Source of the DNA: an uncultured Bifidobacteriaceae bacterium
GTDB lineage: Bacteria; Bacteroidota; Bacteroidia; UKL13-3
Length of the DNA stretch: 64,000 nucleotides
Direction of reading: 5' to 3'
NCBI GenBank assembly: GCA_964392775.1
Contig: CAYMRD010000011.1
Location: forward strand, 40,410-104,409
In this document: one piece after another, positions 1 to 64,000 of the stretch
How positions within the stretch are numbered: the stretch's first letter is position 1
Layout of the letters: each line of letters starts with the position of its first letter
Notes under the pieces: model-generated
The model's database searches: none
What the model saw: the letters and a program-made list of their open reading frames with translations, nothing else
What the model was told of the DNA's origin: nothing
Made by a program: the position numbers and the translations under genes

Positions 1-75
1 TGTGTTTCCATGTCGGATTTATTTATTGTTCCAAATAAAACAATTTTATCCGTTATAACGGAATGAAAGGTTTCA

Positions 76-83
76 TATTTTTG
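76..83 (+). promoter_or_regulatory. Candidate Bacteroidota sigma-A -7 box (TATTTTTG, fits TAnnTTTG) 6 nt upstream of the ATG at 89
   Basis: Sequence motif tatttttg at 76-83. Implies a near-leaderless transcript. Confidence 0.25.
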
Positions 84-88
84 CATAC

Positions 89-907
89 ATGAACAAGGTT
101 ACCCTTTTCGATCAGATGAACCGTGTTGTAGAGGCTCCATTGCCCCCTAAACGAATTGTAAGCCTTGTGCCTTCGCAAACCGAATTGTTGTATGACTTGG
201 GGCTTGATGCTGAAGTGGTTGGACAAACCCTGTTTTGCATTCATCCACCCGCTCAGCATCAACATAAACCCAGGGTTGGGGGAACCAAGAACTTTCATAT
301 TGATAAAATAAAAGATTTGCAGCCCGACCTTATTATTGGAAACAAAGAAGAGAATGATAAGGCCGGAATTGAGCAGTTGGAGCAACTGTTTCCGGTTTGG
401 ATGAGTGATATTAGTAACCTTGCCGATGCGTTGGATATGATTCAAAGGGTCGGGAATCTGGTTCACAAACAACAAGAAGCTCAATGTTTAGTTGATCAGA
501 TTCGCAACTCATTTGAGGAGCTTCAATGTTTTGCCGTACCCAAACGAACAGCCTATTTAATTTGGCGTAAACCCTGGATGGCTGCCGGACAAGGAACATT
601 CATTGATGATATGCTAAACAGATTGGGCTTGGAAAATGTGTTTGGCAAGATGGATAGCCGTTACCCTGAAATCACTGATATTGCATTGCGAGAAGCTCAA
701 CCTGAATGTATTTTGCTTTCATCCGAACCTTATCCATTCAGGGAAAAACATATAGCCGAACTGCAGGCTGTTTGTCCGCAAACCAAAATTCTGCTTGTGG
801 ATGGCGAATTATTCAGTTGGTATGGAAGCCGCTTATTGCACAGTGTGGCTTATTTTCAAAAACTCATCAAAGAGGTTGATAACGAAAAGAATACTTTTGC
901 CGGGTGA
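89..907 (+). CDS. BtuF-like (helical backbone) periplasmic-binding-protein-family protein, cobalamin or siderophore binding type; no obvious signal peptide
   Basis: 272-aa ORF with an N-terminal IVSLVPSQTELLYDLGL motif typical of BtuF/FhuD class III substrate-binding proteins. Its stop overlaps the next ORF. Confidence 0.55.
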   Translation: MNKVTLFDQMNRVVEAPLPPKRIVSLVPSQTELLYDLGLDAEVVGQTLFCIHPPAQHQHKPRVGGTKNFHIDKIKDLQPDLIIGNKEENDKAGIEQLEQLFPVWMSDISNLADALDMIQRVGNLVHKQQEAQCLVDQIRNSFEELQCFAVPKRTAYLIWRKPWMAAGQGTFIDDMLNRLGLENVFGKMDSRYPEITDIALREAQPECILLSSEPYPFREKHIAELQAVCPQTKILLVDGELFSWYGSRLLHSVAYFQKLIKEVDNEKNTFAG

Positions 908-1809
908 ACAATATATCAACCTTTAATGTCTGGGCTGCGTATCTGGCGGTGGCCTTTTTCTGGGGAACCACCTTTTTAGCCATCCGTATTGGCGTACAAT
1001 CCATGCCTCCGTTTTTAATGGCGGGGTTTAGGCATTTTGCAGCCGGGTTACTCATTTGGGGATATTTTATGATGCGTGGATACCAACGTCCAACCCTGCA
1101 GCAATTAAAGGTGAGTGTAATCAACGGAATTTTGTTGCTGGTACTGGGAAATGGATTGGTATCGTGGGCCGAGATGTATATCAACAGCGGATTAACAGCA
1201 CTCATTTGCGCTTTATCGCCTTTGGCAATTATTGGTGCAAATGCCCTGATGGGAAACAAGGAAAAAATAACGGTAGCGGTTGTGGTGGGCATAGTAATGT
1301 GTTTGGTGGCGCAGGTTTTGATTTTTAAGAACAACCTGCACGAACTGGCCGATCCACATTATATTCAGGGTATTGTGTTTTTATTGATAGCCATTATTTC
1401 ATGGGCATTTGGTTCCATGTTCATCAAAAACAATCCAACAGGGTTGCATCCATTGTATGGGGCGAGTTTTCAGATGTTGAGTGCCGGAGCCATTTTGTTG
1501 GTTGTTGGTTCGGTGTTGGGTGAATGGCAGACATTTAGTGTTACCCAAGATGGGCTGGCCAGTATTGTGTATTTGATTGTGGCGGGATCGCTCGTTGGGT
1601 ATGGCAGTTATATGTATATTTTAAAGCACCTGCCGGCAGCCATTGTATCAACGTATGCGTATGTAAATACGTTGGTGGCAGTTGTATTGGGTTGGCTGTG
1701 GCTGGATGAGGTTGTTGATGGATGGGTATGGACAGCTGCAGTGCTTACCATTGCAGGTGTGTATTTGGTGAATAAAAGTTTTCAAAAAATGGCAGCAGCC
1801 AAGGTGTAA
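904..1809 (+). CDS. EamA/DMT-superfamily transporter (10 TM helices), GTG start overlapping upstream stop
   Basis: 301-aa ORF that is hydrophobic throughout with two EamA-like halves. It starts at GTG 904, overlapping the TGA at 905-907. Confidence 0.7.
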   Translation: MNNISTFNVWAAYLAVAFFWGTTFLAIRIGVQSMPPFLMAGFRHFAAGLLIWGYFMMRGYQRPTLQQLKVSVINGILLLVLGNGLVSWAEMYINSGLTALICALSPLAIIGANALMGNKEKITVAVVVGIVMCLVAQVLIFKNNLHELADPHYIQGIVFLLIAIISWAFGSMFIKNNPTGLHPLYGASFQMLSAGAILLVVGSVLGEWQTFSVTQDGLASIVYLIVAGSLVGYGSYMYILKHLPAAIVSTYAYVNTLVAVVLGWLWLDEVVDGWVWTAAVLTIAGVYLVNKSFQKMAAAKV

Positions 1810-1860
1810 AAAAAGCCGATTGAGATTTCAACCGGCTTTTGAAAAAGGGTAGGAGTGATG

Positions 1861-3063
1861 TTATTCAATAACGAGCTTACCGTTTATTCCAGATTGGGTT
1901 TTGTAGATATAAATCCCTTTAGGCAAAACAGAAACGTCAATAGTGTTTAATCCTGAATGGATTTGATTTGTTAATACGTTTTGTCCCATCAAATTGTAAA
2001 ATGCGATTGTTTCGGTTGTAAACTCAGGTGTTGCCTCTATTGTGATTATAGAAGTGGCCGGGTTTGGATAAACAGCCAACCGGGTGGTTTGGGATGTTTG
2101 GTTTTGAATGCCGGTATACGTGATGAAGTCGCTATATACTTCTTTTATCTGATTGATATAATAACCGGAGTCCTGGTTAAACCATTGGTTTATTCGCTGC
2201 ACCATAGCTCCGTCATTGTTATAGGTGATTAAATTTTTGTTGCCACTGCTTTTTGTCCAGTTTGTACCATCCCAATCTTCACTGTAATATTCTGTTTCAT
2301 TGTTATGGCTGTCATACGTGTATACCACACGACTCTCTAGAACATATAGGGAGTCTGCCCATCTGTAAAGATCTATCTTCGACAGCAGACTCAACTCCAA
2401 ATCGTTCGACCATTGATGCCACTGAATATTGCTATACCGCTCAGATTGTACAAATTGAAGGATTTCTTCATCCCAATACATTATTTCTACTTCTGTAGGT
2501 TCTCCGTTATTGTTGTAAGTAAAATACATCCGGGAGTCGTTTTGGTAAGTGGTGTCGGAAACCCAATATTCGCTTGTTAATTGTGAAAGCTGGTTTTGGT
2601 TATTATAAACATTTGTATTTCTGGTTGCGTCTAAAATTTCCCAAATGCCATTGTTGTATTGCGAGGACATGTAAGATGTTGAATTTCCATTTACATCATA
2701 CGTGTTAGTGCGTAAAAACGCAGAATCCCAAGTTTCAGTTTGGCCGTTAAAGATTAGAGAGAGGTGTTGAATCTCATGTCCTTTGGCATCATAGGAATAT
2801 TTGTTCTTATTATACGTTGTATTCTCTTCGATCAGTCGACCATGTGAATCGTAAACATTGTGGCTGGTATCCGTATGTTCTGTCCAATCATTTATACCAC
2901 TGCTCCACCAATTACGAAGGGTCAATTGAGGAAGGTATTGGGTAGTGGTTTTAGTGAATCCAATACTTGGCTGATGTTTAACCTTTGCAAAGGGTTTAGG
3001 TCTTGCGGAGGTTTGCTGCAAACCAAGTCCGAGTAAAGATAATAGTAGAATTTTTGTTTTCAT
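1861..3063 (-). CDS. Secreted protein with T9SS C-terminal sorting domain
   Basis: Signal peptide MKTKILLLSLLGLGLQQTSA. C-terminus has VYPNPATSIITIEA...GIYIYKTQ, the Por secretion tail. Confidence 0.75.
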   Translation of the reverse strand: MKTKILLLSLLGLGLQQTSARPKPFAKVKHQPSIGFTKTTTQYLPQLTLRNWWSSGINDWTEHTDTSHNVYDSHGRLIEENTTYNKNKYSYDAKGHEIQHLSLIFNGQTETWDSAFLRTNTYDVNGNSTSYMSSQYNNGIWEILDATRNTNVYNNQNQLSQLTSEYWVSDTTYQNDSRMYFTYNNNGEPTEVEIMYWDEEILQFVQSERYSNIQWHQWSNDLELSLLSKIDLYRWADSLYVLESRVVYTYDSHNNETEYYSEDWDGTNWTKSSGNKNLITYNNDGAMVQRINQWFNQDSGYYINQIKEVYSDFITYTGIQNQTSQTTRLAVYPNPATSIITIEATPEFTTETIAFYNLMGQNVLTNQIHSGLNTIDVSVLPKGIYIYKTQSGINGKLVIE

Positions 3064-3106
3064 ATTGTATGTGATTAAATTAGGTAGTGAAATATACAGT
3101 TAAATA

Positions 3107-3330
3107 ATGGTGATGTTGTAATATAGTGTTAATAATTCATTCAATGTATATCCGCAAGTGTTCCCAAATGCATATTTGGCACGGCTTTGTGGCGAGAGAT
3201 CTTTGCCACTAAGCCAAAGGGGCTCAAAGTATCACTAAGTTTAAATTCTACTGGTAAGCTTGCAGATATACACTTCATTTTATCCATTTAATTTGTGGAA
3301 ATTTTCTCTCAACACACTTTTACAACATAT
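3107..3330 (-). repeat. Copy 1 of a ~220-bp structured element (inverted paralogue of 25328-25545, ~95% identical), immediately upstream of the minus-strand T9SS gene
   Basis: Reverse complement aligns base-for-base with 25328-25545, with about 12 mismatches. Contains 15-bp terminal inverted repeats and internal hairpins. Confidence 0.8.
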
Positions 3331-3444
3331 AAAATAACAAAATCACCTGGATTGAGTCAGGAGGTATAAACAATAAAATCCTGTACATTTGCAGCTTAAA
3401 TAATTTCAATCATCAGGGCTATTTACCCTGTAATGTTTTGACCA

Positions 3445-4548
3445 ATGAGTAAAAAAGGAAGAATTCTGGTTGCCATGAGTGGCGGCCTGGACAGTACGGT
3501 TACAGCCGTTATGTTAGCCGAAGAGGGCTACGAAGTAGTAGGGATCACCATGAAAACATGGGACTATGCCACAGCAGGCGGGAGCAAAAAGGAAACCGGT
3601 TGCTGCAGTCTGGATTCCATCAATGATGCCCGAACCATTGCCGTTAAACACGGTATTCACCACATGATTTTAGATATCCGCGAAGAGTTTGGCGATTTTG
3701 TAATCAACAACTTTGTGGATGAGTATATCGCAGGCCGAACCCCCAATCCTTGTGTATTGTGCAATACGCATATCAAATGGGAGGCTTTGCTCAAACGTGC
3801 CAACCAGCTCGATTGTGAGTTTATTGCCACCGGGCATTATGCGCAGGTGCGTAACGAAAACAACCGTTATGTGGTTTCAAAAGGATTGGATGAAAACAAA
3901 GACCAGTCGTATGTTTTATGGGGATTGAGCCAGTCGAGTCTTGAGCGTACCCGGTTCCCGTTAGGTGGTTTCCGCAAAACGGATATTCGCCAGATGGCTA
4001 TTGATATGGGCTATGAAGAACTGGCTAAAAAAAGTGAGAGTTACGAAATATGCTTTGTGCCCGATAATGATTACCGTGGTTTCTTAAAACGCAGGGTTGA
4101 AGGACTGGAAGCGCAGGTAGAAGGCGGAGAGTTTGTAACCCGCGAAGGGAAAGTATTGGGCAAACACCGCGGATATCCGTTTTATACCGTTGGGCAACGT
4201 AAAGGGTTGGAAATTGCCGTTGGTGAACCTTTGTTCGTTTTAGAGATTCAGCCCGAAACCAATAAGGTTGTATTGGGTCGTGAGCATGAGCTGAAACGCA
4301 AAGGGATGTGGGTACGCGGACTGAATATGGGTAAATATGAATACCTTAATGAGCCGCTGGAAGCCCTGACCAAGGTGCGCTACAAGGATGCAGGTACCAC
4401 TTCAATGATTGAACAGGAAGACAACCGCATGAAGGTGATCTTTAATGATGATGTGAAAGCCATTGCGCCCGGACAATCAGCTGTGTTTTATGAAGGCAAT
4501 GATGTTGTGGGTGGAGGATGGATTGAAAAGGCGTTTGATGTTGTTTAA
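3445..4548 (+). CDS. mnmA: tRNA-specific 2-thiouridylase MnmA
   Basis: N-terminal PP-loop ILVAMSGGLDSTV and a conserved Cys-containing C-terminal domain. 367 aa. Confidence 0.9.
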   Translation: MSKKGRILVAMSGGLDSTVTAVMLAEEGYEVVGITMKTWDYATAGGSKKETGCCSLDSINDARTIAVKHGIHHMILDIREEFGDFVINNFVDEYIAGRTPNPCVLCNTHIKWEALLKRANQLDCEFIATGHYAQVRNENNRYVVSKGLDENKDQSYVLWGLSQSSLERTRFPLGGFRKTDIRQMAIDMGYEELAKKSESYEICFVPDNDYRGFLKRRVEGLEAQVEGGEFVTREGKVLGKHRGYPFYTVGQRKGLEIAVGEPLFVLEIQPETNKVVLGREHELKRKGMWVRGLNMGKYEYLNEPLEALTKVRYKDAGTTSMIEQEDNRMKVIFNDDVKAIAPGQSAVFYEGNDVVGGGWIEKAFDVV

Positions 4549-4556
4549 TACCAATA

Positions 4557-4608
4557 GACTGAAGACTGAAGACTGAAGACTAAAGACTAAAGACTGAAGA
4601 CTAAAGAT
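4557..4608 (+). repeat. Tandem heptamer array (GACTGAA/GACTAAA) x7.4, starting 9 nt after the mnmA stop
   Basis: Direct reading gives gactgaa x3, gactaaa x2, gactgaa, gactaaa, then gat. Confidence 0.9.
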
Positions 4609-5003
4609 AGGTTGCTGTCTGCAATTTTGAATGATTGGAATACGCAAAGAAAGATTCACGCAGAGCTGCAAAGGCGCGAGAGTATAGAGACGCAGGTAGG
4701 AAAGGGACTTTGGTTGATAATAAATGTTATGTATTAGTAAAGTGTTGTTTTTTAGCAATCAGTCCGGTCGAGTAGCAATTGCTGAGGATTTGTAGAGCAT
4801 TGCGTATCGAGACCAAACACTTCTCGATACGGCTTGCAGCCTACTCGAAGTGACTACCAACAACATTACATTAATACATAACCATAATAAATTGTCATGA
4901 CTATATTTTTATAATAGAAGTGAATCTGTGATAATCAGTGGCTAATACTGCCTGCCGGATATGTTTTGAGTATTGATTCCTTGCTCTGTTATCCTCACAC
5001 AAT

Positions 5004-5729
5004 TTGAAGTTTCACCAATCGTTATATATTCGTTTTATTAAAACACTTGTGCGATATACATATTATTTGTTTCTGCTGACTGCGGTTATGGCTGTTGCCT
5101 GCAGCAAACCCGCAGCCGATACTACACCCGTTGATTTAGGGTACAATTATTATCCGCTGGCAACAGGCGACACACGGGTGTATCATGTCGATTCGATTGT
5201 GTACGATAACAATTCGGGCTTTACCACCATTGATACTTTTACCTATTTTTACAAGGAAACAGTTGGTGAAATTTTTACCGATTTGGCCGGCAAACAAAAC
5301 CGGATGATTCACCGCTATTTCCGTTGGAGCGATACCTTGCCGTGGACGGAAGCCAATACCTCAACGGCTCTTATCAATGAGTTGCAGGTTCAGCGGGTAG
5401 ATGAGAATACAAGATTTGTAAAGCTGGTGTTTCCGCCCGAAAAAGCGAAAATATGGAATGGCAATATGTTTAATGCTCTTCCTCCTGAAAACTGGCAAAT
5501 TACCGCGTTGGATGAACAAGTAAAAGTAGGAAGTATAACCTACCCGCAAACCATGCAGGTGGTACAGAAAAACGAAATCAATTTTATTGAAGAAATTGTG
5601 CGCTACGAAAGGTATGCCCGAAACATTGGAATGGTTTACCTGTTGTCGGATTCAATCAATACACAGGTGGAAGGTTCAAGAGGGTATAGATATCGTTTAA
5701 CTTTGCTTTCGTTCACTCCACATTCATGA
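5004..5729 (+). CDS. Hypothetical lipoprotein (lipobox AVAC-S)
   Basis: 241-aa ORF. The signal peptide ends LLTAVMAVACSKP. Its stop overlaps the start of the next gene (ATGA). Confidence 0.55.
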   Translation: MKFHQSLYIRFIKTLVRYTYYLFLLTAVMAVACSKPAADTTPVDLGYNYYPLATGDTRVYHVDSIVYDNNSGFTTIDTFTYFYKETVGEIFTDLAGKQNRMIHRYFRWSDTLPWTEANTSTALINELQVQRVDENTRFVKLVFPPEKAKIWNGNMFNALPPENWQITALDEQVKVGSITYPQTMQVVQKNEINFIEEIVRYERYARNIGMVYLLSDSINTQVEGSRGYRYRLTLLSFTPHS

Positions 5730-7348
5730 GAAATCTGCTATGGGTTTGGCTGATGTTTCCGCTGATTGCTCCGGCTCAGCAGGTGTATTGGGTTACTTTT
5801 TCGCATAAAGATTCAACGTTCAGCATAAATGAACCACATCGTTTTTTATCGGAACGCGCCATTCAACGCAGAAGTAAAATGGGAATTTCTCTGTCATCAG
5901 TGGACCTGCCTGTTGCCCCTCAGTTTCTTGAAACCCTTCAAACAAATGGGTTTAAGATTGCCGGAAAAAGTAAATGGTTGAATGGCGCAGCCGTTGTTGC
6001 ACGAAATAAAGAAGCGCTCAAAAGCTTTCCATTCATCCAATCTGTTTTACTTTTGGGTTCATACAAAGCTCCCCGGAATACGAAGATGCAGGATGCTGTT
6101 CAGTCTGATACCGGCAGCAGGTTTGGGAAAATAGGAACAAACGATTCGAGTGGGTATGGGGTGAGCTATAAACAACTTCAACAAATTAATCTTCCGGTTT
6201 ACCATAAAAACTTTTCAGGTGAAGGCGTTTGGATTGCGGTATTGGATGCGGGTTTTTACAAGGCTCGTCAACATCCGGCATTTCAATCCTTGTTTCAATC
6301 GGGACGTGTATTGGCCACCCACGATTTTGTAACAGGCGATAGCAATGTGTTTAATGATGATGATCATGGACTGGCTGTCCTGTCATGCCTGGCTGCCAAT
6401 CAACAAGGCGTATACAAAGGTTCGGCACCCGATGCCGGTTATATCTTATTGCGTTGTGAAGATGCAGATTCGGAGATGCCCATTGAAGAGGTGTTTTGGG
6501 CCGAAGCAGCCGAGTTTGCCGATAGTATGGGCGTTGATCTGATCAACTCATCGTTGGGTTATAATGAGTTTGACGAGCCGTGGCTAAACCATACCCGAAA
6601 AGAACTTAACGGACATTCAACACTCATATCCCAAGCCGCTTCTATTGCCGTATCAACAGGAATGACGGTAGTGAACAGTGCAGGTAATGAAGGGGATGGA
6701 GACTGGAGGTATATCGCAGTTCCGGCTGACGTATCATCGGTTATTACGGTTGGAGGTGTTGATGCAAAAGGTCATTATGTGGCCTTTAGCTCGGTTGGTA
6801 CGGGGGCCAAAAAAGACATTAAACCCGATGTGGTAGCATTGGCCGATAATGTATGGGTGGCCTCTCCATCCGGCTCATATTATCAGGGTGATGGAACCTC
6901 CTATGCAGGGCCGATAATGTCCGGAGCAGTAGCTTGTTTAATGCAGCAATATCCGAATACAACACCCGGTAAACTACAGCTTGCTTTGCACCAAAGCGGC
7001 AATCAATATTATAAATCCGATCAATATGTGGGTTATGGCATTCCGGATATGGTGCTGGCTTCGGGCATACTTGGAGCCGGTTTATTAACTACAGATACCC
7101 TGATGGATGTTCGCAGGCTGAAAGACCGGAAATTGCATATCCTGTTTGTGTCCGGTACAGAACAAAAGCTGAATATAACAGTGAGCAAACCGGATGGAAC
7201 GGTACTGTTGACGGAATCGGCTGCCGTGAAAAAGGGAGCCAACCGGTTGCCTTTGCACAAATCGCGGAAGTTAGCCTCTGGAAATTATAAGGTAATTTGT
7301 AAAAGTAGTTTAACTTTGAGTCAGGAAGTTGATATCATGTTGCCATGA
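5726..7348 (+). CDS. Subtilisin-like serine peptidase (S8 family), secreted
   Basis: Signal peptide present. Catalytic triad contexts are VLDAGF (Asp), DHGLAVLS (His) and GTSYAGP (Ser). Confidence 0.85.
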   Translation: MRNLLWVWLMFPLIAPAQQVYWVTFSHKDSTFSINEPHRFLSERAIQRRSKMGISLSSVDLPVAPQFLETLQTNGFKIAGKSKWLNGAAVVARNKEALKSFPFIQSVLLLGSYKAPRNTKMQDAVQSDTGSRFGKIGTNDSSGYGVSYKQLQQINLPVYHKNFSGEGVWIAVLDAGFYKARQHPAFQSLFQSGRVLATHDFVTGDSNVFNDDDHGLAVLSCLAANQQGVYKGSAPDAGYILLRCEDADSEMPIEEVFWAEAAEFADSMGVDLINSSLGYNEFDEPWLNHTRKELNGHSTLISQAASIAVSTGMTVVNSAGNEGDGDWRYIAVPADVSSVITVGGVDAKGHYVAFSSVGTGAKKDIKPDVVALADNVWVASPSGSYYQGDGTSYAGPIMSGAVACLMQQYPNTTPGKLQLALHQSGNQYYKSDQYVGYGIPDMVLASGILGAGLLTTDTLMDVRRLKDRKLHILFVSGTEQKLNITVSKPDGTVLLTESAAVKKGANRLPLHKSRKLASGNYKVICKSSLTLSQEVDIMLP

Positions 7349-7839
7349 AAACTGTCGAAAAGCTTGAGTACTGGTTTGAAGAAGAATTGCCGGGATTGTT
7401 GTCAAAGCTCAAACCCGAAACACCACCCGAATGGGGGAGCATGAATGCCACTCAAATGCTGGATCATTTAAGTGAGGTGTTTAACCTGGCGATGGTCGAA
7501 TACATTCTTCCTGTCGAAACAATTTCGGAGAAAGCCGGTAAATACAAAACGGTTGGGTTGTTGAGCGACCGTCCGATGCCCAAAGGATTTAACAATCCCA
7601 TCTTAAAACTATTGATTAAAACTACGGAGCCGGCTTTTGATGAAGCACGTACCCGTTTAACCGAACGGTACTACGCTTTTAAAAACTATTTTGCCACGCA
7701 TCCCGGAGCAGAAACGCCTCATAATATGTTTGGATACCTCAATTATCATGAGTGGTTATGGTTTCACTACAAACATTTTCTGCACCATCTGGCACAGTTT
7801 GGTTTAGTGCCGTATCACGAGAAAATCGAACTAAAGTAG
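7345..7839 (+). CDS. DinB/YfiT-like (DUF1569-type) protein
   Basis: 164-aa ORF with His-rich C-terminus FLHHLAQFG typical of the DinB-like four-helix family. Translationally coupled (ATGA) to the S8 peptidase. Confidence 0.45.
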   Translation: MKTVEKLEYWFEEELPGLLSKLKPETPPEWGSMNATQMLDHLSEVFNLAMVEYILPVETISEKAGKYKTVGLLSDRPMPKGFNNPILKLLIKTTEPAFDEARTRLTERYYAFKNYFATHPGAETPHNMFGYLNYHEWLWFHYKHFLHHLAQFGLVPYHEKIELK

Positions 7840-8547
7840 AGCAGTTAAATCTTTAGTGCCAACAGGGCGTTTCACCGTAAAGGCTTCGGCATATTTTGCT
7901 CCGATGGGTCTTCCAAATTCACGTGCGCGGGCTTCTAAAAAGTCAAAAAAATCTTTTGTTGAAATCGGTGATTCAGGCTCGGTTGATTCGGGATTGTAGA
8001 ACTGTGACGAATATGCTTTGATGCATTCTATTTTCTGCTCAAAATAAGGTGTGATATCCACTATGATATCCGGTTTGGTATGGTAATCCTGAATATAATG
8101 GTAGATGGCTTTGGGGCGCCATTCTGTTTGGTCTTTACCTTTGTGAATGGTTTCGATCCGTCTCAACCCCGATAAAAAACAGGCATCATGCACCAATGAA
8201 GCCGCACGGCCATGGTCGATATGGCGGTCGAATTCAGAGTTACACAATACAATTTCGGGTTGGTATTTGCGTACCATCTCAATGATTTGCAATTGGTGGT
8301 GTTCGTTGTTTTCAAAAAAGCCATCGCGCATTCTCAGGTTCTCACGTACACTGATACCCATAATCTCGGATGAACGGGTAGCTTCACGGTCGCGCAAATC
8401 AGCACTTCCACGGGTGCCCAGTTCGCCACGGGTCAAATCAACAATGCCCACTTTTTTGCCTAAGGCAAGGTGAGCCAAAACGGTTCCGCAGGCGGCAAGT
8501 TCAATATCATCAGGGTGTGCAGCAAAAGCAAGAATATCCAATTTCAT
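7831..8547 (-). CDS. bshB1: Bacillithiol biosynthesis deacetylase BshB1 (PIG-L/LmbE family)
   Basis: N-terminal LDILAFAAHPDDIELAACGT motif of LmbE-like deacetylases. 238 aa. Confidence 0.8.
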   Translation of the reverse strand: MKLDILAFAAHPDDIELAACGTVLAHLALGKKVGIVDLTRGELGTRGSADLRDREATRSSEIMGISVRENLRMRDGFFENNEHHQLQIIEMVRKYQPEIVLCNSEFDRHIDHGRAASLVHDACFLSGLRRIETIHKGKDQTEWRPKAIYHYIQDYHTKPDIIVDITPYFEQKIECIKAYSSQFYNPESTEPESPISTKDFFDFLEARAREFGRPIGAKYAEAFTVKRPVGTKDLTALL

Positions 8548-8572
8548 GGCGCGAATATAGGGTTAATCAACC

Positions 8573-9643
8573 TTATTGTTGGATAATCACCTTGTCTGAA
8601 ACCGGCCAAGCCGTGCACAACAATACTCTTCCGCTGTTCACTTCACGGTCGGTAAGCACTTCATTGCGTTGCATATTTACTTTTCCGTCCACAAGGTTGG
8701 CCGAACAGGTAGAGCAAATACCTGTTTGGCAACTGTAAGGGTAATCAATCTTCTGTTCCTGTATCGCATTTAAAATGGTTTGGTTGGATGCTACTTGCAG
8801 GTGGTGTGTTTGTCCATTGGCCAATCGTACCTCCACCTTACAATTTTTGATTATGATTGGTGTTTCGTGGTGCAGCGTGCCATCATCTTCATCCGCTTCA
8901 TCTTCGTGCGGAACAAAGGTTTCTTTAAAGAGTTGGTTTTCGGCAAAGCCAAGGGTGAGCAATACAATGCGGCACATCAGCATATAATCGGCCGGACCGC
9001 ACATATAACAAAACGTGTGAGGTGTAACCGGTGCATATTGGGTAGCCAGCTCTTCAAGCATATCGCGGTTGAGGCGGGCCTTTAATAAGTTTTTGCTGTC
9101 GCTCCACAGGTAAATGATGCGCAACCGTTCGGGATAGTTGGTTCGCCACCTTTCCAGCTCATCATAAAACAAAGTATGTTCTTTGCCGTGATTGCTGTAT
9201 ACAAGCGTAATAGTTGTATTGGATTCAACTGTAAGAGCCGATTTAAGAATGGAGAAGACAGGAGTGATGCCGGTTCCGGCTGCCAGTAATAGTAAATTAT
9301 TGTGTTGATTGGCTGAGGTTGAATAGGTGAATACTCCTGATGGTTGAAGCACCGTCAATGAATCACCAACTTTGATTTGGTCATGTAAATACCTTGACAC
9401 TTCACCATTGTCAATGCGTTTGACCGAAATAGCCAAAGGCTCATTAAGTATGGGAGCATTGTGCAACGAATAAGCCCTGCGCACCAGGCGGGAGCCGAAA
9501 CGCAATTCGATGGAGATAAATTGTCCCGGTATCTGATGAAACCCGGCAGGTTTGCTCAGCTCAAATGTTTTAACATCATTGGGCTGGTTGATGATTCGGA
9601 TAACAGTTGCGGTATATTGCTTCATGCAGGGCGCAACATACAA
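8573..9643 (-). CDS. Ferredoxin-NADP reductase family oxidoreductase with C-terminal 2Fe-2S ferredoxin domain
   Basis: FAD-binding RAYSL motif, an NAD-binding LLLAAGTGITP motif, and a C-terminal CQTGICSTC ... C cluster. Confidence 0.7.
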   Translation of the reverse strand: MYVAPCMKQYTATVIRIINQPNDVKTFELSKPAGFHQIPGQFISIELRFGSRLVRRAYSLHNAPILNEPLAISVKRIDNGEVSRYLHDQIKVGDSLTVLQPSGVFTYSTSANQHNNLLLLAAGTGITPVFSILKSALTVESNTTITLVYSNHGKEHTLFYDELERWRTNYPERLRIIYLWSDSKNLLKARLNRDMLEELATQYAPVTPHTFCYMCGPADYMLMCRIVLLTLGFAENQLFKETFVPHEDEADEDDGTLHHETPIIIKNCKVEVRLANGQTHHLQVASNQTILNAIQEQKIDYPYSCQTGICSTCSANLVDGKVNMQRNEVLTDREVNSGRVLLCTAWPVSDKVIIQQ

Positions 9644-9736
9644 AAACCTAAGATTGTTGTCCGAGTTTTTTTATGCCTTTCGTCCTTTTTTCTTGATGCT
9701 TCGACCTAGCTCAGCATAAATTTCAAATGACAAAAA

Positions 9737-9757
9737 AATCAATCCCGGCTATCGGGA
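9737..9757 (-). terminator. Hairpin (cccgatagccggg) followed by a T-run on the minus strand, 3' of gpx
   Basis: atcccggctatcgggat at 9740-9756. The minus strand continues tgatttttttg. Confidence 0.5.
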
Positions 9758-10252
9758 TTACAGCAACTCTTCAATGGCTTTGCAAACTCTGTCGGAGGTA
9801 GGTTTGGTAAACGGGAAGAAATAATCAACTACTTCGCCTTTACGGTTAATGAGGTATTTGTGGAAGTTCCAGCGGGGAGTGCTGTTGAGTTTCCCATTGA
9901 GTTTTTTGCTGGCTAAAAACTGAAACAGGGGATGTGCATTTGCACCTTTGATGGTCACTTTTTCAAAAACAGGAAAGGTGGTTCGGAACTGCGACTCGCA
10001 AAATTCTTCCAATTCTTTTCCTGTGAGGGGTTCCTGCTTACCAAAATCGTTTGAGGGGAACGCCAATACCGAAAACCCCTGGTCGCGGTAGGTACGGTAC
10101 AAGGTTTCCAATTGGGCATATTGAGGTGTAAATCCACATTCGGAAGCAGTGTTCACAATCAGCAAAACCTTATCTTTAAAGGTGCTGATGGGAACTGTCT
10201 GGCCTTCAATGTGAATAGCTTCGAACGAATAGATATTGGGTACTTTTTTCAT
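9758..10252 (-). CDS. gpx: Glutathione peroxidase (Cys type)
   Basis: VLLIVNTASECGFTPQY and FPSNDFGKQEP motifs. Start trimmed to MKKVPNIY at 10252. Confidence 0.85.
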   Translation of the reverse strand: MKKVPNIYSFEAIHIEGQTVPISTFKDKVLLIVNTASECGFTPQYAQLETLYRTYRDQGFSVLAFPSNDFGKQEPLTGKELEEFCESQFRTTFPVFEKVTIKGANAHPLFQFLASKKLNGKLNSTPRWNFHKYLINRKGEVVDYFFPFTKPTSDRVCKAIEELL

Positions 10253-10296
10253 GATTGTATATCCTGCAAACATTCTGAAAATCAAATGGTTTTAAA

Positions 10297-10575
10297 ATGA
10301 GAATTGTCACCCGGAATTCAGTTTTTTATTACAGATTTGCAGCCATGGAAATGTTCGTTATTTATCCGGTGTTTTTGGGTATGTCGGTAGCCGTGGCAGA
10401 GCTTGCCCGGCAACGCGGGTATTCAGGTCGCTGGTGGTTTTTGATCTCCACATTATTGCCCATAATATCCATCTTTATCTTGTTTATGCTGAAGAAAAAA
10501 GAACGTAAACCGGGCAAAACACCGAAATGGGCTGAACAACGCCCGGTGAATGATACGGTGATTTACAGGAAATAA
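10297..10575 (+). CDS. Small hypothetical membrane protein (2 TM)
   Basis: 92-aa ORF with two hydrophobic helices and a Lys-rich tail. Start uncertain; an alternative is 10345. Confidence 0.35.
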   Translation: MRIVTRNSVFYYRFAAMEMFVIYPVFLGMSVAVAELARQRGYSGRWWFLISTLLPIISIFILFMLKKKERKPGKTPKWAEQRPVNDTVIYRK

Positions 10576-10647
10576 GGAGAATCGCCACAGATTTAGCAAA
10601 GATTAATGAGGTATGGCGTACAGTTACGTTCCTGTATTCATTACTGT

Positions 10648-10790
10648 AACCCCAGCTAATCCCACAGGGATTGTATGTTGGTAAGAGGCTGCGTCTGCAA
10701 CGTCCTGCTAACCCCGTAGGGGTTGTATATCGGTAAACAGATGACCATACTCCCGGCCGGCCCCGTAGGGGCCGCACATCGGTGGCATTG
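10648..10790 (+). repeat. Three tandem degenerate ~50-nt repeats, each with a GC hairpin (cccacaggg / ccccgtagggg / ggccccgtaggggcc) followed by ttgtatRtYggtaa
   Basis: Direct reading. The copies start near 10656, 10707 and 10757. Confidence 0.7.
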
Positions 10791-10906
10791 ATTTTTATTG
10801 CACATTGTTTGTTTTAAACGTTATGCCCGCGTGAGCGATTGCAGCGGAAATCCTTTTGCGTTGGGCTTGCAGGTAAGGAGCAAAAGATTTGAGCGAAAAG
10901 CGCGAC

Positions 10907-10972
10907 CCTGCAAGGATGTGCCACTACTTTGCCTTTTGATTAACCGAAATGCTGCTGCACATCCTTGCAGGG
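10907..10972 (+). other. Perfect 16-bp inverted repeat (ccctgcaaggatgtgc / gcacatccttgcaggg) with a 35-nt loop, 100 bp upstream of ccmC
   Basis: Arms at 10907-10922 and 10957-10972 are exact reverse complements. Confidence 0.85.
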
Positions 10973-11076
10973 ACACGCCCACTCTTAACTGTTGGTACTC
11001 TAAAAGCACTCGATATGAGGTTTTTAAATTTGCTTTCGGGTAGAGCTTCTCCCGAAATAATTCCTACATTTGCACC

Positions 11077-11736
11077 GTGATAAAATGGTGGAAATTAACA
11101 GGCGCGGTTTTGGTTTTATACGCCCTTGTTGCGGGGTTATTGCTTCCCGTTCCTGATTTAGCAATTTTACAGCAGAGCATCCGTAATTTATTTTACCATG
11201 TACCGATGTGGTTTGGGATGATTCTGTTATTGCTGGCCTCTATGGTGTATTCCATCAAACACCTCTCCTCGGGCAACCGTGAGTTTGATTTGAAAGCCAG
11301 CATCTATGCACATACCGCCATTGTATTTGGGTTGATGGGTATTGTTACCGGCATGGTTTGGGCTAAAAATACCTGGGGGGCTTACTGGACCAACGACCCT
11401 AAACTCAACGGAGCAGCTATTGGCTTGTTGATGTATATGGCCTACTCGGTATTGCGCAACAGTATTGAAGACGAAGAAAAACGTGCCCGTGTTTCGGCTG
11501 TATACAATGTATTTTGTTTCCCGGTTTTTGTGGTCCTGATTTTTATACTGCCACGCCTTACCGATTCGTTGCATCCGGGCAATGGCGGGAATCCGGGGTT
11601 TAACTCTTATGATTTGGACAGCCGTTTACGTATGGTATTTTATCCTGCCGTTTTGGGTTGGGCCCTGATGGGATTTTGGCTGGCCGATTTGCGCATCCGC
11701 CTTCGTAAACTTGAACTTAAAAAAGAAGAAGCTTAA
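11077..11736 (+). CDS. ccmC: Cytochrome c biogenesis heme exporter CcmC
   Basis: W-rich motif WAKNTWGAYWTNDPK, 6 TM, 219 aa. GTG start, the only in-frame start before TM1. Confidence 0.8.
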   Translation: MIKWWKLTGAVLVLYALVAGLLLPVPDLAILQQSIRNLFYHVPMWFGMILLLLASMVYSIKHLSSGNREFDLKASIYAHTAIVFGLMGIVTGMVWAKNTWGAYWTNDPKLNGAAIGLLMYMAYSVLRNSIEDEEKRARVSAVYNVFCFPVFVVLIFILPRLTDSLHPGNGGNPGFNSYDLDSRLRMVFYPAVLGWALMGFWLADLRIRLRKLELKKEEA

Positions 11737-11738
11737 AT

Positions 11739-11909
11739 ATGAAGAATATAACCTTAATGCTGTTGCAGCAGGTACATACCGCCCAAATGGCTGATGCAGC
11801 CCCATCGAACAAAATTGAAGTAGTGGTTGCCGTGATTGCGGTATTGTTTGTTGGGATTGTGGGTTACCTTATTGCAGTAGACCGCAGATTAAAAAAACTC
11901 GAAAAATAA
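11739..11909 (+). CDS. ccmD: CcmD-like small membrane protein (56 aa, single TM), not in the ORF track
   Basis: ATG 2 nt after the ccmC stop. Translation MKNITLMLLQQVHTAQMADAAPSNKIEVVVAVIAVLFVGIVGYLIAVDRRLKKLEK, lying between ccmC and ccmE. Confidence 0.55.
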   Translation: MKNITLMLLQQVHTAQMADAAPSNKIEVVVAVIAVLFVGIVGYLIAVDRRLKKLEK

Positions 11910-11945
11910 AAACCGTGGCCATCGGCCATTTGTTCATTTAAATAC

Positions 11946-12332
11946 ATGAAAAAGTCATCAATCATTATTATTGTTTTAATTGCCGTTGCCATTGGAGCCA
12001 TTGTGAGTTCGTATGGTGATGCCAGTACGTATGAAACCTTTTCGGTAGCAGCCGAGCACCCGGGACGAGAATACCATATTGTGGGAACACTGGATAAAAC
12101 CCGGGAGAAACATTATGATCCGCATGTGGATGCCAATCTGTTTACGTTTTACCTGACCGATGAAAGAGGTGAAACCCATAAAGTGATTTACCGCGCCCCC
12201 GAACCTCAGGACTTTGAACGCTCGGAGAAAATTGTGATCATTGGAAAGATGGAAGGCGAAACCTTCGAAGCTTCAAAGATTCTATTGAAATGCCCAAGCA
12301 AATACACCGATAACCAACAGGTGCATAGCTAA
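11946..12332 (+). CDS. ccmE: Cytochrome c maturation heme chaperone CcmE
   Basis: 128 aa with an N-terminal TM anchor plus an OB-fold domain. Position in the ccm operon fits. Confidence 0.75.
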   Translation: MKKSSIIIIVLIAVAIGAIVSSYGDASTYETFSVAAEHPGREYHIVGTLDKTREKHYDPHVDANLFTFYLTDERGETHKVIYRAPEPQDFERSEKIVIIGKMEGETFEASKILLKCPSKYTDNQQVHS

Positions 12333-12350
12333 AGGCTTAAACCCATTTAC

Positions 12351-14762
12351 ATGAACGAAATTGTTTTTGAAGGCGAGCATTTGCTGGCCGGAAATTTAGG
12401 CCATCTGGCTGTTGTTGTTTCATTTGGAACGGCTATACTTTCAACCTTAGCATACTTCTTTGCGGTACGCAACCAGCAAGACAAAAGCTGGGAAAAGCTG
12501 GCCAACAGTGCTTTTTACGTGCATACGTTTGCCGTACTTAGCATTGTGGGGATTCTGTTTTACATCATTCACCAGCATTTATTCGAGTACCATTATGCGT
12601 GGCAGCACTCTTCGCGCGAGTTGCCGGTGCAGTATATGATTTCGTGTTTTTGGGAAGGTCAGGAGGGAAGCTTCCTGCTCTGGATTTTTTGGCAGATGGT
12701 GATTGGCAATATCTTATTGCGCACCGCAGGCAACTGGAAAAATCCGGTGATGGCTGTGGTGATGCTTTCGCAAATAGCTTTAACATCAATGTTGATTGGT
12801 GTCAAAATTTTCGGATACAAATTGGGAAGCAGTCCGTTTGAGTTGCTGCGCACGGCTATGGGCAATGCACCTTTGTTTAAACGTCCTGATTACCTCTCAA
12901 AAATTACCGATGGCAACGGACTCAATCCATTGCTGCAAAACTACTGGATGGTGATTCACCCGCCTACGTTATTTTTCGGATTTGCCACAACCATTGTGCC
13001 TTTTGCGTTTGTAATTGCGGCATTGTGGAAACGCGATTATACCGGCTGGATGAAACAAGCTTTGCCCTGGGCTTTGGTGAGTGTAATGGTATTGGGAACG
13101 GGAATTATCATGGGTGGTTTTTGGGCTTATGAGAGTTTGAGCTTTGGTGGTTACTGGGCATGGGATCCGGTTGAAAATGCATCCTTGATTCCTTGGTTGA
13201 TTTTGATAGCCGGCATGCACGTATTGCTGATTTATAAACATACAGGCAACTCACTGGCAGTAGCCATGATATTATTGCTATCAACCTTTGTATTGGTATT
13301 GTACGCTACCTTCCTTACCCGCAGCGGTATTTTGGGGAACTCATCGGTGCACTCGTTTACCGATTTGGGTATGAGTGGTCAACTACTGGTGTTTTTATTT
13401 TCTTTTATTATTCTCTCCATTGCGATGCTGGTTTGGCGCTGGAAAGAGTTGCCAACATCAGCCAAAGACGAAGAGATTTATACCCGCGAATTCTGGATGT
13501 TTATCGGAAGTCTGGTATTGGTGATTTCGGCTTTCCAGATTGTATTGACCACCTCGATTCCGGTATTTAATAAAGTGCTTGGAACCAATTTGGCACCTCC
13601 TTCGGATGTGATCACGCATTACAATAAATGGCAAATGCCAATGGCTATCATTATTGCTTTGCTTACGGCTGCCGGACATATCATGAAGTATAAGAAGAAC
13701 ACGGCTGATGCCATTCGTAAGATTGGTATCTGGGCTGCTGTTTCGATGGTGCTTGCTATTGTACTTATGTTTGTGTTTAAGCTTACCAACTGGTTTTACC
13801 TTGGATTGTTATTCGCAGCCATATTTGCCATCATAGGCAATGCAAGTTTGCTCAAGCCTTTATTTACGGGAAAAGCGCAATTGGCCGGAGCTTCGGTAGC
13901 GCATATTGGTTTTGGTATTTTATTGATTGGGGTATTGGTTTCATCGGCCAATAAAAAAGTGATCTCCATCAACCAAAGCGGGGAACAACTGAACCCTGAA
14001 TTTGACAATCAGGCCAATATGGAGCATGTATTTCTCGAGAAGGGAAAAGCCCTCCGCATGGGCGATTACGAGATTGAATACAAACGTGATACTGTTGAGT
14101 GGGTGAATAATTATTATCAGGTTCACTACAAAAAGATCAATCCGCAAACCAACGAAGTGGAGTATGAGTTTGATTTATATCCGAACGCGCAGATCAACCC
14201 TAAGATGGGATTGGTAGCCAATCCCGATACCAAACATTATATCTCACATGACGTATTTACTTATGTAAGTTCTGTGCCTAAAGAAAAAAGTGCCGGCAAG
14301 TATATCAACGAAAAAACGGTTGAAATGAAAGTGGGTGATACGGTTGTAACCAATAACGGATATGCTGTATTGAAGGTGATTGACTCCAACGTAAAAGATG
14401 GCAAGGTTGATATGAGCAATATGCAATTGCTGATTTCGGCAACACTCGAAGTGCATACCCTCGATAATGTATATGAAGCCACGCCAATGTACGGGATTCA
14501 GCAAAGTCAGGTTGCGCAGTTCGAATCGGTATTGGATGAAGCACGTTTGCGTTTCCGTTTTACAGGCGTGAATCCATCCACCGGAACCATTACCATTGTG
14601 GTGGATGAAAAGGATACTTCGGGTGATTTTATCATCATGAAAGCCATTCAGTTCCCGTGGATCAATCTGGTATGGGGTGGAACCATTATTATGGTGATTG
14701 GATTTATGCTGGCCATTGCCAAAAGGTTGATGGATGTGAAAAGAAGCATTGTGAAAAGTTAA
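12351..14762 (+). CDS. ccmF: Cytochrome c-type biogenesis protein CcmF (heme lyase subunit)
   Basis: 803 aa, polytopic, with the WEGQEGSFLLWIFW tryptophan-rich motif. Confidence 0.85.
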   Translation: MNEIVFEGEHLLAGNLGHLAVVVSFGTAILSTLAYFFAVRNQQDKSWEKLANSAFYVHTFAVLSIVGILFYIIHQHLFEYHYAWQHSSRELPVQYMISCFWEGQEGSFLLWIFWQMVIGNILLRTAGNWKNPVMAVVMLSQIALTSMLIGVKIFGYKLGSSPFELLRTAMGNAPLFKRPDYLSKITDGNGLNPLLQNYWMVIHPPTLFFGFATTIVPFAFVIAALWKRDYTGWMKQALPWALVSVMVLGTGIIMGGFWAYESLSFGGYWAWDPVENASLIPWLILIAGMHVLLIYKHTGNSLAVAMILLLSTFVLVLYATFLTRSGILGNSSVHSFTDLGMSGQLLVFLFSFIILSIAMLVWRWKELPTSAKDEEIYTREFWMFIGSLVLVISAFQIVLTTSIPVFNKVLGTNLAPPSDVITHYNKWQMPMAIIIALLTAAGHIMKYKKNTADAIRKIGIWAAVSMVLAIVLMFVFKLTNWFYLGLLFAAIFAIIGNASLLKPLFTGKAQLAGASVAHIGFGILLIGVLVSSANKKVISINQSGEQLNPEFDNQANMEHVFLEKGKALRMGDYEIEYKRDTVEWVNNYYQVHYKKINPQTNEVEYEFDLYPNAQINPKMGLVANPDTKHYISHDVFTYVSSVPKEKSAGKYINEKTVEMKVGDTVVTNNGYAVLKVIDSNVKDGKVDMSNMQLLISATLEVHTLDNVYEATPMYGIQQSQVAQFESVLDEARLRFRFTGVNPSTGTITIVVDEKDTSGDFIIMKAIQFPWINLVWGGTIIMVIGFMLAIAKRLMDVKRSIVKS

Positions 14763-14911
14763 ACCGCAGCCTACACAGCGTTACACAACGACAAAGATTC
14801 TGCTTCGCAGATGTCGGTGACGGAGCCAACCGCAAAAAGGAAAGGCACAAGAACACAAGGTTTACGCAACGAAACACTGCGGTTAAAATATTGTTGACTC
14901 CAAACGGATAG

Positions 14912-15421
14912 TCATTTAAACTGCCATTCGGAGATGAACACACTGGCCATCGGTTCTTTCCAAACGATGGTGGCTGTTTTTCCTTTGGCAATATAAAGAG
15001 GTTTATCTTCTGTCCAGTCGGTTTTCCCGATTTCGAAGGCCGATACCATTACCCAGACATCTTTTTTGAGGTTGTTGGTAATGGATAATGTTACGGATGT
15101 ATGCATCACGCCACTGGCTTGTTGCGATAAATCAACAACAAAGTTGGGTTTGTGTATACTGTCGGCTTCAATACTGCGAATAGCCACAAGTTGTTTATTG
15201 CTGATAGTGGCTTCTAAAAACAATTGTTCACCTGTGTACAACTGCAATACATTATTGGCTCCTATATATGGAGTAGAGTCGAGATCCTGACCATAATAGT
15301 GTGAACTGTCAATATACATGGCTTGCATATAAGCTTCACGGTAGGGTTTGTATACCTGAGAAAATCCCTGCACAGAGGTGGTACAAAGCAGGAGGAAAAA
15401 TAAACAGCGGTGTATTTTCAT
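14912..15421 (-). CDS. Hypothetical secreted protein
   Basis: Signal peptide MKIHRCLFFLLLCTTSVQGFSQ. No recognisable motifs. Confidence 0.45.
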   Translation of the reverse strand: MKIHRCLFFLLLCTTSVQGFSQVYKPYREAYMQAMYIDSSHYYGQDLDSTPYIGANNVLQLYTGEQLFLEATISNKQLVAIRSIEADSIHKPNFVVDLSQQASGVMHTSVTLSITNNLKKDVWVMVSAFEIGKTDWTEDKPLYIAKGKTATIVWKEPMASVFISEWQFK

Positions 15422-15424
15422 GAG

Positions 15425-15619
15425 TTAGTGAAGCACTGAAGTTAATCCCCAAATGGCCAAGACAATAAGAACATACACCAAAATCGAATACGGATTTGCA
15501 AAGTTAATCGTCCACCCTAAGTTTTTGATTCGTTTGGGTGGAAAGATACGCTTGTCATTTTTGTTGAAGTAAAAAATACCCCATTTCCAGTTTGAAGGGT
15601 CTTGATGGTTATCACTCAT
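15425..15619 (-). CDS. Small hypothetical membrane protein downstream of DUF5686 gene
   Basis: MSDNHQDPSNWKWGIFYFNK...GWTINFANP with a C-terminal TM. The longer ORF (start 15697) would overlap the upstream gene. Confidence 0.3.
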   Translation of the reverse strand: MSDNHQDPSNWKWGIFYFNKNDKRIFPPKRIKNLGWTINFANPYSILVYVLIVLAIWGLTSVLH

Positions 15620-15638
15620 ATTAAAATCAAATATAGGG

Positions 15639-18164
15639 TTAAAACTGAAACACCAGTCCAACATTGATACCCCATTTACGTACATCCACATTGTCACGGT
15701 AGGTTAAACGGTGCAACACACCTACGGTCACAAAACGTAAAATATTTTCAACACCATAACCAACCTCAATATATGGTTCTTTCTTAAACTGGTTGACAGG
15801 AGAGAACAAACGTCCCTGCTCATCCACAGGTGAAAATAAGTCGAGGTTTTGTTGTGAAAGACTGCCGTAAGCACCTTTAACGAGTGCAAAATTTCTAAGT
15901 TTCCATTTGTTTAGAATGGGTACCCTGTTAAACAATAATCCTTCAAAATGTTGGGTATACCTAAACGAGTAATATTCATCCGAAGCAAACTCATACAGGT
16001 TCATCAAACTCATGTTTTGTTCGTTGTACAAAACGGTAGAGTTTCCGCGGGGCACATCCAGCAACGGATAGGGTAATGCACCGAAAATTTTTCCGGTGGT
16101 GATGCTCCAGTCGGCTGTTCCTAAGATACCGGTATTCATGTGGTGTTCGAGGTTTACCTGTATTTTATTAAATCCGAAGTCGCCATTTAAAACACCTTTA
16201 AACGCCTGCGAATACAATAAAGTAATGGCAGGATAAGGAGAACGCTGCATCCGGATACGGTCGGCACCACGTTGAACCCAAATTTCCTTAAAGGCAAAAC
16301 GAGCTTCAATGGTAGCCGAGGTATAGGTAAAATTGCTGCGGGCATTATCGGGCGAAGCCGGTTTGGTTGGGTCGGGTTTATACGCAAACACAAATGTGCC
16401 TAAAGGTTGATAATACGTGTTTTGTGCAGTGGCACGAAACGTCCAATTGCGTTTGGGTTGTGTTAGAAACGAAAGTCGATAGTCGACAGCATGATTGAGC
16501 CGGGCTTGTGGCGACAAAAAACTCAGGGTCGTAAACAGGTTGCTCATCGTGGTGCTGTGCAACTGGGTAGAGTTAGGGTCGTTGATGCCCATAATTTCAT
16601 AATCATCTTTGAATTGAACACCAATGGTCGTCCATTTTTTATGGTTCAATACCCTGTCAATCCCAGCGCCATATTTCCATTTCTCATCATAAAATCCGTA
16701 TGCCACATAGGAGCGGATAAACCAGTTTTTTGAAAATTGATTATTGGTTCTAAACCCAACACGTACCCGCCAGTGTTCAACCTGATTGTATCCTGCAAGC
16801 AAAATATTCGGGCCGAGGTCAAGCTTTCCGGCACGGTAATATCCTTCGGCAAATATCTGTATAACCTCAAGGTAAGTCTTCACCACGGGCACATTTTTCA
16901 CCGAATCAATCATGTTAATCATTTGTTTTTCGGTTACCGAAAAAGGTTCTGTTCTTACTTCATTCCAATACACACTGTCATGGTCGAGCATGTCGGGAGC
17001 TCTTTCTACCACGGCATCAAAAAACGATACGGGTTTTGGCGAATTGATAGTAAAGTTGTTATTAGACCGGTACATCTTAGCCACAAATCCACTGGCATCT
17101 TCCCCGGGTTGTGCCAGGTCGAGTATCAACCGAGTTTTAGATACCGCCCAAATACCATTGCCAACAGGTACCATCTCCTGCTGTATTTTGAGGCGGTCTA
17201 AAAAGTTGATATTGGCCGAAGGAGCCAGCTCAAGGTCCAACCGTTTTAGTGCATAGGAGGAATCAGCTATCCAAATCGTTCCTAAAAAACCAAGATCTTC
17301 TTCACGCCTGAGGTTAAGTTTTATTTTGTAACATTTTGTTCCCTCAATCTCAACCGAATCGGTGAGGGTATAGATATAAAAACTGCTTCCGCCATCGGCA
17401 ATGGGCGATAAAAAATCTTTATTCAGAAAACGTACCCAGTTTTGGTTGAAGTTAAAATCGAGCAGGGTTGGCCCGATAATATCCAGCACATAACTGCCTT
17501 GCTCAGCCAAAAATCCATTGATATCACTGGCTTTGATGACTTCTTTGGTTAAAAAAGGATTGTTCTTCCGGTAAAAACGAGAATAGGTTTCACTCACAAA
17601 AATGGGCAGGATGTATTTGCCTTCATCGTTTTTAATTTGATTGGCGGTATCAAATAAACTTTTGATTGGTTTAAATACTTGTCTGTTTTTCATCTTCTCC
17701 GAAATATTGTCCATCGAAGCATCAAACTTGGTGTATGCATCAAATTCAATATCGGTAAGGTTTTGCGGGCTGTTTCGGTATTTGTGCTCTGCCGCTCTTT
17801 TGATGATGCGCAAAGCAGGATTTTCTCCGGCTATAATCACAACCTCATCCATTACCCTGTTATCAGGCTCCAGTTCCACGTTTAAGATTTGTGTTTCACC
17901 TGCCTTAATATGCCGTGTAATGGGTCTGTACCCGATATAGCTGAATACAATACTGTCGGCAGGTGTATTGGTTTTAAGCTGATAGTTTCCCTCAAAATCA
18001 CTGGTGGTTCCGATTTGTGTTCCTTTAAAGTGGATGCTCACAAATGGTAAGGATTCGGGTTTGCCTTTTTCGGTAATCCGTCCACGGATAATAGTTGTTT
18101 GTGCGTTTGCAGTTGTAATGCAAACACAGCACAAAATACCGATCAGCAGAAGCCATTTGAACAT
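15639..18164 (-). CDS. Outer-membrane protein with N-terminal carboxypeptidase-regulatory-like domain plus DUF5686-type body (paralogue of 29016-31652)
   Basis: Signal peptide MFKWLLLIGILCCVCITTANA. CarboxypepD_reg-like IRGRITEKGKPESLPFVSIHFKGTQIGTTSDFEGNYQLK. Start trimmed to 18164. Confidence 0.7.
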   Translation of the reverse strand: MFKWLLLIGILCCVCITTANAQTTIIRGRITEKGKPESLPFVSIHFKGTQIGTTSDFEGNYQLKTNTPADSIVFSYIGYRPITRHIKAGETQILNVELEPDNRVMDEVVIIAGENPALRIIKRAAEHKYRNSPQNLTDIEFDAYTKFDASMDNISEKMKNRQVFKPIKSLFDTANQIKNDEGKYILPIFVSETYSRFYRKNNPFLTKEVIKASDINGFLAEQGSYVLDIIGPTLLDFNFNQNWVRFLNKDFLSPIADGGSSFYIYTLTDSVEIEGTKCYKIKLNLRREEDLGFLGTIWIADSSYALKRLDLELAPSANINFLDRLKIQQEMVPVGNGIWAVSKTRLILDLAQPGEDASGFVAKMYRSNNNFTINSPKPVSFFDAVVERAPDMLDHDSVYWNEVRTEPFSVTEKQMINMIDSVKNVPVVKTYLEVIQIFAEGYYRAGKLDLGPNILLAGYNQVEHWRVRVGFRTNNQFSKNWFIRSYVAYGFYDEKWKYGAGIDRVLNHKKWTTIGVQFKDDYEIMGINDPNSTQLHSTTMSNLFTTLSFLSPQARLNHAVDYRLSFLTQPKRNWTFRATAQNTYYQPLGTFVFAYKPDPTKPASPDNARSNFTYTSATIEARFAFKEIWVQRGADRIRMQRSPYPAITLLYSQAFKGVLNGDFGFNKIQVNLEHHMNTGILGTADWSITTGKIFGALPYPLLDVPRGNSTVLYNEQNMSLMNLYEFASDEYYSFRYTQHFEGLLFNRVPILNKWKLRNFALVKGAYGSLSQQNLDLFSPVDEQGRLFSPVNQFKKEPYIEVGYGVENILRFVTVGVLHRLTYRDNVDVRKWGINVGLVFQF

Positions 18165-18261
18165 AGCAGGGTTATTCACGAAGCAACCGCAAAATGCCGG
18201 AAAAAAATAAAAAAACAAACCCGGCAACAAGTGTGTGGTATAAGATTGATAAGTTTGCGCC

Positions 18262-18567
18262 ATGAGATTTGACAAACACATATTTATTTGTGCCAACCAA
18301 AAGGCAGAAGGGAAGGCTTGTTGCGGCCATGATCAGGGACTTCATTTAGTGGAACGATTCAGAGAGGTACTTGCCGAAAAAGGCTTAAAAGGAAAAGTGA
18401 GAGCGCAACGTTCGGGTTGTTTGGATGCCTGCACCAAAGGTCCCGCTTTGGTTATCTATCCCGAAGGAACCTATTATGGTAATGTGCAATTGACGGATGT
18501 GGAACGTATTGTCGACCAGCATATCATTGGCAATTCCATACTAGAAGAGTTGGAGCTGAAATACTAA
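18262..18567 (+). CDS. (2Fe-2S) thioredoxin-like ferredoxin domain protein
   Basis: Cys pattern CCGH ... C...C in 101 aa, as in thioredoxin-like [2Fe-2S] ferredoxins. Confidence 0.6.
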   Translation: MRFDKHIFICANQKAEGKACCGHDQGLHLVERFREVLAEKGLKGKVRAQRSGCLDACTKGPALVIYPEGTYYGNVQLTDVERIVDQHIIGNSILEELELKY

Positions 18568-18616
18568 ATGGTTTGTGATGTGTGAATTAGGATTTGTGAT
18601 GTTTGATTTGGGAAAA

Positions 18617-18809
18617 ACAGACGACACCATTTCGTGTCTTTCTTCCTCATTAAAATTTGTGGCCTTCGTGTACAAGTCTAATACTCTTTTTTTTGTACAC
18701 GGACACTAAAAGGAAGAAAGATGAAAGACTACGAATAAAGTTCTAATTGACAGACGACCATGCTTCGTGCCTTTCTTCCTCATTAAAATTTGTGGCCTTC
18801 GTGTACAAG
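18617..18809 (+). repeat. Two direct 60-bp repeats (18617-18676, 18750-18809, ~88% identical) with a degenerate inverted copy between them (18686-18735)
   Basis: acagacgacacc...cattaaaatttgtggccttcgtgtacaag occurs twice. The middle segment ttttgtacacggacactaaaaggaagaaag is a partial reverse complement. Confidence 0.8.
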
Positions 18810-18871
18810 ATCATCATTAACATCCTCCACAATTCCCAAACTACATAATCAACAAATACGTATTTTGCGGC

Positions 18872-20668
18872 ATGTTTACGGCACACCTCAAGAGCATCAT
18901 CAGCAGCCTTCCCGACAGTCCCGGTGTTTATAAATACTACGACAGCGAAGGGGTATTGATGTATATCGGTAAAGCCAAAAAACTTAAAAAGCGTGTCTCA
19001 TCCTATTTTACCAAATCACACGACAGCCGAAAAACGGCCGTGATGGTAAGCAAGATTGCCGATATTCAATTCACACTGGTAGATTCGGAGATTGATGCCT
19101 TGCTGCTCGAAAATTCGCTTATCAAAACCTTTCAGCCCAGATTTAATATCAGCTTAAAGGACGATAAAACCTATCCATGGATCTGCATCAAAAAGGAACG
19201 GTTTCCACGCATTTTTTCTACCCGGCAGTATATCAAGGATGGTTCAGAGTATTTTGGTCCCTATGCATCGGGAAGCATGAAACATACCATATTGGATACG
19301 ATTAGAGGATTGTATCCAACCCGGAATTGCAACCTGCATTTATCTCAATCCAATATTGAAGAAGGAAAGTTTAAGGCTTGCCTCGAATACCAGATTGGCA
19401 ATTGCAAAGCACCCTGCATTGGAGTACAGTCGGAAGAAGACTACAATGCCTCCATCAAAGAAATCAAGAGCATTCTGAAAGGCAATACCGGAGTAGTGCA
19501 ACAACAGCTTAAACAGAACATGCAGGAAGCAGCAGCAGAATTGCGTTTTGAAGCAGCAGCACAGTACAAAAGGAAACTCGATATACTGGCTAATTACCAA
19601 AGCAAATCAACTATTGTAACTTCCATTCCCAATGATGTGGATGTATTTAGTATAGTGAGTGATGATAAGTTTGCGTTCGTAAATTTCTTAAAAGTATCAA
19701 ACGGAATGGTGATTCAAACCCAAACCTTTGAACTCAAAAAGAAACTGGAAGAAACCAAGGAAGAACTGCTGGAGTTTGCCATTGGTGAAGTGCGCGAACA
19801 ATACAAAAGTGTTTCGAGAGAGGTGATCATTCCGTTTCCTCTGGAGCTGGAGGACGAGCGCATAACCTTTACCATTCCTAAGGCAGGAGATAAAAAACAA
19901 CTGCTCGATCTTTCGTACAAAAACGCGATATATTATAAGAAAGAGAAATTATCGCAGTATGAAAAACTCAACCCGGACCTGAAAGTAGAGCGGGTACTTA
20001 CCCAAATGCAACAAGATCTCCGACTCAAAACTCTACCACGCCATATCGAGTGTTTTGATAACTCCAATATACAGGGAAACTTCCCGGTGTCGGCTATGGT
20101 GGTATTTAAAAATGCCAAACCCAGCAAAAAGGATTACCGTCACTTTAATGTACAAACGGTTGTTGGTCCCGATGATTTTGCTACCATGCGTGAGGTTATA
20201 TTCAGACGGTACCGCAGGGTGCTGGATGAACAAGAATCATTGCCTGATTTAATTATTGTAGACGGAGGGAAGGGACAACTGAGTTCTGCCATTGAGAGTT
20301 TAAAAGCTCTGGATTTATACGGCAAAGTTCCAATTTTGGGCATTGCCAAGCGATTGGAAGAACTGTATTACCCCGAAGATGAATTGCCTTTGTATATTGA
20401 TAAGAAATCAGAAACCCTCAAAATTATTCAGCAACTTAGGGACGAGGCTCACCGGTTTGGAATTACCCATCACCGCAACCGTAGAAGTAAAGGAACTATC
20501 AAATCAGAATTGAGCGAAATCAAAGGTATTGGGCAGGAAACACAAAAAATCTTGCTGAGCGAGCTGAAATCGGTTAAGCGCATTCGTGAATCTACTTTCG
20601 AATTATTGGCTGATATCATTGGACCTGCAAAGGCTAAACTGGTTTGGGGACATTTTCATCAAAGCTAA
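18872..20668 (+). CDS. uvrC: Excinuclease ABC subunit C
   Basis: GIY-YIG N-terminus (GVYKYYDSEGVLMYIGKAKKLKKRVSSYF), a UvrBC domain, and C-terminal RNase H-like and HhH regions. Confidence 0.9.
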   Translation: MFTAHLKSIISSLPDSPGVYKYYDSEGVLMYIGKAKKLKKRVSSYFTKSHDSRKTAVMVSKIADIQFTLVDSEIDALLLENSLIKTFQPRFNISLKDDKTYPWICIKKERFPRIFSTRQYIKDGSEYFGPYASGSMKHTILDTIRGLYPTRNCNLHLSQSNIEEGKFKACLEYQIGNCKAPCIGVQSEEDYNASIKEIKSILKGNTGVVQQQLKQNMQEAAAELRFEAAAQYKRKLDILANYQSKSTIVTSIPNDVDVFSIVSDDKFAFVNFLKVSNGMVIQTQTFELKKKLEETKEELLEFAIGEVREQYKSVSREVIIPFPLELEDERITFTIPKAGDKKQLLDLSYKNAIYYKKEKLSQYEKLNPDLKVERVLTQMQQDLRLKTLPRHIECFDNSNIQGNFPVSAMVVFKNAKPSKKDYRHFNVQTVVGPDDFATMREVIFRRYRRVLDEQESLPDLIIVDGGKGQLSSAIESLKALDLYGKVPILGIAKRLEELYYPEDELPLYIDKKSETLKIIQQLRDEAHRFGITHHRNRRSKGTIKSELSEIKGIGQETQKILLSELKSVKRIRESTFELLADIIGPAKAKLVWGHFHQS

Positions 20669-20744
20669 TGTTGGCTATTTGTAACCTTTTAATTAAGTTT
20701 GGAAAAACTATCAGTTATTTTTTAACCCTAAAACAATCTTACAC

Positions 20745-21425
20745 ATGAAAAAACTATTACTAAGTTTATTATCTATCATTTCTCTATCGGCATTTGCCCA
20801 AAAGGACTTAAGCATTACATTATTGGAGCCTCTCGATAGTGCTGAAATTAATTCACTAAGACCATTTGACGTTGCCCTCTCTGTTAAAAATGCAGGCACA
20901 GATACCATTTTGGCAACGGATTCTTTTATTGTTATTTTGGGTATAGGTGGCAACGTAATAACCGCAGCGATGTATGGGGCGGAAATAATTCCCGGAGACT
21001 CTATTCTCCAAGGAGGAGCATTAACCATAACTCTTCCGTCAGATCTTGGCTGGGCACCTTTTTTTGCTGCCGTAAGTTTTAAAGATACTGTAGCCAATGT
21101 TGACCCAAATCTTGGTAATAACATCGACTTTAGTATAGTGAATTTGCGTGTATTCCCTACAGGTTTAGCGCAACTTCAAGCTTTGGCAAATTCCGTTACT
21201 GCTTATCCAAATCCTGCCAATACAGAGTTTACCCTTACAATGGATGCGTCAAACGCAACAGTTGAAATTATGGATATAACCGGCAGGTCAATTGAAAGTG
21301 CCGCTGTTACCATGGGTGAGGCTCGTTTGAATGTAAGCAGCTACAACAATGGCGTGTACTTCTATAACGTTCGCAATGAAGCGGGATCGATGGTGAAATC
21401 AGGTAAGTTTACCGTAAGTCACTAA
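20745..21425 (+). CDS. Secreted protein with T9SS C-terminal sorting domain
   Basis: Signal peptide present. C-terminus AYPNPANTEFTLTM...GVYFYNV. Confidence 0.7.
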   Translation: MKKLLLSLLSIISLSAFAQKDLSITLLEPLDSAEINSLRPFDVALSVKNAGTDTILATDSFIVILGIGGNVITAAMYGAEIIPGDSILQGGALTITLPSDLGWAPFFAAVSFKDTVANVDPNLGNNIDFSIVNLRVFPTGLAQLQALANSVTAYPNPANTEFTLTMDASNATVEIMDITGRSIESAAVTMGEARLNVSSYNNGVYFYNVRNEAGSMVKSGKFTVSH

Positions 21426-21447
21426 AATTATTTTTCTTTTAATAAAA

Positions 21448-21479
21448 GGCTGGAACACACAATTGTTCCGGCCTTTTTT
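21448..21479 (+). terminator. Rho-independent terminator after T9SS cargo gene
   Basis: ggctggaacacacaattgttccggcc followed by tttttt. Confidence 0.6.
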
Positions 21480-21559
21480 ATGGAATGCTCAAAAATAATT
21501 TTCACAAAAAGTTTTACATGTAAAAAGTATTTCTATCTTTGCCACCCTCAATAACAAAT

Positions 21560-21633
21560 GGTTTTGTAGCTCAATTGGATAGAGCATCTCACTACGGATG
21601 AGAAGGTTTGGGGTTCGAATCCCTACAAGACCA
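21560..21633 (+). tRNA. tRNA-Arg (anticodon ACG)
   Basis: Manual cloverleaf: acceptor GGTTTTG/CAAGACC, D-stem GCTC/GAGC, anticodon stem TCTCA/TGAGA with loop CTACGGA, T-arm TGGGG-TTCGAAT-CCCTA, discriminator A. Confidence 0.75.
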
Positions 21634-21636
21634 CTA

Positions 21637-21665
21637 ACCGCGAGCTTTGCCTCGCGGTTTTTTTA
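21637..21665 (+). terminator. Rho-independent terminator directly after tRNA-Arg
   Basis: accgcgag-ctttgc-ctcgcggt followed by ttttttt. Confidence 0.7.
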
Positions 21666-21777
21666 TGCTAAAAATCATGTAGCAATTGGCACACTGGCTA
21701 AATCTTTATGCTACTTTCGGTGTTTATAACTATTCAAGAATCACTTTTGGCTAATTACTATTTTTACAGCCTTAATA

Positions 21778-22743
21778 TTGGAATTTATGTCAAATACTCC
21801 CGAAAAAATTGAATGTTTAATCATTGGCAGCGGACCTGCCGGTTATACTGCTGCGATTTATGCTGCCAGAGCTGATATGAAACCTGTAGTTTATGCGGGT
21901 ATGCAACCCGGTGGTCAGTTGACCATCACCACTGATGTGGAAAATTATCCGGGTTATCCTGATGGAATCATGGGTCCTGAAATGATGGAAAACTTCCGCA
22001 AACAAGCCGAACGCTTGGGTGCTGATATTCGTTACGGGATGGTTACAAAGGTTGATTTTACAGGAAAACCACCCTATAAAGTTATTGTGGATGAAAAACA
22101 GGAAATCCTTGCCGAAACAGTAATCATTTCAACCGGAGCATCGGCTAAATGGTTGGGTATACCTTCCGAAGAAAAACTGAATGGATATGGTGTTTCAGCT
22201 TGTGCTGTATGTGACGGATTTTTCTTCCGCGGTAAAGATGTAGCCATTGTTGGAGCTGGTGATACCGCTTGTGAAGAGGCCAGCTACCTTGCCAAAATAT
22301 GTAACAAAGTATACATGATTGTACGCAGAGATGAGTTCCGCGCCAGCAAAGCCATGCAGCACCGTGTGATGAATACACCCAATATTGAGGTGTTGTTTAA
22401 CAGTGAAACAGATGAGATTTTAGGTGAAACCAAAGTGGAAGGAGCCCGAATCAAAAACAATCAAACCGGAGATGCCAAAGAAATCAGCATTCAGGGATTT
22501 TTTGTGGCAATTGGTCACCAGCCGAATACCGAAATTTTCAAACCATATATTACTATGGATGAAACCGGTTATATCATTACCCAGCCTGATTCTTCAAAAA
22601 CCAATGTAGAGGGCGTGTTTGCCTGTGGCGATGCGCAGGATAAAATTTACCGTCAGGCTGTTACAGCTGCAGGAAGCGGATGTATGGCAGCCTTGGATGC
22701 CGAACGTTACCTGTCGGCTAAACACCATGCCGCGGCTCATTAA
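21778..22743 (+). CDS. trxB: Thioredoxin-disulfide reductase
   Basis: FAD motif IIGSGPAGYTAAIYAAR, redox-active CAVCDG, and an NADPH motif. Confidence 0.9.
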   Translation: MEFMSNTPEKIECLIIGSGPAGYTAAIYAARADMKPVVYAGMQPGGQLTITTDVENYPGYPDGIMGPEMMENFRKQAERLGADIRYGMVTKVDFTGKPPYKVIVDEKQEILAETVIISTGASAKWLGIPSEEKLNGYGVSACAVCDGFFFRGKDVAIVGAGDTACEEASYLAKICNKVYMIVRRDEFRASKAMQHRVMNTPNIEVLFNSETDEILGETKVEGARIKNNQTGDAKEISIQGFFVAIGHQPNTEIFKPYITMDETGYIITQPDSSKTNVEGVFACGDAQDKIYRQAVTAAGSGCMAALDAERYLSAKHHAAAH

Positions 22744-22758
22744 TTAAAAATAAATGAC

Positions 22759-22856
22759 TATCGGGATATTGCCCCCCTGCCCCCTGCCCCTGGCGGGGAC
22801 TAGCCGCACACTTTCTAAAAGACTTTAGGGTTAGGGGGCAGGGGGCAATATTCCGA
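22759..22856 (+). repeat. Long GC-rich palindromic element: 24-bp arms (atcgggatattgccccctgccccc / gggggcagggggcaatattccgat, 23/24 paired) around a 50-nt loop that contains the ccgcacactttctaaaagac core
   Basis: Direct reading. It overlaps the first ATG of the downstream ORF. Confidence 0.8.
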
Positions 22857-22876
22857 TGGTCAGTAAAAATAAATCT

Positions 22877-23722
22877 ATGAAATATATTTTGGTATGGGTT
22901 GCTCTGGCAGCAGCCCAAATAAGTATCGCACAACGTAACTGTTGTTCTGTTAACAATGTAACCATGAACAATGCTGCATTGGCCATGAATGATGCCTTTG
23001 TGCAAGCCCATGCCGAACCTAAAGCCTTTACCCTCGAAAATCCTAAAGGGGAGATGGTGGAGTTTGCTACAACTGATGGTAAAATGGCTAAGGCTTACTT
23101 GATTAAGCCGGCCCGCAAAAGCAAAAAATACCTGTTTGTGTTTCACGAATGGTGGGGATTGAATGACTATATCAAAAAAGAAGCAGAGCAATATGCGGCC
23201 GATTTAAAAGATGTAAATGTACTGGCTATTGATTTGTACGATGGACAGGCTGCTACAACCCGGGAAGATGCAGCAAAACTCATGGGTGCAATGACGGATG
23301 CCCGGGCACGGGCGATTGTGAACGGAGCCTTGACCTTTGCCGGAAAAAAAGCAATGGTAGCCACAACAGGTTGGTGTATGGGCGGAGCCTGGAGCTTGCA
23401 AACAGCTATTGAAGGACAGCAAAAAGTGGTAGGATGTGTGATGTATTACGGGTTTCCGGAGATGAATGTAGAAAAGCTAAAACTGTTGCAAACAGATATT
23501 CTCGGTATTTTTGCCGAGAAAGATGCTTTCATCAATGTTGAAACAGTAAAGGAGTTTGAAGGAAAAGTGAAAGAAGCAGGGAAAAGCATTACAGTATACA
23601 ACTATGTTGCAGTTCATGCTTTTGCCAATCCGAGCAATCCTGATTATAATGCACAGGCAACGAAAGAAGCTTATGACAACAAGGTGCTTCCGTATTTAAA
23701 AGCCCGTCTTAAAGTAAAATAA
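22877..23722 (+). CDS. Dienelactone hydrolase family protein (secreted)
   Basis: FHEWWGLNDY motif, nucleophile context GWCMGGAW, and a signal peptide. Start trimmed to MKYIL to clear the palindrome. Confidence 0.7.
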   Translation: MKYILVWVALAAAQISIAQRNCCSVNNVTMNNAALAMNDAFVQAHAEPKAFTLENPKGEMVEFATTDGKMAKAYLIKPARKSKKYLFVFHEWWGLNDYIKKEAEQYAADLKDVNVLAIDLYDGQAATTREDAAKLMGAMTDARARAIVNGALTFAGKKAMVATTGWCMGGAWSLQTAIEGQQKVVGCVMYYGFPEMNVEKLKLLQTDILGIFAEKDAFINVETVKEFEGKVKEAGKSITVYNYVAVHAFANPSNPDYNAQATKEAYDNKVLPYLKARLKVK

Positions 23723-23724
23723 AA

Positions 23725-24063
23725 ATGTTGAACTGGAATCGTCTTACATCTATTGATGAGCTTGAAAAAATACATTCAGACTCGGCAGAGCAGCCTGTTG
23801 TGATTTTTAAACACAGTACACGTTGTTCGATTAGTTCGGCAGCGTTGGCCCGGTTTGAACGCTTCTGGGGTGATACTCCGGCAATCAAACCGTATTATCT
23901 CGATTTACTGGCGCACCGTGATGTGTCCAATGCCATTGCTGCAAAGTATGGCATTGAGCATCAGTCACCTCAGGCCTTGTTGATTCAAAAAGGTGTTTGT
24001 GTATACAATGCTTCGCACATGTCAATTGATGTTGATGATTTGAAAGCAGCGGTTACAGCATAA
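23725..24063 (+). CDS. Thioredoxin-like YtxJ-family (bacillithiol-system) protein
   Basis: 112 aa with a single-Cys TRCSIS motif in the context typical of YtxJ/DUF2847. Confidence 0.5.
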   Translation: MLNWNRLTSIDELEKIHSDSAEQPVVIFKHSTRCSISSAALARFERFWGDTPAIKPYYLDLLAHRDVSNAIAAKYGIEHQSPQALLIQKGVCVYNASHMSIDVDDLKAAVTA

Positions 24064-24169
24064 ATCTAAATCGTCTGTATACCAATCAGACGATTTGGGT
24101 CTATTTCTTCACAGCCTGTTGAAATCAGGCTAATCTTGTCAGAACCCCTATGGACTATTTTCGCCTATT

Positions 24170-25297
24170 ATGTTAGAACTGACGTCTACTGCTTATTTAT
24201 TATTGGGATTTTTAGCCGTGGTAATGCTTATACAAGTGTATTACCATTTGGGTATTCTTGGTAAATTCGCTTTTTACAAACCTCAACCCTCAGCCAAAAG
24301 GGAAGAAGAGCCTGTATCGGTGATTATCGCAGCTCGCAATGAATACGAAAACCTTCAGCGTTATTTACCTTTTATTCTCAATCAGGATTACCCTGAATAT
24401 GAAGTGGTGGTTGTAAACCATTGCTCATGGGATATGAGTCAGCAATACCTTGAAGAATTGCAACAGGAATACAAACACCTGAAAGTATCGCAACTGATTG
24501 AGCAGGAAAAATATCCTACCGGAAAAAAGTTTGCCCTAACCATTGGTATCAAAGCAGCAAAGTATGATACTTTATTATTTACGGACGCTGATTGCGAGCC
24601 GGCATCCAATCAATGGATTCGCCAGATGCAAAGCAGGTTTACAGGCAATAAGGAAATCGTATTGGGGCATTCACCCTTTTATACCAAACCGGGATTGGTT
24701 AATCTGTATGCACGTTTTGAAACGTTTATGACAGCCATTTTTTATTTTGCATTTGCCTTAACAGGTAATGCTTTTATGGGTGTGGGACGGAACTTAGCTT
24801 ATAGAAAGGATATTTTCTTTCGCCATAAAGGATTTGCAAGTCACCAGCATATAATGAGCGGTGATGATGATTTGTTTGTAAATGAAGCAGCCACTCCTTA
24901 CAATGTGGCAATCGAGATTTCGCCTGAAAGCTTTGTGTGGAGTGAGGCTAAAGAAACATTTGAGAAATGGTCGCGCCAAAAAGCACGTCACATGACAACG
25001 GGTAAACACTACAAAGGCAAGCACCAACGTGCTTTGGGTATTTATTACGCTACGTTGTTTTTGTTTTATGGATTGTTGACAGCAAGCTTAATCGTTGCAA
25101 TAGCCGCGTGGCCTTTGGTGCTTGGTATCTGGTTCATTCGTTTTGTGTCGCAATTTGTGGTGTATTATCAATCAGCAGCTAAGCTTCAATGCAAGTCGAT
25201 GCTGTGGGGATTGCCTTTGTTGGATATTCTTTTCACGTTCTACATGCTTGTTTTTGGAACCAAAGGTTTGTTCACCAAAAACCCTAAAGTTTGGTAA
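24170..25297 (+). CDS. Membrane-anchored family-2 glycosyltransferase
   Basis: N-terminal TM, GT-A domain (VSVIIAARNE...TDADCEP), and a C-terminal multi-TM region. Confidence 0.7.
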   Translation: MLELTSTAYLLLGFLAVVMLIQVYYHLGILGKFAFYKPQPSAKREEEPVSVIIAARNEYENLQRYLPFILNQDYPEYEVVVVNHCSWDMSQQYLEELQQEYKHLKVSQLIEQEKYPTGKKFALTIGIKAAKYDTLLFTDADCEPASNQWIRQMQSRFTGNKEIVLGHSPFYTKPGLVNLYARFETFMTAIFYFAFALTGNAFMGVGRNLAYRKDIFFRHKGFASHQHIMSGDDDLFVNEAATPYNVAIEISPESFVWSEAKETFEKWSRQKARHMTTGKHYKGKHQRALGIYYATLFLFYGLLTASLIVAIAAWPLVLGIWFIRFVSQFVVYYQSAAKLQCKSMLWGLPLLDILFTFYMLVFGTKGLFTKNPKVW

Positions 25298-25327
25298 TAC
25301 AAACTATCTTCGATGAAAAATAAACGA

Positions 25328-25545
25328 CATGTTGTAAAAGAGTGTTGAGAGAAAATTGCCACAAATTAAATGGATAAAATGAAGTGTATATCTGCAAGCT
25401 TACCAGTAGAATTTAAACTTAGTGATACTTTGAGCCTTCGTGGCTTAGTGGCAAAGAACTCTCGCCACAAAGCCGTGCCAAATATACATTTGGGAACACT
25501 TGCGGATATACATTGAATGAATCATCAACACTATCATTACAACAT
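25328..25545 (+). repeat. Copy 2 of the ~220-bp structured element, ending 14 nt before the rsmG ATG
   Basis: ~95% identical to the reverse complement of 3107-3330. TIRs gtgtatatctgcaag / cttgcggatatacat. Internal hairpins ggcttagtggc...gccacaaagcc and ccaaatatacatttgg. Contains tacatttg, a TAnnTTTG match. Confidence 0.8.
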
Positions 25546-25559
25546 CACCAAAATAAACA

Positions 25560-26192
25560 ATGGATATTCTGCTCAAGTACTTTCCCGATTTAACCGGAAA
25601 GCAACAGCAACAATTTGAAGCTGCTTTTAACACATACAAAGAGTGGAACGAAAAAATCAATGTTGTATCACGTAAAGACATTGATTCGTTATTCGAAAAA
25701 CATATTCTCCACTCGCTGGCCATAGCCAAATTTGTTCAGTTTCGCCCCGATACTCATGTGCTGGATATTGGCACGGGAGGCGGATTTCCGGGTATTCCGT
25801 TGAGTATTATGTTTCCCGAAACAAACTTTACACTTTGCGATTCAATCGCTAAAAAAATCAAAGTTGCCGAAACGGTTTCCGAAACCATCGGGTTGATGAA
25901 TACTGATTTTGTGATTGGCAGGGTAGAGCAGCTCAAAGAAAGTTTCGACTTTATTGTGAGCCGTGCCGTTGCTCCCTGTGAGCAGCTATACCGCTGGACA
26001 CAGCATTATATCAACGAAGAAAACAATAACCCTAAGTTTAATGGTTACTTGTTACTTAAAGGAGGTGATTTAAAAGAAGAGATTAAAGCCCTGCGCCAAA
26101 TCAATAAAAAATTGATTGTTGAAGAGTTTGCTTTGAGCCAGTGGTTTGAAGAAGAATTTTTTGAAACAAAAAAGCTGGTGTATATCTATTAA
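25560..26192 (+). CDS. rsmG: 16S rRNA (guanine527-N7)-methyltransferase RsmG
   Basis: GidB-family N-terminus and SAM motif DIGTGGGFPGIPL. Confidence 0.85.
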   Translation: MDILLKYFPDLTGKQQQQFEAAFNTYKEWNEKINVVSRKDIDSLFEKHILHSLAIAKFVQFRPDTHVLDIGTGGGFPGIPLSIMFPETNFTLCDSIAKKIKVAETVSETIGLMNTDFVIGRVEQLKESFDFIVSRAVAPCEQLYRWTQHYINEENNNPKFNGYLLLKGGDLKEEIKALRQINKKLIVEEFALSQWFEEEFFETKKLVYIY

Positions 26193-26198
26193 ACAAAA

Positions 26199-26230
26199 AC
26201 AGCAAGTAACGAATAGTACTTGCTGTTTTT
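26199..26230 (+). terminator. Hairpin plus T-run between convergent rsmG and the T9SS gene
   Basis: cagcaagta-acgaatag-tacttgctg followed by ttttt. Confidence 0.6.
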
Positions 26231-26248
26231 ACTTAAAAGATTTTGCAG

Positions 26249-28903
26249 TTAGTTTTTAATAAACTTATTGGCATACGATTGTTTTCCATCAGTTACCACA
26301 ACAAAATACACGCCTGATTGTAAGTGAGCTATACTAACAGATTCGTGTGCATTTCCGCTCAATAATCTTCTACCCGTAATATCCATAATTTGATAGGTGG
26401 CAGCTGGGGTTAGGCCACTTACTTGCAACGCAATACTTTGGGTTGCAGGATTAGGATATACAACAAGTGATTGGTGTTGTGCTGGTGCAGTTGTTTTTAT
26501 CCCCGTGGTCAAATCAAGGCAACTCGGGAATGATTGATTTGCATACCAGTTGCGAATCTTGTCAATATCGGTATCCAGTTTATTGAATGAACCGGTAGCA
26601 CCTCCTGAGGTAGTTCTCGAATACACAATAGCATATTCAATGGTATGTTTGTCGCCAGAAAGCACTTGACCCGGTACACTCAAGGTTGATAACATTCGTC
26701 TATCACCCGGAGTATTTCCTGAACTTCTTTCCGTCCAATCTGCTCGTCCGGCTAAGTCATTATTACCCGGGAACATAAAACTGGCTGTGTCAACTCCACC
26801 TTTTCCATCTCCACCATATGTAAGAAAGGTTCCATCTTTCCATTTGCTATTTAAATATCCCCAATAATGTTCAGGCCTTGATGGATTACCTTTGACTGAA
26901 AAATCGTTGTTGTAATACATAAAACCACTCATGTTATTGGTATTTGAGTGGTTATCTAGAATAGCAATCCCAACAGCAGGGGGATTGGCTCCATATCCCT
27001 GCATTCCTTCATCATCATCATCTCCATTATACCCAATTGCATAGTTTTTACTGGGGTTACATTCAATATAATCATCATTAAAATTTCCTAAATCAATATC
27101 TGTCCATATTCCATATTTTACCGTGTCGTATGTCTGATTGGTGCGGTTGTAAATATCGTATTGGTAAAAGGTTGTATAGTTTAAGGCAGTATTGCTATCG
27201 TTGTCTTGTATGTCATCACAGGTATACCCATAAGCCGAAGCATGAACCTCAAACTTTAAAGGAAGCCCTGTCGTTTCAGAATGAATACCTCCATTATCAT
27301 TAAAAATCCAAAACAACATTTGATCGCCTTTAATTTTAGGATAATCGCCATTCATAGGATTGTATTTGCCATCGCTATTAACATCCACAAAAGGGGCAAG
27401 CTTACTGGCATAACCATTTGCAGAGTCTCCATGAGCAGGCCAACTCATTAAGTTTTCAGGTACGGTATAGGTTCCGTCAGTAACTTTCCCGTCTGCAAAT
27501 TTTGTTTTAAATTCTTCAATAGTTTGTCTGTTTATTCTCCATATACGATCAAACTTTTGTTGGGTAGCGGCATCGGTTGAGGCAGTTCCTATGGTTAAAG
27601 GTCCGGGGAAATAATCATTCCCGCTCTGGCGATAGGTTTGCGCAGCTACATGGAGTTCATTATTGGTAACGCCCCCCATCCACAAGGCGGAGGCAAATAT
27701 TGCCCGTTTGCAGCTCCCTTTGGGTACTTCATAGCCTCCATTCTGTAAATCCCAAAACATATCCCCTCTGTTGAGAACAGGCGTACTTACCTTATTAATA
27801 TTGAGGTAGCTCATCGTTGGGACTTCGTCCACATCCGAATAGTTATTCAAATCAATCATAAATAAACTATCTCCCCCCGCATAACCATTTCTGGAACACC
27901 ACTGGAGCTGATTGGCAGAGGTAACAGCGCAGAATATACCATCCAGAGGAAAATTCGAATGCGATGGGTTTTTGTATGTGGTAGTCTTGTTTGCCTCCAG
28001 TTCTATGAATTGTATTTTACTTATATTTGAGCTCGTGAAATTTGAAGGAACAACAGGGTGAGTTCCTTTTATTCCAAACCCGTACACGTTATTCCGAAAT
28101 CCATTGCTGCCACAATAGTTGGTATATGCCTGAGCTGTACTAATCGTATTGCCTTGTACCGTATACACGCCTCCATAAATGTCGGAACCGGTCATTGTAG
28201 TGTCTGTGCCAATCCAGATTGCACCATTGGCTGTTTGTTCAATGGTATTTATTTTATCTGTTTTTAAACCGGAGTTTGTTTTGTTAAAAGTGCTCCATGT
28301 TCCATTTGACAGTTTAGATACTCCTTTGTCCGTTCCTATCCATACCTGACCGTTTTTATCAGCTAAAATAGTATTCACTTTATTATCAGCTATTGAATGA
28401 GAAGCCACGGTATAGCTCGTCCAAGTGCTTCCATCCAATTTAGAAACCCCATTGTTGGTTGCTACCCAAACAGTATTGTCGAAAACGGAAACATCGTAAA
28501 CCGAATCGCTTACAATACCTGAGTTACTTTGATTAAAGATGGTCCATGTATCACCCTCCTTTTTCACCAGACCGCTCAGGGTTCCTATCCACACTACTGA
28601 GCCTTTAATTTCTAAAGAAGTAAGAGAGTTGGTAGGTAAACTTGAGTTGTTCTTATTCCAGGTTGTCCATGTGGTTCCATCATATTTAGCCAAACCAATT
28701 GCAGAAGTCGTAAAGTTGATTCCCAGCTTACGGGTTCCAAAAGCAATCCAGGTATTGTTCTGGTCGTCAATTTTTAGGTCCGTTTTAATGCGCTTGTCTA
28801 ATGTTGTTCCGGTTGGTAATGCAACAGACGAGTAAGGACTTTGTGCCCCAATCTGTGATGTAACCACAGCTAGTCCAATCAATAGTAAAAGATGTTGTTT
28901 CAT
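26249..28903 (-). CDS. Large secreted beta-propeller (two-component-regulator-propeller-like repeats) protein with T9SS C-terminal sorting domain
   Basis: Signal peptide MKQHLLLLIGLAVVTSQIGA. Repeated W-I-G-T...G(V/L)SK-(L/F)-(D/S)G..W units. C-terminus VVYPNPATQSIALQV...GVYFVVV. Confidence 0.75.
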   Translation of the reverse strand: MKQHLLLLIGLAVVTSQIGAQSPYSSVALPTGTTLDKRIKTDLKIDDQNNTWIAFGTRKLGINFTTSAIGLAKYDGTTWTTWNKNNSSLPTNSLTSLEIKGSVVWIGTLSGLVKKEGDTWTIFNQSNSGIVSDSVYDVSVFDNTVWVATNNGVSKLDGSTWTSYTVASHSIADNKVNTILADKNGQVWIGTDKGVSKLSNGTWSTFNKTNSGLKTDKINTIEQTANGAIWIGTDTTMTGSDIYGGVYTVQGNTISTAQAYTNYCGSNGFRNNVYGFGIKGTHPVVPSNFTSSNISKIQFIELEANKTTTYKNPSHSNFPLDGIFCAVTSANQLQWCSRNGYAGGDSLFMIDLNNYSDVDEVPTMSYLNINKVSTPVLNRGDMFWDLQNGGYEVPKGSCKRAIFASALWMGGVTNNELHVAAQTYRQSGNDYFPGPLTIGTASTDAATQQKFDRIWRINRQTIEEFKTKFADGKVTDGTYTVPENLMSWPAHGDSANGYASKLAPFVDVNSDGKYNPMNGDYPKIKGDQMLFWIFNDNGGIHSETTGLPLKFEVHASAYGYTCDDIQDNDSNTALNYTTFYQYDIYNRTNQTYDTVKYGIWTDIDLGNFNDDYIECNPSKNYAIGYNGDDDDEGMQGYGANPPAVGIAILDNHSNTNNMSGFMYYNNDFSVKGNPSRPEHYWGYLNSKWKDGTFLTYGGDGKGGVDTASFMFPGNNDLAGRADWTERSSGNTPGDRRMLSTLSVPGQVLSGDKHTIEYAIVYSRTTSGGATGSFNKLDTDIDKIRNWYANQSFPSCLDLTTGIKTTAPAQHQSLVVYPNPATQSIALQVSGLTPAATYQIMDITGRRLLSGNAHESVSIAHLQSGVYFVVVTDGKQSYANKFIKN

Positions 28904-29015
28904 AATAATTAAGCGTTTAATCGTAATTATAAAAGTATGTGTAATATCGGTTAAAGTCAAGATGTATATGTATCTCTAATTAAGAAACCTTTAGTATATT
29001 GTACATTCGAACACT

Positions 29016-31652
29016 ATGCTGAGAAACTTCCTTATCAGTCTTTTGCTTCTATGTTTGGGCGTCCCTGCGTACGCCCAGCAAGGAGTACGTGGTGTTGTAA
29101 CCAATGCCAAACAGCAACCTGTTGGGTTCGTAACCATTTACTGCAAGGAGCAAAACAAAAGCACCAACAGCAATGCCGATGGTTCGTATGAACTCAAACT
29201 TCCATCCGGTACTCATCATATCTATTTTCAATCGGTTGGGTATAAAACAAATATTATTGAAGTAACCATAACAGATGGGTATGTTAAAGTTCCAATCATA
29301 TTGGAGGAAGTTGCTTATCAATTAAAGGAAGTGAACGTACAAAGTGGTGGAACCAATCCTGCTGTATGGATTATGCGTAAAGCCATTGCGGCTGCTCCTT
29401 ATTACAAACGGCAAGTGCTCATGTATCAAACAAGAGTATATGTGAAAGGAAGCGGGAAGCTGGATGAAATACCTTTTTTGTTTGAGAAAATGCTTAAAAA
29501 AGATGGTATCGAAGAAGGCCGAACATTCTTAATCGAAAGCATCAATGAGTTAAGTTTTAGTCAGCCGAATACGTATAAAGAAAAAGCCATCTCTATCAAA
29601 AGTTCGTTACCTGTAGATGGCGCTCCGCAACCCATGAGCATGCTTCGGGGAAGTTTGTACAATACATCTTCAACCGAGTTGATATCGCCCTTATCGCCTC
29701 AGGCTTTTTCAGTGTACAATTTTAAGCTGATAGGAAGTTATTACGAAGAAGGCCGCGAAATCAACAGGATTCAGGTAATTCCCAAACGTAAAGGACAGGA
29801 TGTTTTGGAAGGAACCATTTACATCATTGAAGGACTATGGTGTATTCACAGTACCGATTTGAAAAATACGGGAGGAGGATTTGATACCCGCATCGTTACA
29901 TCTTTCCGGCCTGTGGCGGGAATGGATTTTGTGTGGATGCCCGTAACATACGATATCAGTGTTCATGGCGGATTCCTTGGTTTTAAAGGTTCATTCCGGT
30001 ATCTGGCATCTGCCGGAAATTATCAAATAAACCTCAATCCCAATCTCGACCACAAATGGGTGCAAAACCAAACCAAAGAGCAAATTACCGTGATTCCCGT
30101 TGTGAAAGAGGAAGAAGAAAAAAACAAACCTCAGGTGGTGAAACCGAAAACCAAACGGCAACAGGAAATTGACCAGCTATTGGCCAAAGAAGAACTGAGC
30201 AAAATGGAAATGCTCAGGCTGGCCAATAAAATGAAACTGGAAGCCGAGGAGGAGCAACTTAAAAATCCGGAGATTCGGCAAGATTCATCCACGATGGAAA
30301 TTGATAGTCTGGCAACTAAACGCGACAGCAGCTTTTGGAACGAGAATCGTCCGGTAGCCTTAATGGAAAGTGAAGCAGTAAGCTATAAACATGCCGACTC
30401 GGTTACACTCAAACAAACAAAAGGTTCAATCTCCCGCCACCGCCATGATTCGGGATTTTATTGGCTGGATATTTTTACCGGCAAAGAAGGAACCTTCAAT
30501 AAAGGAAAAAATCAATTTGCATGGAGTGGACTGGCAGGAGAGGGTTCGGAGATATTTGTAAATACGGTTGATGGTTGGGGCGCAGCGGTGAGTTGGAGCA
30601 TCGGGAGTAAAAAAGCCGACTCAAAAGAATGGTTGTTTACCAACCGCATTCGCATTCCGTTTGAACGAGCGGCTGTCAATACAACAGGAAGGCTGGAGTA
30701 TGCTTATGCACCACAAAAGCTTGGCAAGATTGCCATTGAAGGTGGTTCGTATGTGAGTGATTTTAATGCCACAGGCGGACCTTCACCTTTCGTAAGCAAT
30801 ATTATGTTGTTATTCGACAGACGGAATTTGCTTAAACTTTACCAGCAGGATTTTGTAAAGATTGAACACGATATTGAAATCACCAACGGATTGTTGTGGG
30901 AGGTTGATTTAGGCTGGTATAACCGGTATCAGTTGTGGAATATCAACAGGTTCGCTGCTCAGGAAACACCGGATGGAAAGATTACTCCAAACACACCTGT
31001 TGCAGGATATGTAATGCCTACACATCAGGCATTGCACCTCTCCAATGTATTTACGTATACGCCTTACCAACGATACAGAATAAAGCAGGGGCAAAAAAGA
31101 TACGCACCGGGTAAATGGCCAACCTTTAAACTATCTACACACAACGGTATTCCATCTCTGTTGCAAAGTGATGTTGATTACATGAGCATGTCATTCGGCC
31201 TCACCGAAAAAATAAAACCCTTGCACTGGGTATCTGTCAAGCTTTCGGTCAATCACCAATGGTTTGTATACAACCGTTCATCATACTTCCCTGATTATTT
31301 ACAAGCAGTAGGTAACAGATCACCGGTGTTTACGGGAGAACCCTTAACGGTGTTCCGTCAACTGGATTATTATCAATTCTCAAATACTTCTCGCTTAACA
31401 TCATTCCATTCGGCATTTGATTTTAAACGGTTGCTCATTAAACGATTGCCGTTGGTGAACATGACGGATATCCACGAAGAAGTATTTTACAACCTGCTGG
31501 TTCCTCCGGGTTCGTTGGTGTATCAGGAGTTTGGTTACGGCTTAACAGAATTGTTTGGCTTTGCCAGAGTAGATGTATTTGCCGGTTTCAGAGGTTCCCA
31601 ATACAATAACTGGGGTGTACGAGCCATCTTAAACCTGAACGGATTTAAGTAA
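29016..31652 (+). CDS. Outer-membrane protein with N-terminal carboxypeptidase-regulatory-like domain plus DUF5686-type body (paralogue of 15639-18164) carrying a ~90-aa charged insert
   Basis: Signal peptide present. GVRGVVTNAKQQPVGFVTIYCKEQNKSTNSNADGSYEL N-domain. Lys/Glu-rich segment VVKEEEEKNKPQVVKPKTKRQQE... Confidence 0.7.
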   Translation: MLRNFLISLLLLCLGVPAYAQQGVRGVVTNAKQQPVGFVTIYCKEQNKSTNSNADGSYELKLPSGTHHIYFQSVGYKTNIIEVTITDGYVKVPIILEEVAYQLKEVNVQSGGTNPAVWIMRKAIAAAPYYKRQVLMYQTRVYVKGSGKLDEIPFLFEKMLKKDGIEEGRTFLIESINELSFSQPNTYKEKAISIKSSLPVDGAPQPMSMLRGSLYNTSSTELISPLSPQAFSVYNFKLIGSYYEEGREINRIQVIPKRKGQDVLEGTIYIIEGLWCIHSTDLKNTGGGFDTRIVTSFRPVAGMDFVWMPVTYDISVHGGFLGFKGSFRYLASAGNYQINLNPNLDHKWVQNQTKEQITVIPVVKEEEEKNKPQVVKPKTKRQQEIDQLLAKEELSKMEMLRLANKMKLEAEEEQLKNPEIRQDSSTMEIDSLATKRDSSFWNENRPVALMESEAVSYKHADSVTLKQTKGSISRHRHDSGFYWLDIFTGKEGTFNKGKNQFAWSGLAGEGSEIFVNTVDGWGAAVSWSIGSKKADSKEWLFTNRIRIPFERAAVNTTGRLEYAYAPQKLGKIAIEGGSYVSDFNATGGPSPFVSNIMLLFDRRNLLKLYQQDFVKIEHDIEITNGLLWEVDLGWYNRYQLWNINRFAAQETPDGKITPNTPVAGYVMPTHQALHLSNVFTYTPYQRYRIKQGQKRYAPGKWPTFKLSTHNGIPSLLQSDVDYMSMSFGLTEKIKPLHWVSVKLSVNHQWFVYNRSSYFPDYLQAVGNRSPVFTGEPLTVFRQLDYYQFSNTSRLTSFHSAFDFKRLLIKRLPLVNMTDIHEEVFYNLLVPPGSLVYQEFGYGLTELFGFARVDVFAGFRGSQYNNWGVRAILNLNGFK

Positions 31653-31655
31653 CGG

Positions 31656-32933
31656 TTAACGCATAAAAAACCATTTCACCAGTTCTTTATAATTTGCTTT
31701 TTTGCCATACATCAAAATACCAACACGGTAAATGCGGGAGGCAACCCATACGGTGAAGGTAAATCCGAGTACCATCAAAACCATTGACAATGCAAGTTCC
31801 CAGCCATCAACACCAAACGGAATACGCACCATCATGGCTATAGGCGATGTAAATGGAACGATGGATAACCAAAAGGCAAGGGGGCCGTGCGGGTTTGAAA
31901 TGATGGCGCTTTGAGCCAATACCAGCGACAACACAAGCGGCATGGTAACGGGCAGCATAAATTGTTGAGTGTCGGTTTCCGAATCAACAGCAGAACCAAT
32001 TGCGGCAAACAATGCACCGTAAAACAAATAACCCGACACAAAATAAAATACAAACACCATCAGCAGATAGGCATAATCAAACGAACCAAGAGCCTGCAAT
32101 ATTTGGCCAATCTCTCCGGTATTAGCCAATTCGGGCGCACTCGAAATCGCATCCCTGCTCATCATTATTCCGCCTGACCCGGTGAATATTAAAATCAGCA
32201 ATACCCAAATGCAAAACTGTGTAAGACCAACTAAAGCAATCCCGATAATCTTACCCATCATCAATTCAAAAGGAGATAAGGAAGATATAATGACCTCAAC
32301 AATACGGTTTGTTTTTTCTTCGATAACACCCCGCATCACCTGCACTCCATACATAAAAATAAAGAGATAAATAATCAATGCGCTGATATATCCAATCACT
32401 GAACTGGCTTGAGTACTGCTGCTTTCCGCACCGGTTTCGGTAACGGTGGAGGTTGAAATAGTAACCGATTGATGAATGATGTCTTCGAGTGCTTTATTGT
32501 TCAGTCCAAGTTTTTCGAGACCGGCTTGTTTCTTAATCGAAGCCAGTTGGTCTTCAATTGCATTCATGAGCGTAATACTGGGCTGATTAACCGCCAGCAA
32601 TGAAACATTGGACAAAGAAGTGTCGGGGATAATCAATACGGCATCGGTATTGGTGGTGGCAAAAAACGTTGTTGTGTAACCATCTTTAGGTTGTGTTCCC
32701 TGAATAAAATCGAGGTGCCCGGTTGATTGCAGTTTATCGGCAATTATCCCTGATGCATCTTCAACATAAATTGTTTTGAGCGAATTGCCAATATCGCGGT
32801 TCACCGCAAAATAAATGATGATACCATAAAACAAAGAAAGCAGCAAAGGAGCCACCAGCGTCATAATAACAAAGGAGCGTTTGCGCACGCGGGTCAGGTA
32901 TTCCCGCTGAATCACCAGAATGATTTTTTGCAT
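31656..32933 (-). CDS. ABC-2-type transporter permease (no adjacent ATPase gene)
   Basis: N-terminal cytoplasmic region, a large extracytoplasmic loop, and C-terminal 5-6 TM typical of ABC-2/NatB-like permeases. Start trimmed to MQKIILV. Confidence 0.6.
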   Translation of the reverse strand: MQKIILVIQREYLTRVRKRSFVIMTLVAPLLLSLFYGIIIYFAVNRDIGNSLKTIYVEDASGIIADKLQSTGHLDFIQGTQPKDGYTTTFFATTNTDAVLIIPDTSLSNVSLLAVNQPSITLMNAIEDQLASIKKQAGLEKLGLNNKALEDIIHQSVTISTSTVTETGAESSSTQASSVIGYISALIIYLFIFMYGVQVMRGVIEEKTNRIVEVIISSLSPFELMMGKIIGIALVGLTQFCIWVLLILIFTGSGGIMMSRDAISSAPELANTGEIGQILQALGSFDYAYLLMVFVFYFVSGYLFYGALFAAIGSAVDSETDTQQFMLPVTMPLVLSLVLAQSAIISNPHGPLAFWLSIVPFTSPIAMMVRIPFGVDGWELALSMVLMVLGFTFTVWVASRIYRVGILMYGKKANYKELVKWFFMR

Positions 32934-32984
32934 AGCCAAATCAAATATATACAAAAAAGCACCACCCGCAGGCAGTGCTTTTTG

Positions 32985-34418
32985 TTATTCTGTAATTCCT
33001 TTTTCAATAAATTCTCTGACTTGTTCAATCGACAATCGTTTGGCGATAATCTTTTTGTCTTTACCCAACAGATACACAACCGGAGTGCTGTATACATCAA
33101 AGTGCCGCCTGAAATTTGATTCATGGTTAGGGTCATGAACATTGGTCCACGGGAGTTTGTTTTCGCGTATATAATCTTTCCATGTTTTAGGTTCAGTGGT
33201 TAAGCTCAAAGCAAATACGTCTATTTTATTAGCAGCTTTAGTTTTTACACTTTTGTTTTGTTCGTTATAGAGTTCGAGTAGTTTTGGCATTTCCTCTTTA
33301 CATCTTCCGCATGTAGCATCCCAAAATATAACCACTGTGTAATCACCTTTAAGGTTGTAAAGCGACTGATAAACATCGGCACTATCAGGCAGGTTGATGT
33401 TCTGAGCTTTTTTACCCAACAGGTTATAGCTTAAGATGTCGGCACGGTCAGTAATTTTGTAACGCAGGGCATCATCCACCCAATAGGTAGCCTTTTTATC
33501 GGCATAATATTTTTGTGCCATGTGTACAAACACAGCATCCATTCCCATGTATTGCGAGGTTTCGTAATAATTGGTAATCCAGAAAATACACCATTTCGAA
33601 ATTTCTTTAGACGCTTTCGCTTTATTAATCACAAAATCGGCAGCCTTGTTAATCGAATCCGGAATTTGCAGTGTCACCTTCAATATATAGTTCTGCAAAC
33701 GAGGATGAAAAATAGGAGTGCGCACAATGCGGTCATCCGTAAAGTCGAAGTTGTCGAAATAATGTTCGCGGTAATAATTATACTGAAACATCGAGTCGAT
33801 GATGGTTCCATCAGGATGTGTAGGCGCATCCGGAACTTGTATTTCAATCATCATCTTAAATATTTTAGCGATGAGCAGGTTCGGATTTTCATTCACCACT
33901 TTTTTGCGGTAGTCCATCACACTTTGCTCAATTTTTCTAATCTGTTCAGCCTTCATACGAACCGCAACCGTATCACCTTTGGCTTTTAACTCCTTCATCT
34001 CTTTCTCAAGTTCATACGCTTTTTGTCCGGCATCATTGGCTATTTTGGAATAGGCAAAGAATGCCGTATTCTCGGCAGATCCTTTTACAACCATGTGGTT
34101 TACATAAGCAGTAGTATCGGTTTCAAGTGAAAATACCTGCTCGGTTACAACAAAATCAAATAACAGGTTTTTGCTTTGATTGGCAATCAGGTAAATACCA
34201 CCTTCTAAAACGCTGTCACGCTTAAATATTGCTTTACCGGAGGCATCTGTCATGGCGCTGTCGCGTATGTATTGTTTGTCTCCGTAATAGTAGCCCAACA
34301 ATAATTTTTGATTGGGCATGTCCTTAATTTTGATGGTTATCTGGTAACCGTCTTTGGCTAAAATAGTAAAGGATGTAAATAGCAGGAGTGTGGCAATGTA
34401 GAGCCTGATTTTATTCAT
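32985..34418 (-). CDS. TlpA/redoxin-family thiol-disulfide oxidoreductase with N-terminal DUF4369-like domain
   Basis: Signal peptide present. Thioredoxin fold with active site WDATCGRCKEE (CxxC). Confidence 0.7.
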   Translation of the reverse strand: MNKIRLYIATLLLFTSFTILAKDGYQITIKIKDMPNQKLLLGYYYGDKQYIRDSAMTDASGKAIFKRDSVLEGGIYLIANQSKNLLFDFVVTEQVFSLETDTTAYVNHMVVKGSAENTAFFAYSKIANDAGQKAYELEKEMKELKAKGDTVAVRMKAEQIRKIEQSVMDYRKKVVNENPNLLIAKIFKMMIEIQVPDAPTHPDGTIIDSMFQYNYYREHYFDNFDFTDDRIVRTPIFHPRLQNYILKVTLQIPDSINKAADFVINKAKASKEISKWCIFWITNYYETSQYMGMDAVFVHMAQKYYADKKATYWVDDALRYKITDRADILSYNLLGKKAQNINLPDSADVYQSLYNLKGDYTVVIFWDATCGRCKEEMPKLLELYNEQNKSVKTKAANKIDVFALSLTTEPKTWKDYIRENKLPWTNVHDPNHESNFRRHFDVYSTPVVYLLGKDKKIIAKRLSIEQVREFIEKGITE

Positions 34419-34579
34419 GTGTATGAAATATTGAGCCGGTGAAAATACTGAATAATAGCAGATGCAAAAATAACGGCTAAATGGATTAATAAAATTTTAA
34501 GTAAACATGACAGGTGTCATAACTAAATAACCTGAAAATAAACATTTTTGATAGACCAAACCTATAAATAATAAAACAC

Positions 34580-34963
34580 ATGGAAAACAGGATGTACCTT
34601 ACGGATTTACACGAAGAAAGAAGAAACTGGCTGAATATTCTTCAATTTACGATTGATGAGATAGAGAGTATGAAGAACCGTTTGGCTGAGATTGTGGCCG
34701 CCAATACCAAAACAGAAATTACTGCTCAGGTTGAACATTTTCAAAACCAGTTTATTTTGCAACGTGATGTTTTAGATGTATTGCGCCATGATATCAATGA
34801 AACAGAAATGATGATGGCAAAACAAATTGAGGCCAATCCTGTGGCTACTGAGCGCAAAACAGCTCCCGATCATGCTCCGTTGCGTGAACGTATGGATACT
34901 TTTGAGCGCCTGTTCAATGAATTAAAGCAGGAATTCAATACCTTCGCAGCCAAAACGCTGTAA
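34580..34963 (+). CDS. Hypothetical helical protein
   Basis: 127-aa ORF with coiled-coil character. Tightly followed, 2 nt later, by the rsmF-like gene. Confidence 0.4.
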   Translation: MENRMYLTDLHEERRNWLNILQFTIDEIESMKNRLAEIVAANTKTEITAQVEHFQNQFILQRDVLDVLRHDINETEMMMAKQIEANPVATERKTAPDHAPLRERMDTFERLFNELKQEFNTFAAKTL

Positions 34964-34965
34964 GT

Positions 34966-36336
34966 TTGGAACCGCAATACCCGCACGATTTTATACAACA
35001 AATTCGGACCCTCATGGGAGAGGCGTCCGAATTTTTTTTAGCATCCATCCAACAGCCTCCTGCAACATCTGTGCGGCTTAATCCTTACAAACCGGGTGCG
35101 AATTTTGTAAATGCAGCAACAGTTCTCTGGTGTAATCAGGGGTTTACGCTGGCCGAACGTCCTGAGTTTATTTTTGACCCGCTGATTCATGCCGGAGCGT
35201 ATTATGTGCAGGAAAGCTCATCCATGTTTCTGGATTATGTGTTTAGAAACTTGCCTCACAACAATCAGCAACCCCGCAAAGTGCTTGATTTATGTGCCGC
35301 TCCGGGAGGTAAAAGCACACTCATAAGCAGTTGTTTGCGGCCCGGAGATTTGCTGGTGAGCAATGAGATTATCCGTACACGTGCTGCTGTTTTGGAGGAG
35401 AATCTCATGAAATGGGGACAGCCCAATACCATAGTGACTCAAAACGACCCTAAGGATTTTGCTCCTCTTAAACATTTCTTTGATGTGGTAGTGGTAGATG
35501 CTCCCTGTTCGGGTGAAGGGCTTTTTAGAAGAGATAAAAACGCAATGAACGAATGGAGCCTTTCCAGTGTGGCTCTGTGTGAAGCCCGCCAACAAAGGAT
35601 TGTTGCCGATATTATTGACTGTTTGAAACCGGGAGGTTTCATGATATACTCAACCTGCACCTATAACCTCAACGAAAACGAACACAATGTGAGGTGGATG
35701 AAACAGGAGTTTGGTTTGTTGGATGTAAATATTCCGATTCCGAATGATTGGCCTGTTGTTTCTTCGTTAACAGAAGATGTGGTGGCGTATCGTTTTTTAC
35801 CACACAAGGTAAGTGGCGAAGGGTTGTTTATGGCTTGTTTGCAAAAACCGGAAGGAGAGATTACTGAACACCGCTTCAGACCTGTACAAAGCAAAAATAA
35901 AATAAGCGCAACGCAAGTTGATAGTTTGAAACGTTGGGTGAACGAAGCGGAACAGTTTTCATGGTTCGATTTAGGCTCCGAAATTTTAGGTATTCCAGCT
36001 CAACATGTACAATCATTTTCGGTTTTATCAAAACACCTGTACCTCAAAAATGCAGGTATCAATATGGGCAGTTTTGCAGGTTCCGATTTAATTCCTTCAC
36101 ATCATCTGGCATTGAGCAGTTGTTTGTCGCAATCGGTGCAACGCATTGAATTAACTAAAGAAGATGCCATTCGTTACCTGAGAAAAGATGTCTTACAGGT
36201 ATCATCCAACTTAAAAGGATGGACAGCTCTCACGTACCAAAACCTGCCATTGGGCTGGGCCAAATTACTCCCGAACCGATTAAACAATTATCTTCCTGCC
36301 AATCTCCGTATTCTTAAAGAATACAAATATTCATAA
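34966..36336 (+). CDS. RsmB/RsmF (NOL1/NOP2/Sun) family rRNA m5C methyltransferase, RsmF-like
   Basis: SAM motif VLDLCAAPGGKSTLI, catalytic DAPCSGEG and TCT motifs, and a C-terminal PUA-like extension. Confidence 0.75.
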   Translation: MEPQYPHDFIQQIRTLMGEASEFFLASIQQPPATSVRLNPYKPGANFVNAATVLWCNQGFTLAERPEFIFDPLIHAGAYYVQESSSMFLDYVFRNLPHNNQQPRKVLDLCAAPGGKSTLISSCLRPGDLLVSNEIIRTRAAVLEENLMKWGQPNTIVTQNDPKDFAPLKHFFDVVVVDAPCSGEGLFRRDKNAMNEWSLSSVALCEARQQRIVADIIDCLKPGGFMIYSTCTYNLNENEHNVRWMKQEFGLLDVNIPIPNDWPVVSSLTEDVVAYRFLPHKVSGEGLFMACLQKPEGEITEHRFRPVQSKNKISATQVDSLKRWVNEAEQFSWFDLGSEILGIPAQHVQSFSVLSKHLYLKNAGINMGSFAGSDLIPSHHLALSSCLSQSVQRIELTKEDAIRYLRKDVLQVSSNLKGWTALTYQNLPLGWAKLLPNRLNNYLPANLRILKEYKYS

Positions 36337-36340
36337 CTGT

Positions 36341-37573
36341 ATGTCTACACTTACCAAATACCACAAACAACGATTGTTTCCCAATTTGATGGATGCCGTG
36401 CTCAACTGTACCCGTCAGATATTTTTTGAGAAACGGTATGCCGATAAAGCCATTGAACGGATGCTGCAAAGCAATCCTAAATGGGGAGCCCGCGATAGAG
36501 CCTTTATTGCCGAATACACGTATGATATGGTTCGCTGGTGGCGGTTATTGGCATATATAGCCGGTGTGCCCGAAACGGAAACCGGAACACGTATGCACCA
36601 GTTGTTTGCTGCTTTATGGGTGTGGAATGGCAACGACTTACCCGATTGGGATGTGTTCAGAGGATTCGACAAAGTTAAAATGCTGAAACGTTTTGATGAT
36701 GCCCAACATATTAGAACCATTCGCGAATCCATTCCTGATTGGCTGGATGCCCTTGGTGAGCGTGAGTTAGGAGATGCGTGGGATGCTGAAATAAAAGCCA
36801 TGAACGAGCAGGCTCCGTTAATTGTAAGAGCCAACCGTTTAAAAACAAGCAAGGCCAAATTGCTTTCGCGCATGGAGCAGGAAGGCATTGAAGTATCGGA
36901 AGTGGCCGGGGTTCCCGATGCGATTGAAATTCACAAACGCATTAATTTGTTTACCACTCCTTTTATCAAAGAAGGATGGATAGAAGTGCAGGATGCAGCC
37001 TCACAACTGGTGGCCGGGTATGTAGATGTAAAACCCGGAATGCGGGTGATTGATGCCTGTGCCGGTGCCGGAGGAAAATCGTTGCATCTGGCTGCATTGA
37101 TGGAAAACAAAGGGCGTATCATCTCTATGGATGTAGAATCCTTTAAACTCGAAGAACTCAAACGCAGGGCACGCAGGGCAGGAGCGGGAATCATCGAAAC
37201 ACGTGTGATTGAATCGGCTAAAACCATTAAACGTTTACAGGAAACAGCCGATAGGGTATTGCTGGATGTACCTTGCAGCGGCTTGGGTGTATTGCGCAGA
37301 AACCCTGATGCCAAGTGGAAACTGGGCCTCGATTTTATTGTTTCAGTTCGCAAAACACAGCAGGATATTTTGAACCAGTATTCGCAAATGCTGAAACCCG
37401 GAGGTAAATTGGTGTATGCTACTTGCAGTATTTTGCCGAGTGAAGATGAACATCAGGTAGAGCAGTTTTTAGCTGCTCATCCCGAATATACACTGGAAGA
37501 ACAATACCGTGTATCGGTTGCCGAAACAGGGTTTGACGGATTTTTTATGGCCCGCCTGAGCAAAAAAGGTTAG
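36341..37573 (+). CDS. rsmB: 16S rRNA (cytosine-C5)-methyltransferase RsmB with NusB-like N-domain
   Basis: NusB-like N-terminus, VIDACAGAGGKSLHLA, LLDVPCSGLGVLRR and ATCS motifs. Confidence 0.75.
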   Translation: MSTLTKYHKQRLFPNLMDAVLNCTRQIFFEKRYADKAIERMLQSNPKWGARDRAFIAEYTYDMVRWWRLLAYIAGVPETETGTRMHQLFAALWVWNGNDLPDWDVFRGFDKVKMLKRFDDAQHIRTIRESIPDWLDALGERELGDAWDAEIKAMNEQAPLIVRANRLKTSKAKLLSRMEQEGIEVSEVAGVPDAIEIHKRINLFTTPFIKEGWIEVQDAASQLVAGYVDVKPGMRVIDACAGAGGKSLHLAALMENKGRIISMDVESFKLEELKRRARRAGAGIIETRVIESAKTIKRLQETADRVLLDVPCSGLGVLRRNPDAKWKLGLDFIVSVRKTQQDILNQYSQMLKPGGKLVYATCSILPSEDEHQVEQFLAAHPEYTLEEQYRVSVAETGFDGFFMARLSKKG

Positions 37574-37589
37574 CGGATTAATCGCGGTA

Positions 37590-37705
37590 TTGTCCTCCGC
37601 ACCCTCTAATCCAAAATGGAGTTCCGCACACAGTTCTAATTGACAGGCGTAGGCATGCGGCTGGCCCCCTTTCAGGGGCAGGGATGAGCGGGGGGAGCTG
37701 ACAAA
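37590..37705 (+). repeat. Intergenic mosaic repeat (member B): tandem ccgcacMc..tctaat half-sites, gttctaattgacagg block, ccccctttcaggggcaggg palindrome
   Basis: Shares an exact 14-nt gttctaattgacag with 18740-18753 and the ccgcacac core with 22803 and 40123. Confidence 0.7.
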
Positions 37706-37710
37706 AACGG

Positions 37711-38784
37711 TTAAGCTTCGCTTGTATGCGGTTCTCCGGGGTTATTGATCCAAGCCGTTAACAATTTGTATCCAATAGAAAGCACAATGGCTCCGGTAAA
37801 CAAACCAATAAAGCCCGACATCATAAACCCTCCGATAACCCCTAAGAAGATTACAAGCATGGGAACGGGAGCGCCTTTACCCAATAAAATGGGTTTTAAA
37901 ATATTATCGGAGGTAAGCACCACCGCAAAATAAATGCTCCATAAAGTGGCAGTCATCGTATCGCCCTGCATAAAAAGGTAAATGGCGGACGGAATCAGAA
38001 CCAACGCAGGACCCACCTGTACAATGGATAAAATCAGGCACGCTAAAATCCAAATGCCGGCATGTGGAATATGGGAAAGGTATAATCCGAATCCGGCAAG
38101 GATGGATTGTATAACGGCAACACCCAACACCCCTTTTACCACATTGCGGATAGTAGCTGTTATCAATTTCACAAACTCCTCTCCGCGGTCGTCAATGAAC
38201 TTATTCAGAATGGTATGGGCGGCCTGCTCGGTACCTCCTGTTGCCAGTAATACTCCGGCAATAATGATGGATAACAATACCTGAAGAATACCCAGTCCGG
38301 TGCCTACAATGGCATTTAACACATTACGGGAAACATTGGTGATTTCCGACTGGTATTGCTGAACAAACACTTCTGTATTTTCGGTAAGCAAGGTGAGTAT
38401 ATCATACAGTTTTTTGCCAATAACAGGCCAGTCTTTAACCGATTCTTTGGGACCATAAATGGTCAGAGTGCCATTGTCAATTTGCTCTTTAAAGAATGTA
38501 GCACTATCGGTAAGTGAGCTTACAAACATTGAAACCGGAATAATTAAAACAGCCAGCATAAAAAGTGTAAGCAGTACGGCTGTCAGGGTTTGTTTATTGC
38601 CCAAACGTTTTTGGAGCATCATCTGAAGCGGGTATACAGCCACGGCAATAATGATTCCCCACAAAACGGGTTGGATAAAAGGAGATAAGATCTGGAAACA
38701 CCAATATAAAATAAGGATGAGTAAGGCCAGACGGAGAAAAATTTCAATGGCCTGAGTGGTGGGTTTGTTGGATGGAGTAGTCAT
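37711..38784 (-). CDS. AI-2E family (PerM/YhhT-like) transporter
   Basis: 357 aa, 8 TM, with the characteristic loop/TM arrangement. Confidence 0.75.
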   Translation of the reverse strand: MTTPSNKPTTQAIEIFLRLALLILILYWCFQILSPFIQPVLWGIIIAVAVYPLQMMLQKRLGNKQTLTAVLLTLFMLAVLIIPVSMFVSSLTDSATFFKEQIDNGTLTIYGPKESVKDWPVIGKKLYDILTLLTENTEVFVQQYQSEITNVSRNVLNAIVGTGLGILQVLLSIIIAGVLLATGGTEQAAHTILNKFIDDRGEEFVKLITATIRNVVKGVLGVAVIQSILAGFGLYLSHIPHAGIWILACLILSIVQVGPALVLIPSAIYLFMQGDTMTATLWSIYFAVVLTSDNILKPILLGKGAPVPMLVIFLGVIGGFMMSGFIGLFTGAIVLSIGYKLLTAWINNPGEPHTSEA

Positions 38785-38921
38785 GCTGATAGGATTTAGA
38801 TTATCGAAAATAGGGATTCACCATTAAATCCAATGGAGAAATAAGTAACACCTGTGGAAATGATGCAGGTTCGTTCCTATCGAATAAAATGATACTTTTG
38901 CCACGCTAAATAATTGCATGC

Positions 38922-39665
38922 ATGCTCAATCATAAAAAAGTAGTAGTGGTAATGCCGGCCTATAATGCCGCTCTCACCCTTAACAAAACATATAAAGAGA
39001 TTCCTTTTGATATTGTGGATGAGGTGATTTTGGTGGACGATGCAGGAAAAGACAATACGGCCGAGGTGGCACGCAATCTTGGTATTCAGCATGTAATCAG
39101 GCACGAACGCAACAAAGGATACGGAGGCAACCAAAAAACCTGCTACAACAAAGCGCGTGAGATTGGAGCCGATATTGTTATCATGCTGCACCCGGATTAT
39201 CAGTACACACCCAAGCTGATAACGGCTATGGCCAGCATTATAGCCAACGATTTATACCCTGTTGTGTTTGGCTCTCGTATTTTGGGAATGGGAGCCCTCA
39301 AAGGAGGTATGCCCATGTATAAGTTCATTTTTAACAGATGCCTCACCTTATTCCAGAATATTATGATGCATCAGAAACTTTCTGAGTACCATACCGGTTA
39401 CAGAGCTTTTAGCAGAGAGGTTTTGGAAAAAGTGAATTATGAATTATGTTCGGATGATTTTGTATTCGATAATCAGATGATTGCTCAGATATTTTATGCA
39501 GGTTTCGAAATAGGAGAGGTTACTTGTCCAACCAAGTATTTTCCGGAGGCTTCATCCATTAATTTCAAACGAAGCAGTATTTATGGGTTAGGTGTATTGC
39601 AAACTTCCATTATTTACCGCCTCCAAAAATGGGGTCTGGGGTCGTTTAAAATCTTTGGTTCGTAA
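38922..39665 (+). CDS. Family-2 glycosyltransferase, polyprenol-phosphate sugar synthase type (DPM1/ArnC-like)
   Basis: [29 protein letters not shown] (DxD) and a soluble GT-A fold. 247 aa. Confidence 0.75.
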
Positions 39666-39666
39666 A

Positions 39667-40026
39667 ATGAAGAAATTCAATGCCTTGTTTCTGTTATCCT
39701 TATTCCTGCTGGTAATTGCCTTTCCGGGATACGGTCGCAGTGTGCAAAGCAGTTCCGGAAGCTGTAAGGAGCAATTTTCCGAAACATCCACATCCCTTGA
39801 TCAATTACTCAAACGTTGCCTGCAAACGGGAATTAACCTCATGGAAGAAGAACGGGTCAACGAAGAAGGGGATGATTCATCTTCCTCAGCTCTTTGTTTT
39901 ATATTAGACAGACAGGCTTCGCTCTTAGAGTTTAAAGCAGATATACTGAGCTATTTTACCAATCATTCCTTTAGTTTATTAGAGATTACACTGATGGGTA
40001 ACTACCCGCCTCCCGATTGTATTTGA
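39667..40026 (+). CDS. Hypothetical secreted protein (119 aa)
   Basis: Signal peptide MKKFNALFLLSLFLLVIAFPGYG. Starts 1 nt after the GT2 stop. Confidence 0.4.
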   Translation: MKKFNALFLLSLFLLVIAFPGYGRSVQSSSGSCKEQFSETSTSLDQLLKRCLQTGINLMEEERVNEEGDDSSSSALCFILDRQASLLEFKADILSYFTNHSFSLLEITLMGNYPPPDCI

Positions 40027-40094
40027 TTGTCTTTTTGTTTTTTAGGCTATCTTAGATAAAGGTAGTTGTATTTATTAAGTGACTGTGGGGAAGA

Positions 40095-40185
40095 TGTCAA
40101 TTTACCCCTGAAAGAGAACCAACCGCACACCTTCTAAAAAACTTGTACGAGGAATTCCCTTTGGGGTCGGGTGGGGCGGAGGATA
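40095..40185 (+). repeat. Intergenic mosaic repeat (member C): cccctgaaag ... ccgcacaccttctaaaaaac ... ccctttggggtcgggtggggcgg
   Basis: The core ccgcacacYttctaaaaRac is shared with 22803-22822. Confidence 0.7.
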
Positions 40186-40234
40186 AAAGAAGTTTACCTG
40201 AAACAGTTTTCATTATATAGCACATCAATCATAC

Positions 40235-42475
40235 ATGAGAGACGAAGTTAATATACAGTCTGTATCGACAAAGTATTTAAGATATGACCTTCCGGCAGGT
40301 ATAGCCGTGTTTTTTGTGGCGGTTCCACTCTGTTTAGGAATTGCCCACGCCTCGGGAGCCCCTCTTATTTCGGGTTTAATTACCGGAATTATCGGAGGTG
40401 TCATTACCGGGCTTATCAGCAACTCACAGCTAAGTGTAAGCGGGCCGGCCGCAGGTTTAACAGCCATTGCCATTGCCGGAATCGCAAGCCTGGGTTCTTT
40501 TGAAGCTTTTTTACTGGCTACCGTTATTGCCGGACTTATACAAATTGTTCTGGGGTCTTTAAAAGCCGGCTTCATAGCCACCTATATTCCCAATACCATA
40601 ATCAAGGGAATGTTATCAGCCATCGGATTAATCCTTATTATTAAACAGTTTCCCCATCTGATAGGATACGATATTGAGGCCATGGGGGTACAGGAATTTA
40701 ATGACACCATTCAGGATATGAATGTGCAGCATGCTCCGGGGTCCAATTCGTTTACCATCTTTTTAGAAGGTTTCAACAACTTACATTCCGGAGTTTTGGT
40801 TATTGGATTGGCGAGCGTGTTTTTTCTGGTGATCTGGGACAAATTTTTCCAACACCGCTTCAAAACCTTACCGGGTTCGTTGCTGGTGGTTTTATTAGGC
40901 GTTGCCATTAATTATATCGTTGAACACTGGCTGTTTAATATGCCTTTAGGAGCTGATCATTTTGTGAATATTCCTAAAATCGACAATATTTCGGAGTTTA
41001 TGTATATCAGCACGTTTCCCGATTGGAAATCACTGGCCAATTACTCCGTGTATACTACGGCCTTTACCATTGCGGTGGTTGCATCCATCGAAACCTTGTT
41101 ATCGGTAGAGGCGGTTGATAAACTGGATCCGATGAAACGAAGCACTCCGGCCAATCGAGAACTCGTGGCGCAGGGGATTGGAAATACGCTTGCCGGATTA
41201 TTCGGAGGATTGCCTATGACAGCCGTTATTGTTCGGGGTTCGGTGAACGTTTCGGCAGGAGCGCACACCAAACTGTCAGCCATATTGCATGGTACATTTA
41301 TTTTGGTAGCCGTTATTTTTCTGTCATCGCTGATGAACATGATTCCGTTAGCCAGTCTGGCAGCCGTATTGATTTACACCGGATATAAATTGCTGGCTCC
41401 TCAGTTGCTGGTGGAGCAATACCGCAAAGGATTGGGTCAGTTTGTTCCGTTCATTGTTACCGTTGTAGCGATTGTGTTTACGGATCTGCTTATCGGAGTA
41501 GGGTTGGGTATAACCATATCCTTGTTTTTTATTGTCAAAGAAGACTATAAAGGCACAGTGCTGAAAGTAAGCGATATGGGCAGACGTAAACGGATTGTAT
41601 TAGGTGAAAATATCACCTTCCTGCACAGGCCTAAATTCGTCAAAATATTAAGTCAGATACCCGAAGGGAGTATCCTCGAAATTGACGGATCCCGAAACCA
41701 TTTTATCGATAAAGACATCCTTGAACTTATTACCAGCTTTAAAGAAAAAGCAGCTCAACAAAATATTGAACTCATTATCGGAGGACTAAAACAAATGCAA
41801 AACGAAGATTTAAAAGAAAGCATGCGCAAATCATACGAGCGCTTATTTGAAAATAACGAAAAGTGGATCGCTAACCGCCAAAAAGAAGATCCTGAATACT
41901 TTAATAAATTGTCGGTGGGGCAAACACCACAGTATTTATTCATTGGATGCTCGGACAGCCGGGTTCCGGCAAATGAGATTACCGGAACAGATGCCGGTGA
42001 CATGTTTGTACACCGCAATATTGCCAATATGGTTGTCAATACTGATATCAACATGTTGTCGGTGGTACAATATTCGGTTGAAGTATTAAATGTAAAACAC
42101 ATCATTGTTTGTGGTCATTATGGTTGTGGTGGAGTGAAAGAAGCCATGCATCACCGCTCAAACGGTATTATTGATAAATGGTTGCGAAACATCAAAGATG
42201 TGATGCGTTTGCACAAAGCCGAACTGGATCATATACATGATGATGATCAACGCTACCGCAGATTGATTGAGTTGAATGTAAAAGAGCAGGTAGTAAACCT
42301 GATGAAAATATCATTCATTCAAAAAAACAGGGCCCAATACGGGTTTCCCGAAGTACACGGCTGGGTGTATGACATCAGCAACGGAAAACTTATTGACATG
42401 AAGGTTGATATTGAAAAAGAGTTCCCTGAGTACAATGATTTGTACAAGATTGACACCGAAGAAAATTCTATTTAA
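40235..42475 (+). CDS. SulP-family anion transporter with STAS domain fused to C-terminal beta-carbonic anhydrase
   Basis: N-terminal SulP TM core and a STAS region. C-terminal CSDSRV...HxxCGG beta-CA zinc ligands (aa ~530-746). Confidence 0.8.
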   Translation: MRDEVNIQSVSTKYLRYDLPAGIAVFFVAVPLCLGIAHASGAPLISGLITGIIGGVITGLISNSQLSVSGPAAGLTAIAIAGIASLGSFEAFLLATVIAGLIQIVLGSLKAGFIATYIPNTIIKGMLSAIGLILIIKQFPHLIGYDIEAMGVQEFNDTIQDMNVQHAPGSNSFTIFLEGFNNLHSGVLVIGLASVFFLVIWDKFFQHRFKTLPGSLLVVLLGVAINYIVEHWLFNMPLGADHFVNIPKIDNISEFMYISTFPDWKSLANYSVYTTAFTIAVVASIETLLSVEAVDKLDPMKRSTPANRELVAQGIGNTLAGLFGGLPMTAVIVRGSVNVSAGAHTKLSAILHGTFILVAVIFLSSLMNMIPLASLAAVLIYTGYKLLAPQLLVEQYRKGLGQFVPFIVTVVAIVFTDLLIGVGLGITISLFFIVKEDYKGTVLKVSDMGRRKRIVLGENITFLHRPKFVKILSQIPEGSILEIDGSRNHFIDKDILELITSFKEKAAQQNIELIIGGLKQMQNEDLKESMRKSYERLFENNEKWIANRQKEDPEYFNKLSVGQTPQYLFIGCSDSRVPANEITGTDAGDMFVHRNIANMVVNTDINMLSVVQYSVEVLNVKHIIVCGHYGCGGVKEAMHHRSNGIIDKWLRNIKDVMRLHKAELDHIHDDDQRYRRLIELNVKEQVVNLMKISFIQKNRAQYGFPEVHGWVYDISNGKLIDMKVDIEKEFPEYNDLYKIDTEENSI

Positions 42476-44096
42476 CGGGTTCCCGTTTCCAAAAAATAAA
42501 ACCGCCTTTGCGACCGATTTCAAGGACTCCATAGTCTTTGACTTCGGTCTCTCCGGTAATCTTAGAAACAAAATAAGCCGGCTTGTCGGTATTGCCAAAC
42601 AGTAACCAGTTTCTGTCATTGTATTCAGGATGAGTATGAGGCTGGGTTTGAGCATAAAAATACTGCGCATAACTTTTCATGCCCAGGGTTTCTACATAAC
42701 AATCCTTGCCTTGTAAACTTTCATAAAACTCAATAGCGGGCCGTTGTGTATAAGCTTCAATTTTGGGTACAACCCATGCCAGATATGCCGGTAAAGCAAT
42801 CATAATACCTGCCAGCAAACCAACCACACCTTTCATGGTTTCTCCTTTTGCCTGCAATACCAGTGTTCTAATCAATAATCCGAGGAGAAGAATACCAATA
42901 GTCCATTCAAATCCGTTCCACCCGGCACTCACCGAAAGGCAAGCCACAGCAAAATCATCTTTTATGTACGGAATCAACAGGTGTTTATAATGTCCAATCA
43001 GGGGTAAAGCAGCCATTGCTGCACTCATTGCGATGCCAATAATACCCATCAATCCAAGCAGCCATTTAGGAACCTGTTTTTCCTTTAGCAATAATTGGTC
43101 AACACCAAAGGCTGCCATAAACGTGAGGGGCATCCAGCATAAGGAACTGTAGTGAACAATTTTGGTGGTAACAGCCGAAAACAATATCAAAACCACCCAA
43201 AACAGGGTATTCATCCAGCGTTTTAAGATGATTTCTTCGGGGTTAACTGTTTTGGAAAGAAACCCCTGAATGCTGAAAACAGAAGCAGGGAAAGCTCCAA
43301 ACAATAACACTACCGGATGGTAATACCAGGGCTGGCCGTGACCTGCGACAGGGTTTTTAAACAAGTCGATTTGGTAAACGATAAAATCTTTGAGCACTCC
43401 AAATCCATTTTGACTGACTTCAACGGCTACCCATAAACTTGAAACGCCAAGAATAATGAGTACACATAATACCACCTGATACCAGTTAAAGAAAAACTCA
43501 AACCGGTTGCGTATCCAAAATACCAACACACATAAGGCTGCCACCAGTAAGGCTACGGGGCCTTTGGTGAGAACCGCCAATCCCAGGCTTAACCCGATGA
43601 GGGCAAAACGTTTGGTGCGGTTTTCTTTTTCCTGTTTGAGAGAAGCCTGACTAAGCTGCCAGATTGCATAAAAAATAAAGAGATTGAACCAGGGGTCGAT
43701 AATGCCGCTTTTAAAATACAATGCAGGGGTGAATGAGCCGGCCATAAACAATACCCAAAGCCAGGCAAAGCGGGTATTTACCTTTGTTTTACCAATATGA
43801 AAAAGTAAACAAAGCGACAAAATACCACAAACAGCATTGGGGAAACGGGCAGCAAATTCATTGATGCCAAAGGCTTTCATGCTCAGGGCCTGAAGCCAGA
43901 AGAACAGAGGTGGTTTTTCCCAGAAAGGCTGAAAATTGATTTGTACCCTGAAGTATTCGCCCGAAACCAGCATCTCACGTGCCGATTCGGCAAAATTGAT
44001 TTCGTCCCAATCAAACAAATGAACAGCGCCCAAAAAAGGTATAAACAACAAAGCAGCAAGTGCAGCAACAACTGATGTATGTTGTGGGAATCTCAT
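42468..44096 (-). CDS. GT39/GT83-family (ArnT/PMT-like) polyprenol-phosphate-sugar-dependent glycosyltransferase
   Basis: N-terminal loop motif LFDWDEINFAESAREM (DE), 11-13 TM, and a C-terminal periplasmic domain. Confidence 0.75.
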   Translation of the reverse strand: MRFPQHTSVVAALAALLFIPFLGAVHLFDWDEINFAESAREMLVSGEYFRVQINFQPFWEKPPLFFWLQALSMKAFGINEFAARFPNAVCGILSLCLLFHIGKTKVNTRFAWLWVLFMAGSFTPALYFKSGIIDPWFNLFIFYAIWQLSQASLKQEKENRTKRFALIGLSLGLAVLTKGPVALLVAALCVLVFWIRNRFEFFFNWYQVVLCVLIILGVSSLWVAVEVSQNGFGVLKDFIVYQIDLFKNPVAGHGQPWYYHPVVLLFGAFPASVFSIQGFLSKTVNPEEIILKRWMNTLFWVVLILFSAVTTKIVHYSSLCWMPLTFMAAFGVDQLLLKEKQVPKWLLGLMGIIGIAMSAAMAALPLIGHYKHLLIPYIKDDFAVACLSVSAGWNGFEWTIGILLLGLLIRTLVLQAKGETMKGVVGLLAGIMIALPAYLAWVVPKIEAYTQRPAIEFYESLQGKDCYVETLGMKSYAQYFYAQTQPHTHPEYNDRNWLLFGNTDKPAYFVSKITGETEVKDYGVLEIGRKGGFIFWKREPVK

Positions 44097-44758
44097 GACT
44101 GAGCCGGATTAAATGTTTTATAAGCGGCAAATAACAAGGTGCTGAACAAGGTTCCGATTATCGCTCCGGCCAATACATCCATCCAGAAATGTTGTAGTAA
44201 ATAGATGCGTGAAACCCCCACCAGTGTTGCGATAAAAGCCCATACCCATCCAATCTTTTTGGGTTTTAACAACAAAGCCAATAATGTATACAAAGAAAAC
44301 CCTGCTGTGGTATGACCGGATGGAAAACTGTTCAGATGATTCATCTCCACACCCGGAACAAAATACAAACCACTGATGCCCTCCATTAATACAGCCGGAC
44401 GGTGGTAGTCGTCAAATACCTGATGTTTTAAAAATTGGGTAATCAACGATGGAATCACCAAACACAATACTACCGGAATAAACCAGCTTCGTTTATAAAC
44501 GATTAAAACCAAACCGACAAGGGTTAAAAACCACCCATCGCCTAAATACGTCATGAGTATCATTACCTGATCGAGCAGGGGAGTATGGGTATTGTTAATC
44601 CAAATGGATAAGGCAAACTGAGAATACAAAAGCTGATAGTAAAGTCCTAATAGCCAAATGAGAGCAAATGCCAGATAATAATTTCTGTTGAGTTGGAGGG
44701 TTGCGCGAAGCTGTTGAAGGTACACAAGGGCAAATTTCAACGAAAAAATGTCAAACAC
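44093..44758 (-). CDS. PAP2-family membrane phosphatase
   Basis: PSGH and SR..H acid phosphatase motifs. 4-nt overlap with the GT39 gene. Confidence 0.75.
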   Translation of the reverse strand: MFDIFSLKFALVYLQQLRATLQLNRNYYLAFALIWLLGLYYQLLYSQFALSIWINNTHTPLLDQVMILMTYLGDGWFLTLVGLVLIVYKRSWFIPVVLCLVIPSLITQFLKHQVFDDYHRPAVLMEGISGLYFVPGVEMNHLNSFPSGHTTAGFSLYTLLALLLKPKKIGWVWAFIATLVGVSRIYLLQHFWMDVLAGAIIGTLFSTLLFAAYKTFNPAQS

Positions 44759-44863
44759 AAAAAAAATATATTATTGAAAATCAAATATGTAAATAATTAA
44801 TAGTACCATGTATTGCAAAGTACCTTGTTGGTTTTACATTTGTTCCCGAAAATAAGAGTTTAT

Positions 44864-45214
44864 ATGGCAATGAATATCGATAACTCAAAAGCACAGATGA
44901 AAAAGGGAATACTCGAATTGTGTATTCTAAGCATCATCTCACGTGGTGAAGCGTATGCCTCTGATATTATTGAGGAGCTAAAATCGTCAAAGCTGATTGT
45001 GGTAGAAGGAACCCTGTATCCTTTACTCACCCGGTTGAAAAATGACGGATTGCTCAGTTATCAATGGGTAGAATCTTCGGCAGGTCCGCCCCGGAAGTAT
45101 TTTACGCTTACGCCCGAAGGCGAACAATTTTTAAACGGCCTCAACGATACCTGGTCGGAACTTGTTGAAGCGGTTTCCAATCTTACCCAAAATAATACAC
45201 CAAGCTATGAATAA
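44864..45214 (+). CDS. PadR-family transcriptional regulator
   Basis: Winged-HTH GILELCILSII...GTLYPLLTRLKNDGLL. Start uncertain (44813, 44864 or 44897). Confidence 0.75.
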   Translation: MAMNIDNSKAQMKKGILELCILSIISRGEAYASDIIEELKSSKLIVVEGTLYPLLTRLKNDGLLSYQWVESSAGPPRKYFTLTPEGEQFLNGLNDTWSELVEAVSNLTQNNTPSYE

Positions 45215-47048
45215 AGTTGTAAACATGAACCTCAATGGCATTGTATTCAATATAGATGAATCGGCCTATGAGCAGCTCAAAAAATATCTGGATGGTTTAA
45301 AGACTTATTTCAGCGGACAAGAAGGGGCTGCCGAAATTATTCAGGACATAGAAGCCCGTATTGCTGAACTGCTATTAGAAAAACGTGTCCACAAACATGT
45401 TGTTATAACTGTAACCGACATCTCCGATATTATAGCCATCATGGGCGAACCCGGACAAATGGATGGGGATGCACCGGATAAAGAAGCGGAACAGGAAAAA
45501 GTTCAGGAGCCTGAAAACGATGGATACAAACAATTGCGCAGAGATCCCAACCACAAAACCCTGGGAGGGGTATGTGCGGGTATCGCCAATTATTTCAACA
45601 TCGACATGATGATTCCCCGCATTTTATTTCTGATTGCCTTCTTCATGTTTGGAACCGGTATTTTGGTGTATATCATCATGTGGGTTGTGATCCCGGAAGG
45701 TACCGGAAATGAAACCGAAAATTCTCAAATGCAGGTTAAACGTTTGTTTCGAGATTCGGAAAACAGTCGTATAGGGGGCGTGTGTGCAGGTATTGCCGAA
45801 TACCTGTCGATTGATGCAGTTTGGCTTCGACTCGGATTTTTGATCGCCTTATTTGTATTTGGAACCGGATTTTTAGCTTATATCATCTTGTGGATTGCCA
45901 TTCCTCAGGCCAAAACATCAGCCGAAAAATTACAGATGCGCGGCAATCCTGTGGATGTGTCAAATATCGAGAAGGTGGTGAAAGATGCGATTGGAAAACA
46001 GTCTGCAATTTCCAAACCGGGTGTACTGAGTGAAATCATCCGCATCTTTTTTAAGATCACCTCCAAACTTATTGGTTCCTTTTTGTTGCTTCTGGCTATC
46101 ATACTTCTGGGAAGTGTATTGTTTTTGTGGAATAACTCGTTTGTTGAAATACTCGAGAAACTTGATATCACTTCAATTTACGGGTATTTTGAGTACGGGT
46201 TCGGTATGTTTTGCTTTTCGGTAGCTACACTCATTTTTGTGGTGGGATTGAAGTTTATGTTTCACACCCGCATCAAAATTGGTGTCCTCTCGCTGGTATT
46301 AACGTTTGCTTCTCTTATTGGGTTAGGATTGATGTTGTATTTTGGATTGCAATACAGGAACAGCGTTGCACGCAAAGCAACGGTTAAAGAAAAGGTGATA
46401 CGCACCATTGCTCCCGATACACTGTATATCAAATCAGATATAACCTATGGCGAAGAAGATGAAGATAGTCATGATGTTTCGGTAGCCATCAACAAAAACA
46501 CCGAAAGCCGCAGGTATAAAGTTTCAGGCTCGGTGAATGACTGGGTGAAGGTATTTTACAATACGCGCTTGTCGGTCAGTCCTTCTCAAAAAGATAGCAT
46601 GCAGTTGGTATTGGTGAAAAATGCCCGGGGTAACTCGGATGAAACCGCACAACAAAATGCCCGTGATATCGCTTTTAAATCGGAGTTGACAGGCAATGTA
46701 TTAACGATTGATGCGGGTATTCGCCTCGATCAAAGCAAATCATTCAAATACCAGCAGGTACTGGTTAAGCTGCGTGTACCTGTTGGAACCATCATCAAGG
46801 TTGATAAAACGGTAATGAAAATGATTGACAAACAATACGAAGAAGACTTTGATTTGGGTGAAACGTTTAAGATGACAAGTAAAGGATTGCGTTGTCTGGA
46901 TTGTTTGGATACCGAAGATGATGAAGAGGAAAGGATAAACATTGAATGGAATGTTGATGAAGACGATGGAGAAGTGAATATTAAGATTCGCAAAGAGGAA
47001 AAAAATACCGTAGCGGATTCGGTTACAACGGGAGCTAAAGCAAAATAA
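45207..47048 (+). CDS. PspC-domain membrane protein (two PspC domains plus a large C-terminal beta-rich domain)
   Basis: Two LGGVCAGIANYF... / IGGVCAGIAEYL... PspC domains. Its start overlaps the PadR stop. Confidence 0.7.
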   Translation: MNKVVNMNLNGIVFNIDESAYEQLKKYLDGLKTYFSGQEGAAEIIQDIEARIAELLLEKRVHKHVVITVTDISDIIAIMGEPGQMDGDAPDKEAEQEKVQEPENDGYKQLRRDPNHKTLGGVCAGIANYFNIDMMIPRILFLIAFFMFGTGILVYIIMWVVIPEGTGNETENSQMQVKRLFRDSENSRIGGVCAGIAEYLSIDAVWLRLGFLIALFVFGTGFLAYIILWIAIPQAKTSAEKLQMRGNPVDVSNIEKVVKDAIGKQSAISKPGVLSEIIRIFFKITSKLIGSFLLLLAIILLGSVLFLWNNSFVEILEKLDITSIYGYFEYGFGMFCFSVATLIFVVGLKFMFHTRIKIGVLSLVLTFASLIGLGLMLYFGLQYRNSVARKATVKEKVIRTIAPDTLYIKSDITYGEEDEDSHDVSVAINKNTESRRYKVSGSVNDWVKVFYNTRLSVSPSQKDSMQLVLVKNARGNSDETAQQNARDIAFKSELTGNVLTIDAGIRLDQSKSFKYQQVLVKLRVPVGTIIKVDKTVMKMIDKQYEEDFDLGETFKMTSKGLRCLDCLDTEDDEEERINIEWNVDEDDGEVNIKIRKEEKNTVADSVTTGAKAK

Positions 47049-47172
47049 TGTTCATAACTGCCTTTATTGGCAAGTATTTACGGTTGTTGTATCAAAAACA
47101 TTCTGTAAAACTTGCAAATAAGATTAAAAACACATTATTTGCCAGCACTGGTTTTTTTGAAACATTCCGACA

Positions 47173-47553
47173 ATGACTAAAAAGAAAAAAATAAGACTGG
47201 AGTTCCCGATCAAAGCTTCTCCCGGGTTGCTCTATAATTACCTGAGCACACCTTCGGGTTTGGCTCAATGGTTTTGTGATGACGTTGATATTTATAACGA
47301 CTTCTATAAATTCAAATGGGGCAAGGATGAGCAGGTTGCACAGGTACTTAAAAAATCGGCTAATAAAGGCATTCGTTTTCAGTGGCGCGATGGAGAAGAC
47401 GATGAGTTTTTTGAATTTGAAATTATTCAGGACGAATTAACCGATGATGTTGCTTTAGTGATAACAGAATTTGTGGATCCGTCAGATGAGAAGAATACCT
47501 TCCAGCTCTGGGACAGCCAGATACACGAACTTAAAATGAGTATAGGAGCCTAA
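47173..47553 (+). CDS. START/SRPBCC-like small protein
   Basis: 126 aa. Weak similarity to the START-like domain family common in Bacteroidota. Confidence 0.4.
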   Translation: MTKKKKIRLEFPIKASPGLLYNYLSTPSGLAQWFCDDVDIYNDFYKFKWGKDEQVAQVLKKSANKGIRFQWRDGEDDEFFEFEIIQDELTDDVALVITEFVDPSDEKNTFQLWDSQIHELKMSIGA

Positions 47554-47567
47554 AGGCTCCTTTTTTT
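47545..47567 (+). terminator. Rho-independent terminator (ggagcc-taaa-ggctcc + T7) enclosing the stop codon
   Basis: Direct reading. Confidence 0.65.
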
Positions 47568-48153
47568 ATGCCCATACAAGGGTTTCCATCCATTGCTCAT
47601 ATTGTTTCACCGCAATGCTGTCAAACGTATTGAATGTGTTGATATGGTGAGCAGAGGCCAGTTTAAGGTGGGATTGCTGTTGTAAATACGTTTGAATCTG
47701 TTCTGCCGACAGGTGTTTGAGTTTGGTGAACGCCTCCGATTTACAATCGTGGTTCCATACATCCTGGCCTGTACACAACCTCGTTTTTCGCTTACCTGCA
47801 AGGTTGTGTGCTGTTGCCTCAATATGCAATTGGGCTGTTTGAACAATCAACTGACAACTGATAAAATGTCCCCACCAAAATAGTGTGCGCAATACCAGCT
47901 TAAACTCTTTATCCTGTATTTGCGGGTAATCCAATACCATATACGGCATCAGTTTATAGTTTTCGCCTCTGGTGATTTTATAGTTTTGGTTTCGGTATGA
48001 TGAAGGAATAGCCTCCAACTGACTTAGTTTTTGACCGAGGCCGTTGAATAAAACGTTTGTTTTTTGCATCACCTCGTGTTTTATTTGAGGATAGGAGGAG
48101 GAGGAAGCATAATTGCATTCGTGTTTTGTCAGTTTATTTGCTGATTTTCGCAT
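47566..48153 (-). CDS. Hypothetical protein
   Basis: 195-aa ORF without recognisable motifs. Start could be the internal MQKTNV. Confidence 0.4.
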   Translation of the reverse strand: MRKSANKLTKHECNYASSSSYPQIKHEVMQKTNVLFNGLGQKLSQLEAIPSSYRNQNYKITRGENYKLMPYMVLDYPQIQDKEFKLVLRTLFWWGHFISCQLIVQTAQLHIEATAHNLAGKRKTRLCTGQDVWNHDCKSEAFTKLKHLSAEQIQTYLQQQSHLKLASAHHINTFNTFDSIAVKQYEQWMETLVWA

Positions 48154-48177
48154 CGCTTTAACAAAGGACCAATATCA

Positions 48178-49602
48178 TTGAAAAAACTCAATAAACTTAT
48201 AACCCTTCAGTTTTTCCGGAGTTTTGTGCCCACTTTTTTGGTGGTGCTGTTTATCCTGCTTATGCAGTTTATCTGGTTGTATATTGATGATCTGGCCGGA
48301 AAAGGATTGACATGGTTTACATTGGCCCAGCTGATGTTTTATTTCTCGGCCAGCATTATCCCGCTGGCCATGCCGCTGGCTATTTTGCTGGCTTCCATCA
48401 TGACGTTCGGAAATCTGGGAGAAACCTATGAACTCATCGCAGCCAAATCAGCCGGAGTATCCATTTGGCGTATTTTTCGTCCTATGTTTTATGTGATGTT
48501 TGTGCTGAGTGTGTTTGGCTTTTTTGTATCTAATGTGTTGATTCCTAAAGCCACCCTCAAATACAAAGCCTTACTGTACGATATCAAACAACAAAAGCCT
48601 GCATTGCTCATCAAAGAAGGAATTTTTTACAATGGCATCGAAGGTATCAGCATGCGGGTAGGCGGTAAAAACGCGTCTACCAACGAGTTGCTGGATATTA
48701 TTATTTATGATAACCGCAGCATGAGCGGACACCCCATTGTGATTGTGGCCGAAAGCGGCAGGATGGCCATGAGCGAAGGCGACCGTTATCTGTTTTTTAC
48801 CTTGTATAACGGAGCGCGGTACGAAGAAATGGACAAGCAACAAGGCTACGACCGAACCATGCCACATTCGATGCTTAGCTTTTCGGAAGAAGAAATAGTA
48901 TTTGATATGTATGCCTTTAACCTCAACCGCTCGGATGAGAGCATGTTTAAGGAAGGGTATCAAATGTTGAATGTGATTCAGTTGCAAAACAAAATTGATT
49001 CACTAAAACTGTTAAGTCAAGGTAAAAAAGAAAACGTACAAACGTATTTCAACATGTATTACAAACTCAACGACTCAACCTATGGTAAGTATAAACCTGT
49101 GGTTATGACACCCGAAAAAGACGACCTGTTGAGTGCTGTAACCGGCTCTAAACAATCAATTATAGGCAACGCACTCAATACGGCCCGCACGGTTAAATCG
49201 GTTGTTGATTATACGTCAACAGACGTGTATGAAGTGAATAAACTGGCTGTTAGATATACTATTGAATGGCATAAAAAATATACATTGGCAGTGGCCTGCT
49301 TCATTATGTTTTTCATTGGCGCTCCGCTTGGAAGCATTATCCGTAAAGGAGGTTTTGGTACTCCGGTGGTGGTTTCCATCTTGTTGTATATCGTCTTCCA
49401 TATTATTTCCATTACGGGCGAGAAGATGGCCAAATCGTTTACAGCTACTCCGGCTTCGGGCATGTGGCTGGCCATTATGGTGCTCCTGCCGTTGGGCTTG
49501 TTTTTTACCTATCAGGCCGCCAACGATTCGGGTTTGTTTGACAAGAGCGCTTATGTCAAACTGGTGAACAGAATCAAACGCAAATTTGGTAACAGAGATT
49601 AA
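48178..49602 (+). CDS. LptF/LptG-family LPS export permease
   Basis: YjgP/YjgQ architecture: 3 TM, large periplasmic domain, 3 TM. Confidence 0.75.
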   Translation: MKKLNKLITLQFFRSFVPTFLVVLFILLMQFIWLYIDDLAGKGLTWFTLAQLMFYFSASIIPLAMPLAILLASIMTFGNLGETYELIAAKSAGVSIWRIFRPMFYVMFVLSVFGFFVSNVLIPKATLKYKALLYDIKQQKPALLIKEGIFYNGIEGISMRVGGKNASTNELLDIIIYDNRSMSGHPIVIVAESGRMAMSEGDRYLFFTLYNGARYEEMDKQQGYDRTMPHSMLSFSEEEIVFDMYAFNLNRSDESMFKEGYQMLNVIQLQNKIDSLKLLSQGKKENVQTYFNMYYKLNDSTYGKYKPVVMTPEKDDLLSAVTGSKQSIIGNALNTARTVKSVVDYTSTDVYEVNKLAVRYTIEWHKKYTLAVACFIMFFIGAPLGSIIRKGGFGTPVVVSILLYIVFHIISITGEKMAKSFTATPASGMWLAIMVLLPLGLFFTYQAANDSGLFDKSAYVKLVNRIKRKFGNRD

Positions 49603-49605
49603 TTC

Positions 49606-50808
49606 ATGCGTATCCTGCAACTGTTAAACCGTGTACCGTGGCCCCTTCATGATGGAGGTTCGGTAGGGTATTATAATTTTATCAAAGGATATGCAGAAGC
49701 GGGGTGTGAAGTAACGGTATTGGCCATGAATACCAGCCGCCACAAAGTATCAGCCTTGCCCAAAGAACTTACGGATATTGCCAACTGGCATTTGGTGAAT
49801 GTCGACAATCGCATCAAACCCCTGGATGCTTTCCTGAATTTATTGGGTTCCAAATCATACCATATCCAGCGTTTCGAATCAGTTCCATTTGAAACAAAAC
49901 TTAAAGAACTACTAACCACTCAACAATTTGATGTGGTGGTATTTGAGTCTCTGTTTGTGATGCCTTACTTCAATATGGTATCATCGCAGGCATCAGCCTT
50001 AACCGTGCTGCGCCAGCACAATGTGGAGCATGTTATTTGGAATACCCTTGCCAACCGAACCGTAAACCCAATCAAAAAATGGTATCTGCAATTGTTGGCG
50101 GACCGTCTTAAAATATATGAGCAGCAGGCAATCAATAAGGTTGATGCACTCACAACTGTAACGGCTGAGGATAAACAAATTCTGATGCAACTGGGTTGTA
50201 CCAAACCTGTTCATGTTACCCCGCTGGCCGTTTCCATCAATACCCAAACATCTAAACCAATACCTGCAAGTGTTTTTCATCTTGGCTCGATGGAGTGGAT
50301 GCCCAATGTTGATGGGATTAAGTGGTTTATCAAAGAGGTTTGGCCTCGGGTAGTTTCAGCAGTGCCGGAGGCAGTATTGCACCTGGCCGGGCGCGGTATC
50401 AACTCTGTTTTAACTTCTCATCCTGAGCTTAATATTGTGGTGGACGGAGAGGTGGATGATGCCGCAGCTTATATGAGTGCCCATCAAATCATGGTTGTTC
50501 CCCTGTTTTCGGGAAGTGGCATCCGTGTTAAGATTTTAGAAGGCATGGCAGCAGGTAAGCCCATTGTTTCTACCTCTTTAGGCGCACAAGGCATTCAATG
50601 TACCCATGCCGAAAATATACTGATTGCCGATACGGCTGATACCTTTGCTGAGGCTTTAATCGGCCTCCTTAAACACCCTCAAAAGGCAGAGCAACTGGGA
50701 GAATCAGGCAAAAAGCTTATCCGTGAAACGTATAGCTATCCTAAAGTAATCGGTGAAGTTGTTGATTTTTATCGCATTCAAATCCAAAAGAAGGTTAAGG
50801 ATGTTTAG
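49606..50808 (+). CDS. Family-4 (GT-B, group 1) glycosyltransferase
   Basis: C-terminal E-X7-E-like region with GSGIRVKILEGMAAGKPIVST. Confidence 0.75.
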   Translation: MRILQLLNRVPWPLHDGGSVGYYNFIKGYAEAGCEVTVLAMNTSRHKVSALPKELTDIANWHLVNVDNRIKPLDAFLNLLGSKSYHIQRFESVPFETKLKELLTTQQFDVVVFESLFVMPYFNMVSSQASALTVLRQHNVEHVIWNTLANRTVNPIKKWYLQLLADRLKIYEQQAINKVDALTTVTAEDKQILMQLGCTKPVHVTPLAVSINTQTSKPIPASVFHLGSMEWMPNVDGIKWFIKEVWPRVVSAVPEAVLHLAGRGINSVLTSHPELNIVVDGEVDDAAAYMSAHQIMVVPLFSGSGIRVKILEGMAAGKPIVSTSLGAQGIQCTHAENILIADTADTFAEALIGLLKHPQKAEQLGESGKKLIRETYSYPKVIGEVVDFYRIQIQKKVKDV

Positions 50809-50820
50809 TATATTTGACGC

Positions 50821-51000
50821 ATGAAAGGGCAAGTTAATCATATACAATCAGAGGAAGATAAATTCATTATGCGAATGAATATGTCTTATGAAGAACGTTT
50901 CAGGGCCTTTATGAAAGCATTGCGTTTTAAAGCAAAACTAAAGAAAGCTACAATCATTAAACCTGTTGTGGATGATGAAATGAGTCTGATCAAAAAATAA
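50821..51000 (+). CDS. Possible 59-aa small ORF between GT4 and ribBA
   Basis: ATG to TAA open frame MKGQVNHIQSEEDKF...DDEMSLIKK, basic and helical. No homology could be asserted. Confidence 0.2.
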   Translation: MKGQVNHIQSEEDKFIMRMNMSYEERFRAFMKALRFKAKLKKATIIKPVVDDEMSLIKK

Positions 51001-51015
51001 GAATAATAACAATAC

Positions 51016-52215
51016 ATGAGTTTTCAGTTTAATACCATCGAAGAGGCCATTGAAGATATTCGCAATGGCAAAGTTGTGATTGTTGTGGATGATGAAGACC
51101 GCGAGAATGAAGGAGACTTCCTCACGGCCGCCCGCAATGTAACGCCCGAAGTCATCAATTTTATGGCTACACATGGCAGAGGATTGATTTGTACACCCAT
51201 CACCGGACAACGTTGCGAGGAGCTGGGTTTGAACCTGATGGTGAAAGACAATAATGCTGTTCACGAAACGGCTTTTACGGTTTCCATTGATTTATTGGGC
51301 AAAGGTTGTACTACCGGTATCTCGGCTCACGATCGTGCCAAGACTGTACAAGCCCTGATAGACCCTGACACCAAACCTGAAGAGTTGGGTAAGCCCGGAC
51401 ATATTTTTCCATTGAAGGCACAGGCAGACGGAGTATTGCGAAGAGCAGGACATACAGAAGCAGCCATTGATCTGGCGCGGCTGGCAGGGTTTGAACCGGC
51501 CGGTTGTATAGTGGAAATATTGAATGAAGATGGCAGCATGGCTCGTTTACCTGATTTGATTAAAGTAGCCGAACGTTTTAATCTCAAGCTTGTTACCATC
51601 AAGGATTTGATTGAGTACAGGCTCAAAAATGAATCGCTGGTAAAGCGCATGATTGCAGTGGATATGCCTACCAAACATGGAAACTTTGAGCTCATCGCGT
51701 TTGAGCAAAAAGATACCGGACAAGAACATGTAGCGTTGGTGAAAGGCAAATGGGAACCCAATGAGCCTGTTTTGGTTCGGGTGCATTCATCATGCGTTAC
51801 AGGAGATATTTTTCATTCGATGCGCTGCGATTGTGGCGACCAGCTCGAAAAAGCCATGGAGATGATTGAAGAGGAAGGAAGAGGCGTGGTTATTTATATC
51901 AATCAGGAAGGCCGTGGCATTGGGCTGCTCAACAAACTAAAAGCGTATAAACTACAGGAGCAAGGGTTTGATACGGTTGATGCCAACGTACAACTGGGCT
52001 TTAAACCCGATGAACGTGATTACGGAGTAGGCGCTCAAATGTTGCGCGATATTGGCGTGCACAAAATGCGCCTGATGACCAACAATCCTACCAAACGTGC
52101 AGGCTTAATCGGTTACGGACTCGAGATTATTGAAAATGTGCCGATTCGCGTAACACCCAATCCACACAACAAAAAATACATCGAAACCAAACAAACCCGT
52201 ATGGGACATGATTAG
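51016..52215 (+). CDS. ribBA: Bifunctional DHBP synthase / GTP cyclohydrolase II
   Basis: RibB motif [12 protein letters not shown]. RibA zinc site CDCG and [10 protein letters not shown]. Confidence 0.9.
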
Positions 52216-52288
52216 TTCATTCACTTCTTAATACTTCAGTCTTTCTTCTTTTTTCTTAAATCTTTCCTCTTAAATCTTACATCCATCT

Positions 52289-52678
52289 ATGTTATTCCCC
52301 TTTCAGGTCGGCTCAGTCAAAACATTTACCAGATTGGTTGAACTGGCCGATACTGCCGCGTTTGACACAGGGGCTGTGCATCCCGTATATGCAACCTTTG
52401 CGCTGGGGCGCGATGCCGAGTGGGCTTGCCGTTTGTTTGTACTGGATATGAAAGAAGATGAGGAAGAAGGAATCGGAACGTTTCTTAAAATAGAACATGT
52501 ATCACCTGCTTTGCTTGGTCAAACAGTAATATTCGAAGCAACACTTCAATCTGCTATCGGAAATTCTGTAATTTGCAGTTTTACAGCCAAAGTAGGAGAG
52601 CGTTTGGTGGCATTTGGAGAAACAGGACAGAAGATTCTTAGGAAAGAAAAATTAAACGCTATTTTTGGCGCTCTATGA
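52289..52678 (+). CDS. Hotdog-fold thioesterase-family protein
   Basis: 129 aa. Weak FlK/4HBT-like pattern. Confidence 0.4.
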   Translation: MLFPFQVGSVKTFTRLVELADTAAFDTGAVHPVYATFALGRDAEWACRLFVLDMKEDEEEGIGTFLKIEHVSPALLGQTVIFEATLQSAIGNSVICSFTAKVGERLVAFGETGQKILRKEKLNAIFGAL

Positions 52679-53475
52679 ATATCTTAATGAATATAAATTT
52701 ACAAGGAAAAAATGCGCTGGTATGCGGAGCTTCGCGCGGAATCGGAAATGCGATTGCCAAACAATTTGCTGCTTTGGGAGCCAATGTAACGCTGGTGGCA
52801 CGCAACGGTGATTTGCTCGAGCGGCTGATTCGCGATTTGGATACTTCGGCTGGACAGGTGCATGATTTTATTGCTGCCGATTTTAATAAGCCCGATGAAT
52901 TGCGTGAGAAAGTTCAGGCTAAAACACATGAACCTAAAGTATACCATATTCTGGTAAACAATACAGGTGGGCCTCCGGCTGGTTTGGCCATTGATGCCGA
53001 ACTGCATGATTTTACGACTGCGTTTACGCAACATTTATTGTGCAATCAGGTATTGGTGCAAAGTGTGGTGGATGGCATGCGTGCTTCGGGTTACGGCCGT
53101 ATCATCAATATCATTTCTACATCGGTTAAAATTCCGTTGAAAGGGTTGGGTGTGAGCAATAGTATCCGCGGAGCGGTAGCCAACTGGAGCAAAACCTTAG
53201 CAAATGAATTAGGTCAATATGGTATTACCGTAAATAATATTTTACCGGGCGCTACTGCAACCGACAGGTTAACACAAATTATTGAAGGCAAAGCATCCAA
53301 ACAAAACCATAGCATTGATGAGGTGAGCAAAGAAATGACGGATGAAATTCCATTGGGTCGTTTTGCAAAACCAGAAGAACCTGCTTATGCCGCTGCCTTT
53401 TTGGCCAGCGAATATGCCGCATATATAACCGGAATTAATATTCCTGTTGATGGCGGACGAACCGGAAATTTATAA
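52675..53475 (+). CDS. SDR-family oxidoreductase
   Basis: Rossmann motif CGASRGIGNAIA and catalytic NxxS...Y...K spacing. Confidence 0.8.
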   Translation: MNILMNINLQGKNALVCGASRGIGNAIAKQFAALGANVTLVARNGDLLERLIRDLDTSAGQVHDFIAADFNKPDELREKVQAKTHEPKVYHILVNNTGGPPAGLAIDAELHDFTTAFTQHLLCNQVLVQSVVDGMRASGYGRIINIISTSVKIPLKGLGVSNSIRGAVANWSKTLANELGQYGITVNNILPGATATDRLTQIIEGKASKQNHSIDEVSKEMTDEIPLGRFAKPEEPAYAAAFLASEYAAYITGINIPVDGGRTGNL

Positions 53476-53501
53476 ACAACCTTAACCCAAATCAAATACA
53501 C

Positions 53502-54374
53502 ATGAAAAAAATTATTTTAATGCTTGCCATAGCAGCAAGCGTAAGCACACAAGCTCAACAAAGCATTCCATTTCCTCAACCCAGCCCAACGGCAAGTTTC
53601 TCACAAAACTTCGCTACTTCTAAAATTGAAGTAAGCTATTCTCGTCCGGGTGTAAAAGGTCGCAAGGTTTTCGGAGATGTGGTTCCTTTTGGCAAGGTAT
53701 GGCGTACAGGTGCCAACGGTGCAACTACAATCAGCTTTGGTGAAGATGTTCAGGTAAACGGTGCCGATGTAAAAGCCGGAAAATACGGTTTGTTAACGAT
53801 TCCGGGTGAAACTGAATGGACGATTATCATCACCAAAGATTTAAGTGTAACAAGCGAAAGTGCTTATAAACAAGACAATGATGTAACCCGTTTTGCTGTA
53901 AAACCTGCCCGTTTGAATGATATGGTTGAAACATTTACCATTGAAATGGCTAATATTAAAAACAAAGAAGCCGATGTAGTTTTGAAATGGGAAAATACTG
54001 CCGTGAGCTTCAAAGTAGCATCTAACTATGATGCACGTTTGAGCAAACAAATTGAAGATGTTATGGCCAAGGATACTCGCCCTTATTCACAATCTGCAAG
54101 TTATTACCTTGATAACGGAAAAGACCTGAACAAAGCGTTGGTGTGGATTAATATGGCCATCGAATCGAATCCCAAAGCATATTGGAATGTATTGACCAAA
54201 GCTAAAATTCAAAAAGCATTGAAAGATTATGATGGGGCTTTGGCTACTTCTGCTCAATCTTATGAGTTGGCTAAAGCCGCAGGCGATGGTGCCTATATGA
54301 AAAACAATGAGAAGTTTCAGGCCGAGTTAAAAGCATCAGCTGAATACAACGCCACACAAGGTAAAAAGAAATGA
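53502..54374 (+). CDS. DUF2911-like secreted protein with C-terminal TPR-like region
   Basis: Signal peptide present. N-terminal beta domain VSYSRP...WRTGANGATTI. Confidence 0.5.
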   Translation: MKKIILMLAIAASVSTQAQQSIPFPQPSPTASFSQNFATSKIEVSYSRPGVKGRKVFGDVVPFGKVWRTGANGATTISFGEDVQVNGADVKAGKYGLLTIPGETEWTIIITKDLSVTSESAYKQDNDVTRFAVKPARLNDMVETFTIEMANIKNKEADVVLKWENTAVSFKVASNYDARLSKQIEDVMAKDTRPYSQSASYYLDNGKDLNKALVWINMAIESNPKAYWNVLTKAKIQKALKDYDGALATSAQSYELAKAAGDGAYMKNNEKFQAELKASAEYNATQGKKK

Positions 54375-54391
54375 AGAACCATTGAAATAGG

Positions 54392-54433
54392 TTTTTAACC
54401 GAAACGCGTCAGTCCCAAAAGGCTGGCGCGTTT
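54392..54433 (+). terminator. Rho-independent terminator after DUF2911 gene
   Basis: aaacgcgtcag...ctggcgcgtt followed by tttgttttg. Confidence 0.55.
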
Positions 54434-54439
54434 TTGTTT

Positions 54440-54833
54440 TGTAATACTTTGTACACGAAGACACGAAATCTGAATAAAGAGGAAAGGCACTAAGTATTGC
54501 CATCAAAAAAGACACGCCTTGTCCTGATGTTGTAACTGTCACACTGAGTTTATCGAAGTGTGCATAGGTGGGGAATATTCAATTCTTGGCGGGCTCCGGA
54601 GGAGCCTAATCTCTCTATAAAAACCAAACCCAGGGTATTCGCGCTCCGTAGGTGCGCAATCGCAATACAATGTTTTCTGTTTTTTAGAAATAGGAAGAAG
54701 AAAGGTTTCGCTCCTCTGGAGCTCCTGTCTTTTACGTGGTTTAATGGGCTATAGAGATTGACCTCATCAGGAGGCGGATGCTACCATTTAAGCACTCATT
54801 CTTAGTGTTATTAAATTGCTCTTCTCCCGATAG
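54440..54833. repeat. 390-bp non-coding convergent spacer dense in hairpins, carrying a copy of the tttgtacacgaag...acacgaaat repeat family
   Basis: 54447-54480 matches the 18.6-kb repeat arms. Hairpins ggctccggaggagcc, gcgctccgtaggtgcgc, gctcctctggagc, cccgatagttatcggg. Confidence 0.6.
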
Positions 54834-56552
54834 TTATCGGGATGTCTTCGGTACAAAAAATTGAAATAAAGAAGCAATGAGCACAACCAGTAAACACCCG
54901 ATTACATTGAGCCACAAGAAGGAAACAATATCAGATACATAAATACCAATCACCCCGGCTTCGGCCAGTAAGGCGGCATAAAATACAGCTTTGCTGCCAA
55001 TTCGTTTCAGGTAGAAGGCAACCACAAAAATGCCAAGCATTGTTCCGTAAAACAAACTTCCCAATACGTTCACCGCTTCAATCAAACTGCCAAGTTGAGA
55101 AGCAAACATGGCTGTTGCAATGCAAAACAAACCCCAAAATAAGGTGATCCACTTAGATGCTTTGTAGTAATGAAGGTCATTTTTGTTGGGATACCACATC
55201 CGCTTATACAAATCAATAACGGTAGAAGAGGCCAGCGAATTAAGTGCAGCGGCAATACTTCCCCAGGCTGCCAAAAAGATAACGGCAATCAGTAACCCGA
55301 TTAAACCTTTGGGTAAATGGTGTACCACAAAATATAAAAAGATATAATTGGTATCATTTACATCCGCTGTTTTGTCGGCTTGTTTAATGGCATCAAGGGT
55401 TTGTTTACGTACTTCTTGTTTGTTGCTTTCGATGGTTTTAAGTTCCGTTTGCAACGTGCTTATCTGAGATTGAGAATTATCTTTAATCGCATTACTCAAC
55501 AGCACAACCTGTGATTGCGACATACTGCTCAATGAATCGTATTGTGTAGCTAATCGCGTGAGATTTTCCCTGCAATCCACACAATCGGTTTTGTATGCTT
55601 TTTGCAATTGAGCATCATTAAAAAATACGGGAGCCTTGTAAAATAAATAGAATGAAAACACCAATGCACCAATCAGCAAAATTAAAAACTGCATGGGCAC
55701 TTTTACCAGTCCGTTCATCAATAAACCCATCCGGCTTTCTTTAATGCTCTTAGCGGTAAGGTATCGCCCAACCTGACTCTGGTCTGTTCCAAAATAGGAG
55801 AGTGCCAGAAAGAAACCACCAATCAGTCCGCTCCAGATATTGTATTTGTCTTTCCACCAGGCACTGTCGGTTACATCAATTTTTGTTTCGATGATATTGA
55901 GCTTGCCCATTTTGCCTGCTACCTGCAACGCATCTGTAAACCCAACACCTTCGGGTAATAAATGCACCACCATGTATCCGGCTAAAAACATCCCGATAAA
56001 CACGATAAACAACTGCTGCATCTGTGTATAGGCTACGGCTTTGGCTCCACCTGTTAACGTGTACACAATCAGCAAACCACCCATTACAATATTGGTGAGG
56101 TAAATATTCCAGCCCAATAAAGACGATAAGATGATAGACGGAGCATAAATGCTGATTCCGGTTGAGAGTCCGCGGGATACCAGAAAAAGGGCAGAGGTAA
56201 GCGCCCGTGTTCTCAAATCAAACCGTTGTTCCAAATACTCGTAAGCCGTATATACTTTGAGTTTGTGAAAGATGGGCACAAACGTAATGCAGAGCACAAC
56301 CATCGCCAGCGGCAAGCCAAAATAATATTGTACAAACCGCATTCCATCGGTATAGGCCTGTCCGGGTGCCGATAAAAACGTGATGGCACTGGCTTGTGTT
56401 CCCATAATCGACAGCAGGATGAGAAACCAACTCATGGAGTTATTGCTCTTGAAATAACTGTCCAGATTTTTCTCATGGGTGCTTTTATACACGCCATAGC
56501 TCACCACGGCTGCCAGTGTTACAGTCAGTACAATCCAATCAATTAAGCTCAT
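54834..56552 (-). CDS. Sodium:solute symporter (SSS) family transporter with ~90-aa hydrophilic coiled-coil insert
   Basis: 13-14 TM with an SSS signature region. Insert at aa 311-402 (nt 55347-55622). Confidence 0.8.
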   Translation of the reverse strand: MSLIDWIVLTVTLAAVVSYGVYKSTHEKNLDSYFKSNNSMSWFLILLSIMGTQASAITFLSAPGQAYTDGMRFVQYYFGLPLAMVVLCITFVPIFHKLKVYTAYEYLEQRFDLRTRALTSALFLVSRGLSTGISIYAPSIILSSLLGWNIYLTNIVMGGLLIVYTLTGGAKAVAYTQMQQLFIVFIGMFLAGYMVVHLLPEGVGFTDALQVAGKMGKLNIIETKIDVTDSAWWKDKYNIWSGLIGGFFLALSYFGTDQSQVGRYLTAKSIKESRMGLLMNGLVKVPMQFLILLIGALVFSFYLFYKAPVFFNDAQLQKAYKTDCVDCRENLTRLATQYDSLSSMSQSQVVLLSNAIKDNSQSQISTLQTELKTIESNKQEVRKQTLDAIKQADKTADVNDTNYIFLYFVVHHLPKGLIGLLIAVIFLAAWGSIAAALNSLASSTVIDLYKRMWYPNKNDLHYYKASKWITLFWGLFCIATAMFASQLGSLIEAVNVLGSLFYGTMLGIFVVAFYLKRIGSKAVFYAALLAEAGVIGIYVSDIVSFLWLNVIGCLLVVLIASLFQFFVPKTSR

Positions 56553-56650
56553 GAGAAATACTGTGTAAATACGTAAAACAATACCACCTCAATGGCCAGC
56601 GCAGCAACTATAGCTATATACCAGTGATTGAAATTTTCTTTTTTATCCAT
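56549..56650 (-). CDS. 33-aa single-TM peptide translationally coupled (ATGA overlap) to the SSS transporter
   Basis: MDKKENFNHWYIAIVAALAIEVVLFYVFTQYFS. Its TGA stop overlaps the transporter ATG. Confidence 0.4.
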   Translation of the reverse strand: MDKKENFNHWYIAIVAALAIEVVLFYVFTQYFS

Positions 56651-56769
56651 TTTTCTTTTTTTACCGCAGCGAAGATGCAACGTCCAGAGCAGATGTTTAT
56701 CCTTTTTTTATTTACCACAAGGTTCACGAAGAACGTACAAAGGCTCCAAGACACGAGGCTTCACGAAGT

Positions 56770-57336
56770 TTAAATATAAAGAATGGATTCAATTAAAATG
56801 CAATTTGTGCTTGCTTCAAATGTCAGTGATTCATGGGGGGTGATGAGACATGCATCAAGTGTATTGCAAACAAGAGTTTCATCCGCATTCGATACGGTTC
56901 CTTGTCCCTGATACAAAAACCAATGGGTATATGCCGGTGAGGATATTGCTTCATGGATTTGTTCCGGTTGCAAAACGCGGGCTCTGAGTGAAGCTTTAGC
57001 TTCCGGTTTGTGTATGATATTAAAGTCGGTAGCCAAACCTTCGGAAGATGTTTGCCAGTTGCCGCTAAAATGGTCTGTGTCGAATGGTTGCAGCTGGATG
57101 GTATGGGCTTCCTGATGGGTGATGGTTAAACTGCCTTCGAGTACCATGAGGATGCGGTTAAAGCCGGGCAGGGCAGTAAAACAGGATTGCGGAATGCGAA
57201 TGGTGGCGGTACTGATTCGAACCTTAAAGTCGCGTTCGGTATACAATGAACCGGGAGGAAAGATGAATAACTGAGTGGTTGTTCCTCCGGTCCACTCCGA
57301 GGTTTGCTGTTTATGAAAAGGAATGACTTGAACCAT
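56770..57336 (-). CDS. HutD/Ves-family (cupin) protein
   Basis: 188 aa. W-GG...L..FP ... RIS.A.I ... F..LPG motif order typical of HutD. Confidence 0.55.
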   Translation of the reverse strand: MVQVIPFHKQQTSEWTGGTTTQLFIFPPGSLYTERDFKVRISTATIRIPQSCFTALPGFNRILMVLEGSLTITHQEAHTIQLQPFDTDHFSGNWQTSSEGLATDFNIIHKPEAKASLRARVLQPEQIHEAISSPAYTHWFLYQGQGTVSNADETLVCNTLDACLITPHESLTFEASTNCILIESILYI

Positions 57337-57480
57337 GAGAATACGTTTTACCTGTCATTGCATAGTTAATGCAAAACCCGAAACGATCATAAAAATAAAA
57401 CAGTAAGTTTGGTTTGAATCGTATAAATTCGGTGTCGGCAATAATAACGGTAACGGTTAATATTATTAAGTCAGTTCATT

Positions 57481-58383
57481 ATGAAGGGAAAAGCAACTAA
57501 ATACCTCGACTCACTAAGAGTAAAGCCCGGTAAGAAAATTTCATTGCGTAAAGATTTTGAAACAGGAAATACCCAGAAATTTATTGACAAAGAGATGGGG
57601 CAGAAGATGCTGGAAGACGGGATTATCAACCTGGCTAAATTACAGGATAAACTGTATGCTCATGATGAGTTTAGCGTATTGATTGTGTTGCAGGCGATGG
57701 ATGCCGCGGGGAAAGACGGAGCCATCAAGCATGTGATGAGCGGACTGAATCCGCAAGGGGTAAAAGTAACGTCTTTTAAAACACCTTCATCTCAGGAACT
57801 GGACCACGATTATTTCTGGAGACATTATAAGGCCCTGCCTTCCCGTGGCGAGATAGGTATCTTTAACCGCTCGCATTACGAAAATGTGCTGGTCACAAGG
57901 GTTCATCCCGAATATGTGCTCAATGAACGTTTGCCGGAAGTAAATTCCATCAGGGATGTAGACAAGAAGTTTTGGGAACGCAGGTATAAACAAATCAACC
58001 GGTTCGAGAAAAATCTGGCCGAAAATGGAACCATTATCCTTAAGTTTTTTCTCAATGTATCGAAGGATGAGCAGAAAAAACGTTTCCTGGAACGTATTGA
58101 TAATCCGGCTAAGAACTGGAAGTTTTCGACAGCCGATGCCCGCGAGCGGGAGCATTGGGACGAATACATGAACGCGTATGAGGAGATGCTGTCGGCAACG
58201 TCAACAGATGAAGCCCCGTGGTTTGTATTGCCTGCTGATGATAAGTGGCTGACGCGTTTGTGTCTGGCAGCGATTATCTACCGTGAGTTTGAAAAATTAA
58301 ACTTGTCGTATCCCGAAGTGGGCAAGGAGCAGGCAGACAAATTGCAGGAAGCAAAAAAAGCGTTGTTAGCTGAGAAAAATTAA
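57481..58383 (+). CDS. Polyphosphate kinase 2 family (polyphosphate:nucleotide phosphotransferase)
   Basis: Walker A GMDAAGKDG, the lid, and Walker B of PPK2. 300 aa. Confidence 0.85.
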   Translation: MKGKATKYLDSLRVKPGKKISLRKDFETGNTQKFIDKEMGQKMLEDGIINLAKLQDKLYAHDEFSVLIVLQAMDAAGKDGAIKHVMSGLNPQGVKVTSFKTPSSQELDHDYFWRHYKALPSRGEIGIFNRSHYENVLVTRVHPEYVLNERLPEVNSIRDVDKKFWERRYKQINRFEKNLAENGTIILKFFLNVSKDEQKKRFLERIDNPAKNWKFSTADAREREHWDEYMNAYEEMLSATSTDEAPWFVLPADDKWLTRLCLAAIIYREFEKLNLSYPEVGKEQADKLQEAKKALLAEKN

Positions 58384-58429
58384 ATCATACCAGGATGCTT
58401 TCTTATAAATTAATGGGTTCATCATTTTA

Positions 58430-59563
58430 ATGATACAACAGATGCTTAAATATTACAGGATACTTTGTGTGATTATATTGGCAGGATGCGGTTCATCAAC
58501 TGCCCCCACAACAACCGGAGATACAGAGGTTCCGGTTACCTACGTCAACACTATGAACGTGGAAACAGATGTATTGTTTGTGGCTGATATCAATGCCATT
58601 CAAAATGTTGAAATCAGGGCGCGCGTAAATGGGTATCTCGAACATATTTATGTTGATGAAGGAAAACCGGTTGAGAAAGGACAACTGTTGTTTAAAATCA
58701 ATGATGAAGAATACCAGGCTGCCCTGCACCGTGCCGAGGCTAATTTGAAAAGTGCCGAAGCTGAATACAAATCGGCACAGGTGGAACGCGAGCGGGTGCG
58801 ATTGCTGGTGGAAAAAGAGGTAATCGCCAAAACTGAAATGGATCTGGCCATCGCCAAAATTGATGTGGCGCTGGCCAAAATAGAACAGGCCAAAGCCGAT
58901 GCTATTGCCGCCCGTGTGAAGCTGGAGCATACCAATATCCGTTCTCCGTTTGCAGGTGTTATCGATCGTATTCCTTATAAATTAGGAAGTCTTATTTCAC
59001 AGGGAACATTGCTTACAACTGTTTCCGATGCGTCTTTTATCAATGCCTATTTTAGTATTTCGGAAGTTGAATACCTGCGTTACCTCGAAACACATCCCGA
59101 ACTGAGTGATTCCATCAACGGGCAGGAAGTGGAGCTTACCCTTGCCGATGGCTCGGTCTATCCGGTGAAAGGAAAAATTGAAACCATGGAGAGCCAGTTT
59201 GATGAAGCTACCGGAACCATTGCCATCCGTGCTCGCTTTGAAAACAAACAGGGACTGTTGAAACATGGCTCCAACGGAAAAATTAAGGTTCGCAGAAAGC
59301 TGAATAAGGTGATGGTGATTCCGCAAAAATCGGCTATGGAAATTCAGGATCGAAACTTTGTATTTGTAGTCAACGAACAAAATATGGTTGTGATGCAAAG
59401 CTTTATCATCCTGCAGCGGTACAAGGATTTTTATATTGTGAAATCAGGTCTTAAGCCCGGACAAAAAATTGTGTACGAAGGTGTGCAGAATATACGTGAA
59501 GGAAGCGTCATTAAACCCCGCTCCACCAATCTGAAAGAGATCTATAATTTTACAACCCAATAG
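58430..59563 (+). CDS. RND efflux periplasmic adaptor (MFP) lipoprotein
   Basis: Lipobox ILAGC. Biotinyl/lipoyl-like hairpin and coiled coil. Confidence 0.85.
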   Translation: MIQQMLKYYRILCVIILAGCGSSTAPTTTGDTEVPVTYVNTMNVETDVLFVADINAIQNVEIRARVNGYLEHIYVDEGKPVEKGQLLFKINDEEYQAALHRAEANLKSAEAEYKSAQVERERVRLLVEKEVIAKTEMDLAIAKIDVALAKIEQAKADAIAARVKLEHTNIRSPFAGVIDRIPYKLGSLISQGTLLTTVSDASFINAYFSISEVEYLRYLETHPELSDSINGQEVELTLADGSVYPVKGKIETMESQFDEATGTIAIRARFENKQGLLKHGSNGKIKVRRKLNKVMVIPQKSAMEIQDRNFVFVVNEQNMVVMQSFIILQRYKDFYIVKSGLKPGQKIVYEGVQNIREGSVIKPRSTNLKEIYNFTTQ

Positions 59564-59565
59564 GT

Positions 59566-62500
59566 ATGTTTAGTACGTTTGTCAACCGTCCGGTACTTTC
59601 ATTGGTGATTTCCTTGTTCATCACCTTGCTGGGTATTCTTGCTTTTTTCGGATTGCCCATCACGCAGTTTCCCGAAATTGTTCCGCCTTCGGTAACGGTT
59701 ACTGCAAAATACATCGGGGCCAATGCCGATGTATGTATCAAAACGGTAGCGACTCCCATTGAGCGCGCCATCAACGGAGTGCCGGGCATGACGTATATGT
59801 CGTCCGTTTCCAGCAATAATGGTATCACCATCATCACCATTTTTTTTGAAGTGGGAACCGATCCCGATTTGGCTGCGGTAAACGTACAAAACCGTGTGAG
59901 CACGGTGGTGGATGAATTGCCCGAAGAAGTAATCAGAGCGGGTGTAAAAACAGAGAAAGAAGTAAACAGCATGTTGTTATACCTCAACCTGTATAGTGAG
60001 GATGATGGTGTAGACGAAAAGTTTGTATACAATTTTGCCGATATCAATATTGTGCCTGAGCTCAAACGGATTGATGGAGTGGGGATGGCGCAGATCATGA
60101 GCGCCCGCGATTATTCGATGCGTGTTTGGCTCAATCCGCTTAAGATGAGTTCGTATCAGGTGGCTACGCAGGAAGTGATTGATGCCATCCGCGGACAAAA
60201 CGTGGAAGCGGCACCGGGAAAAACAGGAGAGAGCTCAGATAAAACCAAACAAACCCTGCAGTATGTATTGCGTTATACCGGAAAATTTATTGAGCCCGAA
60301 CAGTATCGTAATATTATCATTCGCTCCAATCCCGATGGGTCATATTTAAAACTGAGAGATATTGCCGATGTTGAGTTTGGTTCCCTCAACTATAATATGG
60401 AATCCAAAGCGGATGGGAGACCTTCGGCTTCCATCATGCTCAAACAACGTCCGGGTTCAAATGCCAGCGAAGTAATTAAGAATGTTAAAAAGCGTATGGG
60501 CGAATTGGAGAAAACAGCTTTTCCTCCTAAAATGAAATTTAACTTAGCGTATGATGTGTCAAGGTTTTTAGATGCATCCATCGAAGAGGTTTTGCATACG
60601 TTTTTCGAAGCCTTGATCCTGGTATTTATTGTGGTGTTTATCTTCTTGCAGGATTTTCGCTCTACACTCATTCCGGCTTTGGCTGTTCCGGTATCGTTGA
60701 TCGGAACGTTTGCGTTTATGAGTTTGCTTGGATTTTCCATCAACCTGCTTACGTTGTTTGCCATGATTTTGGCCATTGGTATTGTGGTGGATGATGCCAT
60801 TGTGGTGGTGGAAGCCGTGCATGCCAAGATGCACCAGAAAAAATTGGGGCCTAAACAAGCCACCATCGAGTCGATGCAGGAAATTGGCGGAGCCATTGTA
60901 GCGATTACGATGGTAATGGCTGCGGTGTTTATTCCGGTTTCATTTTTAAGTGGTCCTGTGGGTGTATTCTACCGCCAGTTCTCCCTTACGTTAGCCATTG
61001 CCATTTTGATTTCGGGTATCAATGCGCTTACGTTTACTCCGGCTTTATCTGCTTTAATTTTAAAACCTTCGCATGGTGAGAAAAAAGGATGGCTGCAACC
61101 CTTCTTTAATGGGTTTAATAAAGGGTATGATAAAGTAGAGGCTGCTTACAAACGCCTTGTTGAACGCTTTAGTGTGAAGCCTGTTTTTACATTGATAGCC
61201 TTGGTTGTATTTATTGTGGCGGCATGGGGCATTACGTTTTTCCTTCCTTCGGGATTTATTCCCACTGAAGATCAGGGTGTGATTTATGTGAACGTTACAA
61301 CACCTCCGGGTTCTACGGTTGAACGTACTGCCAAGGTGCTCGATAAAATTGCACAAGTGAGCAAGGCACATCCGTCCGTTGAAAATATATCGACCTTAGC
61401 CGGGTATAGTTTGATTACCGAATCGGCTGGTGCTTCGTATGGAATGGCCATGCTCAATCTCAAGCCTTGGGATGATCGGGAAGAATCGGTGAATGATATG
61501 ATTGAAATTCTCTCTGAACGTACCAAGTTTATTTCGGATGCTAAGATTGAATTTTTTCCGCCACCAACCGTTCCGGGTTTTGGTAATGCCAGTGGTTTTG
61601 AAATTCGCTTGCTTGATAAAACAGGTTCGGGAAACCTTGCTCAGCTTGATGCTGTGGGCAAAGAGTTTATGCAGAAATTGGAGAACACTGATGTGATTGG
61701 AAATACGTTTACAAGTTTTGATCCAACGTTTCCGCAATACCTGATTCATATCGATTATGATATGGCTGCCAAAAAAGGCATCACGGTTGCCGAAGCCATG
61801 AATACGTTGCAGGCGCTCATTGGAAGTTATTATGCCAGCAATTTTGTGCGGTTCGGGCAAATGTATAAAGTGATGATTCAGGCATCGCCTGAGTTTAGAG
61901 CCAAGCCCGAAGATTTGTTGCAGCTCTATGTAAAAAACAAAACAGGAGAGATGGTACAGTATGCAACGTTTATGCATATCACAAGGGTTTACGGTCCCGA
62001 ACAAATTACACGCTACAATATGTTCAACGCCATTATGATTAATGGTGATGCTGAAAAAGGTCATAGTAGTGGAGAAGCGATTAAGACGATTCAGGAAGTT
62101 GCAACAACATTGCCTCGTGGTTTTGTGGTGGAGTTCTCGGGTATTACACGCGAGGAAGTATTATCGGGCAATCAGGCTATTTATATTTTCATTCTGTGTA
62201 TTGTATTTGTCTACCTCTTGTTGGCTGCGCAGTACGAGAGTTTCTTATTACCGCTGTCGGTATTACTCGCTTTGCCAACTGGGGTGTTCGGAGCGTTTTT
62301 CTCATTAACCGTTCTCGGATTGGAAAACAATATTTATGCGCAAGTTTCGATGGTGATGCTCATTGGGTTATTGGGTAAAAATGCAATCTTAATTGTGGAG
62401 TATGCCTTGATGAAACAAAAGGAAGGAGCGAGTATTAAGGATGCGATGGTTGAAGGAGCTGTTGCCCGTTTGCGCCCAATCCTTATGACCTCATTTGCCT

Positions 62501-62706
62501 TTAATGCAGGATTGATTCCACTGGTGATAGCAAGTGGTCCGGGTGAAATTGGAAACCGCTCCATTGGAACTTCGGCAGCAGGAGGGATGCTGATTGGAAC
62601 CCTCTTTGGTGTCATCATCATTCCGGGATTATTCCTCATTTTTGCTTCACTTGAAGCGCGTATCAAAAATAAATCAGCTGTGAAGGAGAAGGTGCATCAT
62701 GAATAA
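59566..62706 (+). CDS. RND efflux permease (AcrB/HAE1 family)
   Basis: 1046 aa with a 12-TM topology and two large periplasmic loops. Confidence 0.9.
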   Translation: MFSTFVNRPVLSLVISLFITLLGILAFFGLPITQFPEIVPPSVTVTAKYIGANADVCIKTVATPIERAINGVPGMTYMSSVSSNNGITIITIFFEVGTDPDLAAVNVQNRVSTVVDELPEEVIRAGVKTEKEVNSMLLYLNLYSEDDGVDEKFVYNFADINIVPELKRIDGVGMAQIMSARDYSMRVWLNPLKMSSYQVATQEVIDAIRGQNVEAAPGKTGESSDKTKQTLQYVLRYTGKFIEPEQYRNIIIRSNPDGSYLKLRDIADVEFGSLNYNMESKADGRPSASIMLKQRPGSNASEVIKNVKKRMGELEKTAFPPKMKFNLAYDVSRFLDASIEEVLHTFFEALILVFIVVFIFLQDFRSTLIPALAVPVSLIGTFAFMSLLGFSINLLTLFAMILAIGIVVDDAIVVVEAVHAKMHQKKLGPKQATIESMQEIGGAIVAITMVMAAVFIPVSFLSGPVGVFYRQFSLTLAIAILISGINALTFTPALSALILKPSHGEKKGWLQPFFNGFNKGYDKVEAAYKRLVERFSVKPVFTLIALVVFIVAAWGITFFLPSGFIPTEDQGVIYVNVTTPPGSTVERTAKVLDKIAQVSKAHPSVENISTLAGYSLITESAGASYGMAMLNLKPWDDREESVNDMIEILSERTKFISDAKIEFFPPPTVPGFGNASGFEIRLLDKTGSGNLAQLDAVGKEFMQKLENTDVIGNTFTSFDPTFPQYLIHIDYDMAAKKGITVAEAMNTLQALIGSYYASNFVRFGQMYKVMIQASPEFRAKPEDLLQLYVKNKTGEMVQYATFMHITRVYGPEQITRYNMFNAIMINGDAEKGHSSGEAIKTIQEVATTLPRGFVVEFSGITREEVLSGNQAIYIFILCIVFVYLLLAAQYESFLLPLSVLLALPTGVFGAFFSLTVLGLENNIYAQVSMVMLIGLLGKNAILIVEYALMKQKEGASIKDAMVEGAVARLRPILMTSFAFNAGLIPLVIASGPGEIGNRSIGTSAAGGMLIGTLFGVIIIPGLFLIFASLEARIKNKSAVKEKVHHE

Positions 62707-64000
62707 GGTTTTGATCTGTTTACTGTTGGTTGTTGCTGCGTGTCGTGTTCCAAAAGAACTCAATCCTGAAAAAGATATAACAGTACCTACTGCTTTTAAA
62801 GCGGATTCTACATACAACGGTAATCAGGCTGTGGTTAAATGGAAAGAGTATTTTAAAGATCCGTACTTGGTCCAATTGATTGATACCGCACTCAAATACA
62901 ATATGGATTTGCAGATTGCCAACCAGCGTATTTATGCAGCCCAATCACAATACCAGAGTAGCCGCAATATGTTGTTTCCGCAAGTAAATGCAGCCTTATC
63001 AACCGGTGTAACCAAGTATGGCGATTATACCACCGATGGAGTGGGTAATTACGATACCAACAAATCGCCTAATATTACGAGCGACCAAAAAATTCCTGAA
63101 CCTGCTGTGCCCGATTTTTATGCCGGACTGCGGGCCTCGTGGGAGATTGGCTTTAGCGGCAAACTGCAAAACAAACGCAAGGCACAGGTCAACCGGTACA
63201 TGGCCTCCGAAGATGGACGCAAATATCTGACCACCCAGTTGGTGGCCGAAATTGCCAAAACGTATTATGAGCTTTTGGCCTTGGATGCTGAGCTGGAAAT
63301 CATCCGCAAGAATATTGAAATCCAGACCAAGGGATTGGAGATTATCAAAATTCAAAAACAAAGCGGGCGAAACAACGAGTTGGCGGTTAAACAATTTGAA
63401 GCGCAAGTGCTTCGCTCAAAAGCCATGGAGTCGATGACGATGATGGATATTGTAGCCACCGAAAATAAATTGAATACGATGATGGGTAGGTTCCCGCAAA
63501 CCATTCCACGTAAGGATAGCATCGACATGAATGATATTCCACCCATGTTATCATCGGGTATTCCATCAGAGTTATTGAAAAACCGTATGGATGTGCAACA
63601 AGCCGAAAAGGAGTTTGTAGCTTCTAAGTATGATTTTAAAAGTACCAAAGGAGCCTTTTACCCAAGCATCAATATTACGGCTTCGGTAGGTGCCAACGCC
63701 TTTAAAAGCGCATTGTGGTTTGATCCGGCATCGCTTGCTTACAATGTATTGGGAGGCATTAGTGCACCGCTGTTTAACCGCCCGGGTATCATGAACAATT
63801 ACCGCAATGCGTATGCTGCCAAAAACGAATCCTTCCTCAACTACCAAAAAGTAGTGCTCACCAGTGTTGAAGAAGTATCGACCGAAATGTACCGCCTGCA
63901 GAGCTACCAAAAAGTGAGCAACCTTAAAGCCGAAGAAGTAAAAACGATGAATGAAGCGGTGGCGATTTCCAATGAGTTATTTGTAACAGGATATGCCAAC
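62699..64000 (+). CDS. Outer-membrane efflux protein (TolC/OMF family) lipoprotein, 3' end beyond window
   Basis: ATG at 62699 overlaps the RND stop by 8 nt. Lipobox LLVVAAC. Open to the window end. Confidence 0.8.
   Translation, partial: MNKVLICLLLVVAACRVPKELNPEKDITVPTAFKADSTYNGNQAVVKWKEYFKDPYLVQLIDTALKYNMDLQIANQRIYAAQSQYQSSRNMLFPQVNAALSTGVTKYGDYTTDGVGNYDTNKSPNITSDQKIPEPAVPDFYAGLRASWEIGFSGKLQNKRKAQVNRYMASEDGRKYLTTQLVAEIAKTYYELLALDAELEIIRKNIEIQTKGLEIIKIQKQSGRNNELAVKQFEAQVLRSKAMESMTMMDIVATENKLNTMMGRFPQTIPRKDSIDMNDIPPMLSSGIPSELLKNRMDVQQAEKEFVASKYDFKSTKGAFYPSINITASVGANAFKSALWFDPASLAYNVLGGISAPLFNRPGIMNNYRNAYAAKNESFLNYQKVVLTSVEEVSTEMYRLQSYQKVSNLKAEEVKTMNEAVAISNELFVTGYAN

What the first reader, a model, noticed from the sequence alone, without database searches (positions are those of the whole stretch)
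3107..3330. A ~220-bp structured element present twice in opposite orientation, each copy directly upstream of an unrelated gene
The reverse complement of 3107-3330 aligns base-for-base with 25328-25545 at about 95% identity. Similarity continues to within 15-45 nt of the two start codons: the minus-strand T9SS cargo gene starting at 3063, and rsmG at 25560. Each copy is therefore in the same orientation relative to its downstream gene. Unrelated downstream genes with a shared, well-preserved non-coding leader suggest a mobile promoter/leader cassette, a cis-regulatory RNA, or a MITE. As a 220-bp inverted repeat pair 22 kb apart, it is also a substrate for homologous inversion of the mnmA-ccm-uvrC-trxB block.
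Basis: seen in the sequence. Interest (0 to 1): 0.65.

Follow-up and report, generated by a model that had tools for sequence, protein, structure and literature searches.

The report
Small foldback mobile-element-like repeat, two copies
A non-coding, hairpin-forming DNA element of about 222 bp sits in two gene-upstream spacers of a freshwater Bacteroidota genome where related genomes have nothing, so it is most likely an ordinary miniature transposable element (MITE) from an undescribed family, not a conserved regulatory RNA.

Summary
The repeat is real. Window 3108-3328 (minus strand) and 25329-25550 (plus strand) align over 222 nt at 95.0% identity (E about 1e-98), and the window holds no other copy.

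The element is a foldback with imperfect terminal inverted repeats (ATGTTGTAA-N4/5-GTGTTGA). It has no Rfam match. Its only ORF (48 aa) has no homologue.

Insertion evidence:
- GT-rsmG gene order is kept in 11 related lineages. Nine have an 18-69 nt spacer, against 262 nt here.
- Copy B is flanked by a perfect 9-bp direct repeat, AAAATAAAC (p about 0.005).
- Three relatives lack copy A upstream of mnmA.

The best reading is a lineage-specific MITE-like insertion (confidence 0.6). Copy B lies between rsmG's ancestral -7-like promoter box and its start codon. rsmG must therefore be transcribed through the element or from within it; this step is inferred.

Weak points:
- Only two copies are known.
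- No parent IS or transposase was found.
- Copy A has no convincing target-site duplication.
- The rest of the genome could not be searched.
- Pattern scans of genome, metagenome, viral, plasmid and phage collections found no relative.

A conserved cis-regulatory RNA and an invertible promoter are not supported. This is a new member of a known kind, of low interest.

The parts
3109..3331 (-). Copy A of the element. The core is 3109-3328, plus 3 non-conserved bases at 3329-3331 (TAT on the minus strand) next to the left terminal repeat.
   Evidence: blastn 222 nt at 95% identity to copy B; alignment A2; variant table.
25326..25549 (+). Copy B of the element. GAC (25326-25328) is followed by the core 25329-25549, which ends in CACC.
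25329..25348 (+). Left terminal inverted repeat of copy B: ATGTTGTAA (25329-25337), a 4-nt spacer, then GTGTTGA (25342-25348). The equivalent in copy A is 3328-3309 on the minus strand.
   Evidence: Pairs with 25525-25545 in the MFE and consensus folds. A regex scan finds these blocks only at the four element ends.
25525..25549 (+). Right terminal inverted repeat of copy B: TCAACAC (25525-25531), a 5-nt spacer, TTACAACAT (25537-25545), then the shared terminal CACC (25546-25549). The reverse complement of this end reads GGTGATGTTGTAA. The equivalent in copy A is 3132-3109 on the minus strand.
25317..25325 (+). Left copy of the 9-bp target-site duplication AAAATAAAC at copy B.
   Evidence: Exact 9-mer shared with 25550-25558. 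Probability 0.005-0.006 under AT-rich and shuffled-flank nulls.
25550..25558 (+). Right copy of the 9-bp target-site duplication AAAATAAAC at copy B, directly after CACC and 1 nt before the rsmG ATG.
   Evidence: sequence.
3102..3107 (+). Possible remnant of a duplication at copy A: AAATAA, also present at 3332-3337. Not significant.
   Evidence: Only a 6-mer is shared, p about 0.08.
25383..25514 (+). Core foldback. A 15-bp stem (25383-25397 with 25500-25514) encloses three local hairpins, including GGCTTAGTGGC...GCCACAAAGCC (25442-25474). The same core in copy A is 3274-3143 on the minus strand.
   Evidence: MFE and consensus structures. All six differing columns inside the core fall in unpaired positions in both copies.
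25485..25492 (+). TACATTTG, a perfect match to the Bacteroidota -7 promoter consensus TAnnTTTG, facing rsmG 68 nt upstream of its ATG. The same site also reads TATATTTG on the other strand. Copy A has TGCATTTG (3172-3165, minus strand), one mismatch.
   Evidence: Motif scan. The consensus itself is from established knowledge, not tested here. A chance occurrence in 222 AT-rich nt is not unlikely (my estimate is about 0.25).
25305..25312 (+). TATCTTCG, the probable ancestral rsmG -7-like box, now separated from the rsmG ATG by the element.
   Evidence: The identical 8-mer lies 4 nt before the rsmG ATG in the closest relative, L092. TAnnTT(T/C)G boxes sit in the short spacer of other relatives.
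1861..3063 (-). Gene downstream of copy A: a 400-aa protein with a T9SS C-terminal sorting domain.
   Evidence: PF18962 Por_Secre_tail.
25560..26192 (+). Gene downstream of copy B: rsmG (16S rRNA m7G methyltransferase).
   Evidence: PF02527 GidB; 81-92% identical orthologues.
3384..3391 (+). mnmA -7 box TACATTTG. This box and the leader hairpin downstream of it are conserved in relatives and left intact by copy A.

Best explanation
The two copies belong to a small, non-coding, non-autonomous transposable element (MITE-like) of about 221-224 bp, with imperfect terminal inverted repeats and a foldback body. It entered two AT-rich, promoter-proximal spacers in this lineage only. The inferred mechanism is that a transposase encoded elsewhere recognises the ATGTTGTAA-N4/5-GTGTTGA ends, cuts and pastes the element, and staggered target cleavage yields the 9-bp duplication seen at copy B. 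What is shown: the repeat itself, its inverted-repeat ends, its lack of coding capacity, its absence from the orthologous sites of all relatives examined, and the 9-bp flanking direct repeat at B. What is inferred: transposition as the process, the existence of a parent IS, and any effect on expression. Copy B lies between the ancestral rsmG -7-like box and the start codon. rsmG is therefore now read either through a structured leader of about 240 nt or from a promoter-like box inside the element.
For: - Repeat: two copies, 222 nt, 95% identical, in unrelated spacers 22 kb apart and in opposite orientation.
- Ends: each copy starts with ATGTTGTAA-N4-GTGTTGA and ends with its reverse complement. 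These blocks occur nowhere else in the window or in 1.57 Mb of loci.
- Target-site duplication: AAAATAAAC occurs exactly on both sides of copy B, p about 0.005.
- Empty sites at B: GT-rsmG gene order is kept in 11 related lineages. The spacer is 18-69 nt in nine of them and carries unrelated sequence in the other two (L011 126 nt, L009 242 nt). The window's spacer is 262 nt. The closest relative (RsmG 92% identical) has an 18-nt spacer that shares the TATCTTCG box.
- Empty sites at A: relatives with MnmA 93%, 91% and 91% identical have 118-156-nt spacers with the same mnmA promoter and leader but no element.
- Non-coding: the only ORF (48 aa) has no homologue among 5.8 billion proteins, is not called as a gene anywhere, and all its inter-copy differences change the amino acid.
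- Not a known RNA: no Rfam family matches even at E up to 10.
- Behaves as a repeat in independent assemblies: short-read contigs from at least four SRA runs break inside the element. At 3 of 4 junctions the break lies exactly 30 nt past the last A/B variant.
Against: - Only two copies are known.
- No copy or relative was found in GTDB representative genomes, JGI metagenome contigs, IMG/VR, PLSDB plasmids, phages, or the fetched loci. The collection scans needed exact 19-22-base pattern matches, so diverged relatives would be missed.
- No transposase or recombinase is encoded in the 64-kb window, and no parent IS is known.
- Copy A has no significant duplication (6-mer, p about 0.08) and lies on a synteny break.
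- The 3 nt between the left duplication and the terminal repeat differ between copies (GAC vs TAT).
- The terminal repeats are short and interrupted (9 + 7 bp).
- The Logan contig breakpoints fit a two-copy model, which argues against a high-copy family at 95% similarity in this genome.
Confidence: 0.6

Rival explanations
1. Exapted mobile promoter or leader cassette. The element is mobile in origin, but it is retained because it supplies an outward Bacteroidota-type promoter or a structured 5' leader to the gene downstream (rsmG, the T9SS cargo gene).
For: Both copies face their downstream gene. Copy B separates rsmG from its ancestral -7-like box and carries a perfect TAnnTTTG box 68 nt upstream of the ATG. 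The gene-sense strand folds somewhat better than the antisense strand (-63.5/-65.7 vs -56.7/-61.0 kcal/mol). All three mutational events in the core fall in unpaired positions, p about 0.02.
Against: Same orientation in two copies is a coin toss. The box in copy A has a mismatch at the conserved second position. The cargo gene keeps its own TATATTTC box between the element and its ATG. A TAnnTTTG match by chance in 222 AT-rich nt on two strands is not rare. There are no expression data and no compensatory pair changes.
Confidence: 0.12
2. Non-transpositional duplication. One copy was made from the other, or from an unseen source, by ectopic recombination, gene conversion or rearrangement, and it is a scar with no mobility of its own.
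For: Only two copies are known and no relatives appear in any collection. Copy A sits exactly on a synteny breakpoint: the cargo gene replaces the 144-166-aa gene found upstream of mnmA in three relatives. Copy A also lacks a clear duplication.
Against: Homology ends sharply at inverted-repeat termini at both loci, with no shared flanking sequence. Copy B has an exact 9-bp flanking duplication. The B site is otherwise colinear with relatives.
Confidence: 0.12
3. A structured non-coding RNA gene or cis-regulatory RNA (riboswitch-like leader) present in two paralogous copies.
For: The predicted fold is strong (z -4.9 and -5.95). Both copies lie in 5' regions. One G-C to G-U change keeps a pair, and the differences avoid the core stems.
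Against: The element is absent upstream of rsmG in 11 related lineages and upstream of mnmA in 3. There is no Rfam match. The antisense strand also folds well, as expected for a DNA palindrome. The hairpins are not followed by an intrinsic terminator. No pair shows compensatory change. The downstream genes are functionally unrelated.
Confidence: 0.07
4. Invertible promoter (inverton). The terminal inverted repeats are recombinase sites, and the roughly 180-bp body flips to switch the downstream gene on or off.
For: Short inverted repeats flank a segment of about 200 bp that holds a promoter-like box readable on both strands. One copy precedes a surface or secreted-protein gene, a typical phase-variable class in Bacteroidota (from established knowledge).
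Against: Flank-anchored contigs from at least four runs all continue 40-60 nt into the element in the window's orientation. They stop where the A/B variants predict, not at the inverted repeat. No recombinase is encoded in the window. A flanking direct repeat points to insertion, not inversion. rsmG is an unlikely phase-variable gene.
Confidence: 0.03

Closest known systems
Bacterial MITEs (e.g. Correia/NEMIS elements of Neisseria, RUP of Streptococcus pneumoniae, MITEs of Porphyromonas gingivalis; PMC4596501; survey in bioRxiv 10.1101/2024.01.18.576219)
   Same: Length of 100-300 bp and no coding capacity. Terminal inverted repeats and a foldback secondary structure. Insertion into intergenic, promoter-proximal DNA. 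A flanking target-site duplication (at copy B). Potential to add promoters or leader structure to neighbouring genes.
   Different: Only two copies have been seen so far, and no cognate IS has been identified. There is no sequence similarity to anything in the searched collections. The terminal repeats are short and split into two blocks. One copy lacks a clear duplication.
IS1-family ends (lead from memory only: IS1 inverted repeats begin GGTGATG/GGTAATG and IS1 makes 8-9-bp duplications)
   Same: The reverse complement of the element's right end begins GGTGATG. Copy B has a 9-bp duplication.
   Different: The left end does not begin with GG (GAC or TAT precedes ATGTTG). The similarity is only about 7-10 nt. 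No IS1-type transposase was found. The lead could not be tested against ISfinder with these tools.
ERIC/IRU and other imperfect-palindrome intergenic repeats
   Same: An imperfect palindrome located in transcribed intergenic regions, in either genomic orientation.
   Different: ERIC is about 127 bp and enterobacterial, with no sequence relation to this element. Here there is an insertion signature (a duplication and empty sites in relatives).
Bacteroidota invertible promoters (invertons)
   Same: Inverted repeats bracket about 200 bp upstream of a gene, and the segment holds a promoter-like box.
   Different: No second orientation appears in independent assemblies. No nearby recombinase is encoded. 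The element is flanked by a direct duplication. The identical segment is present at an rRNA-methyltransferase gene.

Membership tests
MITE (miniature inverted-repeat transposable element) | Small size (under about 500 bp) and no coding capacity | tested here: met
   221-224 bp. The only ORF (48 aa) has no homologue and is not on record as a gene, and all its inter-copy differences are non-synonymous.
MITE (miniature inverted-repeat transposable element) | Terminal inverted repeats at the exact limits of the repeated unit | tested here: met
   ATGTTGTAA-N4/5-GTGTTGA occurs at both ends of both copies (9/9 plus 6-7/7 bp). The left limit of homology coincides with ATGTTG. The right limit lies 4-5 nt beyond the repeat (CACC).
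MITE (miniature inverted-repeat transposable element) | Target-site duplication flanking each copy | tested here: inconclusive
   Copy B has an exact 9-bp AAAATAAAC, p about 0.005. Copy A shares only a 6-mer, p about 0.08. Three non-conserved nt lie between the left duplication and the repeat.
MITE (miniature inverted-repeat transposable element) | Absent from the orthologous site in related genomes (empty sites) | tested here: met
   Site B was examined in 11 related lineages and site A in 3. None carries the element. The relatives are too diverged for a base-exact empty site.
MITE (miniature inverted-repeat transposable element) | Multiple dispersed copies in the genome | tested here: inconclusive
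   There are two copies in 64 kb. Logan contig breakpoints fit two copies at 3 of 4 junctions. No copies were found in other collections.
MITE (miniature inverted-repeat transposable element) | A cognate autonomous IS with matching terminal repeats | not testable with these tools
   The window encodes no transposase, and the end pattern is absent from 1.57 Mb of loci and from JGI contigs. Neither ISfinder nor the full genome is available.
Cis-regulatory RNA / riboswitch-like leader | Conserved upstream of orthologous genes across species | tested here: not met
   Absent upstream of rsmG in 11 lineages and upstream of mnmA in 3.
Cis-regulatory RNA / riboswitch-like leader | Covariation supporting a conserved secondary structure | tested here: inconclusive
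   With two sequences there are 69 predicted pairs, none with compensatory change and one with a G-C/G-U change.
Cis-regulatory RNA / riboswitch-like leader | Match to a described RNA family | tested here: not met
   Rfam 15 gives nothing at gathering score and only noise at E up to 10.
Inverton (invertible promoter) | Both orientations present in a population | tested here: not met
   All flank-anchored contigs from at least four SRA runs enter the element in the window's orientation and run well past the inverted repeat. Low-frequency variants could be hidden by the assembler.
Inverton (invertible promoter) | A site-specific recombinase encoded nearby | tested here: not met
   No recombinase or integrase domain was found in the window ORFs scanned or in the Pfam labels of the Logan loci.

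The most novel reading that the evidence does not exclude
This is a previously undescribed MITE family of freshwater UKL13-3-like Bacteroidota whose body carries an outward-facing Bacteroidota promoter (TAnnTTTG). After landing between the rsmG promoter and start codon, the element now provides the promoter and/or a structured leader for a housekeeping rRNA methyltransferase gene, and possibly modulates a T9SS cargo gene. That would be promoter replacement by a mobile cassette.
Probability: 0.15. Interest if true: 0.4.

Novelty: new member of a known kind. Interest (0 to 1): 0.2.

Why it matters
If correct, this adds one more small non-autonomous mobile element family, in a poorly studied freshwater Bacteroidota lineage. 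Practical points:
- The element breaks short-read assemblies at both loci.
- It marks a synteny breakpoint next to mnmA.
- It has displaced the native promoter of rsmG, so expression of that gene must now depend on read-through of the element or on a promoter inside it.
- The inverted pair could mediate inversion of the intervening 22 kb, but nothing shows that it has.

None of this changes current understanding of MITEs.

Tried and rejected
- Rfam at gathering and permissive thresholds returned only noise.
- Exact-pattern scans with the central hairpin found nothing: GTDB genomes 0 hits, JGI metagenome contigs 0 hits.
- Scans with the left terminal repeat gave 2 chance hits in JGI contigs with no extended similarity and 0 in IMG/VR.
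- blastn in 'distant' mode against plasmids and phages gave only 40-nt noise at E 0.7.
- nhmmer with a two-copy profile, and a regex for the terminal repeats, found nothing in 1.57 Mb of fetched loci or the masked window.
- Using the internal 48-aa ORF as a handle on other copies failed: it is not on record as a gene and has no protein homologue.
- Protein coding was rejected for that reason, and because all inter-copy differences within the ORF change the amino acid.
- DGR template/variable repeats, retron ncRNA, group II intron remnants and IS200/IS605-type elements were considered from anatomy and rejected. The substitutions are not adenine-specific, there is no adjacent RT, TnpA or TnpB gene, and there is no shared target motif at one end.
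- The argument that variable positions avoid paired positions is not significant for the whole element once ascertainment is allowed for: 4 of 8 events touch a position paired in at least one copy. It is only suggestive for the core (3 of 3 events unpaired, p about 0.02).
- The roughly 225-nt foldback in the same spacer of L009 is unrelated in sequence.

Full report
**1. Observation**

The repeat exists as described. MAFFT, the repeat finder (pair I1: 206 nt, 95% complementary) and blastn (222 nt, 95.05%, E 3e-98) all align window 3108-3328 (minus strand) with 25329-25550 (plus strand). Sub-patterns of 23-33 nt have zero expected chance matches. Sensitive blastn, a regex for the termini and an nhmmer profile find no third copy or fragment in the window. 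The copies differ at 11 alignment columns.

One is a 400-aa protein with a T9SS C-terminal sorting domain (1861-3063, minus). The other is rsmG (25560-26192). Copy A ends 45 nt before its downstream start codon and copy B ends 10 nt before its own.

**2. Anatomy**

Each copy begins ATGTTGTAA-N4-GTGTTGA and ends with the reverse complement, T(C/T)AACAC-N4/5-TTACAACAT, followed by a shared CACC. Inside, a 15-bp stem (GTGTATATCTGCAAG with CTTGCGGATATACAT) encloses three local hairpins.

Both strands fold well. The sense strand gives -63.5 and -65.7 kcal/mol and the antisense -56.7 and -61.0. Z-scores are -4.9 and -5.95 for sense against -3.1 for antisense. That is what a DNA foldback gives, and it does not single out an RNA.

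The only ORF (48 aa) is not recorded as a gene anywhere and has no homologue among 5.8 billion proteins. Every difference between the copies inside it changes the amino acid. Rfam 15 has no match at gathering score, and only noise at E up to 10. No intrinsic terminator lies within the element.

**3. Organism and source**

The window's proteins occur with identical sequence in Logan assemblies of SRA runs SRR16797979, SRR16797988, SRR16797999 and SRR16798008. They also occur on an NCBI contig of 109 kb that the tools did not return. The nearest genomes are freshwater Bacteroidota MAGs and 'Bacteroidetes bacterium UKL13-3' (RsmG 81-85% identical). Closer metagenomic relatives reach 92% (RsmG) and 93% (MnmA).

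**4. The element is an insertion specific to this lineage**

*Site B.* The order DLH - BrxC-like - glycosyltransferase - rsmG is conserved in all relatives. Spacer lengths between the glycosyltransferase stop codon and the rsmG start codon:

| Locus | Spacer (nt) |
|---|---|
| L092 (closest relative) | 18 |
| L013, L014, L015 | about 25-27 |
| L097 | 54 |
| L008, L010, L012 | 58-64 |
| L093-L096 (one organism) | 69 |
| L011 (a palindromic terminator) | 126 |
| L009 (an unrelated foldback) | 242 |
| Window | 262 |

Of the window's 262 nt, 224 are the element and 9 are a duplicated target.

L092 reads TAA-TAATCT-TATCTTCG-CACC-ATG. The window reads TAA-TACAAAC-TATCTTCG-ATGAAAAATAAAC-[element]-AAAATAAAC-A-ATG. 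The 8-mer TATCTTCG resembles the Bacteroidota -7 box TAnnTTTG (consensus from established knowledge). Comparable boxes sit in the short spacers of the other relatives.

*Site A.* Three relatives (MnmA 93%, 91% and 91% identical) have 118-156-nt spacers upstream of mnmA. These carry the same TACATTTG box and leader hairpin as the window but no element. In those relatives the divergent neighbour is a 144-166-aa gene, not the T9SS cargo gene. That small gene is absent from the window. Copy A therefore coincides with a synteny breakpoint.

**5. Insertion signature**

Copy B is flanked by an exact 9-bp direct repeat, AAAATAAAC (25317-25325 and 25550-25558). A shared 9-mer in such flanks has probability 0.005-0.006 under AT-rich and shuffled-flank nulls. 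Copy A shares only AAATAA (p about 0.08), which is not convincing. The three bases between the left duplication and ATGTTG differ between copies (GAC vs TAT). These two irregularities, and the position of copy A on a rearrangement boundary, are unexplained.

**6. Copy number and distribution**

No further copy was found in any of the following:
- GTDB representative genomes
- JGI metagenome contigs, with a hairpin pattern and a terminal-repeat pattern
- IMG/VR
- plasmids and phages
- 1.57 Mb of fetched loci

The collection scans require exact matches to 19-22 specified bases, so diverged relatives would be missed. The rest of this genome could not be searched.

There is an indirect handle. Logan contigs (k=31) that enter the element from its unique flanks end at 25388, 3269 and 3164. 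Each is exactly 30 nt past the last base that distinguishes A from B. That is the expectation if no other sequence in those samples shares 31-mers with these ends. The fourth junction (25505 and 25511 instead of 25493) is 12-18 nt short. This could reflect a third variant or assembler trimming. A high-copy family at about 95% identity in this genome is therefore unlikely. Two or a few copies, or more diverged ones, remain possible.

The window encodes no transposase or recombinase (and the Pfam labels).

**7. Best explanation**

The best explanation is a MITE-like non-autonomous element (confidence 0.6). The repeat, the inverted-repeat termini, the non-coding nature, the empty orthologous sites and the 9-bp duplication at B are shown. 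Transposition by a transposase encoded elsewhere, and the existence of a parent IS, are inferred. From memory only: the right end (reverse complement GGTGATG...) and the 9-bp duplication recall IS1-family ends. This is a lead, not a test.

**8. Likely consequences**

At site B the element separates the ancestral -7-like box from rsmG. In the closest relative that box is 4 nt from the ATG, which suggests a leaderless or near-leaderless mRNA. Here transcription from that box would carry a structured leader of about 240 nt. Alternatively, the element's own TACATTTG (25485-25492) could act as a promoter. It is a perfect TAnnTTTG match on both strands and lies 68 nt from the ATG. Copy A has TGCATTTG at that place, and the cargo gene keeps a TATATTTC box between the element and its ATG. 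A chance TAnnTTTG in 222 AT-rich nt is not rare, so this is inference only.

**9. Structure and selection**

In the consensus fold, 10 of 11 variable columns are unpaired and one is a G-C/G-U change. That count is biased, because the consensus excludes pairs that break. Using each copy's own fold, 4 of 8 mutational events touch a position paired in at least one copy, which is not different from chance. Within the core foldback all three events (six columns) are unpaired in both copies. With 71% of core columns paired, that gives p about 0.02, which is suggestive only. No pair shows a compensatory change.

**10. Rivals**

- *Conserved cis-regulatory RNA.* Contradicted by its absence from all relatives and from Rfam.
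- *Inverton.* Contradicted by single-orientation contigs in at least four runs that run past the inverted repeat, by the flanking direct repeat, and by the lack of a recombinase.
- *Non-transpositional duplication scar.* Cannot be excluded, given two copies, a synteny break at A and no duplication at A. It does not explain the sharp inverted-repeat boundaries or the duplication at B.
- *Exapted promoter or leader cassette.* Compatible with the data but untested.

**11. Inversion**

The inverted pair is a possible recombination substrate. However, copy B has the same 9-mer on both sides and the ancestral GT-rsmG junction is intact. The present arrangement is therefore not the product of an A x B inversion after B inserted. 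The gene-order differences from relatives are of another kind: for example, in L009 EamA abuts trxB directly, whereas the window has about 20 kb between them. Coexisting isomers could not be tested.

**12. Verdict**

This is a new member of a known kind, of low interest (0.2). MITEs are widespread in prokaryotes and known in Bacteroidota (bioRxiv 10.1101/2024.01.18.576219; PMC4596501; both listed).

Noticed in passing
window 10821-10911 (+): Flavo-1 RNA motif (Rfam RF01705, 55.7 bits against a gathering score of 42), in the spacer before the cytochrome c maturation (ccm) genes.
   Followed up: no
window 18617-18676, 18750-18809 (+) and 54449-54504 (-): A second short repeat family of about 60 nt at 71-90% identity, with two copies 133 nt apart upstream of uvrC and one inverted copy 36 kb away. 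A Logan contig (L005) begins inside it at 18780, as expected for a repeat.
   Followed up: partly
window 4556-4607: Heptamer tandem array AGACTGA x 7.4 starting 8 nt after the mnmA stop codon. A weakly similar inverted array lies at 52226-52283.
   Followed up: no
window 22737-22783 / 22834-22880: A 47-nt inverted repeat (72% complementary), with G-rich and C-rich ends, between trxB and the dienelactone-hydrolase gene.
   Followed up: no
L009 9759-10000; L011 1867-1900: The same GT-rsmG spacer carries other inserts in two relatives. L009 has an unrelated foldback of about 225 nt with three nested inverted repeats. L011 has a perfect 34-nt palindrome followed by a T run (terminator-like). The spacer may be a recurrent landing site.
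   Followed up: partly
L092 29-46; L013 near 9985-10000: In the closest relatives the rsmG -7-like box ends 4 nt before an ATG, which suggests a leaderless rsmG mRNA in this group.
   Followed up: no
window 1-22743 vs L009 4400-7167: In L009 the periplasmic-binding-protein and EamA genes abut trxB directly. The window has about 20 kb between them (cargo gene, copy A, mnmA, ccm genes, uvrC, a tRNA). One boundary of this block is at copy A.
   Followed up: partly
window 25505 / 25511 (starts of L001 and L002): Logan contigs carrying rsmG start 12-18 nt later than a strict two-copy k=31 model predicts (25493). The other three junctions fit that model exactly. This may hint at a third variant or be an assembler artefact.
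   Followed up: partly

What the first reader, a model, noticed from the sequence alone, without database searches (positions are those of the whole stretch)
18617..18809. Direct 60-bp repeats flanking an inverted partial copy; a member of a multi-locus mosaic repeat family
R1 (18617-18676) and R2 (18750-18809) are about 88% identical. Between them, ttttgtacacggacactaaaaggaagaaag is a partial reverse complement, so the RNA or DNA can fold into a long imperfect stem. The same ttgtacacgaag / agacacgaaat blocks recur at 54447-54480. The block gttctaattgacag at 18740-18753 is identical to 37633-37646. This indicates short sequence modules are being shuffled between intergenic sites.
Basis: seen in the sequence. 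Interest (0 to 1): 0.5.

Follow-up and report, generated by a model that had tools for sequence, protein, structure and literature searches.

The report
Miniature inverted-repeat mobile element ends
The two 60-bp repeats and the inverted piece between them are the ends of a small non-coding foldback (MITE-like) element family found in a few related uncultured Bacteroidota genomes; this is an ordinary kind of selfish DNA, here sitting where close relatives carry a TonB-like gene.

Summary
R1 (18617-18676) and R2 (18750-18809) match at 54 of 60 positions, and their last 38 nt are identical. An inverted short copy, M, lies between them at 18691-18721. A further copy lies at 54449-54507. The shared 14/15-mer at 37632 is not beyond chance.

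The "shuffled modules" are parts of one unit of about 59 nt. It always starts TTGTACAC(G) and carries 2-3 internal CAC-N-AA-R sub-repeats. This unit is the terminal inverted repeat of a foldback element:
- M plus R2 form a 119-nt mini-element (18691-18809), and R1 is an extra solo end.
- The 54.4-kb copy is the left end of a 408-nt element (54449-54856).
- Complete or partial elements sit at the orthologous site in two relatives (L032, L029). Solo ends occur in a third MAG of the same clade. Other relatives lack the element.

The 18.6-kb block fills exactly the gap where relatives carry a 267-aa TonB-like gene.

No Rfam hit, conserved ORF, target-site duplication or transposase partner was found. 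My verdict is a new member of a known kind (MITE-like repeat). Interest is modest.

The parts
18617..18676 (-). R1, a solo 'long end' of the family. Read on the minus strand it is TTGTACACGAAGGCCACAAATTTTAATGAGGAAGAAAGACACGAAATGGTGTCGTCTGT. It has no partner end on its inner side.
   Evidence: Its inner boundary lies within about 10 nt of the left homology breakpoint with relatives, near 18606.
18691..18721 (+). M, a 'short end': TTTGTACACGGACACTAAAAGGAAGAAAGA. It is the same short form as the right end of the element in relative L029.
   Evidence: E = 0.015.
18750..18809 (-). R2, a 'long end'. Its TTGTACAC terminus lies 63 nt upstream of the uvrC start codon.
   Evidence: It matches the left end of the L029 element at 51/59 positions (86%).
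18691..18809 (-). E1, a 119-nt mini-element. It runs long end (R2), then 28 nt of interior, then the inverted short end (M), with the TTGTACAC termini facing outward.
   Evidence: It has the same architecture as L029:4774-4995 and L032:1783-2036. The DNA fold is -15.7 kcal/mol, z = -3.0.
18607..18815 (.). A lineage-specific block with no counterpart in relatives. In relatives this position holds a 267-aa TonB_C gene and its flanks.
   Evidence: Searches give the gene maps of L017, L018, L019 and L021. One search gives the homology limits (18542-18606 and 18816-18886). One search shows the synteny and that no TonB-like gene lies elsewhere in the window.
54449..54507 (+). It starts about 12 nt after the terminator of the DUF2911 gene.
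   Evidence: I2, I3.
54790..54856 (-). Right end of E2. Read on the minus strand it is TTGTAC--CGAAGACA[TCCCGATAACTATCGGGA]GAAGAG...CACTAAG. It carries a nested 18-nt hairpin at 54825-54842 and a 2-nt deletion. It supplies about the last 7 codons and the stop of the SSF transporter gene (54834-56552, minus strand).
   Evidence: It matches the L032 right end at 49/60 positions and the L032 left end at 51/61. The partner search scored above every shuffle.
54449..54856 (+). E2, a 408-nt foldback element that fills the whole spacer between the DUF2911 terminator and the SSF gene.
   Evidence: The RNA fold is -139 kcal/mol against -104.9 +/- 5.5 for shuffles, z = -6.15, with the termini paired. The orthologous 254-nt element in L032 has z = -6.6.
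18739..18753 (+). A 15-mer, AGTTCTAATTGACAG, shared with 37632-37646. It is not part of the family and is a chance-level match.
   Evidence: 22% of random 304-nt segments share an exact 14-mer elsewhere in the window.

Best explanation
The repeats are the terminal inverted repeats of a small, non-coding, foldback (MITE-like) mobile-element family. The family is present in a genus-level clade of uncultured Bacteroidota.

**The unit.** Each end is a unit of about 59 nt. It begins with the invariant terminus TTGTACAC(G), often preceded by a T-run. It contains 2-3 direct sub-repeats CAC-N-AA-R at offsets 6, 14 and 40. I infer that these are binding sites for a transposase supplied in trans. A short form of the end (about 30 nt) lacks the middle of the unit.

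**Element structure.** A complete element is a long end, a variable interior, and an inverted end, with the termini facing outward.

**Locus 1.** The window holds one 119-nt mini-element (M+R2, 18691-18809) and one solo end (R1).

**Locus 2.** The window holds a 408-nt element (54449-54856).

**What is shown.**
- The inverted-repeat architecture occurs at two independent loci and in three genomes.
- Copies are dispersed next to unrelated genes.
- Distribution among close relatives is patchy.
- The ends are conserved better than the surrounding DNA.
- The elements have strong foldback potential.

**What is inferred.**
- The element is or was mobilised in trans.
- Loss of the TonB-like gene between fdx and uvrC in this lineage was caused by, or accompanied, the element's insertion and rearrangement. 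The breakpoints coincide with the element boundaries.

**Likely side effects.** The element replaces the last codons of the SSF transporter gene. It also places a structured insert 63 nt upstream of uvrC while leaving the conserved proximal upstream region intact.
For: **Architecture.**
- L032:1783-2036 is a complete 254-nt element with two inverted 60-70-nt family ends, lying between the DUF2911 terminator and the SSF stop.
- L029:4774-4995 has a long end plus an inverted short end at the same site.
- The window has the same arrangement twice: E2 at 54449-54856 and E1 at 18691-18809.

**Foldback potential.** z = -6.15 for E2, -6.6 for the L032 element and -3.0 for E1.

**Invariant terminus and sub-repeats.**
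- 11 of the 12 ends begin with TTGTACACG. The E2 right end has a 2-nt deletion and reads TTGTACCG.
- Each long end holds 2-3 CAC-N-AA-R sub-repeats, against 0.05 expected.

**Dispersal.** Solo ends lie next to unrelated housekeeping genes in MAG JAZKGH01 (L004, L005, L007). That MAG belongs to the same clade.

**Patchiness.**
- No copy was found in about 43 kb of GCA_040384145.1 (L019, L060). This includes the site orthologous to the L007 copy.
- No copy was found in the contigs of the ERZ28593387-type relative (L017, L025-L027). L031 also lacks a copy.

**Conservation.**
- Ends are 83-88% identical between the window and L029/L032.
- The adjacent region, mostly coding, is about 77% identical, and other intergenic DNA does not align.
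- R2 is closer to the L029 left end (86%) than to the other copy in its own genome (76%).

**Non-coding.** Reading frames break between copies (direct reading of the alignment), and there is no Rfam family.

**Assembly behaviour.** Short-read contigs of the source organism stop inside the 38-nt exact repeat.

**Association with gene differences.** Both family loci in the window coincide with whole-gene presence/absence differences relative to the closest relative. A TonB-like gene is absent at locus 1, and a 1323-aa LamG/T9SS gene is absent at locus 2.
Against: - No target-site duplication is visible at any complete element (by direct reading).
- No autonomous copy or transposase gene with these ends was found.
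- Copy number is low in what I could see. There are 5 ends at 2 loci in 64 kb, 3 strict copies in one MAG among 185,579 species genomes, and only chance-like metagenome hits.
- Most loci outside the window hold solo ends without a partner within 1 kb. The dispersing unit could therefore be the roughly 59-nt module rather than the element bounded by inverted ends.
- No clean empty site was recovered. Where relatives lack the element, the whole spacer differs.
- The three copies at the DUF2911/SSF site may be one ancestral insertion. If so, there are only a few independent insertion events.
Confidence: 0.62

Rival explanations
1. A host-recruited REP/BIME-like extragenic repeat. On this reading the roughly 59-nt unit and its nested hairpins are maintained because they act at the DNA or RNA level, for example as bidirectional terminators or insulators, mRNA 3'-end stabilisers, or binding sites for a nucleoid or regulatory protein that recognises the CAC-N-AA-R repeats. 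Active transposition would not be the cause.
For: - Copies sit just after gene 3' ends or terminators (E2, L029, L032, L005, L007).
- E2 lies between convergent genes.
- The ends are more conserved than neighbouring DNA.
- Solo units predominate outside the window.
- A small REP-like hairpin, TCCCGATAnnTATCGGGA, is nested in some ends and also occurs free-standing in JAZKGH01.
Against: - The unit itself is not palindromic. The L032 long end folds at z = -1.5, and its only strong stem is the nested hairpin.
- Orientation relative to neighbouring genes is inconsistent.
- Close relatives lack the unit at orthologous sites with no apparent replacement.
- The interior changes quickly between near-identical flanks.
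- No RAYT-type gene was seen, though I did not search for one systematically.
Confidence: 0.17
2. A structured non-coding RNA gene or cis-regulatory RNA. This would apply mainly to the 408-nt E2 and the R1-M-R2 block upstream of uvrC, which would fold into long stems and act as RNA.
For: - Folding is very stable: z = -6.15 for E2 and -6.6 for the L032 element.
- The positions are intergenic.
Against: - Rfam gives no hit at gathering or at permissive thresholds.
- The stability comes from the inverted duplicate ends.
- Between L029 and L032 the interior is only about 60-70% alike, by direct reading of the alignment, and has large indels. Their upstream flanks differ at only 4 of about 85 aligned positions.
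- The R1-M-R2 spacer as a whole is not unusually stable.
- No promoter or terminator signals were found by the scans, though that scan does not cover Bacteroidota promoters.
Confidence: 0.07
3. An invertible DNA switch (inverton). On this reading the inverted ends are recombinase sites and the enclosed segment flips to control a neighbouring gene such as uvrC.
For: - Inverted repeats flank short segments in intergenic DNA.
- Invertons are common in Bacteroidota (general knowledge).
- E1 lies upstream of uvrC.
Against: - The enclosed segment in E1 is only 28 nt.
- E2 lies between two convergent 3' ends, with nothing to switch.
- Solo ends exist.
- No recombinase gene is adjacent.
Confidence: 0.03
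4. A purely local tandem duplication plus chance matches elsewhere, with no family.
For: - R1 and R2 are only 133 nt apart and share an identical 38-mer.
- The 37633 match is chance-level.
Against: - Only the 60-nt units are repeated. The 73 nt between R1 and R2 is not repeated after R2.
- Related copies exist at 54.4 kb and in three other genomes, with E-values of 1e-8 to 1e-15.
Confidence: 0.02

Closest known systems
Bacterial MITEs in general, and those described in Bacteroidota: the 'BrickBuilt' MITE of Porphyromonas gingivalis (PMC4596501) and the MITE of the Cardinium endosymbiont (PMC9769881)
   Same: - Small (119-408 nt) and non-coding.
- Terminal inverted repeats and foldback potential.
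- Intergenic location and patchy distribution among close relatives.
- Short-read assemblies break at copies.
   Different: - No sequence similarity to anything I could search: the literature sequence search and plasmid blastn found nothing.
- No target-site duplication and no parent IS identified.
- The inverted repeats are unusually long (about 59 nt) with internal sub-repeats.
- Many copies are solo ends.
Correia elements (CREE/NEMIS) of Neisseria
   Same: - A foldback element of about 100-150 nt bounded by inverted repeats.
- Long and short variants that differ by an internal deletion.
- Insertion next to genes, so that the element can be co-transcribed and can alter gene ends.
The properties of Correia elements are from my own knowledge.
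   Different: - Correia elements have 26-bp inverted repeats, a TA duplication and hundreds of copies. None of these is shown here.
- The host phylum is unrelated and the sequence is different.
REP/REPIN and CGTC-tagged palindromic repeats (PMC3733652)
   Same: - Extragenic, occurring singly or as inverted dimers.
- Often located after gene 3' ends.
- CGTC-type repeats were reported in Bacteroidetes and lack a dedicated transposase.
- The nested hairpin TCCCGATAnnTATCGGGA resembles a REP in size.
   Different: - The roughly 59-nt family unit is purine-rich on one strand and is not a palindrome.
- It has no consistent GTAG or CGTC tag.
- No high copy number is shown.
Transposon ends with several subterminal transposase-binding repeats and unequal left and right ends, as in Mu and Tn7-like elements
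   Same: - Termini can be read as TG...CA.
- Two or three direct sub-repeats (CAC-N-AA-R) lie within about 50 nt of each end.
- There is a long and a short version of the end.
This is a lead recalled from memory of Mu and Tn7 end structure, not a test.
   Different: - No transposase and no 5-bp duplication were found.
- The elements here are a hundredfold smaller.
- Nothing in the viral collection carried the ends outside coding sequence.

Membership tests
MITE (miniature inverted-repeat transposable element) | Small size (under about 500 bp) and no coding capacity | tested here: met
   E1 is 119 nt, E2 is 408 nt, the L032 element is 254 nt and the L029 element is about 222 nt. No reading frame is conserved across the copies in the alignment.
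MITE (miniature inverted-repeat transposable element) | Terminal inverted repeats with the termini facing outward | tested here: met
   TTGTACAC...GTGTACAA bounds E1, E2, L029 and L032. The folds pair the two ends.
MITE (miniature inverted-repeat transposable element) | Multiple dispersed copies within a genome | tested here: inconclusive
   There are 2 loci (5 ends) in this 64-kb window. There are 3 loci in MAG JAZKGH01 by a strict pattern.
MITE (miniature inverted-repeat transposable element) | Target-site duplication flanking each insertion | tested here: not met
   No direct duplication flanks E1, E2 or the L032 element. T-runs and A-runs at the boundaries blur the exact termini, and old insertions may have lost the duplication.
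MITE (miniature inverted-repeat transposable element) | A related autonomous IS or transposon with the same ends that encodes the transposase | not testable with these tools
   None lies in the window, since no family end flanks a gene there. The viral scans gave only coding-sequence coincidences.
MITE (miniature inverted-repeat transposable element) | Presence/absence polymorphism at orthologous sites | tested here: met
   At locus 2 the element is present in the window, L029 and L032. It is absent in L031 and in L025-L027. At locus 1 it is absent in L017, L018, L019 and L021. The site of the L007 copy is empty of the element in L060. No clean empty site was recovered.
REP / REPIN | The unit is a 20-40-nt imperfect palindrome with a GTAG or CGTC tag | tested here: not met
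   The roughly 59-nt unit is not palindromic. The L032 long end folds at z = -1.5, and its only strong stem is the nested hairpin. Only that nested 18-nt hairpin is palindromic, and the tag is inconsistent (CGTC in one copy, CATC in two).
REP / REPIN | Associated RAYT (IS200/IS605-type) transposase gene | not tested
   The genes of the window were not all annotated. None of the neighbours I examined is a transposase.
Any Rfam RNA family | Covariance-model score at or above the family's gathering threshold | tested here: not met
   In the whole window only a tRNA and Flavo-1 pass. The permissive scans of both loci give only matches far below gathering scores.
Bacteroidota inverton (invertible promoter) | Inverted repeats flanking a promoter segment next to a regulated gene, with both orientations present in a population | not testable with these tools
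   Read-level data are not available. The anatomy argues against it, because the E1 interior is 28 nt and E2 lies between convergent gene ends.

The most novel reading that the evidence does not exclude
The roughly 59-nt ends have TG...CA-type termini, 2-3 spaced CAC-N-AA-R sub-repeats, and unequal long and short versions. They could be the ends of an undescribed transposon lineage in Bacteroidota, of the Mu/Tn7 type with multiple binding sites. Its miniature derivatives would then drive gene loss. Both family loci in this window coincide with the whole-gene presence/absence differences seen against the closest relatives: a TonB-like gene and a 1323-aa T9SS cargo gene. One element also rewrote the 3' end of a transporter gene.
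Probability: 0.12. Interest if true: 0.5.

Novelty: new member of a known kind. Interest (0 to 1): 0.3.

Why it matters
**Practical value.**
- It explains why short-read assemblies of this organism break at fdx/uvrC.
- It warns annotators that the C-terminus of the SSF transporter and the uvrC upstream region are element-derived or element-adjacent.
- It marks two loci where gene content differs between close relatives.

**Biological value.**
- It adds a previously undescribed foldback repeat family to a poorly studied clade of uncultured Bacteroidota.
- It shows small palindromes nested inside the ends of a larger repeat.

**What would raise the interest.** If the parent transposon were found, the ends with several internal repeats would define its recognition sites. 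As it stands this is ordinary selfish DNA, not a new mechanism.

Tried and rejected
- **Small ORF in the repeat.** The frame TTG-TAC-ACG... gives YTKATNFNEEERHE in R1 and R2. It hits stops or shifts frame in the L007 and L004 copies, so it is not coding (direct reading).
- **Bacteroidota promoter.** I looked for the -33 TTTG / -7 TAnnTTTG consensus. Only L007 gives a proper TAnnTTTG at the T-run/TTG junction. The R-orientation TAAAATTTG has the wrong spacing. This is not supported.
- **Sigma-54 box (GGCAC-N5-TTGC).** The spacing is off by one in the 54.4-kb copy, and the GG is absent in other copies.
- **Common regulon.** The neighbouring genes are unrelated: uvrC, DUF2911, SSF, a tRNA_bind protein, peptidase M3, DinB_2, a beta-CASP RNase and Vut_1.
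- **Origin from the lost TonB-like gene or its spacers.** blastn with word size 7 finds no significant similarity, and tblastn finds no TonB remnant.
- **Phage or plasmid origin.** The strict pattern has 0 viral hits. The looser pattern has 27 viral hits; the two recurrent groups among them both lie inside ORFs. Plasmid blastn gives only 20-27-nt chance matches.
- **Literature search for the 12-mers.** It returned only unrelated eukaryotic papers.
- **The 15-mer shared with 37632.** It is at chance level.
- **Partner ends for the JAZKGH01 solo copies.** None lies within 1 kb.
- **Clean empty site for the L007 copy in GCA_040384145.1.** The whole spacer is non-homologous, so no boundary or duplication could be read.
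- **A conserved small hairpin at the inner end of the unit (GrCA...TGyC).** A few compensatory-looking changes are visible by eye. There are too few copies, and R2 and the JAZKGH01 copies break it, so I did not pursue it.

Full report
**1. The observation**

The fdx-uvrC spacer runs from 18568 to 18871 (304 nt). It lies between a 101-aa ferredoxin-like gene (18262-18567, + strand) and uvrC (18872-20668, + strand).

- R1 (18617-18676) and R2 (18750-18809) are 60-nt direct repeats with 54/60 ungapped identity.
- Their last 38 nt are identical. That 38-mer occurs exactly twice in the window, against 0 expected.
- Between them, 18691-18721 reads TTTGTACACGGACACTAAAAGGAAGAAAGA. This is an inverted, shortened copy, which I call M.
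- A profile built from the copies finds one more significant member in the window, at 54446-54504 on the opposite strand (E = 2e-16). It is 75% identical to R2 over 56 nt.
I treat it as chance.

**2. One unit, not shuffled blocks**

Aligned in the orientation opposite to R1 and R2, all copies begin sharply at TTGTACACG (one, the E2 right end, has a 2-nt deletion there). They run for about 59 nt:

TTGTACACGAAGGCCACAAATTTTAATGAGGAAGAAAGGCACGAAGCATGGTCGTCTGT.

- Each unit contains 2-3 direct sub-repeats CAC-N-AA-R at offsets 6, 14 and 40, against 0.05 expected per unit.
AGACACGAAAT is the third sub-repeat in R1 but the second in the 54.4-kb copy.
- The unit is not coding, because frames break between copies.
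- It matches no Rfam family.

**3. Relatives reveal the architecture**

The source genome is not in the searchable genome collection, since its own copies were not returned by the pattern scan. Orthologous loci from relatives were fetched through neighbouring proteins instead.

*The DUF2911/SSF site.*
- Contig L032 carries a complete 254-nt element (L032:1783-2036) between the DUF2911 terminator and the SSF stop codon. It has a family unit at each end, in inverted orientation with the termini outward.
- L029 has a long end and, about 120 nt further on, an inverted short end at its contig end.
- The L029 short end (TTTGTACACGAAGGCACGAAAGGAAGAAA...) has the same form as M in the window.
- Guided by L032, I found the missing right end in the window at 54790-54856. 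nhmmer had missed it because it carries a nested 18-nt hairpin (TCCCGATAACTATCGGGA) and a 2-nt deletion. It matches the L032 ends at 49/60 and 51/61 positions.

*Resulting picture of the window.*
- E2 = 54449-54856 (408 nt) fills the entire spacer.
- E1 = 18691-18809 (119 nt) consists of R2 as long end, 28 nt of interior, and M as short end.
- R1 is a solo long end. Its terminus faces M's terminus across about 15 nt.

*Folding.*

| Sequence | Result |
|---|---|
| E2 (RNA) | -139 vs -104.9 +/- 5.5 kcal/mol, z = -6.15 |
| L032 element (RNA) | z = -6.6 |
| E1 (DNA) | z = -3.0 |
| R1+M (DNA) | z = -3.4 |
| Whole spacer (RNA) | z = -1.2 and -1.7, unremarkable |

**4. Distribution**

- A strict two-block pattern found three further copies among 185,579 species genomes. 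All three are solo ends in MAG JAZKGH01 (L004, L005, L007), next to unrelated housekeeping genes.
- The same scan also returned two chance hits.
- The metagenome scan gave only chance-like hits, with one possible distant member, L008.
- The pattern was too strict. It misses 2 of the 5 window ends and all four L029/L032 ends. These counts are therefore lower bounds.

JAZKGH01, GCA_040384145.1 and the window genome belong to one genus-level clade. The beta-CASP protein of JAZKGH01 is 88% identical to that of GCA_040384145.1, and the UvrC of GCA_040384145.1 is 86% identical to the window's.

Within that clade the family is patchy:
- No copy in about 43 kb of GCA_040384145.1, including the site orthologous to the L007 copy.
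- No copy in the contigs of the ERZ28593387-type relative (L017, L025-L027).
- No copy in L031.

Ends are 83-88% identical between the window and L029/L032. The adjacent region, mostly coding, is about 77% identical, and other intergenic DNA does not align. R2 is closer to the L029 left end (86%) than to E2's left end in the same genome (76%).

Between the near-identical L029 and L032 flanks, the element interior and the middle of both ends differ by large indels, including gain or loss of the hairpin on both arms. The element is therefore unstable inside and conserved at its termini.

**5. Context in the window**

*Locus 1.*
- In four relatives (UvrC 86-90% identical), a 267-aa TonB_C gene lies between fdx and uvrC.
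- Homology of the window to these relatives stops near 18606 and resumes at 18816.
- The R1-M-R2 block (18617-18809) therefore fills the non-homologous gap exactly.
- No TonB remnant lies in the gap, and no copy of the gene lies elsewhere in the window.
- The roughly 56 nt proximal to uvrC, including the conserved TATTTTGCGGCATG, is retained.

*Locus 2.*
- The ERZ28593387-type relative has a 1323-aa LamG/Por_Secre_tail gene between DUF2911 and SSF.
- L031 has a different spacer with neither that gene nor the element.
- The locus therefore exists in three states.

*Effect on the SSF gene.* The E2 right terminus abuts the SSF ORF, and the window protein ends ...ASLFQFFVPKTSR*. The last codons and the stop are encoded by TTTTTTGTACCGAAGACATCCCGATAA. 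The L032, L031 and L027 proteins end differently, and in L032 the element starts about 15 nt after the stop.

*Assemblies.* Short-read (Logan) contigs of the source organism end inside the 38-nt exact repeat on both sides.

**6. Interpretation**

The best explanation is a MITE-like foldback element family. Its roughly 59-nt inverted ends carry repeated putative transposase-binding motifs. It would be mobilised in trans by an unidentified enzyme.

- *Shown:* architecture, dispersal, patchiness, terminal conservation and foldback potential.
- *Inferred:* mobility, and a causal link to loss of the TonB-like gene. A possible route is a deletion with one endpoint at R1's inner boundary.
- *Weaknesses:* no target-site duplication, no parent element, a low observed copy number, many solo ends, and no clean empty site.

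The rivals are scored in the Rival explanations section: a REP-like host-function repeat, a structured RNA, an inverton, and local duplication plus chance. Local duplication plus chance is refuted. The others are less likely but not excluded.

**7. Comparison with known systems**

- It works like bacterial MITEs. Correia elements are the closest analogue in size and in having long and short variants. BrickBuilt (PMC4596501) and the Cardinium MITE (PMC9769881) are precedents in the phylum.
- It shares no detectable sequence with anything searchable.
- It fails the target-site-duplication criterion, and the parent-element criterion could not be tested.
- It is not a REP, because the unit is not palindromic. 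However, a REP-sized hairpin is nested in some ends and also occurs free-standing in JAZKGH01. CGTC-type repeats without a transposase have been reported in Bacteroidetes (PMC3733652).

**8. Verdict**

- It is a new member of a known kind, and interest is modest at 0.3.
- The most novel reading not excluded is that these are the ends of an undescribed transposon with multiple binding sites whose miniature derivatives drive gene loss (probability about 0.12).

Noticed in passing
window 3107-3330 (+) and 25329-25552 (-): A second, unrelated intergenic repeat. It is 224 nt long, has two copies 95% identical in inverted orientation 22 kb apart, and has its own 9-nt terminal inverted repeat (ATGTTGTAA / TTACAACAT). 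It looks like another MITE family.
   Followed up: partly
window 22757-22860: A G/C-rich foldback of about 104 nt (ATCGGGATATTGCCCCCCTGCCCCC...GGGGGCAGGGGGCAATATTCCGAT; MFE -68.6 kcal/mol). It lies in a spacer that is only 18 nt long in relative L017, so it is a lineage-specific palindromic insertion. There is one copy in the window.
   Followed up: partly
window 54825-54842; L032:1800-1817 and 2004-2019; L004:1909-1924; L007:6661-6676: A small REP-like hairpin, TCCCGATAnnTATCGGGA. It is nested inside the ends of the main element in the window and in L032. It is also free-standing after genes in MAG JAZKGH01, where the two copies share flanks (GTTGACTGAGCGG...AGAAGsCAACTG). It appears to be a separate tiny palindromic repeat family.
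   Followed up: partly
window 54834-54860 (3' end of the SSF gene 54834-56552, minus strand): About the last 7 codons and the stop codon of the sodium:solute symporter gene are encoded by the terminus of the foldback element (...FFVPKTSR*). Relatives have different, native tails.
   Followed up: yes
window 18858-18874 and the orthologous sites in L017, L019, L021 and L022: TATTTTGC(G/A)G(C/A)ATG immediately upstream of, and including, the uvrC start codon is conserved in all relatives. It is a Bacteroidota -7-box-like motif ending about 5 nt before the ATG, which suggests a very short or absent leader.
   Followed up: no
window 18572-18613: A GT-rich 21-nt tandem pair (TTTGTGATGTGTGAATTAGGA / TTTGTGATGTTTGATTTGGGA) lies directly after the fdx stop codon. 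Relatives have a similar GT-rich repetitive stretch there.
   Followed up: no
window 10821-10911 and 10900-10978: A Flavo-1 RNA motif (Rfam RF01705, 55.7 bits) is followed by a 22-nt inverted repeat with 91% complementarity.
   Followed up: no
window 4556-4607: A tandem 7-nt repeat (AGACTGA / AGACTAA) with about 7 copies lies just after the ORF 3445-4548.
   Followed up: no
window 54585-54730 (interior of E2); L031:1780-2000: Several short GC-rich hairpins of the type GCTCC-N-GGAGC (GGGCTCCGGAGGAGCC, GCGCTCCGTAGGTGCGC, GCTCCTCTGGAGC) lie inside E2. They pair with each other in the predicted fold. L031 carries a different pair of repeats (GTCTTCGACTCCGCTCAGAC / GGCTTCAACTCCGCTAAGCC) in the same spacer.
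   Followed up: no
window 50822-51001 compared with L025:5328-5813: The window has only a small ORF of about 59 aa where relative L025 has a 161-aa ORF between the glycosyltransferase and ribBA genes. This is another small gene-content difference, and it is not associated with the repeat family.
   Followed up: no

What the first reader, a model, noticed from the sequence alone, without database searches (positions are those of the whole stretch)
22759..22856. 98-bp compound palindrome between trxB and a hydrolase gene, carrying the ccgcacacYttctaaaaRac core also found at 37.6 and 40.1 kb
Arms of 24 nt (23/24 paired) enclose a loop that itself has a cccctggcgggg mini-hairpin and the core ccgcacactttctaaaagac. 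Near-identical cores occur at 40123-40142 (ccgcacaccttctaaaaaac) and, in duplicated half-site form, at 37603-37644. All three sites are intergenic and flanked by C4-G4 style stems. There is no U-tract on the trxB strand, so it is not a plain terminator. The properties fit a REP/BIME-like repetitive extragenic palindrome family or a small structured RNA.
Basis: seen in the sequence. Interest (0 to 1): 0.5.

Follow-up and report, generated by a model that had tools for sequence, protein, structure and literature searches.

The report
Small mobile palindromic element (MITE-like) family
The palindrome between trxB and the hydrolase gene is a 108-bp non-coding mobile element that inserted into a 14-nt gene spacer and duplicated 11 bp of it, and two older, decayed relatives lie at 37.6 and 40.1 kb; this is an ordinary kind of bacterial "junk" transposon, not a REP element or a structured RNA.

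Summary
Positions 22756-22861 form a 28/29-nt-armed palindrome (2 mismatches, 1 bulge; RNA fold -73.5 kcal/mol, z = -10). The 20-nt core recurs at 40123-40142 (18/20; 0.02 expected by chance).

The new finding is that the palindrome is bracketed by an exact 11-bp direct repeat, TAAAAATAAAT. That 11-mer occurs nowhere else in the 64 kb.

The closest sister lineage found (DLH protein 86% identical, same gene order) has only an 18-nt trxB-DLH spacer. That spacer matches the window with the element and one repeat copy removed. The same sister scaffolds also lack the 37.6-kb and 40.1-kb segments. The 37.6-kb segment is flanked by a 10/11 direct repeat that duplicates the overlapping stop codons of two convergent genes.

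The three segments are significantly similar pairwise. The 37.6-kb copy aligns best in reverse orientation. Only the 22.8-kb copy folds significantly.

The best reading is a lineage-specific, diverged family of MITE-like non-autonomous transposable elements with 11(-13)-bp target-site duplications. It is not REP/RAYT and not an sRNA. No transposase and no further copies were found, and genome-wide copy number could not be tested. This is a new member of a known kind, of low interest.

The parts
22745..22755 (.). Left copy of the 11-bp target-site duplication, TAAAAATAAAT. It begins 1 nt after the trxB stop codon.
   Evidence: The 11-mer occurs exactly twice in the 64 kb, at the two edges of the palindrome. 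Shuffles give 0.25 expected anywhere.
22756..22863 (+). e22k: a 108-bp MITE-like element, the compound palindrome of the finding. It is 59% G+C in a 42% G+C window.
   Evidence: It is absent from sister scaffolds L006, L007 and L008, whose trxB-DLH spacer is 18 nt.
22756..22784 (+). Left terminal inverted repeat, GACTATCGGGATATTGCCCCCCTGCCCCC.
   Evidence: 26 matches, 2 mismatches and 1 bulge against the right arm.
22787..22798 (+). Internal mini-hairpin, CCCC-TGGC-GGGG.
   Evidence: The homologous CCCCTGAAAGGGG lies in e37k on the - strand, and CCCCTGAAAGAG in e40k.
22804..22823 (+). Core, CCGCACACTTTCTAAAAGAC. The similarity to e40k runs on through ACTT to 22825.
   Evidence: The block is 20/22 identical to e40k.
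22834..22861 (-). Right terminal inverted repeat (reverse complement GACCATCGGAATATTGCCCCCTGCCCCC). It is followed by AG (22862-22863) before the duplication.
22864..22874 (.). Right copy of the 11-bp target-site duplication, TAAAAATAAAT. It is followed by CT and the DLH start ATG at 22877.
37562..37572 (.). Left direct repeat of e37k, AAAAAAGGTTA. It contains the end of the RsmB-like gene, whose stop codon TAG is at 37571-37573.
   Evidence: The sister has a single AAAAAAGGTTAA in which the two convergent stop codons overlap.
37573..37702 (-). e37k: a 130-bp decayed family member. It aligns best to e22k and e40k in reverse orientation. It carries CCGCACAC at 37624-37631 and the hairpin GCCCCCTTTCAGGGGC at about 37664-37679.
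   Evidence: It is an insertion relative to L036/L037: window +153 nt against 7 nt in the sister. Smith-Waterman scores against shuffles: reverse-complement versus e22k 30 (1 of 1000), reverse-complement versus e40k 29 (0 of 1000).
37703..37713 (.). Right direct repeat of e37k, AAAAACGGTTA (10/11 identical to the left repeat). It contains the stop codon of the AI-2E transporter gene on the - strand (37711-37713).
40078..40205 (+). e40k: a decayed family member of about 128 bp, upstream of the SulP-carbonic anhydrase gene (ATG at 40235). Its boundaries are approximate. The best flanking repeat is only 8/10 (GTATTTATTA at 40068 and GTTTTCATTA at 40206).
   Evidence: It is an insertion relative to L036/L037 (spacer 64 nt against 208 nt) and is also absent in L038. 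Smith-Waterman score against e22k is 34, with 0 of 1000 shuffles reaching it.
40123..40142 (+). Core copy, CCGCACACCTTCTAAAAAAC.

Best explanation
The 98-bp palindrome is the body of a 108-bp non-coding, non-autonomous transposable element (MITE-like, 22756-22863). It has terminal inverted repeats of about 28 nt. It inserted into the AT-rich 14-nt spacer between trxB and the dienelactone-hydrolase gene and duplicated 11 bp of it (13 bp if one mismatch is allowed). The segments at 37573-37702 and about 40078-40205 are older, decayed members of the same family. The shared 'core' is simply the best-preserved internal block of the family.

The inferred mechanism is as follows. A transposase encoded elsewhere in the genome binds the inverted ends and makes cuts staggered by about 11 nt in an AT-rich target. 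Gap repair then produces the flanking direct repeats. The insertion, the duplications, the empty sites and the family relationship are shown here. The involvement of a DDE-type transposase, its identity, and any present-day effect of the hairpin on the trxB-DLH transcript are inferred.
For: (1) Target-site duplication. TAAAAATAAAT occurs only at 22745-22755 and 22864-22874, abutting the element.

(2) Empty site. The nearest relative found (DLH protein 86% identical) has the same gene order: uvrC, a Por-tail gene, trxB, DLH, brxC, a GT2 gene. Its sequence there is TAA-TTTAAAAACTAAAAACTA-ATG. The window with the element and one repeat removed reads TAA-TTAAAAATAAATCT-ATG.

(3) The second copy is flanked by AAAAAAGGTTA and AAAAACGGTTA. 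In the sister, a single GGTTAA holds the overlapping stop codons of two convergent genes. The duplication leaves both reading frames intact.

(4) Of the five window-specific insertions in the 37-kb syntenic block, three are these segments.

(5) Pairwise local alignment scores exceed 1000 dinucleotide shuffles: e22k-e40k 34 (0 of 1000), e37k(rc)-e40k 29 (0 of 1000), e22k-e37k(rc) 30 (1 of 1000). A common architecture appears in alignment A4.

(6) The inverted ends match at 26 positions, with 2 mismatches and 1 bulge. The element is small and non-coding, and it is 59% G+C against 42% for the window.

(7) The same genome carries another clear MITE, so mobilising activity exists in this lineage.

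(8) Target duplications of about 10 bp are typical of IS4-family DDE transposases (PMC2266710).
Against: No transposase and no full-length IS with matching ends were found. No transposase domain turned up among the 28 window ORFs scanned against Pfam.

Only three copies, highly diverged from one another, were seen in about 76 kb of the source genome. Exact-pattern scans found no related copy in 185,579 species genomes (core pattern), in JGI metagenomes (end pattern; 27 single hits, all unrelated sequence, several clearly conserved coding sequence) or in viral contigs.

Short-read contigs of the same organism read straight through e22k, which I take to mean there is no near-identical second copy in those samples. 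That sits oddly with its almost perfect arms and perfect duplication.

e40k has no convincing duplication (best 8/10). e37k and e40k have only vestigial inverted ends. The termini (GAC...GTC) do not match the 5'-CAT ends reported for the IS231 and ISH8 subgroups of IS4, so the parent family is unknown.
Confidence: 0.75

Rival explanations
1. REP/BIME or REPIN-type extragenic palindrome, spread by a RAYT (an IS200/IS605-like HUH/Y1 transposase) encoded elsewhere.
For: It is an intergenic, G+C-rich imperfect palindrome. It has two inverted arms separated by about 50 nt, like a REPIN doublet, and several copies per region.
Against: Two copies are flanked by 11-bp direct repeats of different, AT-rich target sequence. 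HUH/Y1 single-strand transposition does not produce such repeats (established knowledge). The arms are not themselves short REP hairpins, and no conserved GTAG-type head is visible. No Y1 transposase was found among the scanned window ORFs. The copies are not clustered in BIME-like arrays.
Confidence: 0.05
2. A structured small RNA or cis-regulatory RNA (for example a leader or insulator for DLH and SulP-CA). The core would be a functional motif upstream of + strand genes.
For: The hairpin is very stable (z = -10). Both arm mismatches are G.U-compatible only on the sense strand. The core lies upstream of a + strand gene at 22.8 and 40.1 kb, and also in a Haliscomenobacter MAG hit. The core block is 20/22 identical, against 58% identity for the rest of e22k versus e40k.
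Against: There was no Rfam family; only sub-threshold generic miRNA-hairpin hits appeared. e37k and e40k do not fold better than shuffles. The consensus fold is -10.6 kcal/mol with a covariation term of +1.67. The element is absent upstream of the orthologous genes in every relative examined. The core is not enriched across 185,579 species genomes: 3 hits, one of them inside a reading frame of a MATE-like transporter (my reading of the translation). The extra conservation of the core is not significant after correcting for about 80 window positions (P about 0.07). The sense-strand G.U pattern is expected 1 time in 4 by chance.
Confidence: 0.05
3. e22k is a lone insertion, and the 37.6-kb and 40.1-kb segments are unrelated insertions or divergent spacers that share short motifs by chance. 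In other words, there is no family.
For: The forward-orientation similarity of e22k to e37k is weak (score 20; 70 of 1000 shuffles reach it). The 8-mer CCGCACAC is at chance level. Overall identity between copies is only about 55-67%. The profile search found no other copies.
Against: Three of the six pairwise orientation tests exceed 999 or more of 1000 composition-matched shuffles. The alignments are long, about 40 and about 90 nt. All three segments are window-specific insertions of 108-130 bp. Two of them have duplications of the same 11-bp length.
Confidence: 0.12
4. A hairpin that evolved in place as a terminator or mRNA-stabilising element between trxB and DLH, by local duplication or inversion of spacer sequence.
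For: It lies directly after a stop codon. More distant relatives have their own, unrelated hairpins in this spacer (L040).
Against: There is no U-tract on the sense strand, and the terminator scan found none. The G+C-rich body has no similarity to the AT-rich spacer. The exact 11-bp flanking repeat plus related copies at two other loci point to import rather than local origin.
Confidence: 0.03

Closest known systems
Bacterial MITEs: Correia elements of Neisseria, ERIC/IRU of enterobacteria and RUP of Streptococcus pneumoniae (recalled from memory), and the MITEs described in Porphyromonas gingivalis, also phylum Bacteroidota (PMC4596501)
   Same: The element is 100-230 bp, non-coding and intergenic. 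It has terminal inverted repeats that make the whole element a long imperfect palindrome. It carries flanking target-site duplications, shows presence/absence between related lineages, and its copies decay with age.
   Different: No sequence similarity to any deposited element was found (plasmids and phages by blastn; core and end patterns in genome, metagenome and viral collections). The duplication is 11(-13) bp, unlike the TA duplication I recall for Correia elements. No parent IS is known, and copy number could only be sampled (3 copies in about 76 kb).
IS4-family insertion sequences and their MITE derivatives (for example MIC231 of Bacillus cereus, recalled from memory)
   Same: The target duplication is of about one helical turn. 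IS4-family members generate duplications of about 10 bp (PMC2266710). The short inverted ends would be recognised in trans.
   Different: The termini here are GAC...GTC, not the 5'-CAT ends reported for the IS231 and ISH8 subgroups. No DDE transposase gene is in the window. Assignment to IS4 is only a lead from duplication length.
REP/BIME/REPIN elements with RAYT transposases
   Same: They are extragenic, G+C-rich palindromic repeats lying between genes, and they can form long hairpins in mRNA.
   Different: The element here carries target-site duplications. No RAYT is present in the window. The arms are 28 nt and are not themselves REP hairpins. There are no BIME-type arrays.

Membership tests
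MITE (non-autonomous DDE-type transposable element) | Small (less than about 600 bp) and without coding capacity. | tested here: met
   The copies are 108, 130 and about 128 bp. They contain only short incidental open frames.
MITE (non-autonomous DDE-type transposable element) | Terminal inverted repeats. | tested here: met
   e22k has arms of 28/29 nt with 2 mismatches and 1 bulge. In e37k only a C-rich/G-rich remnant pairs. In e40k they are essentially lost.
MITE (non-autonomous DDE-type transposable element) | Flanking target-site duplication of fixed length but variable sequence. | tested here: met
   e22k is 11/11. e37k is 10/11 and duplicates the sister's overlapping stop codons. e40k is unclear, at 8/10.
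MITE (non-autonomous DDE-type transposable element) | Insertion polymorphism: an empty site in related genomes. | tested here: met
   All three sites are empty in sister scaffolds L006, L007, L008, L036 and L037. The 40-kb site is also empty in L038.
MITE (non-autonomous DDE-type transposable element) | Multiple copies dispersed in the genome. | tested here: inconclusive
   Three diverged copies were found in about 76 kb, and none in a further 12 kb of the same organism. The rest of the genome is not available to the tools. Contigs reading straight through e22k argue against near-identical copies.
MITE (non-autonomous DDE-type transposable element) | A cognate autonomous IS with the same ends and a transposase. 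| not testable with these tools
   No transposase was found among the 28 window ORFs scanned. The end pattern found only unrelated sequence, mostly coding, in metagenomes. The source genome is not in the searchable genome collection.
REP/BIME/REPIN (RAYT-mobilised) | Insertion without target-site duplication. | tested here: not met
   11-bp direct repeats flank e22k and e37k.
REP/BIME/REPIN (RAYT-mobilised) | A RAYT (Y1/HUH transposase) gene associated with the repeats. | tested here: inconclusive
   None was found among the scanned window ORFs. The rest of the genome is unseen.
REP/BIME/REPIN (RAYT-mobilised) | A short (20-40 nt) REP hairpin unit with a conserved 5' tetranucleotide, in high copy number. 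| tested here: not met
   The arms are not self-complementary units, and the only shared internal hairpin is CCCCTGnnnGGGG. The core and end patterns are not enriched in any collection scanned.
Structured non-coding RNA family (Rfam-type) | Secondary structure conserved among members, or a match to a curated family. | tested here: not met
   No Rfam match reached threshold. Fold z-scores were -0.63 and +1.48 for two of the three copies. The alifold energy was -10.6 kcal/mol with a covariation term of +1.67.

The most novel reading that the evidence does not exclude
After insertion, the element, or its best-kept 20-22-nt core, has been co-opted. One possibility is that the -73 kcal/mol hairpin now acts as an insulator or mRNA-stabilising structure splitting the formerly tight trxB-DLH-brxC redox operon. 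Another is that the core is a protein-binding or promoter module delivered upstream of + strand genes by the element. The hints are that both arm mismatches are wobble-compatible on the sense strand only, and that the core is 20/22 conserved where the rest is 58%. Neither is statistically significant here.
Probability: 0.12. Interest if true: 0.4.

Novelty: new member of a known kind. Interest (0 to 1): 0.2.

Why it matters
The finding explains an eye-catching palindrome as an ordinary mobile-element insertion, so it need not be pursued as a regulatory RNA or a REP system. It has modest value in three respects. It documents two previously undescribed MITE families in an uncultured Bacteroidota lineage. 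It shows such elements landing precisely in 14-nt and zero-nt gene spacers while preserving both neighbours, because the duplication regenerates the stop codons. It also gives a lineage marker, and a natural experiment on what a very strong hairpin does inside a trxB-DLH-brxC operon.

Tried and rejected
1. The genome-contig scan for CCGCACACNTTCTAAAANAC gave 3 hits: a Clostridia MAG, a Haliscomenobacter MAG upstream of what looks by eye like a glycoside-hydrolase-type gene, and a hit inside a reading frame of a MATE-like transporter (my reading of the translation). By my rough estimate (about 17 expected for 18 specified bases in about 1.2e12 positions) this is no more than chance. The source genome is not in that collection.

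2. The metagenome-contig scan for the arm GGGGGCAATATYCCGATRG gave 27 single hits. All are unrelated sequence, several of them groups of near-identical conserved coding sequence. None has a partner arm or the core.

3. The viral-contig scan for the core gave 0 hits.

4. blastn of the element against the plasmid and phage collections gave no match.

5. Rfam at gathering thresholds and at E <= 10 gave only sub-threshold generic hairpin (miRNA precursor) hits.

6. A profile (nhmmer) built from the three copies, searched against the window and 44 loci, found no further copy.

7. Extending the source genome through window-end proteins gained only about 12 kb and no copies.

8. I looked by eye for a promoter reading of the core (Bacteroidota TTTG / TAnnTTTG). 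There was no convincing match on either strand, so I dropped it.

9. A test for extra constraint on the core gave P about 9e-4 per window, about 0.07 after correction, which is not significant.

10. I considered translating the element and using the last protein-database search to fish for miscalled ORFs over other copies. I did not run it: only near-identical copies could score, and contig continuity argues there are none.

Full report
**1. What is in the sequence**

The region between the trxB stop codon (TAA, 22741-22743) and the start of the dienelactone-hydrolase (DLH) gene is 133 nt long. The trxB gene is 21787-22743. The DLH gene (PF01738) starts at ATG 22877, the start used by an independent gene call on an identical metagenome contig.

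The spacer contains a long imperfect palindrome.
- The left arm is 22756-22784. The right arm is 22834-22861.
- The arms match at 26 positions, with 2 mismatches and one single-base bulge.
- The 49-nt centre carries the mini-hairpin CCCCTGGCGGGG (22787-22798) and the 'core' CCGCACACTTTCTAAAAGAC (22804-22823).

As RNA, the + strand folds at -73.5 kcal/mol, against -39.2 +/- 3.4 for 200 dinucleotide shuffles (z = -10). The - strand folds at -62.0 (z = -6.4). No U-tract follows the hairpin on the trxB strand, and the terminator scan found nothing.

The degenerate core, allowing up to 3 mismatches, has two hits in the window, at 22804 and 40123. The expectation is 0.02.

They do not match the 20-mer, and the shared 8-mer occurs 3 times against 1.56 expected.

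**2. The new fact: a flanking 11-bp direct repeat**

The palindrome is bracketed by TAAAAATAAAT at 22745-22755 and again at 22864-22874. This 11-mer occurs nowhere else in the 64 kb. An inverted-repeat element flanked by a short direct repeat of AT-rich host sequence is the signature of transposition with a staggered target cut.

**3. Empty sites in relatives**

The exact trxB and DLH proteins occur on short metagenome contigs (L004, L005) that are identical to the window, element included.

The closest different lineage found has a DLH protein 86% identical and a SulP-carbonic anhydrase protein 88% identical. Its loci are L006, L007, L008, L036 and L037. It keeps the same gene order: uvrC, a Por-tail gene, trxB, DLH, brxC, a GT2 gene, gidB and onward to rsmB, an AI-2E transporter gene, a GT2 gene, a small ORF and SulP-CA.

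At the trxB-DLH junction it reads TAA-TTTAAAAACTAAAAACTA-ATG, an 18-nt spacer. Removing the element and one repeat copy from the window gives TAA-TTAAAAATAAATCT-ATG, which is plainly the same short AT-rich spacer.

More distant relatives have 50-nt (L039) and 140-nt (L040) spacers that are unrelated in sequence to the element.

**4. The other two sites are insertions too**

A blastn comparison of the window with the merged sister scaffold shows five window-specific insertions in the 37-kb syntenic block:

| Window interval | Extra sequence in window |
|---|---|
| 22750-22877 | +115 nt |
| 25322-25546 | +233 nt |
| 26190-28995 | +2.8 kb |
| 37572-37732 | +153 nt |
| 39900-40222 | +144 nt |

*The 37.6-kb site.* In the sister, the stop codons of the convergent rsmB-like and AI-2E transporter genes overlap in a single GGTTAA. 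In the window, a 130-bp segment (37573-37702) separates AAAAAAGGTTA (37562-37572) from AAAAACGGTTA (37703-37713). This is again an 11-bp direct repeat, 10/11 identical. Each copy supplies the 3' end of one of the two genes, so both reading frames stay intact.

*The 40.1-kb site.* The sister spacer before SulP-CA is 64 nt, against 208 nt in the window. A 79%-identical relative (L038) also lacks the extra segment. The boundaries are about 40078-40205, and the best flanking repeat is only 8/10.

**5. Are the three segments one family?**

Local alignment scores were compared with 1000 dinucleotide shuffles:

| Pair | Orientation | Score | Shuffles reaching it |
|---|---|---|---|
| e22k vs e40k | forward | 34 | 0 of 1000 |
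| e37k vs e40k | reverse complement | 29 | 0 of 1000 |
| e22k vs e37k | reverse complement | 30 | 1 of 1000 |
| e22k vs e37k | forward | 20 | 70 of 1000 |
| e37k vs e40k | forward | 20 | 21 of 1000 |

The reverse-complement alignments are long, about 40 and about 90 nt. With e37k turned round, the three share one architecture (alignment A4), in this order:
- a C-rich arm;
- CCCCTG(nnn)GGGG;
- CYARCCGCA(C/T)(A/G)C;
- TCTAAAA-like sequence;
- GGAAYTCC-TTTGG (in e40k and e37k);
- a G-rich arm, GGGGCGGAGGA-CAATA-CGAT.

So the 37.6-kb copy lies in the opposite orientation to the other two.

Only e22k folds significantly; e37k has z = -0.63 and e40k z = +1.48. The consensus structure of the three copies is weak (-10.6 kcal/mol) and its covariation term is unfavourable (+1.67).

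A profile of the three copies finds no further member in the window, in about 12 kb of additional sequence from the same organism, or in about 80 kb from relatives.

**6. Searches outside the window**

- The core pattern has 3 hits in 185,579 species genomes. By my rough estimate, about 17 would be expected by chance. One hit is inside a reading frame of a MATE-like transporter (my reading of the translation), and none has the arms.
- The arm pattern has 27 single hits in JGI metagenomes. All are unrelated sequence, several of them groups of near-identical conserved coding sequence.
- Viral contigs, plasmids and phages gave nothing.
- Rfam gave nothing at gathering thresholds apart from a tRNA and Flavo-1 RNA elsewhere in the window. 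At relaxed thresholds it gave only generic miRNA-precursor hairpin hits far below their cut-offs.
- None of the 28 window ORFs scanned against Pfam carries a transposase or Y1/HUH domain.

**7. Interpretation**

The shown facts are:
- small non-coding elements;
- inverted ends;
- 11-bp duplications of different AT-rich targets;
- empty sites in the nearest relative at all three loci;
- significant mutual similarity.

Together these fit a family of MITE-like non-autonomous transposable elements. e22k is the youngest copy, with near-perfect arms and a perfect duplication. e37k and e40k are decayed.

The inferred step is mobilisation in trans by a transposase that makes cuts staggered by about 11 nt. 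Duplications of about 10 bp are characteristic of IS4-family DDE enzymes (PMC2266710). However, the termini here (GAC...GTC) do not match the 5'-CAT ends reported for the IS231 and ISH8 subgroups of IS4, and no parent IS was seen. The parent family therefore remains unknown.

Several points weaken the case:
- Copy number could only be sampled.
- No near-identical sibling of e22k seems to exist in the samples. Short-read contigs read straight through e22k, whereas they break inside the other MITE of this genome.
- e40k lacks a clear duplication.

I put 0.75 on the MITE-family reading.

**8. Rivals**

*REP/BIME/REPIN with a RAYT* fails on a tested defining feature. HUH/Y1 transposition makes no target duplication, and here there are two. 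No RAYT or REP-type unit is seen either (0.05).

*A structured sRNA or leader* fails on lack of conserved structure, lack of any Rfam match, and absence from orthologous positions in relatives (0.05).

Two hints of function were checked and neither is significant. Both arm mismatches are G.U-compatible on the sense strand only, which is expected 1 time in 4 by chance. The core is 20/22 identical against 58% elsewhere, which gives P about 0.07 after correction.

*'No family, three unrelated insertions'* keeps about 0.12 because the similarity, though significant, is modest. *Local origin as a terminator* gets about 0.03.

**9. Consequences (inferred, not tested)**

The e22k insertion splits a spacer that was 14-18 nt, and so probably an operon trxB-DLH-brxC, with a very stable hairpin. 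The duplication regenerates the AT-rich 13 nt in front of the DLH start codon.

e37k separates two convergent genes whose stop codons formerly overlapped. e40k sits about 30 nt upstream of the SulP-CA start codon.

Each copy could affect read-through, mRNA stability or promoter spacing. None of this can be tested with the present tools.

**10. Verdict**

The mechanism is transposon-like rather than REP-like or RNA-like. This is a new, unnamed member of a well-known kind (bacterial MITEs) in an uncultured Bacteroidota lineage. That phylum assignment rests on the Flavo-1 RNA hit, the T9SS sorting domains, and the source names of relatives. Interest is low, at 0.2.

Noticed in passing
window 25326-25549 (+) and 3109-3328 (-): A second, unrelated MITE family ('MITE2') of 224 bp. 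The two copies are 95% identical. The ends are GACATGTTGTAA... and GTGATGTTGTAA.... The 25.3-kb copy has a 9-bp flanking repeat, AAAATAAAC, and is absent from the sister scaffold, where the GT2-gidB spacer is about 35 nt. Four short-read contigs of the same organism (L004, L005, L043, L044) end inside it, as expected for a multi-copy repeat.
   Followed up: partly
window 26190-28995: A 2.8-kb window-specific segment that is absent from the sister scaffold. It holds a single 903-aa gene on the - strand (26249-28960), with Reg_prop propeller repeats and a T9SS C-terminal sorting domain.
   Followed up: partly
window 10821-10911 and 10900-10978: A Flavo-1 RNA match (55.7 bits; gathering score 42), immediately followed and overlapped by a 22-nt inverted repeat (10900-10921 / 10957-10978, 91% complementary).
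   Followed up: no
window 22759/22858 and 22765/22852: Both mismatches between the e22k arms are transitions that give G.U wobble pairs on the + (trxB-sense) strand and C.A mismatches on the - strand. This explains the fold energies of -73.5 and -62.0 kcal/mol. It is expected 1 time in 4 by chance.
   Followed up: partly
L040 2360-2500 and L006 10850-10930: Relatives carry their own unrelated hairpins in neighbouring spacers of the same operon. One is GTAACGGTAGT...ACTACCGTTAC after trxB, on a 3.66-Mb JGI contig. The other is an 80-nt DLH-brxC spacer with CTGTTGAGGTGGA...TCCATCTCAACA in the sister, where the window has only 2 nt.
   Followed up: no
L002 1853-1890: In a Haliscomenobacter MAG the core pattern, plus the following ACTTTT, lies 12 nt upstream of the likely ATG of a roughly 745-aa secreted protein. 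By eye it resembles a glycoside hydrolase; this was not scanned against a family library. The hit is judged a chance match, because hits across 185,579 genomes are no more frequent than my chance estimate.
   Followed up: partly
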